A stretch of DNA of 64,000 bases from Candidatus Latescibacterota bacterium (GTDB lineage Bacteria > Latescibacterota > UBA2968 > UBA8231). A program made the translations under genes and the position numbers. Below the pieces are notes generated by a model. It was not told the DNA's origin and searched no databases. It saw only the letters and a list, made by a program, of their open reading frames with translations. Below, in pieces: positions 1 to 64,000 of this stretch (position 1 is its first letter; the number at the start of each line of letters is the position of its first letter). The stretch is from contig CBDAOB010000005.1 in the NCBI GenBank assembly GCA_965197905.1, forward strand, positions 2,432,001 through 2,496,000, read 5' to 3'.

Positions 1-67
1 TAATCGAATACGTTATTGAAAAGGGCTCAGCGCGCTTCCGATCCTCACGTCTCTTCCGGCCGAAACC

Positions 68-793
68 TTGTCAGATTACCTTGTATATAGCCTCCTAGGA
101 GTCTTCATCGCTTTCTTCTTGCTGCCAATTAGAGTCGCGCTGCAGATTCGGCGGCAAGACTATGAAGCACCTCTCGAGTTCGACCTTCGCTGGGCCTTTT
201 TCCGCGGACTGGCGGGGATAGAGATCCAGAGGAAGTCGCCGAGCTGGCTTATTCGACCCCTCTTGTTAGGTATCAGCATCGCCAGACCTCGGCTGCGGCT
301 GACCCCGGGACCGAAGAAACCGAAAAAAGAAGCTGTCGAGAAACCGGGGGGGCCGGAGAAACCGAAAAAACGCACTCGAGAGGTGGTGAATCAAGTGCGG
401 GGGTTGGCTGATTTGCTGGCGGCTCCGGGTCTTGGGCTGGTGCGTCGGCTGCCTAAATCGATCTCGTTGCATAGATTGGCCCTCAAGGGCTCCTTCGGTT
501 TGGCAAATCCCGCGTCCACCGGATCGCTGTGTGGGTATCTCCACGCAATAAATGGTTGGGATTCTGCTCCGCTCACCCTATCGATCCATCCCGAGTTCAC
601 CAGGAGTGGGCTCAAGGGTCAAATCAGTCTCGCTCTACATCTCCACCACGGGTACGCCCTATTTTCCTTGCTGCAGTTTGCCGGCGTCGTCGCCTATCGC
701 TACGTGACGCGATTCGCTGCCGGCAAGATGCACAGGATCCGACACTTAGTACACGCACCGAACCGGAGAACCTCAGATGACGGCAAGCCTTGA
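68..793 (+). CDS. DUF2953-family (YtfI-like) membrane-anchored protein
   Basis: N-terminal TM segment, Lys/Pro-rich linker, motif FGLANPASTGSLCG; lies directly upstream of a ytfJ-like gene as in ytfI-ytfJ pairs. Confidence 0.6.
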   Translation: MSDYLVYSLLGVFIAFFLLPIRVALQIRRQDYEAPLEFDLRWAFFRGLAGIEIQRKSPSWLIRPLLLGISIARPRLRLTPGPKKPKKEAVEKPGGPEKPKKRTREVVNQVRGLADLLAAPGLGLVRRLPKSISLHRLALKGSFGLANPASTGSLCGYLHAINGWDSAPLTLSIHPEFTRSGLKGQISLALHLHHGYALFSLLQFAGVVAYRYVTRFAAGKMHRIRHLVHAPNRRTSDDGKP

Positions 794-1163
794 AAGCCTG
801 ATCGAACGCGTGCTCGGCGAACTCCACCGCATGGTGAAAACCGAAACCATTGTCGGCGAGCCCGTGGAAGCTGGAGAAGTAACGCTAATACCTGTATCGA
901 AGATTTCTTTCGGGTTTGGAGCTGGAGGCGGTTCCGAAGGGGGCAAGGGTCAAAGCGGCACGGGTGGCGGCGCCTCGGTAGAGCCGATCGCCTTCGTCGT
1001 AGTGCACCCGGACGGCAAGACCGAGATTCTGCCCATTGGCGACAAGGACGGCGGTTTGGGGCAGCTCGCCCAACTGATGCCGGAAGCCCTTTCCAAGGTC
1101 AAGAAGTTCATGGCGAGGAAGAAGGACCAGGCGATCGACGAGGAAGAAGACCCAGGCGAGTGA
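777..1163 (+). CDS. ytfJ: GerW/YtfJ-family protein
   Basis: ETIVGEP...TLIPVSKISFGFGAGGG...GTGGGASVEPIAFVVV family signature. Confidence 0.85.
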   Translation: MTASLESLIERVLGELHRMVKTETIVGEPVEAGEVTLIPVSKISFGFGAGGGSEGGKGQSGTGGGASVEPIAFVVVHPDGKTEILPIGDKDGGLGQLAQLMPEALSKVKKFMARKKDQAIDEEEDPGE

Positions 1164-1191
1164 CCCGTCCGCCCAACGCGGCACTTCTCTA

Positions 1192-1704
1192 TCAGAGATG
1201 GTCTCTGTCTGTCGGAAATAGCTTGAAATACCCGTCGAGCACCAGATGGACGTACCAGCCCACCACGCAGGCGACCAGATATATCTTGTTGCCCAGAACG
1301 AATTGAAATCCGTCCGGGAATAACCCATCGACGATGGTCAGGTTCCAAAAACCGAACAACAGGAAAAGCAGGGACGGTACGAACAACGGCGCCAAGCGCC
1401 AGTGGGTCCATCCCCTGTGATGGTCGATAACCGGGAGTAAAGCCACAACTCCAAGGAGGGCTGCAAGTCTGTAGCGGTCGAACCAGGCCAACACAAGCAT
1501 AGAAGACAGGATAGCGCGGAAGAACCACCGTTGGGGTATGGAGGATGTATCCAGGTCGGGAAAGAGTGAGAAGAAAAGCGTCAGCGCGAACAGCTGCCCC
1601 CACGTGCTGAAATCATAGTGGGCGATATTTCCGGTCTGCACCGCAAGCTCGGCAAAAGCAACGCCAGCAAGACATCCTCCCACTAAGTGGCCGCGGAATT
1701 GCAC
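1192..1704 (-). CDS. Membrane metal-dependent hydrolase (YdjM-like)
   Basis: H near N-terminus, PDLD, HRGWTH and HLVLD motifs with TM segments. Confidence 0.75.
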   Translation of the reverse strand: MQFRGHLVGGCLAGVAFAELAVQTGNIAHYDFSTWGQLFALTLFFSLFPDLDTSSIPQRWFFRAILSSMLVLAWFDRYRLAALLGVVALLPVIDHHRGWTHWRLAPLFVPSLLFLLFGFWNLTIVDGLFPDGFQFVLGNKIYLVACVVGWYVHLVLDGYFKLFPTDRDHL

Positions 1705-2792
1705 CCGGCCGCCTCGCTATTGCTCGTCTTGCCCTGAGCTTTCTGGTTTTGGTGGTAGAGCTGACCGCAAGCGGCCAAGACATCTCTTCCCTTGCTTTCG
1801 CGGATCGTGACGGCTACTCGGGTCGAACCTGTGAGAATATCTCTGAACAGGCGGATTCTATCCGGCGTCGGGCGACGGTAATCGTCGGAAGGTTCGAACT
1901 GGTTGTACGGAATCAGGTTGATCTTGCAGGGAACTCGCCTGCTGAGCCCGGCGAGACGAGCGGCGTCCGCATCCGAATCGGTCAAACCTTCCATCAAAAC
2001 ATACTCGAAGGTGACCCTTCGGCCGGTCAGATCGAAGTACTCTCCGGCGGCGGCGACAAGCTGATCGATATCGAACTTGCGGTTGATCGGCATGATGGTG
2101 CTTCTCAGCGGGTCGGTGGTTCCGTTGAGGGAAATGGCGAGACCAACGTTGAGGCCCTCGCGCGCCAGCCTTCGAATGCCCGGGACATAACCGGCGGTAG
2201 ACACGGTTGTTTTGCGACCCCCTATCGCGAGACCCTGTTCCTGCCGCATTATCCGCAAGGACCTCACCAGGGGGTCGTAGTTGAGTAGCGGCTCACCCAT
2301 TCCCATCATCACCACGTTCGTAACGCGGCCGTGTTGCTCCAACGCCAGGCGTTGCATCTGAATGAGCTGATCCACGATTTCGGCGGCCCTCAGATTGCGA
2401 ACGAACCCCATCTTAGCGGTGGCGCAGAATGTGCAACCTAAGGGACAGCCGACCTGCGAAGAGAGACAAGCGGTGACGCGCGACCCTTCACGCATCAGAA
2501 CGGACTCCACGTGCAAGCCATCCCGCAATTGAAAAAGGAACTTCGTCGCACAGTCTGCGTTGGAGCTGACCGTCGAAGTCAGACGCAAGCCGGTCACCTG
2601 AACCCGCTGTTTGAGTTGCTCGCGAAACGACTTCGATAGATCGGTCATATCGTCTAGATCGGTAGTGCCACGTGCATGCACCCAGGACATGAGCTGCCCG
2701 GCGCGGTACGGCTCATGCCCGAGCCCTTCGACGAGGGCAGTCAGCTCCTCGGGGAGCAGGTCTTTTAGATCGACGATATCGGGGTCATTCAT
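1683..2792 (-). CDS. rlmN: 23S rRNA A2503 / tRNA methyltransferase RlmN (radical SAM)
   Basis: SSQVGCPLGCTFCAT (CxxxCxxC), MGMGEPL, C-terminal AACGQL. Confidence 0.95.
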   Translation of the reverse strand: MNDPDIVDLKDLLPEELTALVEGLGHEPYRAGQLMSWVHARGTTDLDDMTDLSKSFREQLKQRVQVTGLRLTSTVSSNADCATKFLFQLRDGLHVESVLMREGSRVTACLSSQVGCPLGCTFCATAKMGFVRNLRAAEIVDQLIQMQRLALEQHGRVTNVVMMGMGEPLLNYDPLVRSLRIMRQEQGLAIGGRKTTVSTAGYVPGIRRLAREGLNVGLAISLNGTTDPLRSTIMPINRKFDIDQLVAAAGEYFDLTGRRVTFEYVLMEGLTDSDADAARLAGLSRRVPCKINLIPYNQFEPSDDYRRPTPDRIRLFRDILTGSTRVAVTIRESKGRDVLAACGQLYHQNQKAQGKTSNSEAAGCNSAAT

Positions 2793-2815
2793 GACGTGCT
2801 TCGATGCGGATCCGC

Positions 2816-2844
2816 TTGACGGAAGAGTGCCGTAGGTTTATTAT
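2816..2844 (+). promoter_or_regulatory. Putative sigma70 promoter for the M23 peptidase operon
   Basis: TTGACG-17 nt-TATTAT (overlapping TATAAT) in the divergent intergenic gap. Confidence 0.5.
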
Positions 2845-2937
2845 AATAAACATCTTGCGAATAATTCGGTAGGTCGGCGCCGGGGCCGCCGCGCGTCGAT
2901 CCCCCACCCTTCGAGTCACTGATCAGCACGCTCTAAC

Positions 2938-4275
2938 TTGAAAACCAGCCTCCCATCGGCAGCTTGGTTCTGGGCTAGCATCATCTCCATTCTCGTGCTG
3001 ATGGGCCTCCGCTTTGAAATCCTAAGTCAGCGCAGCCTGGCACATCCGGCAGGCCCGCGCACCCTGGTTGCGCTCGTCGAAGATTCCACAGGAATCGCGT
3101 TCGTCGGGCCGCTGCCGGCGCAACCTAAAGCGGTGATTCGGGATCCCAGCGTGAGGGTGATTCGCGATACCCTGCGGCGCGACGATTCCATCTACAGCTC
3201 GCTGAAACAGCACGGCATTTCCGAGCTCCAGATCGCCCAGCTGACCCAGGCGCTCGGAAAAGTTTTCGATGCCAAGAACCGCTCGAGGCCCCGCGACAAC
3301 TATATATTGACCGCCGACATGAGCGGTCAGCTTCGCGAATTCAGATACGTGTCACATTCGCAACCGGAAAAACCAATCCTTGTTGAGCGAAATGGGGACG
3401 GCCTGTACGGACGCCGCCTCAGTCTTCCGTTGGAACGCAGGACTGAAGTATTAGAAATTATGATCGCCGACAATCTTTCCAACGCCATGAATCGAGCCGG
3501 GGAAAGCGACGTATTAACCGATCTCCTCGCAGATAAAATCTTCGGAGCTGTAATCGATTTCCAGAAGGATCCACGGGAAGGAGATCGCCTGGGCGTCGTG
3601 TTCGAGAAGCTCTATCAGGATGACCGTTTTGTTCGCTACGGAGGCGTGCGCCTTGCTCGTTACGAAGGCGAGCAAGTATCCAAGACCGCGGTGAGCTTCG
3701 ATGAAGGAGATGGCCGAGCCCGATTTTACGATGACGACGGCAACACATTGCGCCGCCCGTTCCTCCTGAAACCCCTTTCATTCCGCCGCATAAGCTCGCG
3801 CTTCAACCGCCGGCGCTTTCACCCCATTCTGAAGAAAACGATCGCCCACCTCGGCACTGATTACGCTGCCCGTCGAGGTACCCCCGTTTGGGCTACTGGC
3901 AGGGGCACGGTAGTTCATGCGGGCTGGAAAGGAAGCTACGGCAAAATGGTCGAAATCGAACACCCCAACGGCTACCGCACCAGGTTTGCGCATTTGAGCA
4001 GAGTTAAGGTCCGACTGGGACAGCGGGTGGACCAGTTTGATACAATCGGTCTGGTGGGGGCGACTGGACGAGCCACCGGTCCCCATCTTCACTACGAGTT
4101 GATCAAGCGTGGCAGGCACCTCGATCCTGGCAGTGTCAATCGCGGCATCAAAGGTACGCCACTGGCCGATGACCACCGCGGCGCCTTCGTCGATCAACGC
4201 GATCGGTTGCTGGAACTCCTGGAAGCCAAGTCACGCCACCGATCGACACAGACGGTGTTGGCTTCGGGCATCTGA
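2938..4275 (+). CDS. M23 family peptidoglycan DD-endopeptidase (MepM-like)
   Basis: RFHPILK...HLGTDYAA and ATGPHLHYE Zn motifs; N-terminal TM. Confidence 0.9.
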   Translation: MKTSLPSAAWFWASIISILVLMGLRFEILSQRSLAHPAGPRTLVALVEDSTGIAFVGPLPAQPKAVIRDPSVRVIRDTLRRDDSIYSSLKQHGISELQIAQLTQALGKVFDAKNRSRPRDNYILTADMSGQLREFRYVSHSQPEKPILVERNGDGLYGRRLSLPLERRTEVLEIMIADNLSNAMNRAGESDVLTDLLADKIFGAVIDFQKDPREGDRLGVVFEKLYQDDRFVRYGGVRLARYEGEQVSKTAVSFDEGDGRARFYDDDGNTLRRPFLLKPLSFRRISSRFNRRRFHPILKKTIAHLGTDYAARRGTPVWATGRGTVVHAGWKGSYGKMVEIEHPNGYRTRFAHLSRVKVRLGQRVDQFDTIGLVGATGRATGPHLHYELIKRGRHLDPGSVNRGIKGTPLADDHRGAFVDQRDRLLELLEAKSRHRSTQTVLASGI

Positions 4276-4342
4276 ACACCACCTGCTTTACCCGGGCGAT
4301 GGCTTGACAGCGGCTGTCCCGTGGCATTGTGTTTCTCCAATA

Positions 4343-4753
4343 ATGGAACGCGATTTCCTCGAGGACATCGAAAAGGTCGTCGACGCCGATGGGCGCTTTC
4401 GCAAGGAGGCATATCTCTTCGTTTTCGATGCCTTGCAACACACGGTGGAGTCGATGGGCAAGACCGATCTGCCCAAAGACCGCCGGCACGTCTCGGGGAA
4501 GGAACTGCTCTCTGGAATCAGCGCTTTTGCGTTGGACCAATTCGGACCCCTCACACGCTCGGTATTCCACCATTGGGGCGTGACCTGTACCCGCGATTTC
4601 GGCGGCATCGTTTTCAGCCTCGTCGACGCAAACCTCATGAGTAAAACAGAAAACGACAACATCGAAGACTTTTCCGAGGTCTTCGATTTTGACGAGGAAT
4701 TCGACTGGAGGAAACGAAGGGCCGAATTCAGACCGAAATCGTCAGCCACATGA
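4343..4753 (+). CDS. Minf_1886-family conserved protein
   Basis: AYLFVFDAL, RHVSGKELL, QFGPL, WGVTCTRDFG motifs; start refined to ATG 4343. Confidence 0.75.
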   Translation: MERDFLEDIEKVVDADGRFRKEAYLFVFDALQHTVESMGKTDLPKDRRHVSGKELLSGISAFALDQFGPLTRSVFHHWGVTCTRDFGGIVFSLVDANLMSKTENDNIEDFSEVFDFDEEFDWRKRRAEFRPKSSAT

Positions 4754-5958
4754 GAGTCGCCTATTTCGAGTGTTTCTCCGGCATCAGCGGCGACATGACC
4801 CTCGGTGCCCTGCTCGATGCCGGTGCCGATATCGCCGAGGTTTCCGCCGCTATCGACAAGCTTGATATCCCTGGCGTAGGACTACAGACCCGGCGCACCA
4901 CCCGCAACTCCATCGCCGCCACCGCCGTCGATGTTCTCGTCGCCGGCAAACCTATCGTCGAGGACCGGGAGCATCTCCACGACGGGCAGTCCGGGCACCA
5001 CGTGCCAGAGATCGTCGGGATTATCGAAAAAAGCGAGCTTGCCAACGAGGACAAACGACGGTCCGTGGAGGTCTTTCAACGATTGGCCGCAGCGGAGTCC
5101 CGAGTTCACGGCATTCCGCTGGAGCAAGTCCACCTCCATGAGGTAGGCGCCGTGGACGCTATTGTTGACGTTGTGGGCTCGATCGTCGCGCTTTCATCTC
5201 TGGGCATCGACCGTGTCTACTCTTCGAGACTTCGCTTCGGCACTGGATTTGTGACCTGCAGCCACGGGAAAATTCCTGTTCCAGTGCCCGCCGTTGTCGA
5301 GTTGTGCAAGGACGTGCCCTCGGAACAGACCGACATTGCGGCGGAATTGGTGACACCTACTGGCGCGGCGTTGATAACAACCCTTGCAGATGGATTTGGA
5401 TCGGTACCAGCCTTCGTTCAAGATCGAGTCGGTTACGGGTGCGGCAAGAGGGAATTGGATGTGTTGCCCAATCTACTGCGCGTTCGCGTAGGAGAGTGTT
5501 CCGAGCGCCCTCAAGGCGACCAGTGTTTGATGGTCGAAGCAAATATCGACGACATGAATCCGGAGATATTCGGCTACTTGTTTGATATCCTTCTTGATCG
5601 CGGCGCCAAAGACGTCTTCGTCACTCCTGTTCTCATGAAGAAGGGCAGACCAGGGCAGCTTCTTTCCGCGCTCGTGGACAGCGCCCGGTTGGACGATGTC
5701 GCCGGGGCGATACTCCGAGAAACCACCACTCTCGGGGTCAGGCACTATCCGGTAGATCGAAAAACAATCCACCGTCGCTCAGAAACGGTGGCGACGAAAT
5801 TCGGGTCGATTAGGGTGAAGGTCAGCGAGTTCGATGGCAGACGCAGATTTGCTCCCGAGTACGACGACTGCCTTCGCGTTGCCAAAGAAAAAAAGGTGCC
5901 TATTCTATCTGTATTCTCGGCAGCCCGTAGTGCTATTCCGGAGGATGACTTTCAATGA
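4750..5958 (+). CDS. larC: Nickel insertion protein LarC
   Basis: GISGDMTLGAL, HLHEVGAVDAIVD, ELVTPTGAA, MKKGRPG, ETTTLGVR, PEYDDC. Confidence 0.93.
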   Translation: MRVAYFECFSGISGDMTLGALLDAGADIAEVSAAIDKLDIPGVGLQTRRTTRNSIAATAVDVLVAGKPIVEDREHLHDGQSGHHVPEIVGIIEKSELANEDKRRSVEVFQRLAAAESRVHGIPLEQVHLHEVGAVDAIVDVVGSIVALSSLGIDRVYSSRLRFGTGFVTCSHGKIPVPVPAVVELCKDVPSEQTDIAAELVTPTGAALITTLADGFGSVPAFVQDRVGYGCGKRELDVLPNLLRVRVGECSERPQGDQCLMVEANIDDMNPEIFGYLFDILLDRGAKDVFVTPVLMKKGRPGQLLSALVDSARLDDVAGAILRETTTLGVRHYPVDRKTIHRRSETVATKFGSIRVKVSEFDGRRRFAPEYDDCLRVAKEKKVPILSVFSAARSAIPEDDFQ

Positions 5959-6728
5959 AACCCATTTCAAAATGGGCGCTAGCGAGTGCCCTGTGTGCTT
6001 CCGCCTTCTGCACTTCTACCCTCAAAGCGGAGCGCCCTATCGAGCTGGGTGAACTGGAGAGATTCGATCTTCTGCGGGTGTTGCCTGTTATCGAGGGGCA
6101 CCAACCCAGAATGATCTTGGGCGATATTCATGGCTTCGTCAGGGTTTTCGAGCAACGCGAAGTGGGTTTCGAGGAAATTTGGGTCAGCGAGTACCTTGAA
6201 GGTGCCATCGGCGGTGTCGAGGTGATCGACATGGACAACGATTCGAAGGAAGAGATCGTCCTCTACACTGAAACGGGCAGACTTCATTATCTCGACGTCA
6301 AGTCTTATACCATCAAGTGGAGCAACCCACCGTCTGAATATGAGCGAATAACCGCGCTGACGGCGCAGAATGTGGACGATGACCCACAACCGGAGCTTAT
6401 CTTCTGCGCCGACGGCCGGCTCATAATCTACGACGGCCGCGACCAGTTCGAGGAGTGGCGGAGCGACCAGGACAACATCACTGCCACCGAGCTGTTGATC
6501 GCCGATGTCGACGGCGACGATGAACGAGAGATCGTGCTCAACGATGGGTTCGTCTTCGACGCCTCCTTCCACGATCTCGAATGGCAGTCTCCCACCCAGT
6601 TCGGCGACAAGATGGGAGTACTCGACCTGGACAACGATGGAATCGTCGAGCTCGTCGGCGAATTTCGCGGCCGCTTCATCCGCATATTCGATGTGGATTT
6701 GCGACGGGAGAAGTCGCTCAAACGTTGA
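5955..6728 (+). CDS. Secreted FG-GAP/VCBS-like repeat protein
   Basis: Signal peptide; four DxDxD...E Ca-binding motifs (DMDNDSKEEI, NVDDDPQPEL, DVDGDDEREI, DLDNDGIVEL). Confidence 0.7.
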   Translation: MKPISKWALASALCASAFCTSTLKAERPIELGELERFDLLRVLPVIEGHQPRMILGDIHGFVRVFEQREVGFEEIWVSEYLEGAIGGVEVIDMDNDSKEEIVLYTETGRLHYLDVKSYTIKWSNPPSEYERITALTAQNVDDDPQPELIFCADGRLIIYDGRDQFEEWRSDQDNITATELLIADVDGDDEREIVLNDGFVFDASFHDLEWQSPTQFGDKMGVLDLDNDGIVELVGEFRGRFIRIFDVDLRREKSLKR

Positions 6729-6767
6729 GGTTCTTGCGGGCGCGAATCGTACACGAAAGGAGTTCGA

Positions 6768-7760
6768 ATGTCTAGACCGGTGACGCTGTTTACAGGTCAA
6801 TGGGCCGATCTCGATATCGAGACCATGTGCCAGAAAGCCATCTCTTTCGGCTTTGACGGATTGGAACTGGGCTGCTGGGGTGACCATTTCGAGGTCGAGA
6901 AGGCAGATGCCGCCTACTGCGAAGCGAGACGCCAACTTCTAGAGGCACATAACCTGCAGCTGTATTCGATCTCGAATCACCTTGCGGGTCAGGCTGTCTG
7001 CGACAATATAGATGATCGACACAAGGCGATTCTGCCCGGATATGTCTGGGGCGATGGTGACCCCGAAGGCGTGCGACGACGAGCCGCCGATGAGATGGTG
7101 GCGACGGCAGAGGCGGCCAAACACCTGGGGGTGGAAGTCGTCAACGGTTTTACCGGATCCTCCATCTGGCACCTGCTCTACTCCTTCCCACCGGTTCTGC
7201 CAGCCATGATAGACAACGGGTTCCGCGACTTTGCGGAACGTTGGCGGCCAATTCTGGATGAATTTCAAAGTCGTGGCATCCGCTTTGCGTTGGAGGTGCA
7301 TCCCACCGAAATCGCCTTCGACATCGCTTCAGCTGAACGCGCCATCGACGCAGTGGAAGGACACCCCGCCTTCGGATTCAATTACGATCCGAGCCACCTG
7401 GGTTACCAGGGAGTTGATTACGTCGAGTTTCTGTACAGGTTCGGCGAGCGCATTTTTCACGTTCACATGAAAGATGTCACCTGGTCCAGCTCGCCCACGG
7501 ATGCGGGTGTATTTGGTGGTCATTTGGATTTTGGAGACCGTCGAAGATTTTGGGACTTCAGGTCGGTGGGGCGCGGTAGAATCGACTTCGAGGAAATCAT
7601 TCGCGCCTTGAACCGCATCAACTATTCCGGGCCGCTTTCCATAGAGTGGGAAGACAGCGGTATGGATAGAGAGCATGGCGCGGCTGAATCCTGTGCCTAT
7701 GTAAAGGAGGCCGATTTCGAACCTTCCGCCTTTGCCTTCGACTCCACTTTCGCAGATTAA
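6768..7760 (+). CDS. Sugar phosphate isomerase/epimerase (AP endonuclease 2 TIM barrel)
   Basis: [41 protein letters not shown]. Confidence 0.85.
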
Positions 7761-7788
7761 GGAACGTTCGAGATTGCCCCCCGCGCAA

Positions 7789-8427
7789 TTGAGGTTGACA
7801 ACTCTCCTGATTTCATTGATGTCGCTTGCGCCGTGCTTCGGACAGGGGCATGCCGGAGGAATGACGGAGGAGGAGCTGAAGATTGCCACGGAGAGTCTTC
7901 AGAAGGCACTGGCCGGCCCCAAGGAAGAGGCCTATCTGCAGGTACTCGTCGACGCCAAGGTCTTTTACAATCCCTACGCCGACACCGCCTCATCCTACGA
8001 TATAGTTGTCCGCTACGATCCGGCGCGCTACCGCAATGACCGGGTCGGCGTCTACCCGATCACCTTCGAGGATCAGTTCATTCTTTGGGGAAAACGAATT
8101 TCCCTTTTCACCCGCAGCACCGAATGGGAGAGCGGCTCGTTCTATTTACGGGACATCGGCAGCGCCAGGGAGGCATGGATCTCCACCGAGGATTGTCGCC
8201 GGTTGTATCAGCCTAGAACGAAGAAGCTACCGCCCATTGGCGACAACCCCGCGACCTTCAGGAAGTGGCTACGCTTGATATACAAGATCGAGCCTGGAAC
8301 GGAGTTGCGCACCATGAGTCGATGGCTGCAGCTGCTGAAGGAAGAACGGCGCGCGCTCGTCGTGAAGCGCATGCGCGAAGCCCATTCCGCCGCCCAGGCT
8401 GCGGCTCAGGCTGCCGCCGAACAATAG
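7789..8427 (+). CDS. Hypothetical protein, probably secreted
   Basis: Fills the operon gap; signal-like N-terminus; start uncertain (ORF open from 7732). Confidence 0.55.
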   Translation: MRLTTLLISLMSLAPCFGQGHAGGMTEEELKIATESLQKALAGPKEEAYLQVLVDAKVFYNPYADTASSYDIVVRYDPARYRNDRVGVYPITFEDQFILWGKRISLFTRSTEWESGSFYLRDIGSAREAWISTEDCRRLYQPRTKKLPPIGDNPATFRKWLRLIYKIEPGTELRTMSRWLQLLKEERRALVVKRMREAHSAAQAAAQAAAEQ

Positions 8428-8431
8428 CGCT

Positions 8432-9994
8432 TTGCGATCCCTCATCTACGGTTTAACCGTCTTTTTCTCTGCGGCACTTGCGGGGTGCGACACCCCACCT
8501 GCCGACGTGTTGATCTTTGGCCGCGGGTCGGATTCGATCGGCCTTGATCCTGCTCTCGAAAACGATGGCGAGTCGTTCAAGGTCTGCGACAACATCTATG
8601 AAACGCTGGTTCAATACGCCGCTGGAAACACGTCGGTAGAACCACTTCTTGCCACTTCCTGGGAGGTCTCATCCGACCGCCTGGTCTGGACCTTTCGGTT
8701 GCGCTCCGGCGTCCAGTTCCACGACGGCACCGCATTCGATGCCGCGGCGATGAAGTTTTCACTAGACAGACAGTTCGTGAAAGATCATCCTTATCACGAC
8801 GTAGAGGGGGCCTTCAAATACTGGAAGGATATGGGCATGGACGCCATCGTCGAGCAGATCGCTGCTCCCGACGACAGCACCCTGGTGATCTCTCTCGGCC
8901 AACCCAACGCTCCATTCCTGTCCAACCTGGCGATGAACTTCACCGCTGCGGTGAGCCCGACAGCGGTACGGCGGTATGGAGACGACTTCTTCAAGAACCC
9001 CGTGGGTACGGGACCGTTTCGTTTCGTCGAATGGCGCAAGGATGAACGCATCGTGCTGCAACGAAACGAGAGCTATTGGGGACGCGTCCCAGAACTCCAG
9101 CGGTTGATATTCAAGCCGATTCAGGATGCCTCGGTGCGGTACCTGGAGCTCAAGACCGGTGCCATTCACGGCCTGGACAACCTGAGCCCCGAATTCATCG
9201 ACGAGATTCGCCAGAATCCCGAGCTGCGGCTGCTCGAGCAGGCAGGCATGAACACCGGCTATCTGGCAATGAACATGGAGCGCCCACCGTTCGACAATCG
9301 GCTGGTTCGCCTGGCCATAAACCACGCAATCGACAAGAATTCACTGGCAGCAAACTTCTACCAAGGGTTGGCGACTCCCGCAAAGAATCCGATCCCTCCG
9401 ACCATGTGGGGGTACAACGATACGATCGTAGCCTACCCACACGACCCGGCGAGGGCGCGAGAGCTCCTCGCCGAAGCCGGATACCCCAACGGTTTCGATA
9501 CGGAGCTATGGGCCATGCCTGTGCCGCGACCGTACATGCCGCAGCCGGACAAGATTGCCCAGGCGCTGCAATCGGATTTAAGCGAGGTGGGCATCCGCAG
9601 CAAGATCGTCCAGTGGGAGTGGGGAACCTACCTCGACAAGGTGTCCGCCGGCGAACATTCGATGGCTCTCTTGGGGTGGACGGGAGACAACGGCGATCCG
9701 GACAATTTTCTGTTCGTCCTGTTGGACAAAACCGCTGCGGAGAAACCCGCCCAGAATATCGCCTTCTACCGTAGCGATGAGCTGCACGAAATTCTCGTTC
9801 GCGCCCGCCAAATGCCATCCCAGGCAGAGCGGGAGGTTTTATATCGCCGCGCCCAGGAACTGGTTCACCACGACGTTCCCTGGGTACCTCTGGTTCATGC
9901 CACCCAGACTGCTGCCTTCCAGAGGGTCGTCCGGGGGTTCGCGCTGCACCCCACCGGAAGCAAGTGGTTTCAAAACGTGCACTTCGCGCCTTGA
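8432..9994 (+). CDS. dppA: Peptide ABC transporter substrate-binding lipoprotein
   Basis: LAGC lipobox; IYETLV, PVGTGPF, MPVPRPYMP, GWTGDNGDPDNF (family 5 SBP). Confidence 0.92.
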   Translation: MRSLIYGLTVFFSAALAGCDTPPADVLIFGRGSDSIGLDPALENDGESFKVCDNIYETLVQYAAGNTSVEPLLATSWEVSSDRLVWTFRLRSGVQFHDGTAFDAAAMKFSLDRQFVKDHPYHDVEGAFKYWKDMGMDAIVEQIAAPDDSTLVISLGQPNAPFLSNLAMNFTAAVSPTAVRRYGDDFFKNPVGTGPFRFVEWRKDERIVLQRNESYWGRVPELQRLIFKPIQDASVRYLELKTGAIHGLDNLSPEFIDEIRQNPELRLLEQAGMNTGYLAMNMERPPFDNRLVRLAINHAIDKNSLAANFYQGLATPAKNPIPPTMWGYNDTIVAYPHDPARARELLAEAGYPNGFDTELWAMPVPRPYMPQPDKIAQALQSDLSEVGIRSKIVQWEWGTYLDKVSAGEHSMALLGWTGDNGDPDNFLFVLLDKTAAEKPAQNIAFYRSDELHEILVRARQMPSQAEREVLYRRAQELVHHDVPWVPLVHATQTAAFQRVVRGFALHPTGSKWFQNVHFAP

Positions 9995-10001
9995 CGCCCT
10001 C

Positions 10002-10164
10002 GCAGCCCGTGGTGAAAGGCACTTGGGATAGCAAGGCCGTGGAATTGCAGCCGAGATCGAGGCGTGTGAGTGAGACGCATCAGAGAGATGCAGCGATCGA
10101 GCACAACGCAGAGATCGGCTGCAAGGGCCGGCCGGAGCCCGAATGGCTTTTTGCCACGGGCCGC
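10002..10164. repeat. Palindromic MITE-like / structured intergenic element
   Basis: Terminal inverted repeats GCAGCCCGTGGTGAAAGGC / GCTTTTTGCCACGGGCCGC; inner perfect IR TTGCAGCCGA/TCGGCTGCAA; small hairpin GCATC-AGAGA-GATGC. Confidence 0.6.
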
Positions 10165-10170
10165 TAATCT

Positions 10171-11178
10171 ATGCTCAGCTACATCTTTGGGCGACTGACC
10201 ATACTGGTGCCAACGCTGCTGTGCATTTCGCTGCTCGTCTTCCTGATGATTTACCTCGTACCGGGCGATCCAGCCCAGGTAATGCTGGGAGAGCGCGCCA
10301 ACGCCGAAACACTTGCAGCCCTGCGAAAAGAGATGGGGCTGGATCAGCCGTGGTACGTCCAGTTCGGTAGATTCTTCGGCGGTCTGATTCAGGGGGACCT
10401 GGGCCGTTCAATCCGCACCCATGAAAGGATCTCCACCGAGATCCTGCAGCGCTTCCCGGCGACATGCGAGCTCACATTCACCAGCATGATTCTTGCTACC
10501 GTCGGCGGCACCCTCGCCGGTATCTTGGCCGCGGCACGCAGGGCGCGTTTCTTGGACTACCTCAGCATGGCCGTTTCCACCGCGGGAATCTCCATACCCA
10601 TATTCTGGCTCGGTTTGATGTTGATGCTGCTCTTGGCCGTGTACCTTCCGGCGTTTCCGATCTCGGGAAGGAGCAGTCCCCATATCTTCCTCGAGATGCG
10701 CTCCAACTTCTACCTGCTCGACGCTATTCTCGCGGGCAGCTGGAGAGGGCTGGTGGATGCCATGTGGCACCTGGTCCTGCCTGCCCTTACGCTCAGTACT
10801 GTGCCAATGGCGGTGATCGCCAGGATGACGCGGGCCAGTCTGCTCGAGGTGCTGGGTGAAGATTACATACGCACGGCGCGATCGAAGGGCCTGTCTGCAG
10901 GCATGGTGTTGATCCGACATGCCATCAAGAACGCCTACATTCCGTCGTTGACCGTCCTGGCGTTGCAATTCGGATATCTTCTGGGAGGAGCGATCCTCAC
11001 GGAAACGATATTCGCCTGGCCCGGTCTCGGTCGCTGGTTGTTCCTTGCGGTTCAGGCCAGGGATTTTCGCGCCGTGCAGGGGGGCGTACTGTTCCTAGCG
11101 ACGCTGTTCATCCTGATCAACCTCGCTGCGGATGTCCTCTATGCCTGGTTGGATCCGCGCATAAAGTACAGCAAATAA
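10171..11178 (+). CDS. dppB: Peptide ABC transporter permease
   Basis: PGDPA, GDLGRS, EAA loop RMTRASLLEVLGEDYIRTARSKGL, LDPRI end. Confidence 0.92.
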   Translation: MLSYIFGRLTILVPTLLCISLLVFLMIYLVPGDPAQVMLGERANAETLAALRKEMGLDQPWYVQFGRFFGGLIQGDLGRSIRTHERISTEILQRFPATCELTFTSMILATVGGTLAGILAAARRARFLDYLSMAVSTAGISIPIFWLGLMLMLLLAVYLPAFPISGRSSPHIFLEMRSNFYLLDAILAGSWRGLVDAMWHLVLPALTLSTVPMAVIARMTRASLLEVLGEDYIRTARSKGLSAGMVLIRHAIKNAYIPSLTVLALQFGYLLGGAILTETIFAWPGLGRWLFLAVQARDFRAVQGGVLFLATLFILINLAADVLYAWLDPRIKYSK

Positions 11179-11185
11179 TCGGCGA

Positions 11186-11944
11186 TCAATCGGTTTCCCC
11201 CGCTCGCGCCGCCGCCAGTGGTATTCCACGCAGAAACTCCTCCCGGGGGATGCCTCCATTGAGATGGATTTCTCCGTACTCGAGCTGGAGATGGTTGTCG
11301 CCCTGCCGTACAGACATTTTGCCGGGCAAATACGAATCGCCCAGCCGTCTGTAGGCAGTCATTTCCCGAACCCAGATCGCTCGTGGCGATTCGAATCGCT
11401 CTGCCACAATAAAACCTCGAAACAGATCGACGGTCACGGTTCTGGAGGCTTCAGCGTGTGCGATCGGTACGATGGCGCGGTCTGCCCTTGGGTAAGCCAC
11501 CGAGCGGGTTGAATCGATCCGGGCGGGTTGCACGACACCCAGTAGCAGGTACCCCAAATCGTACCCGCCCAAATCGATACCGATCATTCTTCGCAGAGAT
11601 GTATTCGGGTCGCCCTTCCAACTCCCTTCGCGCGTTATTACGGTGAGGGAATCGTCGTGCATCACGGCGGTTAGGATATGCGAAAAAAGCGGACCGCGCA
11701 CGTCGAATCGGAACATGTCCGGCTTCGCATAGAGCAAGAGTGCCGTCGCCCGCTCGTCGCGCCCCTCCACACGCAAAGAGACTTGAGCTCGCAGCTTCAG
11801 ATCCTCAATCCGAGAAAACTGTTTGTGGTGGGCAGCCAGGAGTGTGGCCAGATCGCCGTTCGGTTTCCAGTGTTTAAACAACACTGCAGGCTGCCCGCAG
11901 CCGATCGCCAAGGCCAGGCAACCGAATGCGGTCAGGCGAACCAA
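11186..11944 (-). CDS. LolB/DUF4292-like lipoprotein
   Basis: LAIGC lipobox, beta-rich pattern (PDMFRFDVRGP), downstream of a TPR gene; start refined to TTG 11944. Confidence 0.55.
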   Translation of the reverse strand: MVRLTAFGCLALAIGCGQPAVLFKHWKPNGDLATLLAAHHKQFSRIEDLKLRAQVSLRVEGRDERATALLLYAKPDMFRFDVRGPLFSHILTAVMHDDSLTVITREGSWKGDPNTSLRRMIGIDLGGYDLGYLLLGVVQPARIDSTRSVAYPRADRAIVPIAHAEASRTVTVDLFRGFIVAERFESPRAIWVREMTAYRRLGDSYLPGKMSVRQGDNHLQLEYGEIHLNGGIPREEFLRGIPLAAARAGETD

Positions 11945-11945
11945 T

Positions 11946-13869
11946 TCAGGGTGCTTGAATGGCGAGCTTGTTTTTGAGATCCTGATTCTCCGGGGCAAGC
12001 TCGAGGGCTCGGGTCCAGTGAGTCACGGCCTGGGAGAGATCGCCCAGGGCGTACGCAATATCTCCCGCGTGGTCGAATATGATCGCTTGATCGGCGGCGT
12101 TAGCTTCATGTTCCTCTTCCCCTTCCATCTTGCTCAGCGCCCGCGCCATGAAGTGGTATGCGCGCTCGACATCACCCGAACGAAAATAGGCCCAGCCCAA
12201 ACTGTCGAGAAAAGCGCTATTGTCGGGATCGAGCGAAACCGCTCGCGTAAGCAACTCAACCGCTTTGTCCAGGCGAGTGCCGCCGTCTGCAAACATGTAG
12301 CCGAGGTAGTTCAGAGCATACGCGTCTTGAGGATCAATGCGAAGCAGCCGTTCGAAGGCCTCTACAGCCGCGTCGAAGTAGTCGGAACGCCCGGTCTCGC
12401 GAGACGCCAGCTCGAAGCAGCTTCCCAAGTAGAACAATCCCCGGGTGTCGTCGGCGTCCAACTGGGAAGCCCTCTCGAGTTTGGTGACCGCTCCTTCCCA
12501 CCTCTTGAGGCGTTGCAGAGCCAATCCCCAGTGTAGAAATACGTCCGCCGAGAGCGAGTCCAACTCCGCCGCGCGGGCGTAGCGTGCCAACGCTTCCTCC
12601 CACCGATCCTGTTTGGTCAGCACGATGCCCCATCGGAGATGGAAGTCGGGACCTTGCGGATCTATATCGAGCGCCCGCTCGTACACCGAAAGCGCCTCGG
12701 GCCACCGCCGCTGCTGCTCGAGCGCCAGTCCCCAGAAAAGGTGTAGCTCCATCTCTTCCGGATGCCGCTCGAGCCCCCGAATGTAGACTTGGATAGCCTG
12801 CTCATAACGATTTGCACGCTCCAATGCAGTGCCCCAGAACAAGAATATCTCGGTGCTGTCGGGCATCGCCCGGACAGCCCGATCCATTACCGTATCGAGC
12901 CGCTCGTAGTCTTCCTTGTAGATGTAATACCTGGCAACATCCAGCCATCTCATCAACCGTTTGCGGCTCCATCGCCACTATGTATTCGAACACCCGAACG
13001 GCCTCTTTGAATCTGCCGGCTTCGGAAAGAGCGATGCCGAGGCGATACAGAAAACGGGGGGCCTCTTCCCGCATGATCTGGTCGAGTCCGGAATCGCCAT
13101 CGATGTGTCGCGCCAGCTCGTGATAAAACACGCTGCTTTCCGGTAAGACGCGGGCGGCCTTTCGGTACTGCGCTACTCCCTCTTCCTTATGTCCGCGCGC
13201 GATCTGAACCTCTGCCAAGCCCAACCAGGCGTTTTCCACTTCTGGGTGAGCCCGCACCACCTCTCTAAACACGCGCTCCGCTTTCTTGCTGTTCCCGCTG
13301 CGAGAAAGGACGTAAGCGATGTTGACTCGCACCTCGGAAGGGGTATCAACGCGCTTTAAGGCGCGATCGAAGAGGGGCTCTATCTTCTTGCCCTGGTTTG
13401 TTTCCAGATAGAGATGAACCAAGCGGAAGTAGAGCCGCCAGTTGGCCGGCTCCATCTCCAGCAACTTTTCGATTTCCCTGGCGGCTTCCGCCTTCTGACC
13501 CGTACGCCGGTACACCCGCAACAGCATGCGGCGCAGATCCGCCCGCTCCGGGTCGATATCAAGTGCCCTTTCGGCGAAGATCAGCGCCATGCGGTCGTCG
13601 CGAATCACCTCGTAGTTGCGGGCCAATTGCGCGAATATCGTTGCGGATGTCGGATCCAGATCCGCGGCGTTTCTGAGGGCCACGATGGCCCCGTGGTGAT
13701 CCTTCTTGGCTTCGAACACCTTTGCCTTCAGGAAGTATTGCATCGCCTCTCTCTGGTGCTGCTCCGCCTCTTGGCTCCCCGATCCGGAAAGCAGAGGAAT
13801 CCTGGCGGCGCACCCCAAGCCACCCTGTAGTAAGAGAATACCCAAGACGATATTCGAAGCGCGGAACAT
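11946..13869 (-). pseudogene. TPR-repeat lipoprotein, frameshifted near 12950
   Basis: Two overlapping TPR ORFs (12802-13869, 11946-12956); removing 1 nt gives 641 codons; C-terminal ALNYLGY..AD and FLDSLGWAYF. Confidence 0.75.
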
Positions 13870-13875
13870 CCCGTC

Positions 13876-14724
13876 CTATTCCCGTGAGACAAACCTGCGT
13901 GGATCCAATGCATCGCGAAGGCCGTCACCGAGTAGGTTCAAGCCCAGCACAACTATAAATATAGCCATTCCGGGAAAAGCCATCACCCAGGGAGCCTTCA
14001 AAAGAAGCTCCCGACCGCCGGACAACATCGACCCCCATTCGGGCGTCGGAGGTTGAGCACCCAATCCGAGAAAACTCAAGCCGGCGGCGTCGAGCATCGC
14101 CGTTCCGAGACTCAGGGTGGTCTGTACGATCAGCGGAGCCAGACAGTTGGGCAAGACGCCCCGCAGCATGAGCCTGAGCTCGCCGCTGCCCAGGGCCCTG
14201 GTTGCCTCGATGTAGGCCATTTCCCGAACCGATAGCGCGGACGCCCGCACGAGCCGGGCGAATTGAGGCACCATCACGATGCTGACAGCTATCATGACGT
14301 TCTCGATGCCCGGTCCGATGATCGCCACGATGGCGATGGCAAGGAGGATGCTGGGGAACGCCAACAGGATGTCCATAAAACGCATGGATAAGGAATCGAC
14401 TACACCACCCCGGTAACCGGCGACGAGTCCGATCGCCGAGCCGGCCAGCAAGGCGACCGAGATGGATATGAGCCCGATGCGTAGCGAGATGCGCGAACCG
14501 AATATGACCCGGCTCAGAATGTCCCTGCCGAAATCGTCCGTGCCGAGTGGATATGTGATAGAGGGACTCTGGAGGCGATTGTAGAGATCTTGCCGCAGCG
14601 GGTCCTGGGGTGCGAGAAGGGGCGCCAGGAGAGCAACGATCAGCAGAGCGCCAACGACGGAGGCGCCGCATAGGGCAAGACGGTGTTGACGGAGGTGAAG
14701 CCAGGTAGCGCGGAACAGGTTCAC
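13876..14724 (-). CDS. dppC: Peptide ABC transporter permease
   Basis: PLGTDDFGRDILSR, PPTPEWGSML, NLLGDGLRDALDPR. Confidence 0.92.
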   Translation of the reverse strand: MNLFRATWLHLRQHRLALCGASVVGALLIVALLAPLLAPQDPLRQDLYNRLQSPSITYPLGTDDFGRDILSRVIFGSRISLRIGLISISVALLAGSAIGLVAGYRGGVVDSLSMRFMDILLAFPSILLAIAIVAIIGPGIENVMIAVSIVMVPQFARLVRASALSVREMAYIEATRALGSGELRLMLRGVLPNCLAPLIVQTTLSLGTAMLDAAGLSFLGLGAQPPTPEWGSMLSGGRELLLKAPWVMAFPGMAIFIVVLGLNLLGDGLRDALDPRRFVSRE

Positions 14725-15683
14725 CGCTCCTTGTTGATGACTTCCTCCACCACAGTCTGCAGATGCTTCAGACTAACCGGCTTGTCGATGAATCCGTCGA
14801 ATTCGTGATTGCTTATCTCGGCGGCATCGACATAACCGGACACGGCGAGCACGGGCAGATCCGGAAACTGACCGCGTAGGTTTGCGAGCAGCGCGAACCC
14901 ATCCATATTGGGCATGCGAATATCGGTCAGAACCAGATTGAGCTGCTCTTCGCGCACGACGTCGAGTGCCGACTGACCGTCGTCGGCTTCGAGGACCATA
15001 TAGTACGGCAATGCCCGCTTCACAAGATTGCGAAACTCCGCTTCGTCGTCGACGACAAGAATGCGGGGAATGAGATCCTTAACCTGGTCGTTGATCTGGA
15101 GATCGACTTCATCGCGACTGACATCCCCGCAGTTCGCCGCGAGCTCGACCGCCGCATTGGTGCGGGCCTCCTGTTGGTCCAACTGACGTTGTAAAACGCT
15201 GATCTGCCCTTGAAATCGATCCCGCTCGATCTGATAGTCTCGCAATCGCACATTGTCGTTGTTGAGCTTTCCCGACATCACGTCTATGATGTTGCGATAA
15301 ACGGTGGCGCGCATCTCCCGATCTTCCTTCATACTGTGGTCGAAGGTCGCTTTGCGCAACGTAAAGACGTTGCTCGGCTTGCTGACCTCCACGGTGGCGG
15401 AACGGGGTTCGCCGGTTATGACGCCCATCTCGCCGACGGTTGTAACCGGGAGTATGGTCGCCACCTTTACCCCTTCCGCAGTGACTACCACCAGCTCGCC
15501 GGCAAGCAGAATATACATCTCATCGCTGGGCGAGTTGCTCTGGCAGATCTTCTCTTCAGGCTGGCAGGTTCGGTGACTGCACAACGACAGGATCGTTCGC
15601 ACGTGCGATGGCGAAAGCCCCTTGAAGATTGGGATCTTCCGTAGCACCTGAACGAGAAGCTTTTCCTTGGATTCAGAGGGCAT
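14721..15683 (-). CDS. cNMP-binding domain + coiled coil + receiver domain protein
   Basis: IPIFKGL...GEMGVITGEPRSATV (cNMP); ILVVDDE, TDIRMPNMDG, KP (REC); start refined to ATG 15683. Confidence 0.85.
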   Translation of the reverse strand: MPSESKEKLLVQVLRKIPIFKGLSPSHVRTILSLCSHRTCQPEEKICQSNSPSDEMYILLAGELVVVTAEGVKVATILPVTTVGEMGVITGEPRSATVEVSKPSNVFTLRKATFDHSMKEDREMRATVYRNIIDVMSGKLNNDNVRLRDYQIERDRFQGQISVLQRQLDQQEARTNAAVELAANCGDVSRDEVDLQINDQVKDLIPRILVVDDEAEFRNLVKRALPYYMVLEADDGQSALDVVREEQLNLVLTDIRMPNMDGFALLANLRGQFPDLPVLAVSGYVDAAEISNHEFDGFIDKPVSLKHLQTVVEEVINKER

Positions 15684-15765
15684 TTGTAAATGGGATGAGG
15701 TTAGACAGAGAGGCGTTCCACGAAATATAACTTTTGCCCCTGGGCTTGCAAACGCTCGCGGTTGG

Positions 15766-16413
15766 TCAGGCCTCAGTGACTGCTCCATGACTGCGGAGGT
15801 GTTGGTGATCATGGGACCGATGCACCAGAACGTGCAACAGCGACCCCGCCACCAATGCCCGAAAACAGGCAACCGCGGGACGGCCCGCCTCGCCAAAAGG
15901 AAGGTCGCCTGCCAGAAACCCGACACCGGTGGCGATGCCCACCACCGACAGTGCGGCAACCGCTATCGGCTTGCCATGATTGGAGGAAACCAGAAACCAG
16001 ACCGCCATCCCTGCAGGAATCCGGTGCAACACTACGGCGAGCGGCAACGTTTCTATAGACTTGACGCCAGTAGGGGCGGCGATCGCCATGCCGTCTATGA
16101 AGCCGTGAAGCGTGATCCCCGCGACCGCCAGCAGCAAGGCGGCAGCGTGGGCACGGGTCGCCAGGTGGTGGAGTTTTCTCTCCACCAATGATGGAACCGC
16201 CAGACCGGCTGCAGCGCATGCGACGGCCCACACGCCACCCTCCACTATGACGTCTGGAAGGATGTGGAGTAGAACCAGTAAACCTACCGCGACGGTGACA
16301 ACGGCATTTACCGACTTCAACAGGTGGGGTACGCGGTGAGCCAAGTGTTGTAGGAGGGGACCGGCGGCAAGCACCAGAATGCTCAGAAGGAGATAGCGGA
16401 GATCAACCGGCAT
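15766..16413 (-). CDS. ZIP-like metal transporter
   Basis: Multi-TM; LHGFIDG and LHRIPAG resemble ZIP TM4/TM5; His-rich C-terminus. Confidence 0.6.
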   Translation of the reverse strand: MPVDLRYLLLSILVLAAGPLLQHLAHRVPHLLKSVNAVVTVAVGLLVLLHILPDVIVEGGVWAVACAAAGLAVPSLVERKLHHLATRAHAAALLLAVAGITLHGFIDGMAIAAPTGVKSIETLPLAVVLHRIPAGMAVWFLVSSNHGKPIAVAALSVVGIATGVGFLAGDLPFGEAGRPAVACFRALVAGSLLHVLVHRSHDHQHLRSHGAVTEA

Positions 16414-16676
16414 CGTTGCTGCCAGAGCGCCTTGAGCTTGTTTGCATGTGACACAGTCACCTTTAGGAAAATGGTGTTCAAATGTAAGGCCTGCGCGGTG
16501 CCGCAACCACAGACGGCTAGTTTGCCGCTGGCTTCGCCTCTTCCTATCATAGATCTGCCCTTCCCCCCAACTCGAACTCTTCCCTCTAGGCCGCCCATCA
16601 TCTCAATGCCTCGTCCTTCGGACATACTCTGCCACCCGACCGATCCCGCCATTCAGGCAACCATCGCGCGGCTGCC

Positions 16677-18005
16677 ATGACCCTGGAGCAAGTCAGCGGA
16701 TGGGGAAGATTTCCGCGATTGGTGGCGCGCGTGGAGCGCGCAAGATTCCACGGGGATCTGGTTCGACGCTCCAGAGAAGCCGAACCGCTCCTGGCCTTGG
16801 GCAGCGGCAGGAGCTACGGCGACGCCTGCATTTTCGAGAATCTGGTATCCACGCTCCATCTCAATCATCTTCTCGAGTTTGACGAAGCAACGGGGCTACT
16901 AAGGGTCGAAGCGGGCGCGACTCTCGAGAAAATCTTGCGTTTTGGCGTTCCACGCGGATGGTTCCTTCCCGTTACACCGGGCACGAAATTCCCGACCCTT
17001 GGAGGCTGTATAGCCGCGGACGTGCACGGCAAGAATCATCATGTGGATGGGTCGATCGCGAGATTCGTTCTAGAGCTGGAGATGGTGTTGGCAGACGGTC
17101 ACAGCCTGCGCTGCTCGGCAACGGAGAACGGCGATCTGTTTGAAGCGACCGTCGGAGGCATGGGACTGACCGGATTTATCTACGCTGCGACGCTCCAGCT
17201 GCGGCAAATCTCCTCGGCTTACATCTCCATGCGTTCGATCAAAACGACCGGCTTCGCGGAGACCTGTGACGTCTTGAAAGACACGGCAAGTGAGTACGCC
17301 TATTCTGTTGCCTGGGTAGATTGTCTTGCTGCAGGCAAACGACTGGGTAAGGGCATCGTGCACCTGGGAAATCATGCGACCCCTGGTACTGAGCAGGGAG
17401 AAGCACTCGCACTGCATCGTCCCCAGCGGTTCTCCTTGCCATTCACGTTGCCTCACTTCGTGCTGAACGGACGGAACGTCCGCCTCTTCAACAGATTGTA
17501 TTACCTCAGACACAGCAGTCACCGGGATGAGCGGCTCATTCATTATGATCCGTTCTTCTACCCCCTCGACTCGTTAGGACATTGGAATCGGCTCTACGGG
17601 CGCGACGGGTTCGTGCAGTATCAGTTCGTTGTCCCGCTGGAGGGCGGGCGTCTGGTGATGGAGAAGATTCTGGCGAAGATAGCATCCCAGGGGAACGCAT
17701 CGTTCCTGGCTGTGCTCAAGACCTTTGGACCCGGGCGGGGACTCCTTTCCTTCCCGATAGAAGGTTATACTCTGGCGCTGGATTTCCCACTGCGGTCAGG
17801 GGTGACGGTAGCTTTCCTGCACCGGTTGGACACGGAGATTTCCGCAGCCGGGGGGCGCGTATACCTGGCCAAAGATGCCGTTTTGCAGCGCCATGATTTC
17901 GAAGCGATGTATCCGCAGATCGATGACTTCAAGGCCATCAAAGAGAAATACGACCCAACGAACCTATTCCGCTCAGCGCAGTCGATGAGGTTGGGGATTT
18001 CGTGA
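16677..18005 (+). CDS. dprE1: FAD-binding oxidoreductase, DprE1-like
   Basis: GSGRSYGDA, PVTPGT, DVHGKNHH, YGRDGFVQYQ, SFLAVLK, GGRVYLAKD. Confidence 0.85.
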   Translation: MTLEQVSGWGRFPRLVARVERARFHGDLVRRSREAEPLLALGSGRSYGDACIFENLVSTLHLNHLLEFDEATGLLRVEAGATLEKILRFGVPRGWFLPVTPGTKFPTLGGCIAADVHGKNHHVDGSIARFVLELEMVLADGHSLRCSATENGDLFEATVGGMGLTGFIYAATLQLRQISSAYISMRSIKTTGFAETCDVLKDTASEYAYSVAWVDCLAAGKRLGKGIVHLGNHATPGTEQGEALALHRPQRFSLPFTLPHFVLNGRNVRLFNRLYYLRHSSHRDERLIHYDPFFYPLDSLGHWNRLYGRDGFVQYQFVVPLEGGRLVMEKILAKIASQGNASFLAVLKTFGPGRGLLSFPIEGYTLALDFPLRSGVTVAFLHRLDTEISAAGGRVYLAKDAVLQRHDFEAMYPQIDDFKAIKEKYDPTNLFRSAQSMRLGIS

Positions 18006-18748
18006 CCGACAGGACGTTGATTCTTGGCGCGAAGTCGGTCATCGCACACGCGCTCGCCACCCAATTGGCGCGAGCGGGCTCCGATCTCGTTCTGGCCGCC
18101 CGCCAGTGCCACGAGCTGCAGCCGTTCGCCACTGACTTGAACTTGCGCACCGGTCAGCGTATCGACCTGCTTGAGTTCGATATCCTGTCGTCACAGGGTG
18201 ACAGCGGCTTTGCCGATGAAGTCCGGTCCAAGTTTGGCGAGTTCGAGCTAGTGATTCTGGTCGTTGGTTACCTGGGCCAACACCAGGAAGCGATCGGCGG
18301 CGATCTTGAAGAGCTGGAGCGGATCATGGAAACGAACTTCACCGGCGCCGCACGGGTTTTGAGCGAACTCGCCAACTATTTGGAGGGGAGAGGAACGACG
18401 GGGGGCATAATCGGCATCTCCTCCGTGGCGGGAGACCGAGGTAGACAGAGCAACTACCTGTACGGCGCCGCCAAAGGAGGGCTTGCCATTTTTCTCCAGG
18501 GTCTGCGGAACCGGCTCGCATCAACGGTCGTACACGTCATGACCGTAAAGCCGGGGTTCGTCGATACCCCGATGACCGAGAATCTGGAGGGACTGTTTCT
18601 GGTGGCGTCGCCGGAGCGAGTTGCCCGAGATATCCTCCGCGCCTATGAGAAGAAGCAGGACATCCTCTACACGCCTTGGTTCTGGAGGTACATAATGTTG
18701 GTGATCAAATGCCTTCCGGAACGGGTGTTCAAGCGACTGAAGCTGTAG
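18002..18748 (+). CDS. dprE2: SDR oxidoreductase, DprE2-like
   Basis: SSVAGDRGRQSNYLYGAAK, KPGFVDT; overlaps the dprE1-like gene. Confidence 0.82.
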   Translation: MTDRTLILGAKSVIAHALATQLARAGSDLVLAARQCHELQPFATDLNLRTGQRIDLLEFDILSSQGDSGFADEVRSKFGEFELVILVVGYLGQHQEAIGGDLEELERIMETNFTGAARVLSELANYLEGRGTTGGIIGISSVAGDRGRQSNYLYGAAKGGLAIFLQGLRNRLASTVVHVMTVKPGFVDTPMTENLEGLFLVASPERVARDILRAYEKKQDILYTPWFWRYIMLVIKCLPERVFKRLKL

Positions 18749-18751
18749 ATA

Positions 18752-20893
18752 TCAGATCGGCTCCCCCGCCGTCTCCATGGTGCGCAATCGTTCGGCAAGG
18801 GTCGTATTGCGGGCGGCGACCGCGTCGTTCGAAATGGTGAGATTGAGGGCTTTTCTGGTTCCGACAATAACAATGATCTCTTTGGCCCGAGTAACCGCGG
18901 TATAGAGCAGGTTGCGTTGCAACATGACGAAATGCTGCGTGCTGAGCGGTAGCACGACCGCTTTGAATTCGGAGCCCTGGGCGCGGTGTATGCTAATGGC
19001 GTACGCCAGGCGCAGCTGATGGAGGTCGGTCAGGTCATACCGCACCAGCTGGTCGAACCGCACCTCTACCTCCTGTTCCTCGATGTCGATCCTTTGTAGA
19101 ATGCCGGAGTCGCCGTTGAAAACTCCCTTGTCGTAATCGTTTCGAACCTGCATCACTTTGTCCCCTTGGCGCAGTTCGTACCCGCCTTGTCCGACACCTT
19201 CTCCCGTCGGATTCAACCGCTGTTGCAGCCGCAAATTGAGATTGTCGGCCCCGGTTTCACCGCGATACATCGGTGTAAGCACCTGGATATCCCGCATGGG
19301 ATCGTACCCCTTGTGGGCGGGCAGTCGGCGGGCACATAGGTCCTCGATGGCATCGGCGACCTGTTCCGGCTTGTCCTCCTGGACGAAGAAGAAATCCGAA
19401 TCCTCAATGTTGTTCAGATCTGGGGATTCCCCGCTGTTGATGAGGTGAGCGTTCACCACAATCCTGCTTTCGCTGGCCTGCCGGAAGATCTCTTGCAGTC
19501 TAACCACCGGAACGGTCGTTGATTCGATGATGTCCCTCAGCACGTTGCCAGGTCCCACTGAAGGGAGCTGATCCACGTCCCCGATGAGCACCAGCCGGGC
19601 AGAATTGGCCACCGCCCGTAATAGGGCGTTCATGAGCATCAGATCTATCATCGAGGTTTCGTCGACGATAATCGCGTCGGCTTCCAGCTTGTCGTTGATC
19701 CCTTTCTTGAATCCGCGCTCGGAGGCCGAGAATTCCAGCAACCGGTGAATCGTCTTTGCCTGCTTCCCGGTAGCCGCAGACAGCCGCTTAGCGGCGCGGC
19801 CGGTGGGAGAGCACAGGGCGACCCGGAGTCGCCCCCGCTCGAACAACCCGAGCAACTCCCTGGTCAAGGTCGTTTTGCCGGTGCCTGGGCCTCCGGTGAG
19901 CACGAGCACCTTCTCCCGGGCCGCGAGGTCGATTGCCGACTGCTGTCCTTTCGACAACTGTAATCCGTCGGTTGTGGATGAGTGTGGAGCCAGCGGGATC
20001 TTCGTCGCCCGGGCGTGGCATAACCGGTGTATTGCCTGTGTCACGCCCGCTTCAGCCCTATAGAGGGGCGGCAGGTAGTACCGTTCTTGCTCGCGATCTA
20101 CACCTTCCTCAGCTTCGAGGCCCTCGAGTTCCGGGGGAATCAACTCCTTGTCGACTTCCAAAATCTCCGCGCACTTTTGGATCAGCTCTTTCTGTGGCAG
20201 AAATACGTGACCTTGCTCTGCCGCCTGTTCCAGCAGATAGCGGATTCCCGCCCTGATTCTCTGGGGCGCATTCTTGGCGATTCCGGTTTTCTGGGCAATG
20301 CCATCGGCAATCTGAAAACCAATCCCGGCGATGTCTCGCTCGAGCCGGTAGGGATTTTCCTGGACCATGGCGATCGTGCTCGACCCGTATTTCTTAAAAA
20401 TCCGCGTCGCGTAACCGGTCGTCACGCCGTTCGATTGCAAGAAAACCATGACGTCCTTCATGTGGCGCTGCTCCTCCCAGGCCGCTGTTATCTTTTCTAC
20501 CCGTTTTTTGCCTAAATTTGGAACGTCCAGCAGCTTTTTGGGCTGCGTGTCAATTATTTCCAGGGTTTCTTCCCCAAACTGCTCGACGATGCGGTCGGCA
20601 AAAACCGGACCGATACCACGAATCAACCCCGACCCCAGATATTTGCGAATCCCCTCGAGGGTTGAAGGTATTACCTGGGTATAGGAATTTATCTTCAATT
20701 GGCGGCCGTACCGCTTGTGAGTGACCCACTCTCCCTCGACCGAGATTCCGTCCCCTTGCCGAGGATCCAGTATGGTGCCAACCACTGTGACCCTTTCTTG
20801 TTGCCCCTCGGGAAGAAGCCGCGCAATGGTGTATCCGTTCTCCGGATTATGAAAGGTTATGACCTCTATTTGGCCCTTGAGTTCCTCACTCAT
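18752..20893 (-). CDS. recD2: ATP-dependent RecD2-like helicase
   Basis: HhH N-terminus (GIGPVFADRIV), TGGPGTGKTT, PTGRAAKR, GDVDQLPSVG, HRAQGSEF, YTAVTRAK. Confidence 0.94.
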   Translation of the reverse strand: MSEELKGQIEVITFHNPENGYTIARLLPEGQQERVTVVGTILDPRQGDGISVEGEWVTHKRYGRQLKINSYTQVIPSTLEGIRKYLGSGLIRGIGPVFADRIVEQFGEETLEIIDTQPKKLLDVPNLGKKRVEKITAAWEEQRHMKDVMVFLQSNGVTTGYATRIFKKYGSSTIAMVQENPYRLERDIAGIGFQIADGIAQKTGIAKNAPQRIRAGIRYLLEQAAEQGHVFLPQKELIQKCAEILEVDKELIPPELEGLEAEEGVDREQERYYLPPLYRAEAGVTQAIHRLCHARATKIPLAPHSSTTDGLQLSKGQQSAIDLAAREKVLVLTGGPGTGKTTLTRELLGLFERGRLRVALCSPTGRAAKRLSAATGKQAKTIHRLLEFSASERGFKKGINDKLEADAIIVDETSMIDLMLMNALLRAVANSARLVLIGDVDQLPSVGPGNVLRDIIESTTVPVVRLQEIFRQASESRIVVNAHLINSGESPDLNNIEDSDFFFVQEDKPEQVADAIEDLCARRLPAHKGYDPMRDIQVLTPMYRGETGADNLNLRLQQRLNPTGEGVGQGGYELRQGDKVMQVRNDYDKGVFNGDSGILQRIDIEEQEVEVRFDQLVRYDLTDLHQLRLAYAISIHRAQGSEFKAVVLPLSTQHFVMLQRNLLYTAVTRAKEIIVIVGTRKALNLTISNDAVAARNTTLAERLRTMETAGEPI

Positions 20894-21591
20894 ATCATTG
20901 TAAATAAAAAAGTTAGGAAACTATCTCCGGCATTGACGTGACGCAGTACGATCAGGGTTGCGTAGCTTGAACAGCTGCCTACCAGAGCGCCTGATGCCAA
21001 TTGCCCCAGGGAATGGGACTGCAGCGCCCACCTGGACCATCCCACGACGGGCAACGCCAGCGCCAGAGGCCAGAGACCGATGCCGCCCCCCGACATGAGG
21101 ATTGCAATGCCGGCGCTGACGCCCACCGCGTGGATGCTGATTTTCCACCGTCGATTGATCTGCCACACCAACAAAGCGTTGCCGCAGAAAACCGCTCCGG
21201 CTCCCAGCATGATGCCAGGCGCGCCGAAAAACGCCAACACCGGTATTCCCAGCAGATAGCAGCCGGCTCCCAGGAGCAATAGTGGCGAGCGCTGACTCCG
21301 ATCGACTGGATACAGCTCGGAGATATATCCTACGCCCCGCAGAGCGATGAGCACGACACCTGGTATAATACAATAGAATAAGACCCCGATCGCCGCCGCA
21401 CCCCATATCCCGCCCCTGAACCAGCCCAGCCCCATAAACACCACCAGGGCTACCATGGCGGGATTCAGCAGGTGCGACAGGAAGATAGCTGCGTGCCGGA
21501 CTCTCCGCCTAAGCAGAATATTCGTTTCTCCCTGCCCCAGCTCTGAATTCGGGTTCACCTGTTTCGAGCGGGGTTCTTCTTGCGTTTCCAT
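20890..21591 (-). CDS. PAP2-like membrane protein
   Basis: Multi-TM; KISIH and SR.....H..GQ motifs. Confidence 0.6.
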   Translation of the reverse strand: METQEEPRSKQVNPNSELGQGETNILLRRRVRHAAIFLSHLLNPAMVALVVFMGLGWFRGGIWGAAAIGVLFYCIIPGVVLIALRGVGYISELYPVDRSQRSPLLLLGAGCYLLGIPVLAFFGAPGIMLGAGAVFCGNALLVWQINRRWKISIHAVGVSAGIAILMSGGGIGLWPLALALPVVGWSRWALQSHSLGQLASGALVGSCSSYATLIVLRHVNAGDSFLTFLFTMI

Positions 21592-21606
21592 CTGGCGCAG
21601 AAATTT

Positions 21607-21635
21607 CTAAAGGAAAAGTCAGCCTGTACCGATAT
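21607..21635 (+). promoter_or_regulatory. Sigma28 (FliA) promoter of flagellin
   Basis: CTAAAG...ACCGATAT, with 16 nt between TAAA and the -10 box, upstream of fliC. Confidence 0.7.
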
Positions 21636-21875
21636 TAGGCATAGATATACTAAGTGGTATTGAGTTATTTTTAGATCGTGAATTTTGTATCTTTTAGTAT
21701 CGTGCATACCAAATAAGGCTTAATTTGTTGAAAATTAAACAGATACGTCCGAAGGAGGTGTCTTCGAAGAGCATTTCGTTGATTCAAGGTTTCTTGTAAC
21801 ACAGTAGACACAACCAAAGGGCATTTCTCGCCGGGTTCGCACACCTGGCCTGATCAAGGAAGAATCTAAACACTA

Positions 21876-21899
21876 ATTAGAAACAAGGAGGTTTCTAAT
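21876..21899 (+). promoter_or_regulatory. RBS hairpin (CsrA-type site) of flagellin
   Basis: ATTAGAAAC-AAGGAG-GTTTCTAAT: 9-bp stem with the SD (GGA) in the loop; stem includes AT of the ATG. Confidence 0.6.
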
Positions 21900-23094
21900 G
21901 CCATTAAGGGTAAATAATAACGTTGCGGCCATGAACGCTCGCCGCAGGCTCAACAACAACAACCGGGACCTGAATCTCCGCCTGGAGCGTCTGTCCTCGG
22001 GGTTGCGTGTGAACCGGGCAGCTGATGACGCAGCGGGTCTTTCGGTGCGGGAAGGCATGAGGGCCGAAATTAGCGGCCTGAAGATGAACGTCTTGAACGC
22101 CGAGCAAGGCAGCAACCTGCTCCAGGTTGCCGAGGGTTCGTTAAACGAGATCAGCGCCATGTTGATCCGCATGCGCGAGCTCGCAGTGCAATCCTCTTCT
22201 AGTACCATAAACGATCTCAACAGGGACTCGATCCAGGCTGAATATACCCAGTTGACGCAGGAAATCGACCGCATTTCACTGTCGACCACCTACAACGACC
22301 AGGTTTTGCTGACCGGTTTCGGGAATCAGGTCGATGACGCCCTGTCCAGTACCATAACCGCAAGCAACACCAGCGGGGTCCTCGATATCAAGGTTTCGGG
22401 TGCCAGCTCAGGCACCTACACCTTCCTCGATGACGGCGCTGGAAATGCGACCGGCAACGGTACGACAACAGACGACAGCGAGATTACGTTGGGTAACGGC
22501 ATCGTTAGTCAGACTATCCGTGTGGGCCAGCTTTTGGATAGCAACGCGGTTGCCACCGGAACTACCGTGGTAGCCAACTTCGATCGCCTCGGCATTCAGG
22601 TCACTCTCGCCGGACCCAACGTGCAGAATGCGACCGGCAGCTACCAGGACGGCAGCTTGAACGATCAAACGATCGTTGTCGGCGAAGGTACGGGCGGCTC
22701 CTTCCAGGTCGGACCTGACGACGGCATCAACAACCGGATCGAGGTCACCATCAATGATATGCGTGCGACGGGCAACATCCTGAACCTCACCCCGACCTCC
22801 GTGGCCACCCTAGATTCGGCGCGATCCGCCATAACCCAGATCGACCAGGCCGTTAACAAGGTCTCCAATCAGCGCGGCGACTTAGGTGCCTGGATGAATC
22901 GTTTGGCCTTTACCATTTCGTTCACCGAGAACGAGATCGAGAACATTCAAAACTCGGAGGCTGCTATCAGCGACGCTGACATCGCAGCCGAAGTAACCGC
23001 CTTCACGAGAGCTCAGATTCTCTCGCAGGCTGCGACTTCAATGCTGGCGCAGGCAAATATCATTCCACAAACGGCACTGTCCCTGCTCCAGTAA
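21898..23094 (+). CDS. fliC: Flagellin
   Basis: LERLSSGLRVNRAADDAAGL, RMRELAVQ, ISDADIAAE, MLAQAN. Confidence 0.97.
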   Translation: MPLRVNNNVAAMNARRRLNNNNRDLNLRLERLSSGLRVNRAADDAAGLSVREGMRAEISGLKMNVLNAEQGSNLLQVAEGSLNEISAMLIRMRELAVQSSSSTINDLNRDSIQAEYTQLTQEIDRISLSTTYNDQVLLTGFGNQVDDALSSTITASNTSGVLDIKVSGASSGTYTFLDDGAGNATGNGTTTDDSEITLGNGIVSQTIRVGQLLDSNAVATGTTVVANFDRLGIQVTLAGPNVQNATGSYQDGSLNDQTIVVGEGTGGSFQVGPDDGINNRIEVTINDMRATGNILNLTPTSVATLDSARSAITQIDQAVNKVSNQRGDLGAWMNRLAFTISFTENEIENIQNSEAAISDADIAAEVTAFTRAQILSQAATSMLAQANIIPQTALSLLQ

Positions 23095-23116
23095 TAAACA
23101 GTACTACACCTACACT

Positions 23117-23154
23117 ACGGCCAGGTGCGAAACTCTCGCACCTGGCTGTTTTTT
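23117..23154 (+). terminator. Rho-independent terminator after fliC
   Basis: ACGGCCAGGTGCGA-AACTC-TCGCACCTGGCTGT stem followed by a T run. Confidence 0.85.
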
Positions 23155-23208
23155 ATTATTGAGTCCCCCCACCGAAACCGAAGACGATGCCATTCCGGGG
23201 CGCCTCTC

Positions 23209-23634
23209 CTATCCCCACTTCTTACCGCTGGCGGCTCCCCGCTCGGTCTTGCCCTTGTCACCCTCTATGAGGAAACCCACAAACCTCTTCTGACCCAGCG
23301 TCTTGAGATAAGAAAGCAACGACACCTCCGCTTCCTTCCGATTGAGTTGATACTTCTTGCCCAGTCGTTCGATCATTTGAGCAACCGAGGTCTTTCCATT
23401 GCACATCTGCCAAACCTCGGTTCCAACTTCATCCAGCGTTATCTTGCGCTCCTGGGGTATGTAGAAAATCTTCGAGAGCAGGCGAACGCGCAGATTCTCC
23501 TGGCGTTCCACCATGATCACTACTTCCCCATCATCGTTTTCGTCCCAGGCAAGAGCTTCATTGCGCGCCGGTCGCGAGTTCAGCATTGCCTCGCGGCTCA
23601 GCTTCGGACTCTTCCGAGTGGCAAAGATACCCAT
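23209..23634 (-). CDS. PqqD-family (RRE) protein
   Basis: ITLDEVGTEVWQMCNGKTSVAQMIERL...LLSYLKTLGQKRFV winged-helix pattern. Confidence 0.8.
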   Translation of the reverse strand: MGIFATRKSPKLSREAMLNSRPARNEALAWDENDDGEVVIMVERQENLRVRLLSKIFYIPQERKITLDEVGTEVWQMCNGKTSVAQMIERLGKKYQLNRKEAEVSLLSYLKTLGQKRFVGFLIEGDKGKTERGAASGKKWG

Positions 23635-24568
23635 CCACCAATTGCTCCGTGATATCGCCGGAGGATTCCTTCTTCCGGTATAGGTAGTCTACAATACAGA
23701 TCTTGTTGGTTTCGGCGCAAATCCAGACGCGACCGTCCATGTACTGTCGAGGTCTGGGGCTGAGGAACGGCAGCGGACGCAGGAGCTGGCGCCAACGGCT
23801 TCTCGGCCTGCCGGTCACGTGTAATCCAGGGTGCCCCTTAACCGGTGTTTCCGAAATCTCGATTTTCAGATCGCGAAGATCCTTGCGAAAGAATTCCGGA
23901 TACCAATCCGTTAGCGACCGATCTTTGAGCAGCATGCTGGCCATGCTCAATCGCTGTATCCGGCACCCGAGCTTGCCTTTCTGAAACGAGAACTGGATGT
24001 GACCCGACTTCAACTCCTGTTTCTGCAGATCGAAGCCGAGCGGCGTGTGGAAATTGAAATCGAACACGGACCAATACTGGCGTTCGTCGTCGGAATGATC
24101 GCGCAGCGACCGAAATAGCTGCTGCACCTGCGACTCCATATGCTCATCGGGCCTGCACAAGATCCGCAACAAGACGATTCGCCCGCATTGGATGCAGCTC
24201 CGCGCCAGGTTGTATGCGCGGAAATCGGCATCCCAGGTAAAGACTTCATAGTCGTGGTGATCGAGCCAGGTCTTGTCTTTCAGGAACTTTGCGCGGCGTT
24301 GAACGGTCAGCGAGGTCCCCGTCTTGCGGGCTTTCTTTTCGAGCCCCTCGACGTAGCGGTCGACAATCTGTGATATGGGAGAAGGCCGTCTGGAGTTGCT
24401 TTTGGTATCGCGCCACTCCAGTTCGGCGCGGACGATCTCGGCGTCATCCAACCTTGCGTAGCCGCTCTTATGGTCGCCGGTGACGCGCCCGAGATTCCAG
24501 TCGCTGGGGACACTGAGGTACAGACCCTGCCAGGCGAAATCCGACCACTGGTTCTGCGTCGAAGCCAT
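23558..24568 (-). CDS. Hypothetical protein with two similar halves
   Basis: 336-aa ORF within the operon; FAWQGLYLSVPSDW resembles WSVFDFNFHTPLGF; C-x-x-C and terminal CH. Confidence 0.7.
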   Translation of the reverse strand: MASTQNQWSDFAWQGLYLSVPSDWNLGRVTGDHKSGYARLDDAEIVRAELEWRDTKSNSRRPSPISQIVDRYVEGLEKKARKTGTSLTVQRRAKFLKDKTWLDHHDYEVFTWDADFRAYNLARSCIQCGRIVLLRILCRPDEHMESQVQQLFRSLRDHSDDERQYWSVFDFNFHTPLGFDLQKQELKSGHIQFSFQKGKLGCRIQRLSMASMLLKDRSLTDWYPEFFRKDLRDLKIEISETPVKGHPGLHVTGRPRSRWRQLLRPLPFLSPRPRQYMDGRVWICAETNKICIVDYLYRKKESSGDITEQLVDGYLCHSEESEAEPRGNAELATGAQ

Positions 24569-24572
24569 GCGG

Positions 24573-26993
24573 TCAGAACAGCAGGACAGATACCGACTTC
24601 TGAATCAGTGCGATCGCAATCGAGGCCATGCCCATCAGCGCCATTCCACAGGCGAAACCGACCGCAAGCACTGGTGCATACTGGCGCCACTGCTGCTTGC
24701 CGAATCGATTCCAGAAGTAATAGCGCGCCAGCATGGCGCCGACAAACTCGGTGATCAACAGGTGCGGCATCGCGGTCAGCGAGCGAATCGCGCCGAATAT
24801 GATCAGAATCGGAAGGCCGGCCAGTGAGAGAAACACATAGGCTCCCAGACCGAATGCAGCTCCGACTGCAATGATATTCGGCTTGAGCGCGCGGAACAAC
24901 CAGGCTTCATCCGTCGATCGCTGTATCCAGGAGCTGGCAAACAGGGGGTCGGTGTCGGCCGCGAAGTAATAGGACCAGCCCGCGGGTAGCCCATCGGCCA
25001 CATCGGCGCCGAGACGAGGTCTTGCCTCCCTCATTGTGCCACCATCCGGTGGACCCAGCGCTGTCAGCTTGGGAAGATCCTGCACGAGCACGACGGTGCC
25101 CGGCTCCTCGTCTTCCGCGGTCACTTCGATGGGCTCGGGCACCTCCCGCGCCTCGCCGGAATCGTAGTGTGTGTAGAACGTCTCCGTCTTCGACCAGGGG
25201 CCGACCTTGCCCCTCTTGCCCTCCGAGTCCAGCCATTCCTGATCGACCAGGCGGACCCGCCAGTACCACCACTCATGCTCGATCAGATTGGACGGCGTCC
25301 ACGACGCGCTGGCGCGATTGTCGGCCACCTCCATCTCGCTGGTCATGGTTCCGGTAATAAACAGACATTGCTGGTACGCCCTTAAGCGCCAGACGAATTG
25401 GGCGTAGGGATACGAGGACGAGGGTATCGGAGCCAGCTTCCAGATATACGAGCCGTAGAGGAACGTGGAGGTGAGAATGATCGGCACCATGAATACTTCG
25501 GCGCGAATGATACTGGTGAACGTCGTACCGGTGAGTTCTATCTCGCGAAACTTCTGGGTCTGCGTGCCGTAGTTACCGAGGGGAAAGGGCACGAACCAGA
25601 TCTCGACCCCTTTGTACCCCGACAGGATCAAGGTCACTTCCTTCAAGAATGGAATATCCACCGCATGCCCCACGAGGCCAACGAGACGGGCGTTAACGAA
25701 GGATTGGAACGGCGTAAAGATGAATCCGAAAAACAGAAAGAACCACAGAAAATTGCCGAATCCGGGGAGGAATTGAGAGGCAATAATCACCAGAAGTGTA
25801 ACGCTGAGGGCGTAAAGGCCCAGCGCCACCCAGATTGGAAAATCACCCCGGCCCTTGGGAGCCGCAAAGCTACGTGGTCCACCACTCTCCAGGCTCCCGG
25901 CGCGGGCGGTACGCACGCTCTGGGCAACCTGGTAGATACCGATGAGGGCGATGGCAATGGTGGTCCCTATCCCGAAGCTCAGCCAGAAATCGACCAGATT
26001 CAGGAAGAAGGTGTCGATGGAGCCCATTCCCGGACGCCAGAGAGTCAGGAACCCTGCGTCGTGCAACAGTGGATTTGCGATGGCTGCCCCCACGATACCC
26101 AGGAAGGTCCCGACGACACCCCAAAAGGGCATCACCATTCCGGTAAATATGGGGCCTAAGTGCGCTGTGAAACCCAACGGCGTGGCGGGAATGAAGTTGC
26201 CGGTCACCTGCGTAAAATCGACCCACGGAATCGGGATGAGCTCGATCGGTTGTGTTAACAAAGCCCCCGAAATTGCCGGAATAGCTACGTACACGGCGCC
26301 GAACACAAGACCGATCATGGCTCCGGTGGAGAACACCCTCCAGCGCCAGGTATCTTCACCGGTAGTACTTTCGGCCAGAGCGATGGCGCCCTGGGCGGCT
26401 ACGGGGGCATACGGAAATGGAAGGCGCTCGTAGTCAGAATTGATCCGGAACAAAGTGTAGGCAACGGTGAACCAAGAGATGCGAGCAATCAGCACACCTG
26501 CAACCAGAATCACGATGGGCATGATCCAATCGCTGTGCAGAAAGGTCCTGGCGATGATGGCGGGTGAATCCGGGGGCGGGGCTACCCATGGAGGGATGAG
26601 TCTGGTTATACCGAACTGCTTTGCCGCCGGCGACTGCACCAGGTACTGGTTGTACATCAAACCGTCGAAGGTGCCGCTCTCGGCGGCAATCAACGCCGCT
26701 GCGACGTAATAGAGGAGATAGGTCTCCTGTCGCTTTAACGTCGTAAACGACCGCTTGATGACCTCGGCGAAGAGGATGATCGTCACCCACTCGGCCGCGG
26801 CTCCCAGCGAACCACCAATCATGAGGCTCAGGTACATGTTGCCCGGAACCATCACGAAGGAGACGAACAGGACCCCCAGAATGGCTTTGGTGGTGAAGCC
26901 ATTCTCGAACTCCGCGGGCGCCTCCATCAGGGCCCGATATTCTTCTAGCTCCGCGTTCGGATCTGGCTTCGAACCGCGGTTGCGTCCCAGCAT
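24573..26993 (-). CDS. OPT-superfamily-like peptide transporter with inserted soluble beta domain
   Basis: GFTTKAILG...PGNMYLSLMIG; ERLPFP; many TMs; insert containing WYWRVR...GPWS. Confidence 0.7.
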   Translation of the reverse strand: MLGRNRGSKPDPNAELEEYRALMEAPAEFENGFTTKAILGVLFVSFVMVPGNMYLSLMIGGSLGAAAEWVTIILFAEVIKRSFTTLKRQETYLLYYVAAALIAAESGTFDGLMYNQYLVQSPAAKQFGITRLIPPWVAPPPDSPAIIARTFLHSDWIMPIVILVAGVLIARISWFTVAYTLFRINSDYERLPFPYAPVAAQGAIALAESTTGEDTWRWRVFSTGAMIGLVFGAVYVAIPAISGALLTQPIELIPIPWVDFTQVTGNFIPATPLGFTAHLGPIFTGMVMPFWGVVGTFLGIVGAAIANPLLHDAGFLTLWRPGMGSIDTFFLNLVDFWLSFGIGTTIAIALIGIYQVAQSVRTARAGSLESGGPRSFAAPKGRGDFPIWVALGLYALSVTLLVIIASQFLPGFGNFLWFFLFFGFIFTPFQSFVNARLVGLVGHAVDIPFLKEVTLILSGYKGVEIWFVPFPLGNYGTQTQKFREIELTGTTFTSIIRAEVFMVPIILTSTFLYGSYIWKLAPIPSSSYPYAQFVWRLRAYQQCLFITGTMTSEMEVADNRASASWTPSNLIEHEWWYWRVRLVDQEWLDSEGKRGKVGPWSKTETFYTHYDSGEAREVPEPIEVTAEDEEPGTVVLVQDLPKLTALGPPDGGTMREARPRLGADVADGLPAGWSYYFAADTDPLFASSWIQRSTDEAWLFRALKPNIIAVGAAFGLGAYVFLSLAGLPILIIFGAIRSLTAMPHLLITEFVGAMLARYYFWNRFGKQQWRQYAPVLAVGFACGMALMGMASIAIALIQKSVSVLLF

Positions 26994-27049
26994 CTGCTAG
27001 GCTCCCTGGTCGTTCACACCAGCGGTGTGAGCACCGTTGCAGTTGAGCA

Positions 27050-30000
27050 TCACGTGGCAACTCCGACAGTCGTGTCGAGCATTTCCTGCCCTTGTCCTTC
27101 GTAGTTTTCCTTGGCCTCCGCATCGACGGTACGCCAGATAAGAAACTGTTTTCTAATCACGTTCATGAATCTCTGGTTTACCCGACGCCATGATGCGTCC
27201 TCCCCGCTCAGGCGCCGGATTTGCAGGGTGACCGTATAGATGTTGTGTAGGTCTTCGGGTGCTGCCTTGAATTTTACGTTTTGGCTCACCCCCAAATCGA
27301 ACGGAGCCAGCCATATATTCATGTCGATGAGATATCCGTCGCCGTTCGGCGTGGAAAAACGAGATAGCTTGGCGCCATCCGTATAGAAGGTGCCAATCGA
27401 CTCTTCGCTGTAGGAATCAAAGTACCCTATGAGAAAGACGCTGAGACCGAGAACCTCGTGGCCACTCACCGTGAAGGGGAAATCGAAGTTCCACTCATCG
27501 CCGTCTGGGGGCGGAAGCTTCCATTTGCGGGTGACGTCCGGCACCGCCATCTGTGAGGCCTTGCGCGCCGGATAGATCGTCGAAAGCATAACCACCGCCA
27601 TCACCAGCATACACGACATGACGGCCGAGAGCGAGGAGTAGTTCAGAGTGAGTCCGGACACCAGGTCGAGGGTGATCAGTACCTTGCCTACGAGTTGACC
27701 GACCAGATAACCGGCCACCACCCCAAGAACCGAATAAACACACGACTCGGCGATGAAGAGCCAGGCGATGTGTCCCGGAGCGAGCCCGACGGACGAATAG
27801 ATGCTGATCTCCCGGAACCGTTCGTAGACCGACCCCATCATGGTATTCAGAACGATAAGGGAGGCGATCAGAATCGGGATGAAGAGGTTGGCCAGACCGG
27901 AAAAGGAAGTGAGGCCCAGGGAGCTGTAGATGGAGACCTTTATGAAATCATTGTCTCCCTCTCGAATGCCGGCAAAAAGGGTGACGGCCAACCGCGAAAG
28001 GAACTCCTTGATCTCGACCACCACATCGACCCCGTCCTTGAATCGCACGCCAACCGACTGCAAGGGGTTCCCGCTACCCACGTTGCGCAGGGTGCGATGC
28101 GGAATGATGATGATGTTGGCAGGTTCCAGATGGACGAACGGTTTCACGACGACCTTGGCGTCTTCCAGTCCCTGTTTCTCCCGCTCCTCTTCCTCTGCCA
28201 TCTCCTCGACCGCCTGGCCTCCGGTTACGGCGAAGTCGGCGGGGGTCATCACCTCGTCATCCAGGTCTTTGAGCTCCTTCATCTTCTTGGAGTCGATGAC
28301 GCCGATCACCGTGAACTGCTCACCAAAGACTCGAATCTGGGTTTTTCCGACGGTGGCTATGTCGATATTGAGGTTGTCGACACCCAGCATATCATTCGGA
28401 AGGATGCAGACCTTTTCGTCCCCTTCCTCGAACCACCTGCCGGCGACCAGGGCCTGATTCAGTCCGGTGACGTTCCTCTCCTGCGGCGTCAGCCCCAAAA
28501 CCCCCAGGGCGTTATGGGAGTGAGGACCGTTCTTGAGCTTGATGTGCGCCTTCTCGTCGTTCTTATACCAGGACCGGGGCGCGACGGTTGCCAGCGCCTC
28601 GAAGTTGCTAGCGGCGTAGTCCAGCACCGACTCCTCCAGCGGTATCCACGCCTTGCTACGGATGAGGATGCCCTCGTAGAGCCCTTCGTTGTCGCGCTCA
28701 ATCTGGTTGAATCGCAGACTGGTCTGAATCGAGGTGAAGGACAAAACGGTAAAGGTCAGCAGCAGCAGCGTTAGAAATGTCAAGACGGTGCGGGTCTTGC
28801 GGCGTTTCATGTTGGAGATGCCCAACGCAAACGCGGTCATCGAGGCGCTGGAACGGCTGACGTCGGTATCGTGGATAACCGCTACCTCGGTTCGCAGTCG
28901 TTTCATCTGATCGTTGAAGCGACCCGATATGATAAACATCACCAGAATCGCCAGAGTCATGATCACAAACGCCAACAGAATTACAAACGGATTGGAGAGC
29001 TGAAAGGCTGGGTGCACGAGCGAGAGCACGGCCCAGATAGCGGCGAAGATCGACACAAAACCGATGATCTGGTTGCGAATGGTAGCCGCGGAAATGATCA
29101 GGCGCTCGGTGAAAAAGGCGCAGGGAAGCACCAACGCCATGAAAAAGATGATGCCGCGGACAACGTCGTCCTGCGTCGCTCGCACGTCGGGATAAGCGCG
29201 GGACTCGAGTCCGATAGCTGCTCTGGTGTGCCGCACGAATTCGCCCCAGCGCAGATCTTCGAGAGCGACGGCGGCGGAGTCGAATTCCGCCTTGGAACGG
29301 TTGTGCAGATTCTCGAGACGCTGATTCCGGATTCCAAAACTCTTGAGCTCACGCATGCGCGCCTCGTCCAGCGTCCACATATCCTTGGAGGCCTGAAAGG
29401 TGGTGCGTGCAAAGGAGGTCGCGCGGTTGATTTCGAATCCCTCGCCCTGGGCTTTCTCCTTGTCGGTAACGCTGGTCGAGTTGAGCAATAGATAGCGGAA
29501 CCCTGAAAGTCCCGCGCCGAACCCCATCTTTAGATTGGCCCCTGGTCGGGCGAAGAGCACCCCCACTGGCTCGTCTTTGGACGAAGGTCCCTCGCCAATG
29601 GTATATCCATATTCCACCGGCCAGCTGTTGCCTTCGTCGAAAACGCTCACTTCTGAGAGTTTGGTGAGGTAGCGGGGATCCACGATGTCGAAATAGTTAT
29701 AGGCGACGCAGGGGAAGAGGATCACCATCCACTCTTTGTCCCGCCAATCCATCTCAATCAACATCGGATAGGTCCAGTCTCCCTGAATACCGCGATCGGG
29801 AGCATAGGTAATCTGCCCACTGATGGGATCGGTGTAGTACCCTTCGATCTGAAGCTTCTTAACCCGGATTCGGTTCAGATAAAACATGCCAGTGTTGTCC
29901 ACCACTTCGAAATACTCACCCCGCACCCCTTTGTACGACTTGTTCTTGCCGTTGCGGACGGCGGCCACGGCGCCAGTCCGCGGAAGATCGGGCACGATGC

Positions 30001-31816
30001 TGCGGCGGGGAAACACCATGGTTCGTCCGCGGAGGGTCCGCAGATTGTCCTTCAAGCGCATCTTGAAATCTGGGAAAAGCTCCGGATCCTCGAACGCCAT
30101 GTGAAACATTCCCGCCAGCACGCGGATCTGTTTCGCCAGATTTCCCGCGTTTGACTTCTCCGGCTTGTCCAGCGGCGTGTCCACCAGGAAACGGGCGTCA
30201 TTGACGGTCACGAAAGCGAGTGCCGGCGTTCCCGCATCGAGAACCAATTCGCTGTTGACCGATATCTCACCGGGTACGAAGGTCTCCCAGCTCATACCAC
30301 CTTCGGGACTGATCCCGTTGACCAGCGCGTCCTTGTAGTCGTAACCGAGCTCCCGGCTGATCCTCCGCGCGTAGTTCATGAAATGTTTTCCGAAAGGCGC
30401 GAAGTACCGTTTGTAATAGAAACTCGTGTTGCTGTTCCACACTCCCAGCTCGTCCGTCCCCATCGACAGATCCAGACTCACAAAGAGCTTGACAGCAACG
30501 GTGTCCACTTTCGGATCGACCCATTCGCGGTAGAACTCGAGGCGCAGATCTTCGTCGTCTACCAACTCTGCAAGCATCTCGCCCCGATCGTCGAACTCTT
30601 CGTCGCCAAAGCTCAACTGGGCTCCGCTCGAACGCACCAGACCTTCGTCGATCGCGTCATCGAGAATCCGGCTGACCAGCAATGTGTCCTGCTCGGCCAA
30701 GTGGCGAACCAGCGCCTCGCGCCCCACCAACTCGTCGTGCCCCAACCGGTAGCGAACCCCTTCTTGTTCGATAAGACCGCGCGCCAAAGAGGCCTCGATG
30801 ACGCGCCGGACAACCATGTGCCCTACGAACGGATCCTCCTTGCGCAGATATCGCTGGATAAAGTCATCGACGCCGCGCAAGGCCTGGTGGTGGGCGGAGG
30901 TCGCGAGAAAAACGATGGTACGAGCCGGCGGATGGCGCTGGAAGTAGTGTGCAAGCTCGATGAGCGCGACAATGCCGGCTGCCTGTTCGGCACCCGGGGC
31001 GAGCGCCGGCACGACCGACATGGCGTCGTAGAACGACTCGATGACGACAACGTCGTCCCGCAACAGCGGATCATACCCCGGAACGGTCCCGAGAATATTC
31101 CACGCCGGACGTCGCTCCCAATCCATTTTATAATCGAGGTTTATGTCGGTGGGGCCTTCTCGAGCGATGATGTCACGCAGCCGATTGCCATTCTCCTTGT
31201 CAATCCAGAACCGTGGAACATCCAGAGGCATGGTGAGAAATTTCTTTTCGCCCTCCAGATATACCGTAGAGTCGGGCTCGATGAATATGACCGCCGTGGC
31301 TCCCAGATATGCGGCGTTCAGCCAGTTGTCACCGGAGTTGAAATCCATGAGGGCAAACGCACCGGAAATAATGGTGCCGTCCATGTCTCGGTACTCACCG
31401 CCCCCGGTATCGACCAGCCTACCGGTGACGCCCCCGTCGGGAAGAGACGATGTTTTGACGAGATTAGGCCAGATTCCGTGAAGCGGTACAGGCTCTCCAG
31501 CCGCAGCCAGCCGCAGCGAGCCGTGCTTCTCTACGGGTACAGAAACGTCGAATTCGTGGACCGTGATGTCGTGCAGACCGGCATCGCGGAAATCTTGCTG
31601 AATGAAGCGGGCCGCGTCTTCGGCGCCAGGATAACCCGCAACGCGCGACTTCGCTGCACTGAAACGCGCCACCAGCTCTTGCACGCGCTGATCGGGAGCG
31701 GTGTTGCGGAGATCGTCAACGTTGAGGCCCGTTGCCCCTGCTTCGCCCACAAACAGCGCGCACAACACCACCAGGGCGTGCACGGGGGCAATCCTGCTGA
31801 ATTCGGAAAACCTCAT
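27050..31816 (-). CDS. 1588-aa fusion: M28-peptidase-like ectodomain + MacB/FtsX permease
   Basis: Signal peptide; SRVAGYPG, NILGTVPG, YD..SVVPALAPGA; NMKRRKTRTVLT, GRWF, VYERFREISIYSSVG; ATG 31816 overlaps the upstream stop (ATGA). Confidence 0.8.
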   Translation of the reverse strand: MRFSEFSRIAPVHALVVLCALFVGEAGATGLNVDDLRNTAPDQRVQELVARFSAAKSRVAGYPGAEDAARFIQQDFRDAGLHDITVHEFDVSVPVEKHGSLRLAAAGEPVPLHGIWPNLVKTSSLPDGGVTGRLVDTGGGEYRDMDGTIISGAFALMDFNSGDNWLNAAYLGATAVIFIEPDSTVYLEGEKKFLTMPLDVPRFWIDKENGNRLRDIIAREGPTDINLDYKMDWERRPAWNILGTVPGYDPLLRDDVVVIESFYDAMSVVPALAPGAEQAAGIVALIELAHYFQRHPPARTIVFLATSAHHQALRGVDDFIQRYLRKEDPFVGHMVVRRVIEASLARGLIEQEGVRYRLGHDELVGREALVRHLAEQDTLLVSRILDDAIDEGLVRSSGAQLSFGDEEFDDRGEMLAELVDDEDLRLEFYREWVDPKVDTVAVKLFVSLDLSMGTDELGVWNSNTSFYYKRYFAPFGKHFMNYARRISRELGYDYKDALVNGISPEGGMSWETFVPGEISVNSELVLDAGTPALAFVTVNDARFLVDTPLDKPEKSNAGNLAKQIRVLAGMFHMAFEDPELFPDFKMRLKDNLRTLRGRTMVFPRRSIVPDLPRTGAVAAVRNGKNKSYKGVRGEYFEVVDNTGMFYLNRIRVKKLQIEGYYTDPISGQITYAPDRGIQGDWTYPMLIEMDWRDKEWMVILFPCVAYNYFDIVDPRYLTKLSEVSVFDEGNSWPVEYGYTIGEGPSSKDEPVGVLFARPGANLKMGFGAGLSGFRYLLLNSTSVTDKEKAQGEGFEINRATSFARTTFQASKDMWTLDEARMRELKSFGIRNQRLENLHNRSKAEFDSAAVALEDLRWGEFVRHTRAAIGLESRAYPDVRATQDDVVRGIIFFMALVLPCAFFTERLIISAATIRNQIIGFVSIFAAIWAVLSLVHPAFQLSNPFVILLAFVIMTLAILVMFIISGRFNDQMKRLRTEVAVIHDTDVSRSSASMTAFALGISNMKRRKTRTVLTFLTLLLLTFTVLSFTSIQTSLRFNQIERDNEGLYEGILIRSKAWIPLEESVLDYAASNFEALATVAPRSWYKNDEKAHIKLKNGPHSHNALGVLGLTPQERNVTGLNQALVAGRWFEEGDEKVCILPNDMLGVDNLNIDIATVGKTQIRVFGEQFTVIGVIDSKKMKELKDLDDEVMTPADFAVTGGQAVEEMAEEEEREKQGLEDAKVVVKPFVHLEPANIIIIPHRTLRNVGSGNPLQSVGVRFKDGVDVVVEIKEFLSRLAVTLFAGIREGDNDFIKVSIYSSLGLTSFSGLANLFIPILIASLIVLNTMMGSVYERFREISIYSSVGLAPGHIAWLFIAESCVYSVLGVVAGYLVGQLVGKVLITLDLVSGLTLNYSSLSAVMSCMLVMAVVMLSTIYPARKASQMAVPDVTRKWKLPPPDGDEWNFDFPFTVSGHEVLGLSVFLIGYFDSYSEESIGTFYTDGAKLSRFSTPNGDGYLIDMNIWLAPFDLGVSQNVKFKAAPEDLHNIYTVTLQIRRLSGEDASWRRVNQRFMNVIRKQFLIWRTVDAEAKENYEGQGQEMLDTTVGVAT

Positions 31817-33223
31817 ATCCAATACACCACGTTGTCCGTCATGCCAGTGCAAAAATCGATCGCAAGCCAGGCGCCAGCCGCGGCGAACTGGCCGGCAATC
31901 AAACCCAAAAAAAACGGGCGCGTCGCCCGGAAAATTCGCGGCCCGCCGTACTTTAATACAACGATCTTGATGCTCCATGCCACGAAGATGCTGAACCAAA
32001 GCTGGTCCATGAGCCAAACGGCACCGATGGGATAACCTATGGGGTGCAACGGCCACCAGGGGATGTTGTGATTCAGCCGCATCAACAACAACATCACCAC
32101 CGCGCCCAACCCGGCATGCACCCAACCAGCCCCATTGGGCCCGCTGGGTTGGCTCAACTGGGACGTAATATAAATAAATGGCGCACGAGTTCCACCTCCA
32201 AAAAACCAGCTGTTGAGATTGATTCCACCATGGTCATACGCCTGGTGGAGAATCATCCAAACCGATCCGGCAAGAGCGAGCACCAGCGCCAGTATCATGA
32301 CCCATAGGAGCGGTCTGAGATTGCGCCCCAGGTATTGGCTCAACTTCAATCCATGGGAGCACGACGCCAACACGAAGGTGCGAATATCGGCGCTCCAGAC
32401 GTAGGTGAACGCCAGGGCGACCATGCCGGAATGGCTCACTTGAGAAGAGCCCACCGCTGACACCACGGCGGAAGATGCGATCATGGGGGCAACTGCTGCT
32501 GCGACCCCGCCCTCCACCACGATGCGTGTCAAACCTATGAATATCGCGTGAGCCAGCAGGTTTACGGCCAGCGCGATCCACAGTGGCAAGCCTGAAAACC
32601 ACAACCAGGAAGTCGTGAGGACCATGCCGCCACACCAAACGAGAAGCGCGCTGCGGTACGACATGATCTCGTCGCAGTCATCTCGACGACTTCCCTTGAC
32701 GGCCGCGCCGATGACAAAGGCAAGGTGACGCCTCGAAAACCACAATCCGACGAGAACCAGGATCGCCATCGCTCCCATTCCCTGATGCGCCAGCAGCGGT
32801 TGGTTCGCCACCCCATAGATCCCCAGATTCTCGGTACTAACCGTTCCAAGGGTGAGTAGAGTTATTCTCCGGTGTTGCGTAATAGAAGACGCCACTGATG
32901 ATGGTCAATAGATATTCGGAGAAACCCATCGTGGGTATGGCCGAGGCCACGATTCCCATGATGTACACCACCAGGAGTTCGCCCTGGCTCAGAGCCCAAT
33001 CGAGTCCCATGAACCGCAGCGCAACATTGGCCACGGCCACCAGAAAAAGGAGCAGGCATATGGCTCCCGGCGTGCTGAAGTCGAGCGCCATGTATGACCC
33101 CCGAATCACCATGTTGGCGTACGGTGCTCCCATGGCGATAGCCACGGAAACGAGGGCCCCTACGGCTACGGCTCGGGCGGTGAACGGAGAAGGGGATGTT
33201 GCCACATCCGAAATGGAGCCCAA
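31813..33223 (-). pseudogene. DUF6785/DUF6784-like OPT-related membrane protein, broken near 32860
   Basis: N-part FTARAVAVG...FYYATPEN ends at stop 32837; C-part in another frame (…ENLGIYG…WWPLHPIGY…YGG…PFFLG). Confidence 0.65.
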
Positions 33224-33231
33224 AGCGCCGG

Positions 33232-33753
33232 CTATCCTTTTCCCGCCAAGCCCGTTGCGTGGAGTTTGGCCAGCACCCACACCACCAGAAGGCCGATCAC
33301 GAAGCCACTGATCAGACCGCTCAATAGAAACAGAGGGAGCAGGGAAAAAATCCCGGCCGTTCCGATATAGATGAATGCGAGGGCGAGTTGGGCCACCTGA
33401 TGGGTTAACGATCCGAGGATGCTGATGCCGACCGGGCTGAACAGATCGGGGGTGGTCGAGCGAACGACAATCATCAGTGCGACGCTTGTCAAGCCAGCGC
33501 CCCCGCCGATAACAAAGGTTGGGCCCCCCAGACTGCCGGCAAGGAGACCACCGACGACGATCTTCACGACCGCGACGGCGGCGGCGGCTCCGCCTCCGAG
33601 CAGAAGGAGAGCGAGGACGACGGCAATATTGCCGAGACCCAGCTTCATCCATGGCAGGGGTCGGGGAACCTGGGCTTCGACTACGAAAAGGATCAACGCG
33701 AGGCCGGCAAGCATTCCGGTGCGCGCGACCGATCCGTACGGGGCGCGCCTCAC
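33232..33753 (-). CDS. Gx transporter family (heptaprenyl-PP synthase component I-like)
   Basis: E..VP.PLPWMKLGLGN, SPVGISILG..H...QL; GTG start overlaps the upstream TGA. Confidence 0.8.
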   Translation of the reverse strand: MRRAPYGSVARTGMLAGLALILFVVEAQVPRPLPWMKLGLGNIAVVLALLLLGGGAAAAVAVVKIVVGGLLAGSLGGPTFVIGGGAGLTSVALMIVVRSTTPDLFSPVGISILGSLTHQVAQLALAFIYIGTAGIFSLLPLFLLSGLISGFVIGLLVVWVLAKLHATGLAGKG

Positions 33754-34160
33754 CGCGCCACCGCGTCGAACCTTGCCGATCGTGATTGCCCGCGCACTTC
33801 GGCGACAACCCGATTCGGAACGCAGGCAATTACCTGCCCCACCCGGTGTATGGAACCCGAGCGGATGCAGATCCCGTTGGGGCACGCAGAGGATATAACC
33901 GCTACCGACCCGCGGTCCACAGAAATCCGCGTGATCCCAAGTGGTCCTTCGAACTGGTACTCCTGGTCCAGTGCCAACGAGTAAGGACCGTTCATGGTGC
34001 CTGTGACACTCACCTGGAACTCTCCGCCCTCCCCACTCCAGCGGGAATCGTAAGCTGCCGCGCAGGCTACCAGGCTGGTGATAATCAGTGCCTTGTCGGC
34101 AAATGTCAGGGGACGCCAGAGTTCGCGCCACCAGGCACTCGAAACATCGCTGTCTACCAA
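33750..34160 (-). CDS. NusG domain II-containing protein (DUF1312)
   Basis: GPLG...SACPNGIC...G.I...GQVIACVPNRV; N-terminal TM. Confidence 0.82.
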   Translation of the reverse strand: MVDSDVSSAWWRELWRPLTFADKALIITSLVACAAAYDSRWSGEGGEFQVSVTGTMNGPYSLALDQEYQFEGPLGITRISVDRGSVAVISSACPNGICIRSGSIHRVGQVIACVPNRVVAEVRGQSRSARFDAVAR

Positions 34161-34206
34161 GAACTTACCCTCCGGTGGCAGTGCAATTTCAAGCTCCTCG
34201 AACTGC

Positions 34207-34236
34207 TTGACAATCGGCCCTCAATTTGGTTACATT
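34207..34236 (+). promoter_or_regulatory. Putative sigma70 promoter
   Basis: TTGACA-18 nt-TACATT in the divergent gap. Confidence 0.45.
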
Positions 34237-34375
34237 CACCGGCGCCCGATTGGACTTAAGTGGTTGAGAACTTGGTGCTTTAAGGATGCACAGAACTCTG
34301 ACATGGTGCCATGACCGGTGCAGACCGGAGCCGGCTCCCCCAAGTCCGGGACGGTAAAGCCAGGAGGACTGAAGA

Positions 34376-34693
34376 ATGTGGTGGATAATAGCGGTTGCGT
34401 CCATTTGTGTCGCCTTGCTGGTACAGTATCTCTGTTCCAGCAAGATCCTGCGTATGAAGCAGGCAATCTCGATCAAGAGCATCTCCCTGCGCGACGTCCG
34501 CGACGAGGGCGATAAGCTGGACCAGCAGGAGATGGAATTGAAGACGCAACAGATCAGTCTCGGCCAAAGTGTGGTTAGACTGCGCAAGGATATCAAAGGG
34601 CTCCAGGAAGCGGTCAGTGACCGTGGCATTCCGGTTCCGGATCCCGGGTTTTCTCTGGAAGAGGATATTCCGACTGGAGACGAGGAGGATTAG
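34376..34693 (+). CDS. Small membrane-anchored coiled-coil protein
   Basis: AGGAGG SD, N-terminal TM, heptad-like body, acidic tail. Confidence 0.65.
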   Translation: MWWIIAVASICVALLVQYLCSSKILRMKQAISIKSISLRDVRDEGDKLDQQEMELKTQQISLGQSVVRLRKDIKGLQEAVSDRGIPVPDPGFSLEEDIPTGDEED

Positions 34694-34882
34694 CAGTTCC
34701 AGGCTGGGAGAGTCCGCCTCGGATTCGCCCCGCACTATAACGTGAAGTCTGTCAGCCGCAAAAGTCGTAACTCGTTTATAGCCATCCAGTTCCGAACAAC
34801 ACACTGCTTTTGAATCAGTTGTCGTACGTGTATATTTGAGGAAGATCTACACGCTTGGAGAATCACCAGGCCAAAGCGACCA

Positions 34883-37096
34883 ATGGCGATGTCTAGTAGC
34901 GAACTGACAAAATCTGACCGCGGGACCAAGACGAATCTGCTCGACGGGGAGTTGGAAAAGGCAGCTGACCATCTGCAACTTCAGATGCTGCTGATCGAGG
35001 TGGCATCCAGCAACGATCAGGCTGACTTCCCGCTCATTTCCCAGGCCTATTTTTTTGCCAATACCTTTCACAGCGGCCAGACTCGCAAGTCGGGGAAACC
35101 GTTTCTACAACACTGTGTGGAGGTGGCACGTATCCTCGCACAGCTGCGGCTAGATGCGACGACGGTAGCCGCCGGCCTGCTGCACGACGTCCTTGAAGAC
35201 ACTCCCGCTACCTACACCATGGTGGCCAAGGAGTTCGGCGAGAAGATCGCCGCCCTGATTGATGGCGTGACCAAGATCGAGCAGTTCCAATTCGAGAGCC
35301 AGGAGGCACGGCAGGCAGAAACCTACCGTAAGATGCTGCTCTCGGTCACCCAGGACATACGCGTCATCCTGATCAAATTCGCCGACCGCTTGCACAACAT
35401 GCGCACCCTTGATCACGTAACCCCCGCCCAACAGCTGCGCATAGCCCACGAAACCCTGGAGGTGTACTCGCCACTCGCCCATCGCTTCGGTTTGGCGCGA
35501 ATTCGCGGCGAGTTGGAGGACTTGAGCCTCAAGTACCTCGATTTCGAAAGCTACCAGAGCATTCGTGAAAACGTGGCCATGAAACGCGCCGAGCGCGAAG
35601 CCTACCTGGAGGAATTCAAGAACCCCATCGAGGAAGAGCTACGCCGCAACGGAATCGAGGCGGAAATCACGGCGAGGGCCAAACGCTTCTACAGCATCTA
35701 CACGAAGATGAGTAGCCGCGAGAAATCGTTCGAGGAGATTTATGACCTCATGGCGGTTCGCATTCTCGTCGGAACCGTCCGCGAATGCTACCACACCCTA
35801 GGCCTGGTCCACACCCTGTACCGCCCGATACCGGACCGTTTCAAGGACTACATCGCAACCCCGAAAAGCAACATGTACCAGTCATTGCATACCTCGGTCA
35901 TAGGTCCCCGGGGTCTCCCCGTTGAGATCCAAATGCGCACCCAGGAAATGCATCACACCGCCGAGATCGGAATCGCTGCACACTGGCGCTACAAGACGGG
36001 CGAGGAAGGGCAAAGCGAGCTAGATCAGCACCTGCATTGGTTGCGACAGGTGCTCGACTGGCAGCAGGACGCCACGGATCCCGCCGAGTTCATGGAAAGC
36101 CTCAAGATCGACCTCTTTCAGGACGAGATTTTCGTCTTCACTCCGCAGGGCGATCTGCACCAGCTACCTAAAAGCGCGACCCCGATCGACTTTGCTTTCG
36201 CGGTGCACACGGATATCGGTTTCCAATGCCTGACCGCTAAGATCAACGGCCAGGTATCTCCGCTGGGTACCGAGTTGAATAGCGGCGACTACGTCGAGAT
36301 CATAACCTCGCGCAATCAGAAGCCCAAGCAGGCGTGGTTGGAACTGGTAAAGACCTCGAAAGCCCGCCATTGCATCCGGAAGTTTCTGAAGGAGGAGCGC
36401 TTCAACCACAGTACGCGGCTTGGGCGAGAAATGCTCGAGCGGGAGCTGCGGCGCTACCGGTCCAAGATCGGGAATGAGGACCTCCTCATTGCCTGCGGAG
36501 ACCTGGGATACGACGACGAGGAACATCTGTACGCCGCACTGGGCACCGGAGATTTGTCATTGCCGCGGCTGGTGAACCGACTGATGCCCAACCAGAAGAG
36601 TCCCAAGAGGCGTCCCGCCGCCAAAGACAGTCGCGGCATTCGCATTCAGGGAATGGACGACACGATGATCTCCTTCGCCAGTTGCTGCACGCCGATACCC
36701 GGAGACCAGATCATCGGGCTCGTGACTCGGGGGCGTGGCGTAACAGTACACCGTCTGGGCTGCGCCAATATTGTGGATCTCAGCGGCCAACCGGAGCGTC
36801 TGGTAGATGTGGAGTGGGATTTAGAGAGCGAGTGTGCGTTCACGGTGAAGCTCCGCATAAGAAGCAACGACCGAAAATACCTGCTGTCGGAAATCGCCAA
36901 GTCCATCAGCGACACGGGCGCGAACATCAAGAGCTCCTCTACCCGCACCGAGGGAAATGTTGCGGTGGAGGAATTTTGGCTCGACGTGAGCGACACGAAA
37001 CAGTTGAAGCTCGCAATCGACCGCGTCATGGAGGTGGATGGCGTCCTCGACGTAAGACGCGTCGATCAGGCAGAGTCGGTAGTCCCCCTGTCCTAA
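34883..37096 (+). CDS. rel: Bifunctional (p)ppGpp synthetase/hydrolase
   Basis: HSGQTRKSG, LLHDVLED, ADRLHNMRT, RFKDYI, YQSLHT, TGS and ACT domains. Confidence 0.96.
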   Translation: MAMSSSELTKSDRGTKTNLLDGELEKAADHLQLQMLLIEVASSNDQADFPLISQAYFFANTFHSGQTRKSGKPFLQHCVEVARILAQLRLDATTVAAGLLHDVLEDTPATYTMVAKEFGEKIAALIDGVTKIEQFQFESQEARQAETYRKMLLSVTQDIRVILIKFADRLHNMRTLDHVTPAQQLRIAHETLEVYSPLAHRFGLARIRGELEDLSLKYLDFESYQSIRENVAMKRAEREAYLEEFKNPIEEELRRNGIEAEITARAKRFYSIYTKMSSREKSFEEIYDLMAVRILVGTVRECYHTLGLVHTLYRPIPDRFKDYIATPKSNMYQSLHTSVIGPRGLPVEIQMRTQEMHHTAEIGIAAHWRYKTGEEGQSELDQHLHWLRQVLDWQQDATDPAEFMESLKIDLFQDEIFVFTPQGDLHQLPKSATPIDFAFAVHTDIGFQCLTAKINGQVSPLGTELNSGDYVEIITSRNQKPKQAWLELVKTSKARHCIRKFLKEERFNHSTRLGREMLERELRRYRSKIGNEDLLIACGDLGYDDEEHLYAALGTGDLSLPRLVNRLMPNQKSPKRRPAAKDSRGIRIQGMDDTMISFASCCTPIPGDQIIGLVTRGRGVTVHRLGCANIVDLSGQPERLVDVEWDLESECAFTVKLRIRSNDRKYLLSEIAKSISDTGANIKSSSTRTEGNVAVEEFWLDVSDTKQLKLAIDRVMEVDGVLDVRRVDQAESVVPLS

Positions 37097-37106
37097 ACGC
37101 ATGCAG

Positions 37107-37369
37107 CTAGTCGTCTAAAGCCGCTTCGAGTTTCTGCAATATCGCCCGCTCATCAGGATTGACCACCTTTCCTCCGCCGTAATGCCCCCCGAGTTGTTCC
37201 TCCGCCCAACCGTAAACAATTTGCAGTTGCATTCGGCTCAAATCGAGGGTCTCCCCCCCTCCACAGCCTTTCGCAATTTCGTCAATATCCGTTCTTCGTC
37301 GGGCCAAAACGGCTTCTCTTTCCAGGTCAAGATGATCTCGACCTCGCGATCGCTGAGTGAAAGGTCCAT
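37107..37369 (-). pseudogene. Small two-repeat hypothetical protein, frameshifted at a G7 run
   Basis: G8 at 37253-37259 would join the two ORFs into an 87-aa protein with a duplicated LS...W...PDE..IL.KL..A unit. Confidence 0.6.
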
Positions 37370-37446
37370 ACCTCTCGAATCATTGACTTGGCCTATCGCA
37401 GAACCTATATTGCGGCCCTCTCCGCGTGTTTTCCGCGACGTCCACA

Positions 37447-38505
37447 ATGACAGATTCGAAGACCAAGTACTTTCGCGATAATATCGCCGAAATGCAGCCG
37501 TACGTACCGGGCGAGCAACCGCGAGACGGCGACTACATCAAGCTAAACACGAACGAAAATCCGTACCCTCCCGCCCCTCGCGTAATCGACGACATAAAGG
37601 CTGCATGCGGCGAAGATCTCAGACTCTACCCAGATCCCGATGCGCTCATCGTTCGCGAAAAGCTGAGCCACGTATTCGATGTGGACAGGTCGCAGATCAT
37701 GCTGGGAAACGGATCGGACGAGCTCCTAAATATCATTCTACGCAGTTTCGTCGGAGACGGTCAACAGGTGCACTACCCTACCCCGACCTACGCCTACTAC
37801 AAGAAGCTGGTACAGATCCAAAATGCACAACACGTCGAGATCCCGTTCGCCGATGATTATTCGCTCCCGGAGGGTCTGGGGATCGGGGCAGCCCTCACCC
37901 TGGTCGCGAATCCCAATTCTCCCTCCGGCACATTGGCCGATGGCAAAAGTCTGGCGAGGGTCGCCGAGGCCACCGATGGCGTGCTCGTCGTCGATGAGGC
38001 GTACGTCGACTTCTCGGAAGGGGGATCCATTGGAATGTTGAAGGACCACCGCAACCTAGTGATCGTTCGCACCATGTCCAAGTCGTATTCCCTGGCGGGC
38101 ATGCGCGTTGGTATGGCGCTTGCGCACTCGGATCTTATCGGCGGCCTCACCAAGGTTAAAGATCACTACAACATGGGGCGCTTGAGCCTGGTTGCGGCCG
38201 CGGCAGCCATCGATTCAATAGACGTAATGAGGAAAAATGCGGACCGCGTACGGCAAACGCGTGAATATCTCTCGTTTGAGCTGCGAAGACTCGGAATGGA
38301 GGTTTGGAACTCCAGGGCCAACTTCGTGCTTGCCCGCGTCCGCGGAGCGGACGCCGGCACGATTCAACTGGAGCTGAAGCGGCGGCGGATACTGGTTCGG
38401 CACTTCGATGAGGACAGGCTGAAGGATTGCCTGCGTATCAGCGTCGGCCAGAGGGAGGAAATCGAGGCGTTACTCCGCGAGCTAGGGGATATCCTTGAAT
38501 CTTGA
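37447..38505 (+). CDS. hisC: Histidinol-phosphate aminotransferase
   Basis: YVPGEQP, KLNTNENP, GNGSDE, DEAY, RTMSKSYSLAGMRVG. Confidence 0.94.
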   Translation: MTDSKTKYFRDNIAEMQPYVPGEQPRDGDYIKLNTNENPYPPAPRVIDDIKAACGEDLRLYPDPDALIVREKLSHVFDVDRSQIMLGNGSDELLNIILRSFVGDGQQVHYPTPTYAYYKKLVQIQNAQHVEIPFADDYSLPEGLGIGAALTLVANPNSPSGTLADGKSLARVAEATDGVLVVDEAYVDFSEGGSIGMLKDHRNLVIVRTMSKSYSLAGMRVGMALAHSDLIGGLTKVKDHYNMGRLSLVAAAAAIDSIDVMRKNADRVRQTREYLSFELRRLGMEVWNSRANFVLARVRGADAGTIQLELKRRRILVRHFDEDRLKDCLRISVGQREEIEALLRELGDILES

Positions 38506-38955
38506 ACGCCCGGGATCGGCGGAAACAAGCGGGTCAGTGGTTCGCTGTTCGAGCATGCGGCTAATAACCTCCACCTCGGCTACCCCCATCCCGAGCCTGC
38601 GGGCAACTTCCGTCGCCGGGACCCCTTTGACGATCAACTCCTGCGCTTTCTTGTAATTGCCATCGCCGTCCGACCGGGTCGACCAACGCGTCGGTTTCGC
38701 CTTTCGCCGAACCCGCGAGCCATTGCCCGTGGACTTCGCGTCTGTTCGAATTCTCGTCTCGATAGCCGAGCAGGTCGTCTGTAGCTGACTGCACAGTCGC
38801 TGTAACTCGGACTGCTGGAACTCGAGGACCTCCAGTCTGGTATCCAAGGCATCGCGCGCACCGCGCAGCCAGGCGCGAAACCACAAACCGAGACTACCGG
38901 CCACCGCCAAGAACAAAAGATCGATAAAAAGCAACTGCCAGCTATCGCTGCTCAC
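38482..38955 (-). CDS. Flagellar-operon membrane protein (DUF2802/DUF6115-like)
   Basis: N-terminal TM, coiled coil, C-terminal HTH-like EVARRLGMGVAEVE. Confidence 0.6.
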   Translation of the reverse strand: MSSDSWQLLFIDLLFLAVAGSLGLWFRAWLRGARDALDTRLEVLEFQQSELQRLCSQLQTTCSAIETRIRTDAKSTGNGSRVRRKAKPTRWSTRSDGDGNYKKAQELIVKGVPATEVARRLGMGVAEVEVISRMLEQRTTDPLVSADPGRSRFKDIP

Positions 38956-40445
38956 GTCGTGCCTCCGCTACTTGAGATCTCTGACGTCTCCTTGGTTGCC
39001 AGCGGCAGGCGCACGAAGAAAGTAGCTCCTTCTCCGGGCGAGCTTTCCACGGTGAGGCTGCCGCCGTGCATCTCGACTATGCGATAACTGACCGCCAGCC
39101 CCAAGCCGGTGCCTCCCTCTTCGGCGTGGGTAGTAAAGAACGGTTCGAAGATGCGATCGAGATGCTCAGCCGCGATTCCCACACCAGTATCTGCCACTTC
39201 TATTTCGATTCCACCTTCTGCTTCGCGAGCTGAGATCGTCAACCGCCCTCCGTCTGGCATGGCGTGTTGGGAATTTAGAATCAGATTGATAAATACCTGC
39301 TCCAGCTCTCCCATATGACCGCAGACTCGGGGGAGATCATCGTCTACATGCTGGACGACCTGAATCGAATGCGCATCCAATTGATGTTTTACCAGGGCGT
39401 TAGCTTATTGCAAGGCCTGGGCCACATCAAAGTGGAGCCAGTCGCCATCCTGTGCGTTGTTGCGAGCAAAATCCAGCAGCGCGCGAATGATCTTCGATAT
39501 GCGCCGCACGTTGCTCTCGACCAGCTGCAAGCCTTCGACGATTTTCGGATTGCCCTGGCCTTGAAGAACCATGAGTTGGACGCGGCTGAGAATGATTTGA
39601 AGAGGATTGTTGACCTCGTGGGCGACACCCCCCGCGAGCTCGCCGATGGCCGAAAGTTTGGCCGACATCAATATCTGATCCTGCGAATCCTTGAGCTGGG
39701 CGTTTGTGCTTTCGAGGTCGTTGTAGAGCCGGGAATGCTCGATTGCTACGGCCGCATGGTTTGCCAGCACCCCCAGTAGCTCGAGTTCCCCGGCAGTGAA
39801 GGAGTCGCGGGGTTTCTTACAGTGTAAGACGTATATGCCAATCTGGGTCCCCCGAACGATCAGCGGAATCATTACGAAGGTGTGTTCCTCGACACCAGGC
39901 TGGTCGAGGGTTTCCATATCCTCGATGATTACGGGCCGGCGCTCGCGCAACACCCAGTCGATAATCCCGTCTTCCCACAGAGATTCGATCTTCTGACCCA
40001 GCGCGCTTTCGTTCCCCCGCATCGTCATCGGCGAGAGGCTTTCATCGGCGGCGATGGAAAAGACACCACAGCTTTCGTAGGCGACGAATCGGTTGGATAG
40101 ATTCATCAAAGCATCGAGAATATCCTCGACCTTGAAACAGAAGCTGATCGCTTCGGAGAGTTCGTGCAGACTCAGCAACTCGTCCATCGATTCGCGCAGC
40201 TCGGCATATTCGCGGTGCTCGCGCGTGAGATGCGCCTTCATCTGCAGCACTTCGCCCTCGAGACCGGCGAGGCGGGCGGCACCTTCCCCCAGCGCCGTGG
40301 CGATGCCGTCGACGTGGATACCAAGCTCCCAAGCGAGATCGTTGAGCCCGCTTGATTTGACTTGGTTCAGCAGCTCCTTGATGCGCTCCAGCGGCAACTC
40401 TTCTGCGCGCTCGGCGCGAATATTTCGAGCGGGAGTACTGGTCAT
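38952..40445 (-). pseudogene. GAF-HisKA-HATPase sensor kinase with in-frame stop
   Basis: AHEVNNP H-box upstream and N/G boxes downstream, same frame, separated by TAA at 39405-39407. Confidence 0.85.
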
Positions 40446-40454
40446 CCTGCTTGC

Positions 40455-41399
40455 CTATCCAACCTTTCGCTCCTGCCCTTCAGAACCTGCCGCATCCTCG
40501 TCGTCGCCGCGGGCAATGCTGGCAAACGCACCTGCGTTCTCCATCTCGTGTCGCAACAGCTCCCCGTATCCGAAAATTCGTTTCATCGCGGCTTTCGGCT
40601 CCTCGTGGATACCGAATGCGCGCAGCGCCGCTGGGTCCAGGCTCGGCATTCGGACACTGCCCCCATCGCCTATCTGCTCTCTCCGGCACAGAAAATCCGC
40701 CAGGTGAATCAAAGCTGGCAGCTCCGCTTCCCGCGGTGGCAGCCGACCCGGCATATGGTGGTAAGCGATGGCGTCTACCAGCTGCTTCGGCATGTTCCAA
40801 CGCTCGCCCAACCAGGCGCCCACCTCGGCATGAGTCAACCCGAGGACCGCCTCTTCTGCCTTCCCAATGTAGAGGTCCTCCGTATTCACCAGATGGAGAA
40901 TCTCGCTGAACTCGTCCGGAAAGAACTGGCTGAGAACCAGCTTGCCGATGTCGTGGAGAATACCTCCGGCAAACGCTTCCCCCTGCCCCCGGGTTCGATA
41001 ACGCACCTTGGCGGCCAATATCCGCGCCGCCACAGCACAGGCGATCGAGTGTTCCCAAAATCGCTGTCGGTCGAAGTCACCGTTGTTGCTTGCCCCCGAA
41101 AACCGTTCCAGCACCGAAACGCTCAGTCCGAGGCTCTTGACGGTTTCGAATCCGAGCACAACCACGGCGTGATTGACCGTGGCGATTTCTCTCGGAAAGC
41201 CGTAGAAGGCCGAGTTCGCCAGCTTGAGCATCTTGGCGGTCAGCGCCTGGTCGGTAGAGATCAGCTTGGCAACGTCGCTGGCGGACGTGTTAGGATTGTC
41301 GATCAAGCTGATCATCTGTGTGACCACGGTCGGCAACGTCGGTAACCCGATTATGCTCTCGGTGATCTTCCTCAGGCGCTGTTGTTTCTGTTCGTCCAA
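40455..41399 (-). CDS. HDOD domain protein
   Basis: LPTLP, DQALTAKMLKLANSAFYG, FWEHS, GILHDIGK, HAEVG..L...W. Confidence 0.92.
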   Translation of the reverse strand: MDEQKQQRLRKITESIIGLPTLPTVVTQMISLIDNPNTSASDVAKLISTDQALTAKMLKLANSAFYGFPREIATVNHAVVVLGFETVKSLGLSVSVLERFSGASNNGDFDRQRFWEHSIACAVAARILAAKVRYRTRGQGEAFAGGILHDIGKLVLSQFFPDEFSEILHLVNTEDLYIGKAEEAVLGLTHAEVGAWLGERWNMPKQLVDAIAYHHMPGRLPPREAELPALIHLADFLCRREQIGDGGSVRMPSLDPAALRAFGIHEEPKAAMKRIFGYGELLRHEMENAGAFASIARGDDEDAAGSEGQERKVG

Positions 41400-41460
41400 T
41401 ATGGTTCCCGTGGTCGTGGCATGGCGGCACGGGCCGCGCAGCCACCTCTAAGGCAGTGGT

Positions 41461-41781
41461 TCAGGCGACGATGTCGATCCCGGAGGAGTCCGCGCCGTCT
41501 TCGTCGGCCTCGGAGGTCTTGTCCGTCTCGGACTTGTCCGACTCCCGCTTGCGCCGGTCGCGGCGTTCGCGTTCGCGATCGCGTTTTTCGTCGGCACGCA
41601 ACTCGGCCTGGTCGGGCTCTTTGGTTGGTTGGGTTCGGCTCTGGTCCTGGGCGTGCTCGCGAGCCGCTTCCTGTGCCGCCTGCCGTTGGGCTACCTCGGG
41701 TGCTTCCTTCTGATTGTTCTGCAAACGGCTGGCGAGAGGCGCCTTGGAAAGGTTGTCCTGCAAATCGACGGGTTTGACCAT
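41461..41781 (-). CDS. Small charged flagellar-operon hypothetical protein
   Basis: KPVDLQ N-terminus, charged middle, C-terminal GIDIVA. Confidence 0.65.
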   Translation of the reverse strand: MVKPVDLQDNLSKAPLASRLQNNQKEAPEVAQRQAAQEAAREHAQDQSRTQPTKEPDQAELRADEKRDRERERRDRRKRESDKSETDKTSEADEDGADSSGIDIVA

Positions 41782-41793
41782 CCGCGACCTACC

Positions 41794-42573
41794 CTATGCC
41801 ATGAAACGCTTTCGCAACTTGACCCGGAGGCTGAGTACCGCCTTGGTGTGCAGTTGCGACACGCGGGACTCGGACAGTTCCAGCACCTGGCCGATCTCCT
41901 TGAGCGTCAGCTCCTCATAGTAATAGAGGGCCACGACCAGGCGTTCCTGTTGGGTGAGCTGACCGAGAGAATCGGCGAGCAGGTCCCGCATCTCCTCGCG
42001 CTCCAGGTTTGACAGAGCACTTGGCTGTTCGGGCGAACGGACGGTGTCGACCAGAGGAACCGGTTTATCGTCTCCATCGCCGTAAGTCAATTCGTCCAAC
42101 GACAGCAGGGAGGCGGAGCTCACATCGTCAATCATGTGGTAATAATCCGACAATTCGACACCCAACCCCTCTGCAAGCTCGGTCTCATTGGGCGAGCGCC
42201 CGAGTGCACTTTCGAGCTTCGAGATGGTCTTCTCGATTTCTCGGGAACGCGCGCGGGTGGATCGGGGCACCCAATCCATGCCCCGCAATTCGTCTAGAAT
42301 CGAGCCACGAATCCGCAGCGAAGCATAGGTTTCGAACTTGACCCCCTTGCCGGCGTCAAAGTTTCGATAGGCTTCAATCAAACCGACGACCCCGGCATTG
42401 ATCAGGTCGTCCATCTCCACCGATCTAGGTAGACCTATGGCCAGCCGCCCCGCGATATACTTGACCAAGGGAAGATATTCTTCCAGCGGTTGCTGCGTGT
42501 TCTGAGCCGCCGGTTTCTGCTGCTTCTCGTACTTCTCGCTGGCACTATGGACTGGAGTCTTGCCGGGACTCAT
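41794..42573 (-). CDS. fliA: RNA polymerase sigma28 factor
   Basis: RIRGSILDELRGMDWVPRS, LYYYEELTLKEIG..L..SESRVSQLH. Confidence 0.96.
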   Translation of the reverse strand: MSPGKTPVHSASEKYEKQQKPAAQNTQQPLEEYLPLVKYIAGRLAIGLPRSVEMDDLINAGVVGLIEAYRNFDAGKGVKFETYASLRIRGSILDELRGMDWVPRSTRARSREIEKTISKLESALGRSPNETELAEGLGVELSDYYHMIDDVSSASLLSLDELTYGDGDDKPVPLVDTVRSPEQPSALSNLEREEMRDLLADSLGQLTQQERLVVALYYYEELTLKEIGQVLELSESRVSQLHTKAVLSLRVKLRKRFMA

Positions 42574-42579
42574 GCCGTT

Positions 42580-43412
42580 TCATTTCCTCCGGGGTGGTGT
42601 ATTACGGGGCGAATCACCGAGTTTGACGGCGTGCTCGAATAGTCCCTGCTTGCGGTCGTTGGCGATTCCGGAATCCTTCAACAGATCTTCGACGACCCGT
42701 TGCAACGCCTCGGCAGCAGGTGAAGGTGGTGAAGCCAGAACAAAGGGTGTTTGGCGCTTGATCGACTCGCGCACATACCGATCTAACGGAATATAACCCC
42801 AACTGTCAATTTTCGCTCCCAGAAACCGCTCCACCAGCTCCTGGAATCGCTCGTGAAGCCCCGTTGCCTCTTCGGCGCTATCTGCCATGTTAACCAAGAG
42901 TTTAGCTTGTAGATTCGGGTTGACGCCCAAGAGCAGCTTGAGCGTTGCATAAGCGTCGGCGATCGCGGTCGGCTCCGGCGTCACGATGAGCACCGTTTGG
43001 TCGGCAGCACTGGCCAGATCGACTGCCGTGGACGGAATGCCGGCACCGGTGTCGACTATCATGATCTCGTTGGACCGTTCCAGAGCTGTCAGCCGCCTGA
43101 GATTCCCTGGGTCGAGGGGTGCGCCGAAATCGCGCATACGATCGGAAGCGGCAGGCAGATCGTCAAGCCTTCCGGTCCGCTCAAACGCGCATCCTCGACG
43201 GTGCACTCACCCGCGAGCACATTTTCGAGGGTTTCTTCCGGACTTGCACCGAGCAGCAGAGCGATATTGCCCAATCCCAGGTCGCCATCGACCAACAGGG
43301 TGTTCTTGCGCATTCGGGCCAGCGAAACGGCGAGGTTCAGGGCAATGCAGCTCTTTCCGACGCCGCCCTTACCGCTGGTGATCGCGATGCTTCGGGGCAT
43401 TTGCACACTCAT
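42580..43412 (-). pseudogene. flhG: MinD-like ATPase FlhG, -1 frameshift near 43158
   Basis: SGKGGVGKS in one frame; DTGAG and TPEPTAIADAY in the next; ATCTG for the expected ATCCTG. Confidence 0.85.
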
Positions 43413-44629
43413 TTTCGAGGTTTCTTCCGTGTTGGAGTCGCCCCGACGATCTTGGCGATAGGCTTGCGAAAATCGCCCGCCTCGATCTGACCGGGAACTC
43501 CCGATCCGACGATGAAGTAGGAACCGGGAATTCCGCTCTCGATGGCGGCACTGACTACGGCACCTGGTCGGGCCGTTTGATCCAGCTTCGTGAATAGCAG
43601 CCGGCGTTCGGGAAACTGGTCACTGGTCTCGATCAGATCGAGCATGTGATCGAAGCCGGTCAAGCTATCGATGACCAGCTGAACCTCGTCGACACCAGCT
43701 GCCTCGAAAAGCCGTCGTTGGCGCTCACATTCCGCTGTTTGACCAGACCCGCACCCCGGGGGATCGATCAGGACCAATTGGGCATCACTGTGGCGCTCCA
43801 ACACCGCTTTGATCTCCTCCTCGGTGTGGGCGATTTCCAGCGGCACGCCAATTATTTCGGCAAAGGCTTTGGATTGATCCAGGGCGCCGACATGTTGATC
43901 ATCGGTTGTGACCCAGACGATTCGATGGCCGCGCTTGAGCGCGAACCCGGCTGCAATCTTGGCTGCCGCGGTAGTTTTTCCGGCTCCCGGAGGACCGAAA
44001 AATGCAACCACTTTTCGTTTCTTGCCTACGCGAATGTCCTTACATTTCGGGACCGCCGCCGACAGCAGGCTTGCAGCCTTGTCGGCCACTTGCTGCTGAT
44101 CGCGCAGCGCAGAGCCCGCCAGATCTTCCAGCATTCGCTGTAGGACGTCGTTGGCGACGCGTTCGGATATTCCCATGCTGGTCATTCGGCCCGATAACCG
44201 CTTGAGTTCGTCGGGAAGGGACACTTGAATGGAGGATCGACGCTCGACGCGATCCATTGCGCTCCGGAGCTCGCGCAGATTTTCCATCACCTCGCTGACG
44301 TCGGGGTCGCTCTTCGTCGGCGAAGGAGTCGGCGCAACCGGGATCGACACACCTGGCGCAGGAATCTCCGGTGTGGGCCTGTCGGCCAGGCGAGTTTCCA
44401 TCGAGCGCGCAAACCTTTGGGCTGCCAGATTCGCTGTCTTGGACGCTACCTCTTCGGTTGCCGAGTCGAAGGCGGCCGTGACTTCCACGCAGGGAGCACC
44501 ATCCAGATTGAAGCGGCTATTCTTTCTCAATTGCCGCGTGTTCAGGATGATGGCACCCTCGCCCAGGTCGTCACGGACCTGTTGCAGGGCTTCCGGCATG
44601 TTCCGGGCTATATATTTCTTGATCTTCAT
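43409..44629 (-). CDS. flhF: SRP-type GTPase FlhF
   Basis: MKIKKY..., GPPGAGKTT, TKLD; position between flhA and flhG. Confidence 0.88.
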   Translation of the reverse strand: MKIKKYIARNMPEALQQVRDDLGEGAIILNTRQLRKNSRFNLDGAPCVEVTAAFDSATEEVASKTANLAAQRFARSMETRLADRPTPEIPAPGVSIPVAPTPSPTKSDPDVSEVMENLRELRSAMDRVERRSSIQVSLPDELKRLSGRMTSMGISERVANDVLQRMLEDLAGSALRDQQQVADKAASLLSAAVPKCKDIRVGKKRKVVAFFGPPGAGKTTAAAKIAAGFALKRGHRIVWVTTDDQHVGALDQSKAFAEIIGVPLEIAHTEEEIKAVLERHSDAQLVLIDPPGCGSGQTAECERQRRLFEAAGVDEVQLVIDSLTGFDHMLDLIETSDQFPERRLLFTKLDQTARPGAVVSAAIESGIPGSYFIVGSGVPGQIEAGDFRKPIAKIVGATPTRKKPRK

Positions 44630-46680
44630 ATTCGAGGGTTATGTTTCCGACGGAAGACACATCCACTTCCGGCACGATTTCGTTGTATGACAGGACGAAC
44701 AAACTCGGAAAATTAGCCGCCGTCAATTTGCGAAACGCCAGTCGAATCTGCGGTGATGCAAGCACCGCTGGCTGTTGCCCGTTGGCAACCATCTGGTCTA
44801 CCAGGCCGGTCATGCTCTGAAACAGCTGGCTGGCAACGTCCGGCGCGACGGCGACGGTCAGGCCTGTTGGCGTGGCCTGCACTGCCTCCTTTATCATTTC
44901 CTCCACCAGGGAGTCGATCGTGAGCACAGCTATGCCCTCGTCCGGCGACTCTTTCAACAACACGTTGCAGATCTGGCGTCGCAGCGCCGTGCGCACGTAT
45001 TCGGTGAGCACCTCGACGTCCTTGATCTCGCCATAATCTGCTAGCGTCTCGAGAATAGTTCGTAGATCGCGAATGGGAACGCGCTCGACCAAAAGGTTTT
45101 GCAGGACCCTTTGAACCTTGCCCAGCGGCATGATGTCGGGTATGAGCTCCTCGACGATGGCCGGGTGAGACTCCTTGAACTCATCCACCAGATGTTGCAC
45201 TTCCTGGCGCCCGAGCAACTCTCGCGCATGGGTATTCAAGACCTCGGTCAAGTGGGTAGCCAGCACGGCGACCGGCTCGACGACATTATACCCCAGGAGC
45301 TCTGCCTTCTCTCGAAGCGAAGGCACGACCCAGACGGCTGCGAGCCCGAACACCGGATCGGTGGTTTCCGAGCCTTCGATCGCATCCTCCGCGAAACCTG
45401 GGTTGATCGCCAACAGGTTCTTCGGCTGCAGCTCGCCCCGAGCGACAAGGTTGCCCTTCACGCGAATCTGGTATTCGGACGGCCCCAGCTCAGTACTGTC
45501 TCTAACCCGCACCTGGGGCGCGATGAATCCCATCTCCAAAGCAGCCACCTTGCGAATCTGGACGATGCGTTCGATCAGGTCGCCTCCCTGCTTGGCATCC
45601 ACCAGGGGCACGAGTTGGTAACCCACCTGGACCTCCAGCAGGTCGACCCGGAGGTAGTCTTCGGGACGTTCCTCAGGTTTTTCCTCTTCCTGGCGAACCT
45701 CCATTTCCATGGCCTTCCGTTGGGCATTGCTGCGGCGAACTAGAAGCGCCAGCCCCACAATCACCGATCCGATCAGCAAGAAGGGCCAGGTCGGCATGCC
45801 CGGGATGCAACCGAGACCGAACAACATGGCACCTGTGATCAATCCAGCCTGCGGTCGAGCCGTAAGCTGGCGATTGATGTCACGACCCATATTCTGGTCG
45901 GAAGAAGCCCGGGTAATAATGATGCCGGCCGAGGTAGAGGTGATCAGAGCTGGGATCTGCGTTACGAGACCGTCGCCAACTGTGAGCAGGGTATAGGTTT
46001 GGGCCGCGTCGGCGATGCTCATGCCGTGCTGCAAAATGCCGATGGCAAGCCCACCGATAATGTTTGATCAAGGTGATGAGAATGCCGGCGATCGCGTCAC
46101 CTCGCACGAATTTGCTGGCACCGTCCATGGAGCCGTAGAACTCCGCTTCCCGGGCAATATCTTCACGGCGTTTCCGCGCCGTCGTTTCGTCGATGAGTCC
46201 CGCATTCAGATCGGCATCGATCGCCATCTGCTTACCGGGCATGGCATCCAACGTGAAACGCGCCGCCACCTCGGCGACGCGGCCGGCGCCCTTCGTGATG
46301 ACGACGAACTGAATGATTATGACGATCACGAAGATGATAAACCCGAGAACGAAGTTGCCACTGACCACCACATCGCCGAATGCGGAGATGAGGCGACCGG
46401 CGTCGGCCTGACTGAGAATCAGACGGGTGGAGGCGACGTTCAGCGACAGTCGCGCCAGAGTGAGAATCAGCAGCAACCCGGGAAACACCGAGAATTCCAG
46501 CGGGGCGACAATGTATATGGTCATCATCAGGACGAGCAGCGCCACACTGATGTTACCCGTCAGCAAAAAATCCATGACATAGGTCGGCAACGGCACGATC
46601 ATCACTCCGAGAATGACGACTACGCCTACGGCCACCAGGACATCCGTGTGCCGCATCACCCTGCCAAAAAAACCGTTCAA
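44571..46680 (-). pseudogene. flhA: Export gate FlhA, +1 frameshift at 46063-46065
   Basis: [19 protein letters not shown]...GDAIAG, then frame switch (ATCAAACATT for ATCAACATT) to TVGDGLV.QIP. Confidence 0.9.
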
Positions 46681-46757
46681 ACCGTATTACCCCTATCGAT
46701 ATCTTCGATCATCTCAACGCACCGGCAATCCTCAAGAATCCGTGTTCCTTTTTGGTG

Positions 46758-47822
46758 TCACGCATTGCGCCGAAGCTGAAAAACGAATGCGAGCACTTCG
46801 GCAACCGCCTTGAAGAGATCCTCGGGGATCTCGTCACCTATGCGCACCGCTTTGAACAGCGCCCGCGCCAGCGGTTTGTTTTCCACCAGCGGCACGCCTG
46901 CCAGGCGCGCCAGCTCCTTGATCTTCTCGGCAATCAACCGCTGACCCTTGGCCACGACGACTGGCGCGGCCGACTCCTCCGGCGCGTAGCGCAAGGCTAC
47001 GGCCACATGCGTGGGATTGGTTACCACCACGTCGGCCTGGCCGACGTCGTCCATCATTCTTTTCTGCGCCAGCTCCCGCTGCAACGAGCGGACGCGGGCG
47101 CGAATCTGGGGATCCCCTTCCTGCTGTTTCAGCTCCTCCCTCACCTCGTGTCGGGTCATGCGCAGATTCTTTTCGTGGTCCCAACGTTGAAAGGCATAGT
47201 CCAAAATGGCCAGAAGCAGGAGAACGATGCAGATTCGAAACCCCAGCGTCATCAACACGCTGCTGCTGGAGGCGAGGATCTGCGGGACGCCGCTATCGAC
47301 CAGCGCGATGAGGTTGTTCATCTCACCGGCGATGGTCCAATAGGTGATCGCGGTCACCACCGCCACCTTGAATAACCCTTTGGCCAGCTCCACCAGTCCG
47401 CGGCTGGAGAATATCCGCTTCAACCCCGAAAGTGGACTGATTCGGTTCGCTTTCGGTTCCAGGGGCGTTAGGGTGAAGATAACCCCCACCTGGGCGTAGT
47501 TGATAGCCAACGCCGCGGCCACGAGCAACGCGACGAAAGGCAAAACGATACGCACGTAGCTGGCTGCCCAGGTCAGGAGGTAAGTAGGTAGGTTCAAGGC
47601 GTTCAATTGCACCGAAAATCCGTCGGTGAACATGCTGACCATGAAACCTGTGAGGTTATTGTAGACGTAGGAGCTCAGACTTACCATGGCCAGCAGCCCT
47701 GACACAAGTATGGCCAGCGAACTCAGCTCTGCGCTCCTGGCCACCTGGCCTTTACGTCGGGATTCCTCGCGGCGCTTGGGAGTCGCTTGCTCCGTCTTCT
47801 CCTGAAAGGATTCTTCAGCCAT
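46758..47822 (-). CDS. flhB: Export protein FlhB
   Basis: EKTEQATPKR, EGDP, intact NPTH. Confidence 0.96.
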   Translation of the reverse strand: MAEESFQEKTEQATPKRREESRRKGQVARSAELSSLAILVSGLLAMVSLSSYVYNNLTGFMVSMFTDGFSVQLNALNLPTYLLTWAASYVRIVLPFVALLVAAALAINYAQVGVIFTLTPLEPKANRISPLSGLKRIFSSRGLVELAKGLFKVAVVTAITYWTIAGEMNNLIALVDSGVPQILASSSSVLMTLGFRICIVLLLLAILDYAFQRWDHEKNLRMTRHEVREELKQQEGDPQIRARVRSLQRELAQKRMMDDVGQADVVVTNPTHVAVALRYAPEESAAPVVVAKGQRLIAEKIKELARLAGVPLVENKPLARALFKAVRIGDEIPEDLFKAVAEVLAFVFQLRRNA

Positions 47823-47830
47823 TACGGCAC

Positions 47831-48598
47831 CTAGAAAAAGCCGATCAACGCAAACATGTTGCGTTCGAGCGTATCGAGTGACTTGTTCATCAGAATGAGA
47901 AACAGGGGCAGTGAGCTGACGAGTACGAGGGACCCCACGGTGATCTGCACGGGAAAACCGACGAGGAACACGTTCATCTGCGGTACGGTTCGCGCCAGAA
48001 CTCCCATGGCTACCGAGATCATCAGCAGAGAAATCATAACCGGCGCCGCGATTTTTAATGCGACGATGAAGATCTCGCTAGACAACGCGATCAGTTTGTG
48101 AATTATGATCTCAGGAAACTGAACCCCGCCCAATGGAACGACCTCAAAGCTGCTGATCAATCCCCGAATTATAAGCAGATGCCCATCAACTGTTAACACG
48201 ATCAAAATCGCCAGGATGCTCATGAACTGGCCAATGATGGAGACCTGCTCACTGGATTGGGGATCGACGACGTTGACGATGCCAAAACCCATTTGGAAAC
48301 CCATCATCTGACCGGCGAATTGAACGGCAACGAAGAACAACAACACGGAAAATCCGAGGATCAGACCCATGAATATCTCGCGGATGACCATGATGGCATA
48401 AGGCAGGAATCCGTCCGGAATGTGCAGGGATTCCGCGTCCACCATGGGAAAGACCACAAACGAGATGACGACTGCCAAACCAATCTTCGACCGCGCCAGG
48501 TAGTTGCGGTGGCCGAACAGTGGCGCCACGATGAGAAGAGCGCTTACGCGCAGAAGAATCAGTAGAAAGACGTGAAACTCGTTAAGCCAGTATTCCAC
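47831..48598 (-). CDS. fliR: Export protein FliR
   Basis: AG...FQMG, RTVPQMNVF.VGFP. Confidence 0.93.
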   Translation of the reverse strand: MEYWLNEFHVFLLILLRVSALLIVAPLFGHRNYLARSKIGLAVVISFVVFPMVDAESLHIPDGFLPYAIMVIREIFMGLILGFSVLLFFVAVQFAGQMMGFQMGFGIVNVVDPQSSEQVSIIGQFMSILAILIVLTVDGHLLIIRGLISSFEVVPLGGVQFPEIIIHKLIALSSEIFIVALKIAAPVMISLLMISVAMGVLARTVPQMNVFLVGFPVQITVGSLVLVSSLPLFLILMNKSLDTLERNMFALIGFF

Positions 48599-48605
48599 TT
48601 TACGC

Positions 48606-48863
48606 TCACCCTACAACAGTTGGAATACTGCTCAGAATGCCGACGGTGAAATCGACCATTTTGCGAATCATCCACGGCAGCATGAACATAAGTACGGCGG
48701 CGACAGCCAGAATCTTGGGAATGAAGGTCAACGTCATCTCGTGGACCTGGGTTACCGCCTGGAAGATGCTGACAACGAGGGCTACGACCAACAGCGGGCC
48801 GGCGACATACAAGACGGTCATCAGTGCATGCTGACCGAGTTGGATGGCGTATTCAGGTGTCAT
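48606..48863 (-). CDS. fliQ: Export protein FliQ (apparently about 4 aa short)
   Basis: SIFQAVTQVHEMTLTFIPK. Confidence 0.9.
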   Translation of the reverse strand: MTPEYAIQLGQHALMTVLYVAGPLLVVALVVSIFQAVTQVHEMTLTFIPKILAVAAVLMFMLPWMIRKMVDFTVGILSSIPTVVG

Positions 48864-48879
48864 TGCCCGTCTCCCTGGT

Positions 48880-49674
48880 TCAGTTGAAGCTCCTCACGAC
48901 GGATTGAACGATTAGGTTCCAGCCGTCGACGAGCACGAAGAGCAAAATCTTGAATGGCAGCGAAACCATGATCGGGGGCAACATCATCATACCCATCGAA
49001 AGTAGAATACTGGCGACCACCAGATCGATCACGAGAAACGGTACGAAAAGGATGAATCCGATCTGAAACGCCGTCCTGAGCTCGCTGATAATGAAACTTG
49101 GAATCAACACGGAATTCGGAATTTCGCTGCGGGTTTTCGGTTGGGAGATTTTTGCCATGCGGATGAACAGAGCCATGTCCTTCTGGCGCGTCTGTTTCAT
49201 CATGAAATCACGCATCGGCTCCATGCCGCGATCCAGCGCCTCTTGATACGGTATTTCCTCGGCGATCAGGGGTTGAATGGCGTGATCGTTGACTTGGTCC
49301 CAAACCGGAGCCATTACGAAAAACGACAGGAACAGCGAGAGACCGATCAGGAGCTGATTCGGTGGCATCTGCTGAATTCCCAGGGCGGATCGGAGGAAGG
49401 ACAACACCACGAGTATCCGGGTGAACGAGGTCATCATGATCAGAATCGAAGGAGCCAGCGAGAGAATCGTCAGCAGGAAGATGATCTGCAGCGAGACGGC
49501 CGCATCTCCTCCCGATGCCGCCTCTTCCACCTGGAGGCTGATCTTCGGTAGTATTTGAGCTTCCAGCCCGGTGAACGGCGTACACAGAAACAGTATGCCC
49601 AGAGGCCAGATCCACCGTCGGTGCCGTGACCGCGACTCTTGGCGCCTGGGAGTGGCGGGATCAGGAATCGCCAT
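48880..49674 (-). CDS. fliP: Export protein FliP
   Basis: [39 protein letters not shown]; probable start ATG 49674. Confidence 0.92.
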
Positions 49675-50241
49675 TCTTGCCGCCTTCCGATCTGTTCTGC
49701 AGCTGCCCGAGTACGTTCTTGAACTGGCCGCCGAGCGAAATCTCGCCTTCCGGTGGCGAGTCAATTTCAATTCTCCCGGTTGCCATTGCCCCAACAGCGC
49801 GATTTGTGCCTCCGCGACCCCAACCGCAAGCGTATGTTCGCCAATGTCGACCAGATAGATCGCTTTCTTGGGACCCAGGAAAGCGCGCTCTTTGACGCGA
49901 ATACAACCGCTTCCGCCACCCAGTTGCTGCCCGAGCGAACTCTTTCGCAACAGGAATACGGCGCCCCACGCCAAGGCAATAACCGCGGTCAGACCCACAC
50001 CGAGCTTGAACATGAGACTCCAGTAGGAGTCCACCCCCTCGTCGGTGTCCGCCAGGTGCAATAGCGTTGAATCGTTCTTTAAGGAGTCGGAAGGTGCCGG
50101 AGTAACCTCGGCAACCGCTTCTGTGACTCCCGCCGGGGCGGTCGGCGCCTGCATGGTTGCTTCGCCCTGCGCCTGCAGGGGAAAAAACCAGAGGGCACAC
50201 GCGAAACCCGCTGGCAGCAAATGCCGACGTGATCGCTTCAT
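49661..50241 (-). pseudogene. fliO: FliO, -1 frameshift at 49765-49767 reading into fliP
   Basis: TM + [20 protein letters not shown]...VGV; the expected tail FKNVLGQLQ is in the other frame. Confidence 0.7.
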
Positions 50242-50297
50242 CTCGAGTGATTCCCTTTTTTGTCTCTGTGGTCTCTGAACCAACAAGGGACCCATCG

Positions 50298-50313
50298 AGC
50301 AACATATATGCCA
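50298..50313 (-). promoter_or_regulatory. Sigma54 promoter upstream of fliO
   Basis: TGGCATATATGTTGCT = GG-N10-GC in an intergenic gap. Confidence 0.75.
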
Positions 50314-50483
50314 TGGAAAAAGAAAAAGAGCAGGCCTGTAAAGACCTGCTCCGGCGGAGCATTTTGGTATGGAAGAGAATCTAGAGTGGGAAAATAGTGC
50401 CCGGAAGAGGAAAATTCATCCGCTGGCAGCCGGAATCACGCAACTCCATTGGACTGCCCTGTCCCCACTCTATAAGTTATTGT

Positions 50484-51103
50484 TTATAATTGATTAATAG
50501 GCGTAACCAGCTCCGTGACCCGGACTCCGAAGTTCTCCGACACGGTGACCACCTCGCCGCGGGCGAAGAGGCGTCCGTTGACCAGGATATCCACGGGATC
50601 CCCCACCTGCTTGTCCAGCTCCACCAGCGATTGCTCGCCCATGTCGGTCACGTCTTCGAGGGTCTTTCGGGTTCGACCGAGCTCGATGGACACCATAAGA
50701 TTTACGTCCATGAGGCGTGCTACGTTGGGAGAAACTCCCGCACCGGCAACCATGGCGCCGCCTGCGTCGCCACCCATGCCACCCCCGGCTCTCCGCCCTC
50801 CTCCTCCATGGCTTTGAGCATTTCGGACTCCATCATGCGCTCCACATCCTCCTGGGAGCTCATGTCATCGCCACCGTCGGTCTCGTCCTCCATCATTCGC
50901 AGCATTTCCTCTGCGAGCGGATCGAGATCTCCGTCTTCGCCGGCCTCGCCGTCTTCGTCCCCGCCGCTTACAGCTTCCTCGAGGGCCTCCATTTCGTCGG
51001 CAACGTCTTCGCCACCCTCGTCACCATCCTCTTCTTCTTCGCTGGCCTCTTCCAGGGATTCTTCCAGGTCGTCGCCCTCATGTACTTCGTCTTCTTCGGC
51101 CAT
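50484..51103 (-). pseudogene. fliN: FliN with acidic N-terminal extension, frameshift near 50790
   Basis: SPOA domain (LMDV...ELGRT...VNG..ARGEVV...FGVR) out of frame with the acidic N-part. Confidence 0.75.
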
Positions 51104-51152
51104 GTCTATATCCTTCTGTGGGTCGCTAGGCTATCTGGCGTTGCCGCTTTTT

Positions 51153-52220
51153 CTAAACCGCGGGAACCGGACGGCTGCGATCCTTGTGCAATTCCTCGTT
51201 AGAGTGATCTACGTACCTGCTTATCTGGACCGCGTTCTTGCGTCCAACCCGACCCGGCCGGCCCAGGAACTTCGGCTCTTCGTTGACGTAGAGGACCGTC
51301 GGCTCATCGATCTCGGTGTCCAGGCGCATGACGTCGCCCACCTGAAGCTCCTGAAGTTCGCGAAACGTCGCTGAACCGCGGGCAAGTTCGGCCCTCAGGG
51401 GAACGTGGGTCTTGCGTAGGCGCGCGCGGTTCATCTGCACCAGCTCGTCTTTGTTCATGCGGTTCGTGCGCACGTAACTCTGTTGACCCAGCCGGGGAAG
51501 AATGGACTCCAGCGTGAAGAAGGGATAGCAGAGACTCACCAGGCCGGAGGCATTGGTGGAGTTCACCTCGAATGCCAAAAGAATGACGATTTCGCTTGCC
51601 GCGGTGATCTGCATGAATTCAGGATTGGTTTCCAGCTCAATATCGGTCACCTCTACTCGCAGAATCGGCTCCCAGGTCGCTTCAAGATCTTCGATGACAC
51701 GTTTGACGATGCGATGAATCACACCGACCTCGATCGGCGTCAGGGTTCGTGCCTCCACTCCCTGGGATGAGCCCTTTCCACCGAAGATCCGATCGACGAA
51801 AGCGAAGGTAACCGGCATGGCGAAATCGATGATCGCCTGACCATTGGTCGGCCCCAGGGTAAACTGGTAGGAACACGACGGGTTCGAGAGCGACATGATG
51901 AACTCGGCATACGTGGTCTGATCAACGAACGCCGTGTCCACATCCACCACCGCGCGCATGGCGCCGGAGAATGTCGAACTCAGCAACCGCGCGAAGTTGT
52001 CGTGCAGATTCTCCAGGGTGCGAAGCTGATCTTTGTTGACCCGCGCCGGATGTTTGAAGTCGTAGCTGGTGACTATGCGCTGCGACGCAGCCTCTTCTAG
52101 GCCGGCATCTCCGCCACCGCCACCACCCATCGCGTCACCACCACCTCCACCACCGGCGTCGTCTCCTTCGGTTGCCGAGAGCAGGGCATCTATTTCGTCC
52201 TGAGAGAGAATATCGGCCAT
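51153..52220 (-). CDS. fliM: Motor switch protein FliM
   Basis: LSQDEIDALL, YDFKHP, ETNP. Confidence 0.95.
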   Translation of the reverse strand: MADILSQDEIDALLSATEGDDAGGGGGGDAMGGGGGGDAGLEEAASQRIVTSYDFKHPARVNKDQLRTLENLHDNFARLLSSTFSGAMRAVVDVDTAFVDQTTYAEFIMSLSNPSCSYQFTLGPTNGQAIIDFAMPVTFAFVDRIFGGKGSSQGVEARTLTPIEVGVIHRIVKRVIEDLEATWEPILRVEVTDIELETNPEFMQITAASEIVILLAFEVNSTNASGLVSLCYPFFTLESILPRLGQQSYVRTNRMNKDELVQMNRARLRKTHVPLRAELARGSATFRELQELQVGDVMRLDTEIDEPTVLYVNEEPKFLGRPGRVGRKNAVQISRYVDHSNEELHKDRSRPVPAV

Positions 52221-52229
52221 AGTTCTACC

Positions 52230-52853
52230 CTATTGTATGATGATGCTAGAGAATTCCACCTGGTCGACGACAACCTGCACCTTGTTGGTGTCATCGATCT
52301 TGAACAGCTTCGAAAACAGATCCGTGTTCAGCTTCTTTTTTATCTCGTCCTTCACCTCGTCGACAAACCCGCTCTCCAGCTGATCGATCGTCTTGGAGCG
52401 AACGATGCTTATGGAGATCGCTCTGATCCGTTGGGTATACTGCGCGAGTTTGGTGTTAACCGGTTCGTTTTCCGCCAGGCCTCCAGTGATATCGTCGCCG
52501 CTTTCCGTATCGGTCGCCCGCAGCCCGAGTATGACGCTCAGGACCACGAATCGCTCGGCGTTGGTACCCGCCGGATTCGCGGGGATATCCATCAAATCCG
52601 GAGACTGGAAGTAGTACGGCAGCGCATTGTCGACGCTCTCGTCCAGTTGGCCGGCTGCAGCCTGTTCTTGAGGAAACAGCTCCTCCTGCTCGTCCTCTGG
52701 CGCATTGTCCTTTAGCGTTACCTGGATGACGACCCAGGCCAGCACCACTTGGGCCAGCAGGACGATCGCTGCCAGCGGGCCGTACTTTTTCAGGGCACTG
52801 CCGCCGCCTCCGCCGCCGCCTCCACCTTCTTCTTCTGCAGCTTCCTCAGCCAT
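52230..52853 (-). CDS. fliL: FliL
   Basis: N-terminal TM, ANPA, C-terminal V.F..IIIQ; between motB and fliM. Confidence 0.8.
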   Translation of the reverse strand: MAEEAAEEEGGGGGGGGGSALKKYGPLAAIVLLAQVVLAWVVIQVTLKDNAPEDEQEELFPQEQAAAGQLDESVDNALPYYFQSPDLMDIPANPAGTNAERFVVLSVILGLRATDTESGDDITGGLAENEPVNTKLAQYTQRIRAISISIVRSKTIDQLESGFVDEVKDEIKKKLNTDLFSKLFKIDDTNKVQVVVDQVEFSSIIIQ

Positions 52854-52877
52854 TCCGATGCCTTCCTTCCGATTGTA

Positions 52878-53657
52878 TCACTCTTCCCCTCGCACTCCCA
52901 GTTCTGCTTCCTGCAGGAATTTCTCCACGCCCTCCTTGGACACGTCCTCTTCGTCTTCGTCGAAGCGTATCTTGATCTCGACCCGGCGATTCTGCGATCT
53001 GTTTTCCGGCGGGTCGTTCTCTACCAACGGTTTGAACTGACCGTGCCCCACCGCCGACAAACGCCGCGGCTCGATGCCCACCTCACCGGCGAATACATCG
53101 AGCACCTGCAAGGCACGAGCGCTGGAGAGCCAGTGATTGTTGCCGAACTCATCGTTCGAGATCGGAACGTTGTCCGTGTGTCCCTCTATTTCGACGGCGT
53201 TTGGCATGCGGCTTATGACAGCACCGATGGTATTCAACAGCGGCAAAATCTCCGGCTTGAGATCGGCCTTTCCGGTATCGAACAACGCCTGGTCTCGTAT
53301 GCGAATGATGACCCCTTCCGGCCCCTGCATAACCTCTACATTTTCCTTTTGGTCCTGCGCTTCGATCTCCTGCTCAATCTCGGCTTGGGCATCCTTCATC
53401 GTCGGACGTGCTTCGGTGATATCGCCCCTGACGATCGGCACATGCATCTTGATCGGCGAGGTCATGATCGGCTCGCCCGCGAGCACGCCAAGAGCGCCCT
53501 GCAGGGCACCGATCGCCTTTTCAAAGTCTTCCTGCGACGTGGTCGAAAATGACAGCAATAGTACGAAAAAGGTCAGCAGCAACGACATGAGATCACTGAA
53601 CGTCGTGATCCATGCAGGCATTGACTTGCAATCAGGACACTTTTGCTGCTTTGCCAT
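52878..53657 (-). CDS. motB: Stator B subunit
   Basis: WITTFSDLMSLLLTFFVLL, GHTD, LS..RA, NRRVEI. Confidence 0.94.
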   Translation of the reverse strand: MAKQQKCPDCKSMPAWITTFSDLMSLLLTFFVLLLSFSTTSQEDFEKAIGALQGALGVLAGEPIMTSPIKMHVPIVRGDITEARPTMKDAQAEIEQEIEAQDQKENVEVMQGPEGVIIRIRDQALFDTGKADLKPEILPLLNTIGAVISRMPNAVEIEGHTDNVPISNDEFGNNHWLSSARALQVLDVFAGEVGIEPRRLSAVGHGQFKPLVENDPPENRSQNRRVEIKIRFDEDEEDVSKEGVEKFLQEAELGVRGEE

Positions 53658-53673
53658 GGCGTGAAACCGTCAG

Positions 53674-54458
53674 CTATTCGCCGCCTCCAGCCGCATCCTC
53701 ACCCGAGGGGCGCATCTTGGGAGCCAGGAACACGGAAAGCTTGTGCTCCACAATGCGCGGATTGTCGCCAGACTGTATGGCCATGATACCCTCGATGATC
53801 ATGCGTTTGGACAGGATTTCTTTCTTCGAATACGTACCCAGCTTCGCGGCAATCGGACCAAATAAGATGTTGGCCATGATGGCACCATACATCGTGGTCA
53901 GCAATGCAAGTGCAATGCAAGTGCCATGCCAGGACCGATAGCTGCGGGGTCGTCCATATTCTTGAGCATGATCACCAGCCCGACCAGGGTGCCTATCATT
54001 CCGAAGGCGGGGGCCGTGTCCGACATACGCGCGATGATATCCTGGCCCAGCTTATGCCGCTCTTCAATGAATTGGAGCTCGGTTTCGAGAATGTCCATGA
54101 TCAAATCCGGCTCGGTGCCGTCCACGGCGAGTCGTACCCCCTGGTTGAGGAACGCGTCATCCGCATCCTCCACCGCTTGCTCCAAGGCCAGGATTCCTTC
54201 CCGGCGCGCGGTCTCGGCAAATCCAACTATCTTCTCGATGAGCTCGGTCGGCACCGGGGTTTTGTTCATGATGGCGTTCATATAAACGCCTACCAGATTG
54301 ATCACCTCGGGCAACGGGTTGGCAATAAGCGTCGCAGCTATCGTTCCCCCGACGACGATCAGAATGGAGGGGACATCGATAAACGCCGACACGTCACCCA
54401 TGGCCACGACAATGAGGGTGAAGGCGGCAACGATTCCTATGATTGTTGCGATATCCAT
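53674..54458 (-). pseudogene. motA: Stator A subunit, frameshifted by an 11-bp tandem duplication
   Basis: ARREGILALE, PAFGMIGT; GCAATGCAAGT x2 at 53901-53922; removing one copy restores ALLTTMYG (257 aa). Confidence 0.92.
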
Positions 54459-54466
54459 AGTGTATT

Positions 54467-54676
54467 CTAGCTCTGTGAAGCCCCACTATACTGGGTCTGG
54501 TGGCACCGTTTGCGGTAATCTATGACCCGCTCGATCACCGTTTCCACCGGTTCGGTGACGGTGATCTTCTTGCCCGAGAGCAGTGTTATAATGGTATCGG
54601 GCACCGAATCGACGAACTCGATCATATCGGCGTTGATCACGAACTCGCTGTTATTGAGCCGCGTGAGTTTGATCAT
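54467..54676 (-). CDS. flbD: Flagellar FlbD/SwrD-family protein
   Basis: MIKLTRLN...IN...IE...PDT.ITL..G. Confidence 0.9.
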   Translation of the reverse strand: MIKLTRLNNSEFVINADMIEFVDSVPDTIITLLSGKKITVTEPVETVIERVIDYRKRCHQTQYSGASQS

Positions 54677-54719
54677 TATCCTGCTGGCCGGGAAAAACGA
54701 CTCGGCCCCTTTCCTATAA

Positions 54720-54727
54720 ATATCGGC
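54720..54727 (-). promoter_or_regulatory. Sigma28-like -10 box upstream of flbD-motAB
   Basis: GCCGATAT in an AT-rich gap; -35 weak. Confidence 0.45.
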
Positions 54728-54818
54728 CTAAATATCAATATCTACTGAATATTATCATCGCCTGCGGGGATTTTCCCGGTCCCGACTAGAAAATCAGGCG
54801 TTACTCAAATATAACGAC

Positions 54819-57587
54819 CTACCGCTTCAAATTCACTAGCTCACTGAGTAGCTCGTCAGAGGTGGTGATGGTGCGAGCACTGGCTTGAAACCCGCGCTGA
54901 GAGAGAATCATATTGGTGAACTGCTCAGCCAGATCGACATTGGACAACTCTATCGCCCCCGAGTGAACACTGCCCTGAACCGTGCTTTCAGCGGCACCGG
55001 TTACGGCCTGACCCGAAGATTCGGTCTCGGTAAAAAGATTCTCGCCTTCGCGGCGCAGCCCTGCCGGGTTGCCGAAGGTGGCCAGGATCACCCTGCCCAA
55101 CTCCTCGGCGGTTCCGTTGCTGAACAAGCCAGTGATATTGCCATTGGACTGTATGTTCACGGATAACAGAGACCCCACCGAGCGGCCGTCCTGTTCCCGA
55201 ACCGACGCTGAGGACGGAGCGACGAACTGGGTGATCCCCCCAAGTCGATCGGTCCGATCTGCCACGATCTCGATCGCCAGGGGCGGGGCGCCGTTGGAGG
55301 GCGAGAAGCCGAGGGGTTGCCCGTCCGACGATACAAAGGTGCGCAGAGTGCCGTCATTGTTGAAGACGGCGCGACCATTGTTGCCCCGAGGCGGGTGTCA
55401 ATCCGTCGACGCTTGCCACCCAACTCCACTCATTATTGACGACACTGCGGGTAAAGGTCACGGTGAGCGAGTGGGATTCCCCCGTTTCATCGAAAACCTG
55501 GGTGTTGGTGCTGAACTCGAACGGGGGATCGCCACCAAATATCCCCGAGGTCGTAGCATCGGTAAGCCCATTGTCCAGCAGGGAGAAACTCACATCGAAC
55601 CCGGTGACGCGCGTCTGGCTGGCCCTCTCGGTGAGAATAATCTGACCGCTGCCTCCCGGATCGAGCGCCACATCAACCCCACCATAGACGTTACCCACCG
55701 CGGTGAACAGGTCGGCAAGGGTTGATGGTGGAGGACCATCGGTGTAGTTGAAGGTTCCGTCAAAACGCTCGCCGTTCGGCTTTACGCCGCTGATACGGAT
55801 GACATCGCCGCGGATGACGCTGGCGCCTGAGGTGACTGGAGGAGACAGGTCTTTGGCGACATTGGCCAGATCGTTTAGTTGATCGCCTACGGTGGCGTTA
55901 TCTCCGGTCGCGGCTGTATTTGTTGTAAACCCAAGGGAGCCAGCGACATTGTCGGGGGTTGCGTTATCCACCTGCACCGTGACGTTGGAACCTCCGGTCA
56001 CGGTCCGCAAGACCAATTGACCCAAATTGTTCGCCTGAAACAGCACCTTGTTCTTGAGGGCCCCGTTGGCATTGATAAGGGCGTTCATTTCTGCGACCAG
56101 CTCGAGTTGATCGGGTAGGGTCGAGAACTGGCGCGCCAGCCTTAGGGTTCGGTGGGTTCCCCATGGCTTTCGCCATAGCCCTCAGTCCGACTCCCATCGC
56201 TACGTTTCCAGTTCCCGCCGCCTCAAACCGGACGTGCGGATCTCCCGCATCCGGCTTCCCGACGAACGTCACATCCAGGCACACGCCACAAGGACTTCAC
56301 CTGGTAGTCAAGCTGCTTCCGATGCATACTAGTCTTACTGCTGGAGGCAATAGGCTCACGCCACTCTCCAACCCTCTGCACTTCCGCAGCATGTCCGAAG
56401 TCAGGCCCCTTCCCTCCACCGGAGTTACCCGGCTTCCTCGGTACTACGCGCCTGTCCGCCACCTCATCCAGCCCAGTCTGGCCCTCGCGGGTTACCGGTT
56501 GGAGGCACTCGCTGCTTCCACCGGATGAGGCTTCCCGTGTTGCGCCACATCTCCTCTTACACACATGCTGTCGCCACTACCCCGGCGGAACAGCTGGGTG
56601 CGCTTGTCGCTCGACTTCCCCAGCTGCAGCGGCCTTCCCTGGTTTACGGGCAGGTCGGCTTCCGCATTACACTTTTCGAGGCCTGCTCAGCGTTTACTCA
56701 CGTTACGGCCTGTGTGCTCGCCAAGTCGCCCAAGGCGACCCTCTACACCGGAGGCTTCAGCGGCTTCGTCGCCTCCACCACTGCTCCGATTGCTACCGGC
56801 TGGAGCGACCCTTGCCGGGTGGGATTCGCACCCACTGAAGATGTGCGCCTTAGCACGGCGCACCGTAAACTTTCGTGGGAATGTTTATCGTGCTCTCGCT
56901 TATTCTACCGCTGTCGTTGACGGTGATTTTCAGGCCGCCACTAGTATGTATGCTTAGATCGAGCGGAAAGGTGGGATTGGTGGTCGTCGTCAACCGCGCC
57001 GGCTTGCCGAAAACCGTGTTGGCGTTCCAGACCTTGCTGCCGCTGCCCTCAGCGCTGGCATCCAGATTTCCGGAGAGATTCACCTTGGCGGTGGCTTTGG
57101 CTTCCGACTCCCGGTCCAGTGGGATAATCAGATCCTCCAGCTCGGACTTGAAGGTGCCATCCTCATTGGCCACGTTGCCCTGAACAACCAGACCGGTACC
57201 GGGATCGTACAATCTGCCGGTGGCGTCGAATCCGAAGGTCCCGTCACGGGTGTAGAACCGATCCGGACCGGTTCCCATGATGAACATGCCGTCTCCTTCG
57301 ATCGCCAGGTCGGTCTCCACGCCCGTCGACTGGAGGGTCCCCTGGGTTACAATGGAGTCGATGCTACTCACCTTGACGCCGAGGCCGGATTGGATCGGAT
57401 TGGTCGCGGCCACCTGCCCCTGACCAGGTCCTCCTTCGCTGAGCGTCCTGCTCATGACATCGGCGAAATTGACGCGGCCCGCTTTGAAGGCGGTCGTGTT
57501 GATATTGGCCACGTTGTTGCCGATGACGTTGATTTTCGCTTGATGGGCGCGAACACCGGTGATTCCTGTAAAAATGGAGTCTAACAT
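54819..57587 (-). pseudogene. flgE: Hook protein FlgE interrupted by a group II intron and a +1 frameshift (55384-55387)
   Basis: IGNNVANINT, DLAIEGDG, YTRDG N-part; ELSNVDLA..F..MI..QRGFQA C-part; spliced and corrected length 673 codons. Confidence 0.92.
56115..56863 (-). mobile_element. ORF-less group II intron (IIB-like), 749 nt
   Basis: 5' GTGCG; domain V GAAGCCGGATGCGGGAGATCCGCACGTCCGGTTT; domain VI ending CGACCCTAC; excision restores the flgE frame. Confidence 0.95.
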
Positions 57588-57737
57588 GCTAGCTACTCCT
57601 CATCCCAATTGGGTGGTTTGAAACCGCCCCTACCGTTCCTCGGGCGGCGGTTCCGATCCACTCACGACCCTCCTTGACCGATCTGTTGCCTGCTGGATGG
57701 TTCAATCTTGCTCGATTCATGTGTGACGTCTGTAACC

Positions 57738-58418
57738 TCAATTTTTCGGCGACGGCTGTACAATGCCGCTCAGTTCTTCGATTCTCAGTTCTCGTCCGTC
57801 CGCCCAGATCCTCGCTTCATTGCCAACGTAGCGCACCGCCTGGACGTCGACCCGCTTGAGTGCGTTTGCCTGCACCGGCTGGCCGCCGGAGGTCTCGGCG
57901 ATTACCAGCGCCCTATATGCACCCGCGGGCACCTCGCTGCCAGCGGTGCTCTTGCCGTCCCACTCCACCGTGCCGTAGGAGTCGGAGACATCGAGATCCA
58001 ACTCGCGCACGAGTGACCCGCGAGCATCTAGAATTCGCAAGCTTGCTTTGCTCGCCCCTTCGGCGATTCGATACGCCAGGTCATTAGCATCGTTGCCGTC
58101 GAACTCGATCTCCGCCGTGGCAATCTCGACGGTCTTTCCAACCAGAGACGTCACCAGGTTGTTCTGAAACGCATTGTGTAGTTGGGTCTCAGCTCCCAGG
58201 TTCTTTTCCAGTCCCGCGTTCATGTTCTGGAGCTGCTCTAGGGAGCTGAACTGCGCCATCTGGGCGATGAATTCGGTGTTCTCCATCGGATTCAGCGGAT
58301 CCTGATAACGCAACTGCACAGTGAGCAACTTGAGAAAATCGTCCTTGCCCAGCTGATCTCGCCCGACCACAGGTTGGGTCGCCGCCGGGCTCTTGTTCAA
58401 AATGCTGCTTACATCCAT
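57738..58418 (-). CDS. flgD: Hook capping protein FlgD
   Basis: LGKDDFLKLL..QL.YQDPLNP, AQFSSLEQ, WDGK. Confidence 0.95.
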   Translation of the reverse strand: MDVSSILNKSPAATQPVVGRDQLGKDDFLKLLTVQLRYQDPLNPMENTEFIAQMAQFSSLEQLQNMNAGLEKNLGAETQLHNAFQNNLVTSLVGKTVEIATAEIEFDGNDANDLAYRIAEGASKASLRILDARGSLVRELDLDVSDSYGTVEWDGKSTAGSEVPAGAYRALVIAETSGGQPVQANALKRVDVQAVRYVGNEARIWADGRELRIEELSGIVQPSPKN

Positions 58419-58455
58419 TTCGACACCTCGTCAGATTTATTTGCGAATTCCATGG

Positions 58456-59538
58456 TCAAGCAAGAAGATCCAAGTCGCCGTTTCCAGCGCCGCGAACCAG
58501 GATTGGACTGCGCCTGTCCCTCTCAACGCCCTCCGCTGTGGCTTCCCGCGCACTCCCTCCGGAGAGATCGCCGCGAGTTTCCGAACCTTCTTCGCTGCGG
58601 GCAAACTGCCCTTCGCGACCTACACTGACGTCGAATCCTTCCATCGCCAGGCCTTGCTCTTCAAGCGACTCCCGCAGCTTATCCAGCTGCGCTTCGACCA
58701 GATGTTTCAGCTCTGAGTGCTGTACTACCACGTGACCGCGAACGGCTGATTCGGTAGTGCGCACCCGGAGCTCGATTTCACCCAGATCGGGCGGCTGGAG
58801 CTGCAGGCGCATCTCGGCGGCGCCGTTGCGAACCAGGGTCGCGATTCCCCGTGTAATCTGGGGCATGATAGTCTCCGCCAGCTCTTTCAACTGTGGGGCG
58901 CTGGCGGCGACCAACTGGCTCAGACGCGTCACGATCTGTCCCGGAGCTTTCTCGATGATCAGATCGGGATCCATAATCTCGTTGAAATCCAGCAACTCAA
59001 GCGGGTTCGGTTGGGGCCGCTGCAATGCCAGCTCGCCCGCCCCCCCTTCCTCCAGCTCGAAAGCCAGTTCCGTTGCCGCATCAGCCAGCAACCGGGCGGA
59101 CTCGCCCTGTTGCTCGTTCCCCTTGGGCGTGCTAACGATCAGAGCGGGATCGATTTTCTGAGCGGGCTGCTCGCCCTCGTTCTCGGGGTTCGCCTCCTCT
59201 GCCGCTACCGCGACTTGCAGCAGAGTAACCAGTGGCACATGACCTGACTCCGCATCCTCTGTGACCTCGGCGACCGCGTCTGCTTGCCCGTCATCACTTG
59301 GTTCGGCTGCGCCGTGCTCGTCGCGCTCAACAGCGACACCGGCGCGATCCTCCTGCGGGATGCGGTTGGTCGCCTTTGGATCGGCGTTGTCCCTTTCGGC
59401 GTGAAGATCCTGCTCTTCTTGTTCGCGCCGGAGAATCTCGTCGAAATCGAATGTGCCAACCCCATTTTGCCGGGACGGCTTGTCCAGCTCCTGAATTCCG
59501 GGCGCTACGGATGCCGCGGCTCCGAATATTTCGAACAT
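58456..59538 (-). CDS. fliK: Hook-length control protein FliK
   Basis: C-terminal LQLQPPDLG.I...L..LRESLEEQG. Confidence 0.88.
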   Translation of the reverse strand: MFEIFGAAASVAPGIQELDKPSRQNGVGTFDFDEILRREQEEQDLHAERDNADPKATNRIPQEDRAGVAVERDEHGAAEPSDDGQADAVAEVTEDAESGHVPLVTLLQVAVAAEEANPENEGEQPAQKIDPALIVSTPKGNEQQGESARLLADAATELAFELEEGGAGELALQRPQPNPLELLDFNEIMDPDLIIEKAPGQIVTRLSQLVAASAPQLKELAETIMPQITRGIATLVRNGAAEMRLQLQPPDLGEIELRVRTTESAVRGHVVVQHSELKHLVEAQLDKLRESLEEQGLAMEGFDVSVGREGQFARSEEGSETRGDLSGGSAREATAEGVERDRRSPILVRGAGNGDLDLLA

Positions 59539-59562
59539 CTATTTGCTCCTCAAACGTTTCAG

Positions 59563-60018
59563 CTATTCGCGTTCGTTCCGTCGACGCAGGTACAGCTGTG
59601 TGCCAACGTCGTCCAGCAGTCTCCGTTCCTGCCGCTTTTGTTCACGCTTGTAGGTTTCCTCCCTCTGCTCCCTCAGGATCTCGAACACGCGACGTTCCTT
59701 GGTCGCCTCCATCAAATCCTTCCGCTTCTCTTCAACCACTGATTCCACCTGTCGGATCTGCTCTTGTTTTTCGCCACATTCCCGTTTCAGCCGCTGCAGG
59801 TAGGATGCCTGCACATCGAGCAGGTTGGCGTTTACCGGAGCCGCCGGTTGGAAACGACCGGCCTGCAGACATCGCCTGCGTGTATCCTGCAGATCCCTGA
59901 GAGTCTCTTCTTCCCGATTGAGAACCGACACCACCTCTCCGAGGGCTGCTTTGCGAGCATCTTCCATGCGTCCCTTGATCTCCAGGACCCGCTGAAAGCG
60001 ATACGCGAACTGCCTCAT
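59563..60018 (-). CDS. fliJ: FliJ
   Basis: F.YRFQRVL..K...E, coiled coil, E...LDD; follows fliI. Confidence 0.88.
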   Translation of the reverse strand: MRQFAYRFQRVLEIKGRMEDARKAALGEVVSVLNREEETLRDLQDTRRRCLQAGRFQPAAPVNANLLDVQASYLQRLKRECGEKQEQIRQVESVVEEKRKDLMEATKERRVFEILREQREETYKREQKRQERRLLDDVGTQLYLRRRNERE

Positions 60019-60025
60019 GAATCAA

Positions 60026-61366
60026 TCAAGCGACTTCCGCCTCGCCGCGCGGCTGGAGAAGACCCAGCAATTGCTGCACGTGCTGACCCATGTTCGATCC
60101 CGCATCAAGCCCCTGTCGCAAGAAATCGTTGATCGGATCTATAAACTCGAGCGCTCTGTCGATTTGCGGATTGCTGCCCCGCGCGTAAGCCCCGATGCTT
60201 ACGAGATCCTCCGCTTCCTGATACGCCGCCACGATCGACTTCACCTCCACTGCCTGCTCTATGTGCTCGGCGCTGGCCACGTCCCTCATGGCGCGGCTGA
60301 TACTCTCGCCGATGTCCACCGGCGGGTAGTGTCCTCTTGACGCCAGGCGTCGCGACAGCACAATGTGGCCGTCCAGCAGGGCGCGACTGGAATCGGCAAT
60401 CGGATCGTCGAGATCGTCTCCTTCGACGAGCACCGTGTAAAGCCCAGTGATGCTCCCCGTCTGGGTTGTACCGACTCGCTCCAGCAATTTCGGCAACATG
60501 GCGAAGACCGAGGGTGTATATCCCTTGGTAGTAGGAGGCTCTCCTGCCGCCAACCCGATCTCTCGCTGAGCCATCGCCATGCGTGTCAGTGAATCCATCA
60601 TCAACATTACGTCATTGCCGTCATCGCGGAAGTATTCGGCGATCGTCGTCGCCACCAGCGCCGCTTTTAGCCGGATCAGCGCCGGCTGATCCGAGGTGGC
60701 TACTACAACTACGGAGCGATTTAGGCCGTCTTCTCCGAGGCTGTCCTCGATAAATTCGATGACCTCCTTGCCGCGTTCCCCGACCAGGGCGATCACGTTG
60801 ACATCGGCTTCCGAATTACGGGCGATCATTCCCAGCAGGGTGCTCTTCCCGACACCGCTACCGGCGAAAATCCCCATACGTTGTCCCTTGCCCAGAGTCA
60901 TGAGACCGTCGATGGATCGGACTCCCGTGCCCAACGGTTCGCTCAAACGGCGGCGGCTCAACGGATCCGGTGATGGATTGTGCGCATTCCGGCGTTCCCT
61001 TGCATGTATCTGCCCTCGACCGTCCAGTGGGTTGCCCAGACCGTTGAGAATGCGCCCCCTCAACTCTCTGCCAACCGCGATCTGCAGTGGCGACCGCGTC
61101 GGAAACACAGCCGTTCCCGGCCGTATGCCTTCGATTTCTCCCAGCGGGGTCAAGAGGACGCGACTGCCATTGAACCCGACGACCTCCGCGCGGATGCCGC
61201 CTCGTGCCGGATCCCCCAAATAACAGAGCTCTCCGAGAGCCACATCTTCCGGGCCGACAGCCTCAACGATCAAGCCGACGATCTGCCTCACCTTGCCGTA
61301 GCGCGTGCGCGGATCGACCGTCTCTATGGTCTGCAGCAGCTCACTCGTGTTCATCCTCTTCGGCAT
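60026..61366 (-). CDS. fliI: Export ATPase FliI
   Basis: GIFAGSGVGKS, GERGKEV, MDSLTR, GEPP..KGY.PS, LDGHIVL. Confidence 0.96.
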   Translation of the reverse strand: MPKRMNTSELLQTIETVDPRTRYGKVRQIVGLIVEAVGPEDVALGELCYLGDPARGGIRAEVVGFNGSRVLLTPLGEIEGIRPGTAVFPTRSPLQIAVGRELRGRILNGLGNPLDGRGQIHARERRNAHNPSPDPLSRRRLSEPLGTGVRSIDGLMTLGKGQRMGIFAGSGVGKSTLLGMIARNSEADVNVIALVGERGKEVIEFIEDSLGEDGLNRSVVVVATSDQPALIRLKAALVATTIAEYFRDDGNDVMLMMDSLTRMAMAQREIGLAAGEPPTTKGYTPSVFAMLPKLLERVGTTQTGSITGLYTVLVEGDDLDDPIADSSRALLDGHIVLSRRLASRGHYPPVDIGESISRAMRDVASAEHIEQAVEVKSIVAAYQEAEDLVSIGAYARGSNPQIDRALEFIDPINDFLRQGLDAGSNMGQHVQQLLGLLQPRGEAEVA

Positions 61367-62126
61367 CCTCTTTAGCTAGGGCGCCCTGTACGGCAGCCCT
61401 CAATACCTCGACCTGGCTTTCCAGCCGAGCGTCCAAGTTCTCTTCGTCGCCTTCGATCATGCACCCGCCGCGGGACACATGCTCGCTCGCCTGCACCTTG
61501 AAAACCGCGGTCGCCTCCACCTTCTCGACCCACCGCTGCGAAAACCTGCGCGCCAGCTGAAGGTCTTGTGGATGGACCTTGATCAACAGGTTGCTGTGAT
61601 CGCCCAGGTGGCCAAGTGCGTCTTTGATCACCGTTACGAGTACCCGGCGATCCACCTCCGCCTGGAGCCCCGTAATGCGATGAGCGAGAGCGCAGGTCAG
61701 TTCCAGCACTGCACCCTCCGAATCCGCAATCACCTGGGCCCGCTCGGCTTCCAGCGAGCGATGTAGAGCGTCCAGGCGTTCGATCGCTTCCCTAGCTTCG
61801 TCTTCCTTTGAGGTTACACCTTCCTGGTAACCTTCGTCGTACCGCTGCTGTCGGACTTCCTCCAGTTGTTGACGCCAGCGTTCTTCCGTCTCCTCTAATT
61901 CCTTTTTGGCTCCCTCCTTCAGGCTCTCCGTCTCTTGCCGGAGACGGTCTTCCCATTCCTTGGCAACTTCCTTGCGCGCCTTTTCCACCCGCTCGTCTAT
62001 CAGGGCAAAGAGGTTGATTCCGCGATCACCAGCCTCGTCCTCTTCCTCCCCGAACAGCTCGAATTCCCCAAAGTCAAGCGTTACGGCGGTCTCTGACAAG
62101 CGCCCGCTTCGAATAATCTTTGACAC
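61341..62126 (-). CDS. fliH: FliH
   Basis: MSKIIR, GYQEG, VHPQD, GGC.IE...DA. Confidence 0.88.
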   Translation of the reverse strand: MSKIIRSGRLSETAVTLDFGEFELFGEEEDEAGDRGINLFALIDERVEKARKEVAKEWEDRLRQETESLKEGAKKELEETEERWRQQLEEVRQQRYDEGYQEGVTSKEDEAREAIERLDALHRSLEAERAQVIADSEGAVLELTCALAHRITGLQAEVDRRVLVTVIKDALGHLGDHSNLLIKVHPQDLQLARRFSQRWVEKVEATAVFKVQASEHVSRGGCMIEGDEENLDARLESQVEVLRAAVQGALAKEDAEEDEHE

Positions 62127-62198
62127 GTCCTTGTTTCCCCGCTTTGAGTGAAGTGCGTTGCCGTCAAGTATACCAAATTGCAGACGGGCGACGCACCA

Positions 62199-63723
62199 CT
62201 AACCTCCGCCTTCCTCCATGAGCATTGTGCGGACCAGCTTCGCCGCGTCTTCCGGACGCTCCCGTACCATTCCCTGGATGCGGCTCAACAGCAACTCGTG
62301 CGGCGTCTCGGGTCGTTCGAACTCTTCCTCTTCGACGTCGTCATCGACGACACCCATCATCTCCACCTCTTCCTCGACTCCGACGCCGCGACCGATGGCC
62401 TGGATGATGAAACGCAGGGTGATGAGCGCCGCAATGATACCAAGAATCTTTGCCACGTTTATGGCGATGTCGGTCCAGAAATCGGCGGTCTGTTCCTGTT
62501 CGGCCTCTTCCTTGGCTCTGATTTCCTGGGTTTTGTCGAATTCCATCGCGAAGACCGTCATCTTGTCGCCCCGGCCCTCGTCATATCCGATCGCTTCCTT
62601 GGCCAGCGCCGCCAGCTGGTCGATCTCCTCCAGCTTCCTCGCTTCCTCAACGTAGTCCCGGGTCTCAGGATCGAGCACTACTTTTGTCTTGTCGACGGTC
62701 AGTGCCATTGAAATCCGATCGATGCTGCCGACGGAGCCGATTACGTTTTGTAGCGTGCGGTTGACTTCGTAGTTCCGTACGGCCTGCTCTTCCGAACCCT
62801 GTTCCGCGGAGCTCTTTTCGTTGGTTTCCTCACTGATGATCACCTGTTGCGTGCCCGGCTCCACCAGGGTGCGTTGGGTATTCTTCTGGCTGAAATCGAG
62901 GACGACATTGATGCGCACCCGGGACCGATCCTTGCCGATCACCTGGTCCATCAAGGTCTGGACCTTCTTTTCGAGGGCCCGTTCCACCTGTTGCTTGAGT
63001 TGAAACTGCTTGTTGGCGACTTGTGCCAGCGGGTCGCGCTCGTCGGAGAGGAGATTGCCCTCGTTGTCGACGATGACCACGTTCTCGAAATCGAGTCCTT
63101 CGACGCTTGCGCTTATGAGGTAGGCAATGGCATTGACCTGTTTGGTCTTGAGTCGCGTTTCGCCCTGAAGGGTGAGCGCCACCGATGCGGTGACCGGATT
63201 CTGCTCTTCCACGAACAGACTGGGCTCGGGGATTACCAGATGTACGCGAACGTCGCCGACCCCCTCGATCTCGTTGAGCGTCGACTCCAGCTCCTGCTGC
63301 AAGGCCCTTTGGAAATTGACCTTTTGCAGAAAATCGGTCATGGCCAGCTGGGCTTCGTCGAAAATCTCGAACCCCATGCGACCCGTTCTGGGGAATCCTT
63401 CCCCTGCCAGCTGAAGACGCAGATCGCGGACCTCGTCGTCCGGCACCAGAATGGCGCTGGCATCGGTTGTCAGCTTGTGGCGAATGCCGAGCTCGGCCAG
63501 ACGGTTGCTGATCTGGGCGGCTTCCTTGAATTCCAGATTGGCGTACAGAATGGCGCCGTCCCAGTCATCGTCTGCCCCGCCAAAGGAGAGAAATCCAACG
63601 ACGACGCCGACTATTAGAACTGCCACGCCACCCATGACACCGTAACGCTGTACCTGGCTGGCTTCGCCCCACATCGCGCGGGGTCCGCTCGGCTACATTT
63701 GTAATACCTTCAGGAAGATTCAT
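62199..63723 (-). pseudogene. fliF: MS-ring protein FliF, probable +1 frameshift near the start (63680-63683)
   Basis: GFEIFD, RALQQEL, RVHLVIP, ASV; the SD-preceded ATG 63723 is 1 nt out of frame with ORF 62199-63674. Confidence 0.8.
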
Positions 63724-63743
63724 CTAGTCCTTTTGAACCCTTG

Positions 63744-64000
63744 TTAAACCTGCATCCTGATGAGTTCCTGGTATCCCTCAAGAACTCGATTGCGAATCTC
63801 CAACATTAAATCCAGAGCCACTCCTGCTTCTTCCACCGCTACCATCACCTGGTGAACGTCGGCCGCCTCACCGGTGACGAGCATGTCAATGGCGTGCCCT
63901 GCCTGAAACTGCATGTTGTTCACATCCGCGGCGAAATCTTTTACGAGGTCGCCGAAACTCGGTTTTTCGGATCGGGCGGCGTCGGTATCTGCAACCTTAT
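63744..64000 (-). CDS. fliE: FliE (partial, runs off the window)
   Basis: Manual translation: DVHQVMVA.EEA..AL..MLEIRNRV..GYQELIRMQV*. Confidence 0.92.
   Translation of the reverse strand, partial: KVADTDAARSEKPSFGDLVKDFAADVNNMQFQAGHAIDMLVTGEAADVHQVMVAVEEAGVALDLMLEIRNRVLEGYQELIRMQV

What the first reader, a model, noticed from the sequence alone, without database searches (positions are those of the whole stretch)
56115..56863. ORF-less group II intron inside the flagellar hook gene flgE; precise excision restores the frame
Seen: on the minus strand the insert starts GTGCG (56863) and ends ...CGACCCTAC (56115). It has a canonical domain V (AGC triad, GAGA loop, AC bulge, about 56224-56259) and a domain VI with the bulged A 7 nt from the end. 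Joining the exons gives AAA GTT TAC G|CC GAT CAA CTC GAG CTG (KVYADQLELVAEMNAL), in frame with the next flgE piece. Unspliced RNA hits TAA four codons into the intron. No RT ORF fits in 749 nt. Known: bacterial group II introns usually encode an RT/maturase and sit in mobile or intergenic DNA; ORF-less copies in conserved structural genes are uncommon. Inference: hook synthesis depends, or depended, on splicing, either self-splicing or via a maturase in trans, which could gate motility.
Basis: partly seen in the sequence, partly recalled or inferred. Interest (0 to 1): 0.88.

Follow-up and report, generated by a model that had tools for sequence, protein, structure and literature searches.

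The report
Integron-targeting intron misfired into flgE
This is a real mobile group II intron without its own enzyme gene, one of 13 near-identical copies that mostly sit in integron recombination sites; the copy in the flagellar hook gene looks like a recent stray insertion into an already broken flagellar operon, not a motility switch.

Summary
The intron is real, with the stated ends. A near-identical strain carries the empty flgE allele, skipping exactly 749 nt. It is not a domesticated flgE intron. The genome holds 13 copies at 99.7-100% identity and one RT-encoding relative with the same exon-binding sites. flgE has a second frameshift downstream, and the single motA and flhA genes are broken too, so splicing would not give a working flagellum. 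The main target is different: 6 of 13 copies (probably 8) sit at one fixed base of integron attC sites, on the cassette strand, just after the inner L'' arm. The repeats pass the cassette core-site test (11 of 22 perfect versus 1.1 in shuffles). Covariation across 53 relatives shows ordinary EBS1/EBS2/EBS3 pairing. The RT groups with class F (g3) references, not class C. I found no such case in print. This scan already noted the same intron in nuoH and many sense-strand attC introns in other genomes. Splicing itself is untested.

The parts
56115..56863 (-). ORF-less group IIB intron, 749 nt, one of 13 genomic copies
   Evidence: empty allele in runs X3 and X6
56698..56837 (-). Domain I 5' part matching Rfam group-II-D1D4-4
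   Evidence: 106.8 bits
56669..56672 (-). EBS2 (intron nt 192-195, GUGU); pairs with about exon -10 to -14; 3 of 4 positions match at flgE
   Evidence: family pairing 4.47 versus 3.92 shuffled, 0 of 1000 shuffles reach it; weak mutual information; exact register is my reading
56642..56648 (-). EBS1 loop (intron nt 216-222, CGUAAAC); 7 of 7 complementary to the flgE exon end
   Evidence: nt 216-220 covary with exon -1..-5 in 53 introns, MI 0.94-1.25, 77-87% Watson-Crick
56577..56577 (-). EBS3 (intron G287), pairs with the first base (C) of the 3' exon
   Evidence: MI 1.39, 85% Watson-Crick in 27 introns
56264..56397 (-). Shrunken domain IV (about 134 nt) with a remnant of the RT start region; RT ORF deleted
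   Evidence: local match to the RT intron's start-codon region; alignment
56224..56259 (-). Domain V, catalytic hairpin
56117..56222 (-). Long domain VI with branch-point A at 56121
   Evidence: fold; shared with RT-encoding relatives
56864..57587 (-). flgE exon 1 (241 codons plus 1 nt); its last 7 nt are IBS1
54819..56114 (-). flgE exon 2; first base is IBS3
55384..55387 (-). One-base frameshift in flgE exon 2 (run of G), present in run X1 contigs, absent in X3 and X6
53901..53911 (-). 11-nt tandem duplication that breaks the single motA; present in X1 and X3, absent in X6
46063..46065 (-). Frame break in the single flhA (in a run of A; not covered by the reads laid)

Best explanation
The element is a non-autonomous (ORF-deleted) group IIB intron of the endonuclease-less class F lineage (broad sense). 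It is spreading now, most likely spliced and reverse-transcribed by the related RT-encoding intron at C3:1187174-1189158 (inferred). It picks targets by ordinary RNA-DNA pairing: EBS1 reads GTTTRCG, EBS3 the next C, EBS2 an ACAC-like stretch upstream (shown by covariation). Together these describe the 5' arm of the local integron attC family on the cassette strand (R'' TAAC, spacer, L''), so attC sites are its usual home (shown). With no endonuclease it probably reverse-splices into single-stranded lagging-strand template (inferred). flgE happens to carry a perfect EBS1/EBS3 match and was hit ectopically and recently. The hit is tolerated because the flagellar system of this lineage is already decaying. 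The copy can probably still splice, but the product would be a truncated hook for a motor without an intact MotA.
For: 13 copies: 9 identical, 2 with one substitution, 1 with two gaps, 1 cut at nt 700. The RT relative is identical over nt 1-225, including EBS1 and EBS2; it has YADD and scores TIGR04416 323 versus cut-off 300. All 12 sites with an intact 3' side have +1 C, counting the tandem pair as one site. Six full copies lie at the same base of attC-like repeats, 16-17 nt after the T of TAAC. The arrays hold mostly single co-oriented ORFs and pass the core-site test (11 of 22 scored neighbour pairs perfect; shuffle mean 1.14, maximum 6 in 10,000). An IntI scores above cut-off at C3:204281. 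Occupancy follows EBS pairing: 6 of 16 well-matched attC sites filled, 0 of 27 poorly matched (Fisher p 0.0013). Perfect TTTACG|C sites: 2 of 3 filled inside attC, 3 of 399 outside. RT-encoding sisters in G020 and G002 use the same position: 2 of 4 in complete attC sites, the other 2 with only the 5' arm. Flagellar decay: 6 of 24 orthologues broken versus 10 of 167 background (p 0.007, or 0.026 with 5 of 24). Congener G002 lacks window 48088-61001. All 13 sites have G>C skew on the intron's strand.
Against: No splicing or mobility was observed; trans-action is inferred. The attC profile was seeded with three occupied sites and one empty site, so those three match by construction, and repeats are not independent. 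Ten well-matched attC sites are empty, and 5 of 13 copies are outside attC. Predicted pairing of the R box is low (0.01-0.02) for the three empty sites folded. The complete IntI lies about 90 kb from the nearest array; only a partial integrase heads the C2 array. The flgE and flhA breaks are in homopolymers, and X1 may be the source run, so assembly error is not fully excluded for them. Nine flagellin-like genes plus one weaker match keep open frames of 258-492 aa. The decay test used different comparators (G001 for flagellar genes, G002 for background), and some background breaks may lie in G002. Skews are weak (0.007-0.03) and confounded by gene co-orientation.
Confidence: 0.82

Rival explanations
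1. Domesticated intron: flgE expression depends on splicing, and splicing (or maturase supply) regulates motility, as for the ORF-less dnaN introns of Trichodesmium.
For: Sense orientation, perfect EBS1/IBS1 and EBS3/IBS3 pairing at flgE, intact catalytic domains, a candidate maturase in the genome, many open flagellin frames. Precedent summarised in PMC12584367 (introduction).
Against: Identical to 8 other copies; absent from a near-identical strain and from 12 of 12 relatives aligned. Downstream frameshift in flgE, broken single motA and flhA. A congener deleted the gene.
Confidence: 0.04
2. The intron recognises the folded attC hairpin (as class IIC-attC introns do) and base pairing is secondary.
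For: Perfect IBS1/IBS3 matches are filled far more often inside attC (2 of 3) than outside (3 of 399).
Against: Five copies sit in non-attC DNA with good EBS1 pairing; poorly matched attC sites are never filled (0 of 27). Relatives with other EBS1 loops use unrelated targets. EBS2 plus an upstream TA explain the extra preference. In a folded top strand IBS1 would be paired with L'.
Confidence: 0.08
3. The flagellar frameshifts are long-read assembly errors; the operon is alive and the intron is a recent insertion that must splice for motility, without being regulatory.
For: The background break rate is about 6%; the flgE and flhA breaks are in homopolymers; flagellins are open.
Against: The motA break is an 11-nt tandem duplication seen unchanged in contigs of two samples (X1, X3). 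The flgE base is kept in a 9.6-kb X1 contig at depth 5.9. G002 shows independent decay (deletion; breaks in flhB, fliF and others).
Confidence: 0.06

Closest known systems
ORF-less TeI3 introns of Thermosynechococcus elongatus and their driver IEPs (Mohr et al. 2010, PMC2882425; passages read)
   Same: ORF deleted from domain IV, many near-identical copies at EBS-matching sites, related IEP in the same genome, association with the IEP-coding intron.
   Different: TeI introns are chloroplast-like with an endonuclease domain; here the RT has none and groups with class F (g3). Here the ORF-less copy lies head-to-tail in front of the RT intron, not inside it, and the main target is attC.
Group IIC-attC introns (S.ma.I2; PMC3001079 passages; PMC7923331 background)
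   Same: Repeated insertion into integron attC sites.
   Different: They are class C, insert in the bottom strand opposite to the cassettes at R'' (TTGT/T), and use the stem-loop in place of IBS2. This one is IIB, top strand, co-oriented, after L'', with EBS1, EBS2 and EBS3 pairing.
UHB.I2 and H.ha.F1/F2 (Sonbol and Siam 2021, PMC7923331; parts 1-4 of 7 read)
   Same: Group IIB introns in cassette arrays; UHB.I2 in the same orientation as the cassettes.
   Different: UHB.I2 is a single CL1 intron placed immediately after an attC; H.ha.F1/F2 are class E fragments. Here a class F-type family inserts inside attC at the L'' end, in several copies and three genomes, with an ORF-less passenger.
Class F / g3 introns Ni.ha.I1 and the Acidithiobacillus caldus plasmid ORF (Toro and Martinez-Abarca 2013, PMC3552965; parts 1-3 of 4 and Table S2 read)
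   Same: RT-X only, about 440 aa, intron about 1.99 kb; 47-48% identical; grouped 100/100 in my tree.
   Different: Table S2 lists no attC locus or ORF-less derivative. g2, g4 and basal F references could not be fetched, so g3 versus g4 is open.
Trichodesmium erythraeum dnaN ORF-less introns spliced by the RIR intron RT (as summarised in PMC12584367)
   Same: ORF-less introns in a conserved gene with a maturase in trans.
   Different: There the host gene is a housekeeping gene and splicing coordinates its expression; here flgE is independently broken and the insertion is strain-specific.

Membership tests
Group II intron | 5' GUGYG and 3' AY with bulged A in domain VI | tested here: met
   boundaries match the empty allele
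Group II intron | Domain V with catalytic triad | tested here: met
   AGC triad, GAGA loop, AC bulge; RF00029 E 1.1e-5 but 39.2 bits versus cut-off 40
Group II intron | Domain I core and EBS1-IBS1 pairing | tested here: met
   RF02003 106.8 bits; covariation
Group II intron | Splicing via lariat | not testable with these tools
   only contigs were available; the RNA run has no flgE exon cover
Subgroup IIB | EBS3-IBS3 for the 3' exon plus EBS2-IBS2 | tested here: met
   EBS3 MI 1.39; short EBS2, 0 of 1000 shuffles reach the observed pairing
ORF class F (g2-g4 plus basal group) | RT-X without endonuclease domain | tested here: met
   443-aa frame, only RT families hit in NCBIfam; ends after domain X like Ni.ha.I1
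ORF class F, variety g3 | RT phylogeny | tested here: inconclusive
   groups with two g3 references 100/100 against one g1 reference and two other RTs of this genome; no g2, g4, basal F, C, D or E rows in the tree
Group IIC-attC introns | Class C ribozyme and IEP (CGC triad, no EBS2) | tested here: not met
   AGC triad, EBS2 present; RT closer to g3 (blastp 387 bits) than to the solved IIC RTs (phmmer about 159 bits; different programs)
Group IIC-attC introns | Insertion in the attC bottom strand at R'' (TTGT/T), opposite to cassettes | tested here: not met
   top strand, after L'', co-oriented
Trans-mobilised ORF-less introns (TeI3 type) | ORF deleted from domain IV; related IEP in the same genome; multiple young copies at EBS-matched sites | tested here: met
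Trans-mobilised ORF-less introns (TeI3 type) | IEP shown to splice or mobilise the ORF-less RNA | not testable with these tools
   needs a plasmid assay
Integron attC sites (the target) | RYYYAAC and GTTRRRY ends, inner inverted L boxes, arrays of co-oriented single ORFs | tested here: met
Integron attC sites (the target) | Each cassette's core site complementary to its own inverse core site (rule recalled; GTTRRRY crossover in PMC8876359 passages) | tested here: met
   11 of 22 scored pairs perfect (15 of 37 pairs skipped for distance or missing ends); 0 of 10,000 shuffles reach it
Integron attC sites (the target) | Integron integrase in the genome, next to the array | tested here: inconclusive
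   TIGR02249 366.7 bits versus cut-off 265 at C3:204281, about 90 kb from the nearest array; a partial integrase heads the C2 array
Integron attC sites (the target) | Recombinogenic fold of the bottom strand | tested here: inconclusive
   R-box pairing probability 0.01-0.02 in 3 of 3 empty sites folded; PMC5371416 passages note low-pfold sites in chromosomal integrons

The most novel reading that the evidence does not exclude
An undescribed class F-type group IIB intron lineage has tuned EBS1 and EBS2 to the R''-spacer-L'' arm of a Latescibacterota attC family and uses the chromosomal integron as a renewable safe harbour. It enters the top strand, which in sedentary integrons is usually the exposed lagging-strand template. 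Its ORF-less passenger is invisible in spliced RNA but splits attC in DNA, so it could lock cassettes in place. Stray hits (flgE, nuoH, ankyrin and FG-GAP genes) are by-products.
Probability: 0.35. Interest if true: 0.65.

Novelty: new variant of a known kind. Interest (0 to 1): 0.42.

Why it matters
As a flgE story it is ordinary: a young selfish insertion in a decaying operon. What remains is a further route, by plain base pairing, by which group II introns colonise integrons: a class F-type RT, the top strand, the L'' position, and a small non-autonomous form that outnumbers its driver 13 to 1. It offers a compact, testable driver/passenger pair and a natural experiment on whether intron insertion freezes cassette shuffling. 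It also shows that in-frame excision alone is no evidence that a host gene depends on splicing.

Tried and rejected
Whole-intron folding versus shuffles: no signal (z -1.33). A first regular-expression census of attC gave 32 hits, mostly noise, and was replaced by a profile search. The first background frameshift count (47 of 225) included shadow ORFs and wrong starts and was replaced by a stricter one. 'Insertion freezes attC' was tested by folding three sites empty and filled: R-box pairing 0.01-0.02 empty and 0.01-0.31 filled, so no support. RNA evidence: run X8 (sponge metatranscriptome) holds 587 nt of the intron body without a difference and an 81-nt contig ending exactly at the intron's first base, but no flgE exon; one study, contigs only, so not used as evidence of splicing or of the host's habitat. 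A scan of JGI metagenome contigs for the lineage's 5' end gave 1 locus, a different intron with a similar start. Across 168 genomes of the phylum, 20 (including this one) hold relatives, but only G002 and G020 are at 97% in the 5' 230 nt; the more distant ones shown have other EBS1 loops and other targets. The g2 reference B.th.I3 was not in the plasmid collection, and Simon et al. 2008 is not held. The two other RT families of this genome (566 aa in 11 copies; 454 aa, single) are only 30-32% identical to the cognate RT and were rejected as likely drivers. Literature searches for a natural intron in flgE found none in the listings.

Full report
Observation. The 749-nt insert on the minus strand begins GTGCG at 56863 and ends GACCCTAC at 56115, with domain V and a long domain VI as described. 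Rfam group-II-D1D4-4 matches at 106.8 bits; Intron_gpII matches at E 1.1e-5, 0.8 bits under its cut-off. The joined exons read in frame through the junction and align without a gap to the FlgE of 12 of 12 relatives fetched, none of which has the intron. A 1301-nt contig from run X3, another sample and study, joins 56114 to 56864 with one other letter in 1147 aligned bases; run X6, a more distant strain, shows the same joint. The library type of X3 and X6 is not on record; their even cover across genes and spacers suggests DNA. Run X1, possibly the source sample, has both intron junctions and no joint.

It is a young mobile element. The genome holds 13 copies: 9 identical, 2 with one substitution, 1 with two gaps and 1 cut at nt 700. 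One RT-encoding relative of 1985 nt lies at C3:1187174-1189158, directly behind an ORF-less copy. Its 443-aa frame has YADD and passes TIGR04416. It is identical to the ORF-less element over nt 1-225, which include EBS1 and EBS2, and clearly more divergent after that. The ORF-less form keeps a remnant of the RT start region in a 134-nt domain IV. Changes in one domain I helix are compensatory by inspection of the alignment. This is the pattern described for T. elongatus (PMC2882425, passages) and given as the rule for bacterial ORF-less introns (PMC4424553, passages). That this RT acts in trans is inference. In a tree of 26 RTs it groups 100/100 with two g3 (class F in the broad sense) references from Table S2 of PMC3552965; references for g2, g4, basal F, C, D and E were not in the tree. 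The host is a Latescibacterota bacterium, judging by the titles of the closest RT loci.

How it finds targets. From 80 related loci (the best 80 of 254), 62 gave a 5' boundary and 53 were distinct. Intron nt 216-220 covary with exon positions -1 to -5, and nt 287 with +1. A 4-5 nt EBS2 after a conserved GAAA pairs with about -10 to -14 better than in any of 1000 shuffles (58 pairs). Many family targets also have TA at about -16. For this intron the three sites spell TA-ACAC-n-GTTTACG|C. flgE matches EBS1 7 of 7 and EBS3, and EBS2 3 of 4. Of the 12 relatives aligned, none has this exact DNA at the site.

The usual target is attC. A profile seeded with three occupied and one empty repeat, then extended to 19 seeds, found 48 intervals at E up to 0.7, mainly in arrays at C2:5-32 kb, C3:293-362 kb and C1:177-194 kb (intron-excised coordinates). 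They separate mostly single ORFs in the same orientation. In integron arrays the four bases after GTT of one site should complement the four before AAC of the next (rule recalled). Of 37 neighbour pairs 22 could be scored, and 11 were perfect; shuffles averaged 1.14 and never exceeded 6 in 10,000. An IntI scores above cut-off, though 90 kb from the nearest array, and a partial integrase heads the C2 array. Six full copies sit in these sites at one position, on the cassette strand, right after the inner arm that I call L'' by position. The cut copy and the tandem site have the same 5' arm. Among 43 scored sites, 6 of 16 with good EBS1+EBS3 pairing are filled and 0 of 27 with poor pairing; the seeding and the kinship of repeats inflate this contrast. 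RT-encoding sisters in G020 and G002 use the same base: 2 of 4 in complete sites within arrays, 2 with only the 5' arm. A 3' fragment of another relative at C3:348603-348759 abuts a second attC subtype at the matching position. All 13 sites have G>C skew on the intron strand; rplB and dnaA are consistent with that being the leading-strand sequence. This fits entry into the lagging-strand template, as for RmInt1 (PMC8914252, abstract), and the usual orientation of sedentary integrons (25 of 30; PMC5371416, passages). The skews are weak and the sites fall in about 8 regions, so this is suggestive only.

The flagellar operon is decaying. Against proteins of G001, G015 and G016 the window shows frame breaks in flgE (near 55384), motA, fliY/N, fliO, flhA and flhG. 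flgE, motA and flhA are single-copy with the queries used. The motA break is an 11-nt tandem duplication, unchanged in contigs of X1 and X3 and absent in X6. The extra flgE base is in X1 but not X3 or X6. So in X3 motA is broken while flgE is empty and in frame, which puts motor loss before the insertion, assuming these unlinked contigs come from one strain. Six of 24 orthologues in the cluster are broken versus 10 of 167 in 19 background stretches (p 0.007; different comparators). Congener G002 (93-94% identical here) has a clean deletion of window 48088-61001 and breaks in other flagellar genes. Against this reading: two breaks are in homopolymers, flhA was not covered by the reads laid, and ten flagellin-domain matches keep open frames, so the loss is recent.

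Comparison with what is known. Class IIC-attC introns enter the bottom strand at R'' (PMC3001079, passages). PMC7923331 (parts 1-4 of 7 read; supplements not read) reports one CL1 intron just after an attC, two class E fragments in a cassette array, and cites one top-strand IIC case. Searches for intron plus attC terms listed nothing on a class F-type intron at L''; subscription journals are mostly not covered. This scan has 95 notes on introns with attC and integron words, in at least 68 genomes; I saw 8 of them, plus 8 of 9 in a second look-up. Most describe CL1 or class E introns at the R' or R'' core. They are unchecked leads, found after my attC reading, and they show that the broad habit is common. 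I also read parts of PMC8643678 (EBS2a), PMC12584367 and PMC8876359.

Verdict. Real feature, accurate description, wrong emphasis. The motility-switch idea is very unlikely (about 4%). The element is best seen as a passenger intron of a class F-type lineage that homes by base pairing to the top strand of attC, with flgE as a stray hit in a decaying operon (about 82%). New variant of a known kind; interest 0.42.

Noticed in passing
G000:C3:1186425-1189158 (L014): Head-to-tail pair: an ORF-less copy directly followed by the RT-encoding intron. The RT intron looks mosaic: identical to the ORF-less element over nt 1-225 (six shared differences against G020/G002), then more divergent, with a G-to-T change in the EBS1 stem at nt 226. 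Gene conversion or template switching is possible; unresolved.
   Followed up: partly
G000: 11 places, e.g. C3:277843, C2:1341, C5:986809: A second group II intron family (566-aa frame, about 2.14 kb) in 11 copies; several share about 1.3 kb of flanking DNA, as if carried inside another mobile element. Its RT is nearest the g1 reference in my tree, a long-branch join.
   Followed up: partly
G000:C1:176662-177351 (L013): A third RT (454 aa, + strand) overlapping an attC-like hit on the minus strand at the C1 array; possibly a bottom-strand IIC-attC-type intron, not tested.
   Followed up: no
G000:C2:5000-38000; C3:293000-362000; C1:177000-194000: Fragmented super-integron-like arrays with about 45 attC-like sites of at least two subtypes; a partial integrase gene in the same orientation as the cassettes heads the C2 array.
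   Followed up: partly
G001:C43:17586-20183 (coordinates in the joined fetch L078+L079): In congener G001, flgD (first 171 aa) and flgE are in one open frame of 865 aa, a possible deletion-fusion.
   Followed up: no
G000:C5:1962804-1994474, C5:2453910, C4:638867, 1586924, 1692750: Nine flagellin-like genes plus one weaker match with open frames, although hook, motor and export genes are broken.
   Followed up: no
L115-L117, L143, L126, L130, L150, L152, L174, L175: Other members of this RT family sit next to repeated stem-loop-like or repeated intergenic sequences, each with its own EBS1; the family seems to retarget often to dispersed repeats.
   Followed up: no
L088, L204, L205, L208, L212, L213, L221, L224, L228 (family f4 genomes): Contiguous matches over intron nt 1-661 at 70-75% identity suggest other ORF-less derivatives of this lineage in Latescibacterota; L205 follows directly on another intron's 3' end.
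   Followed up: no
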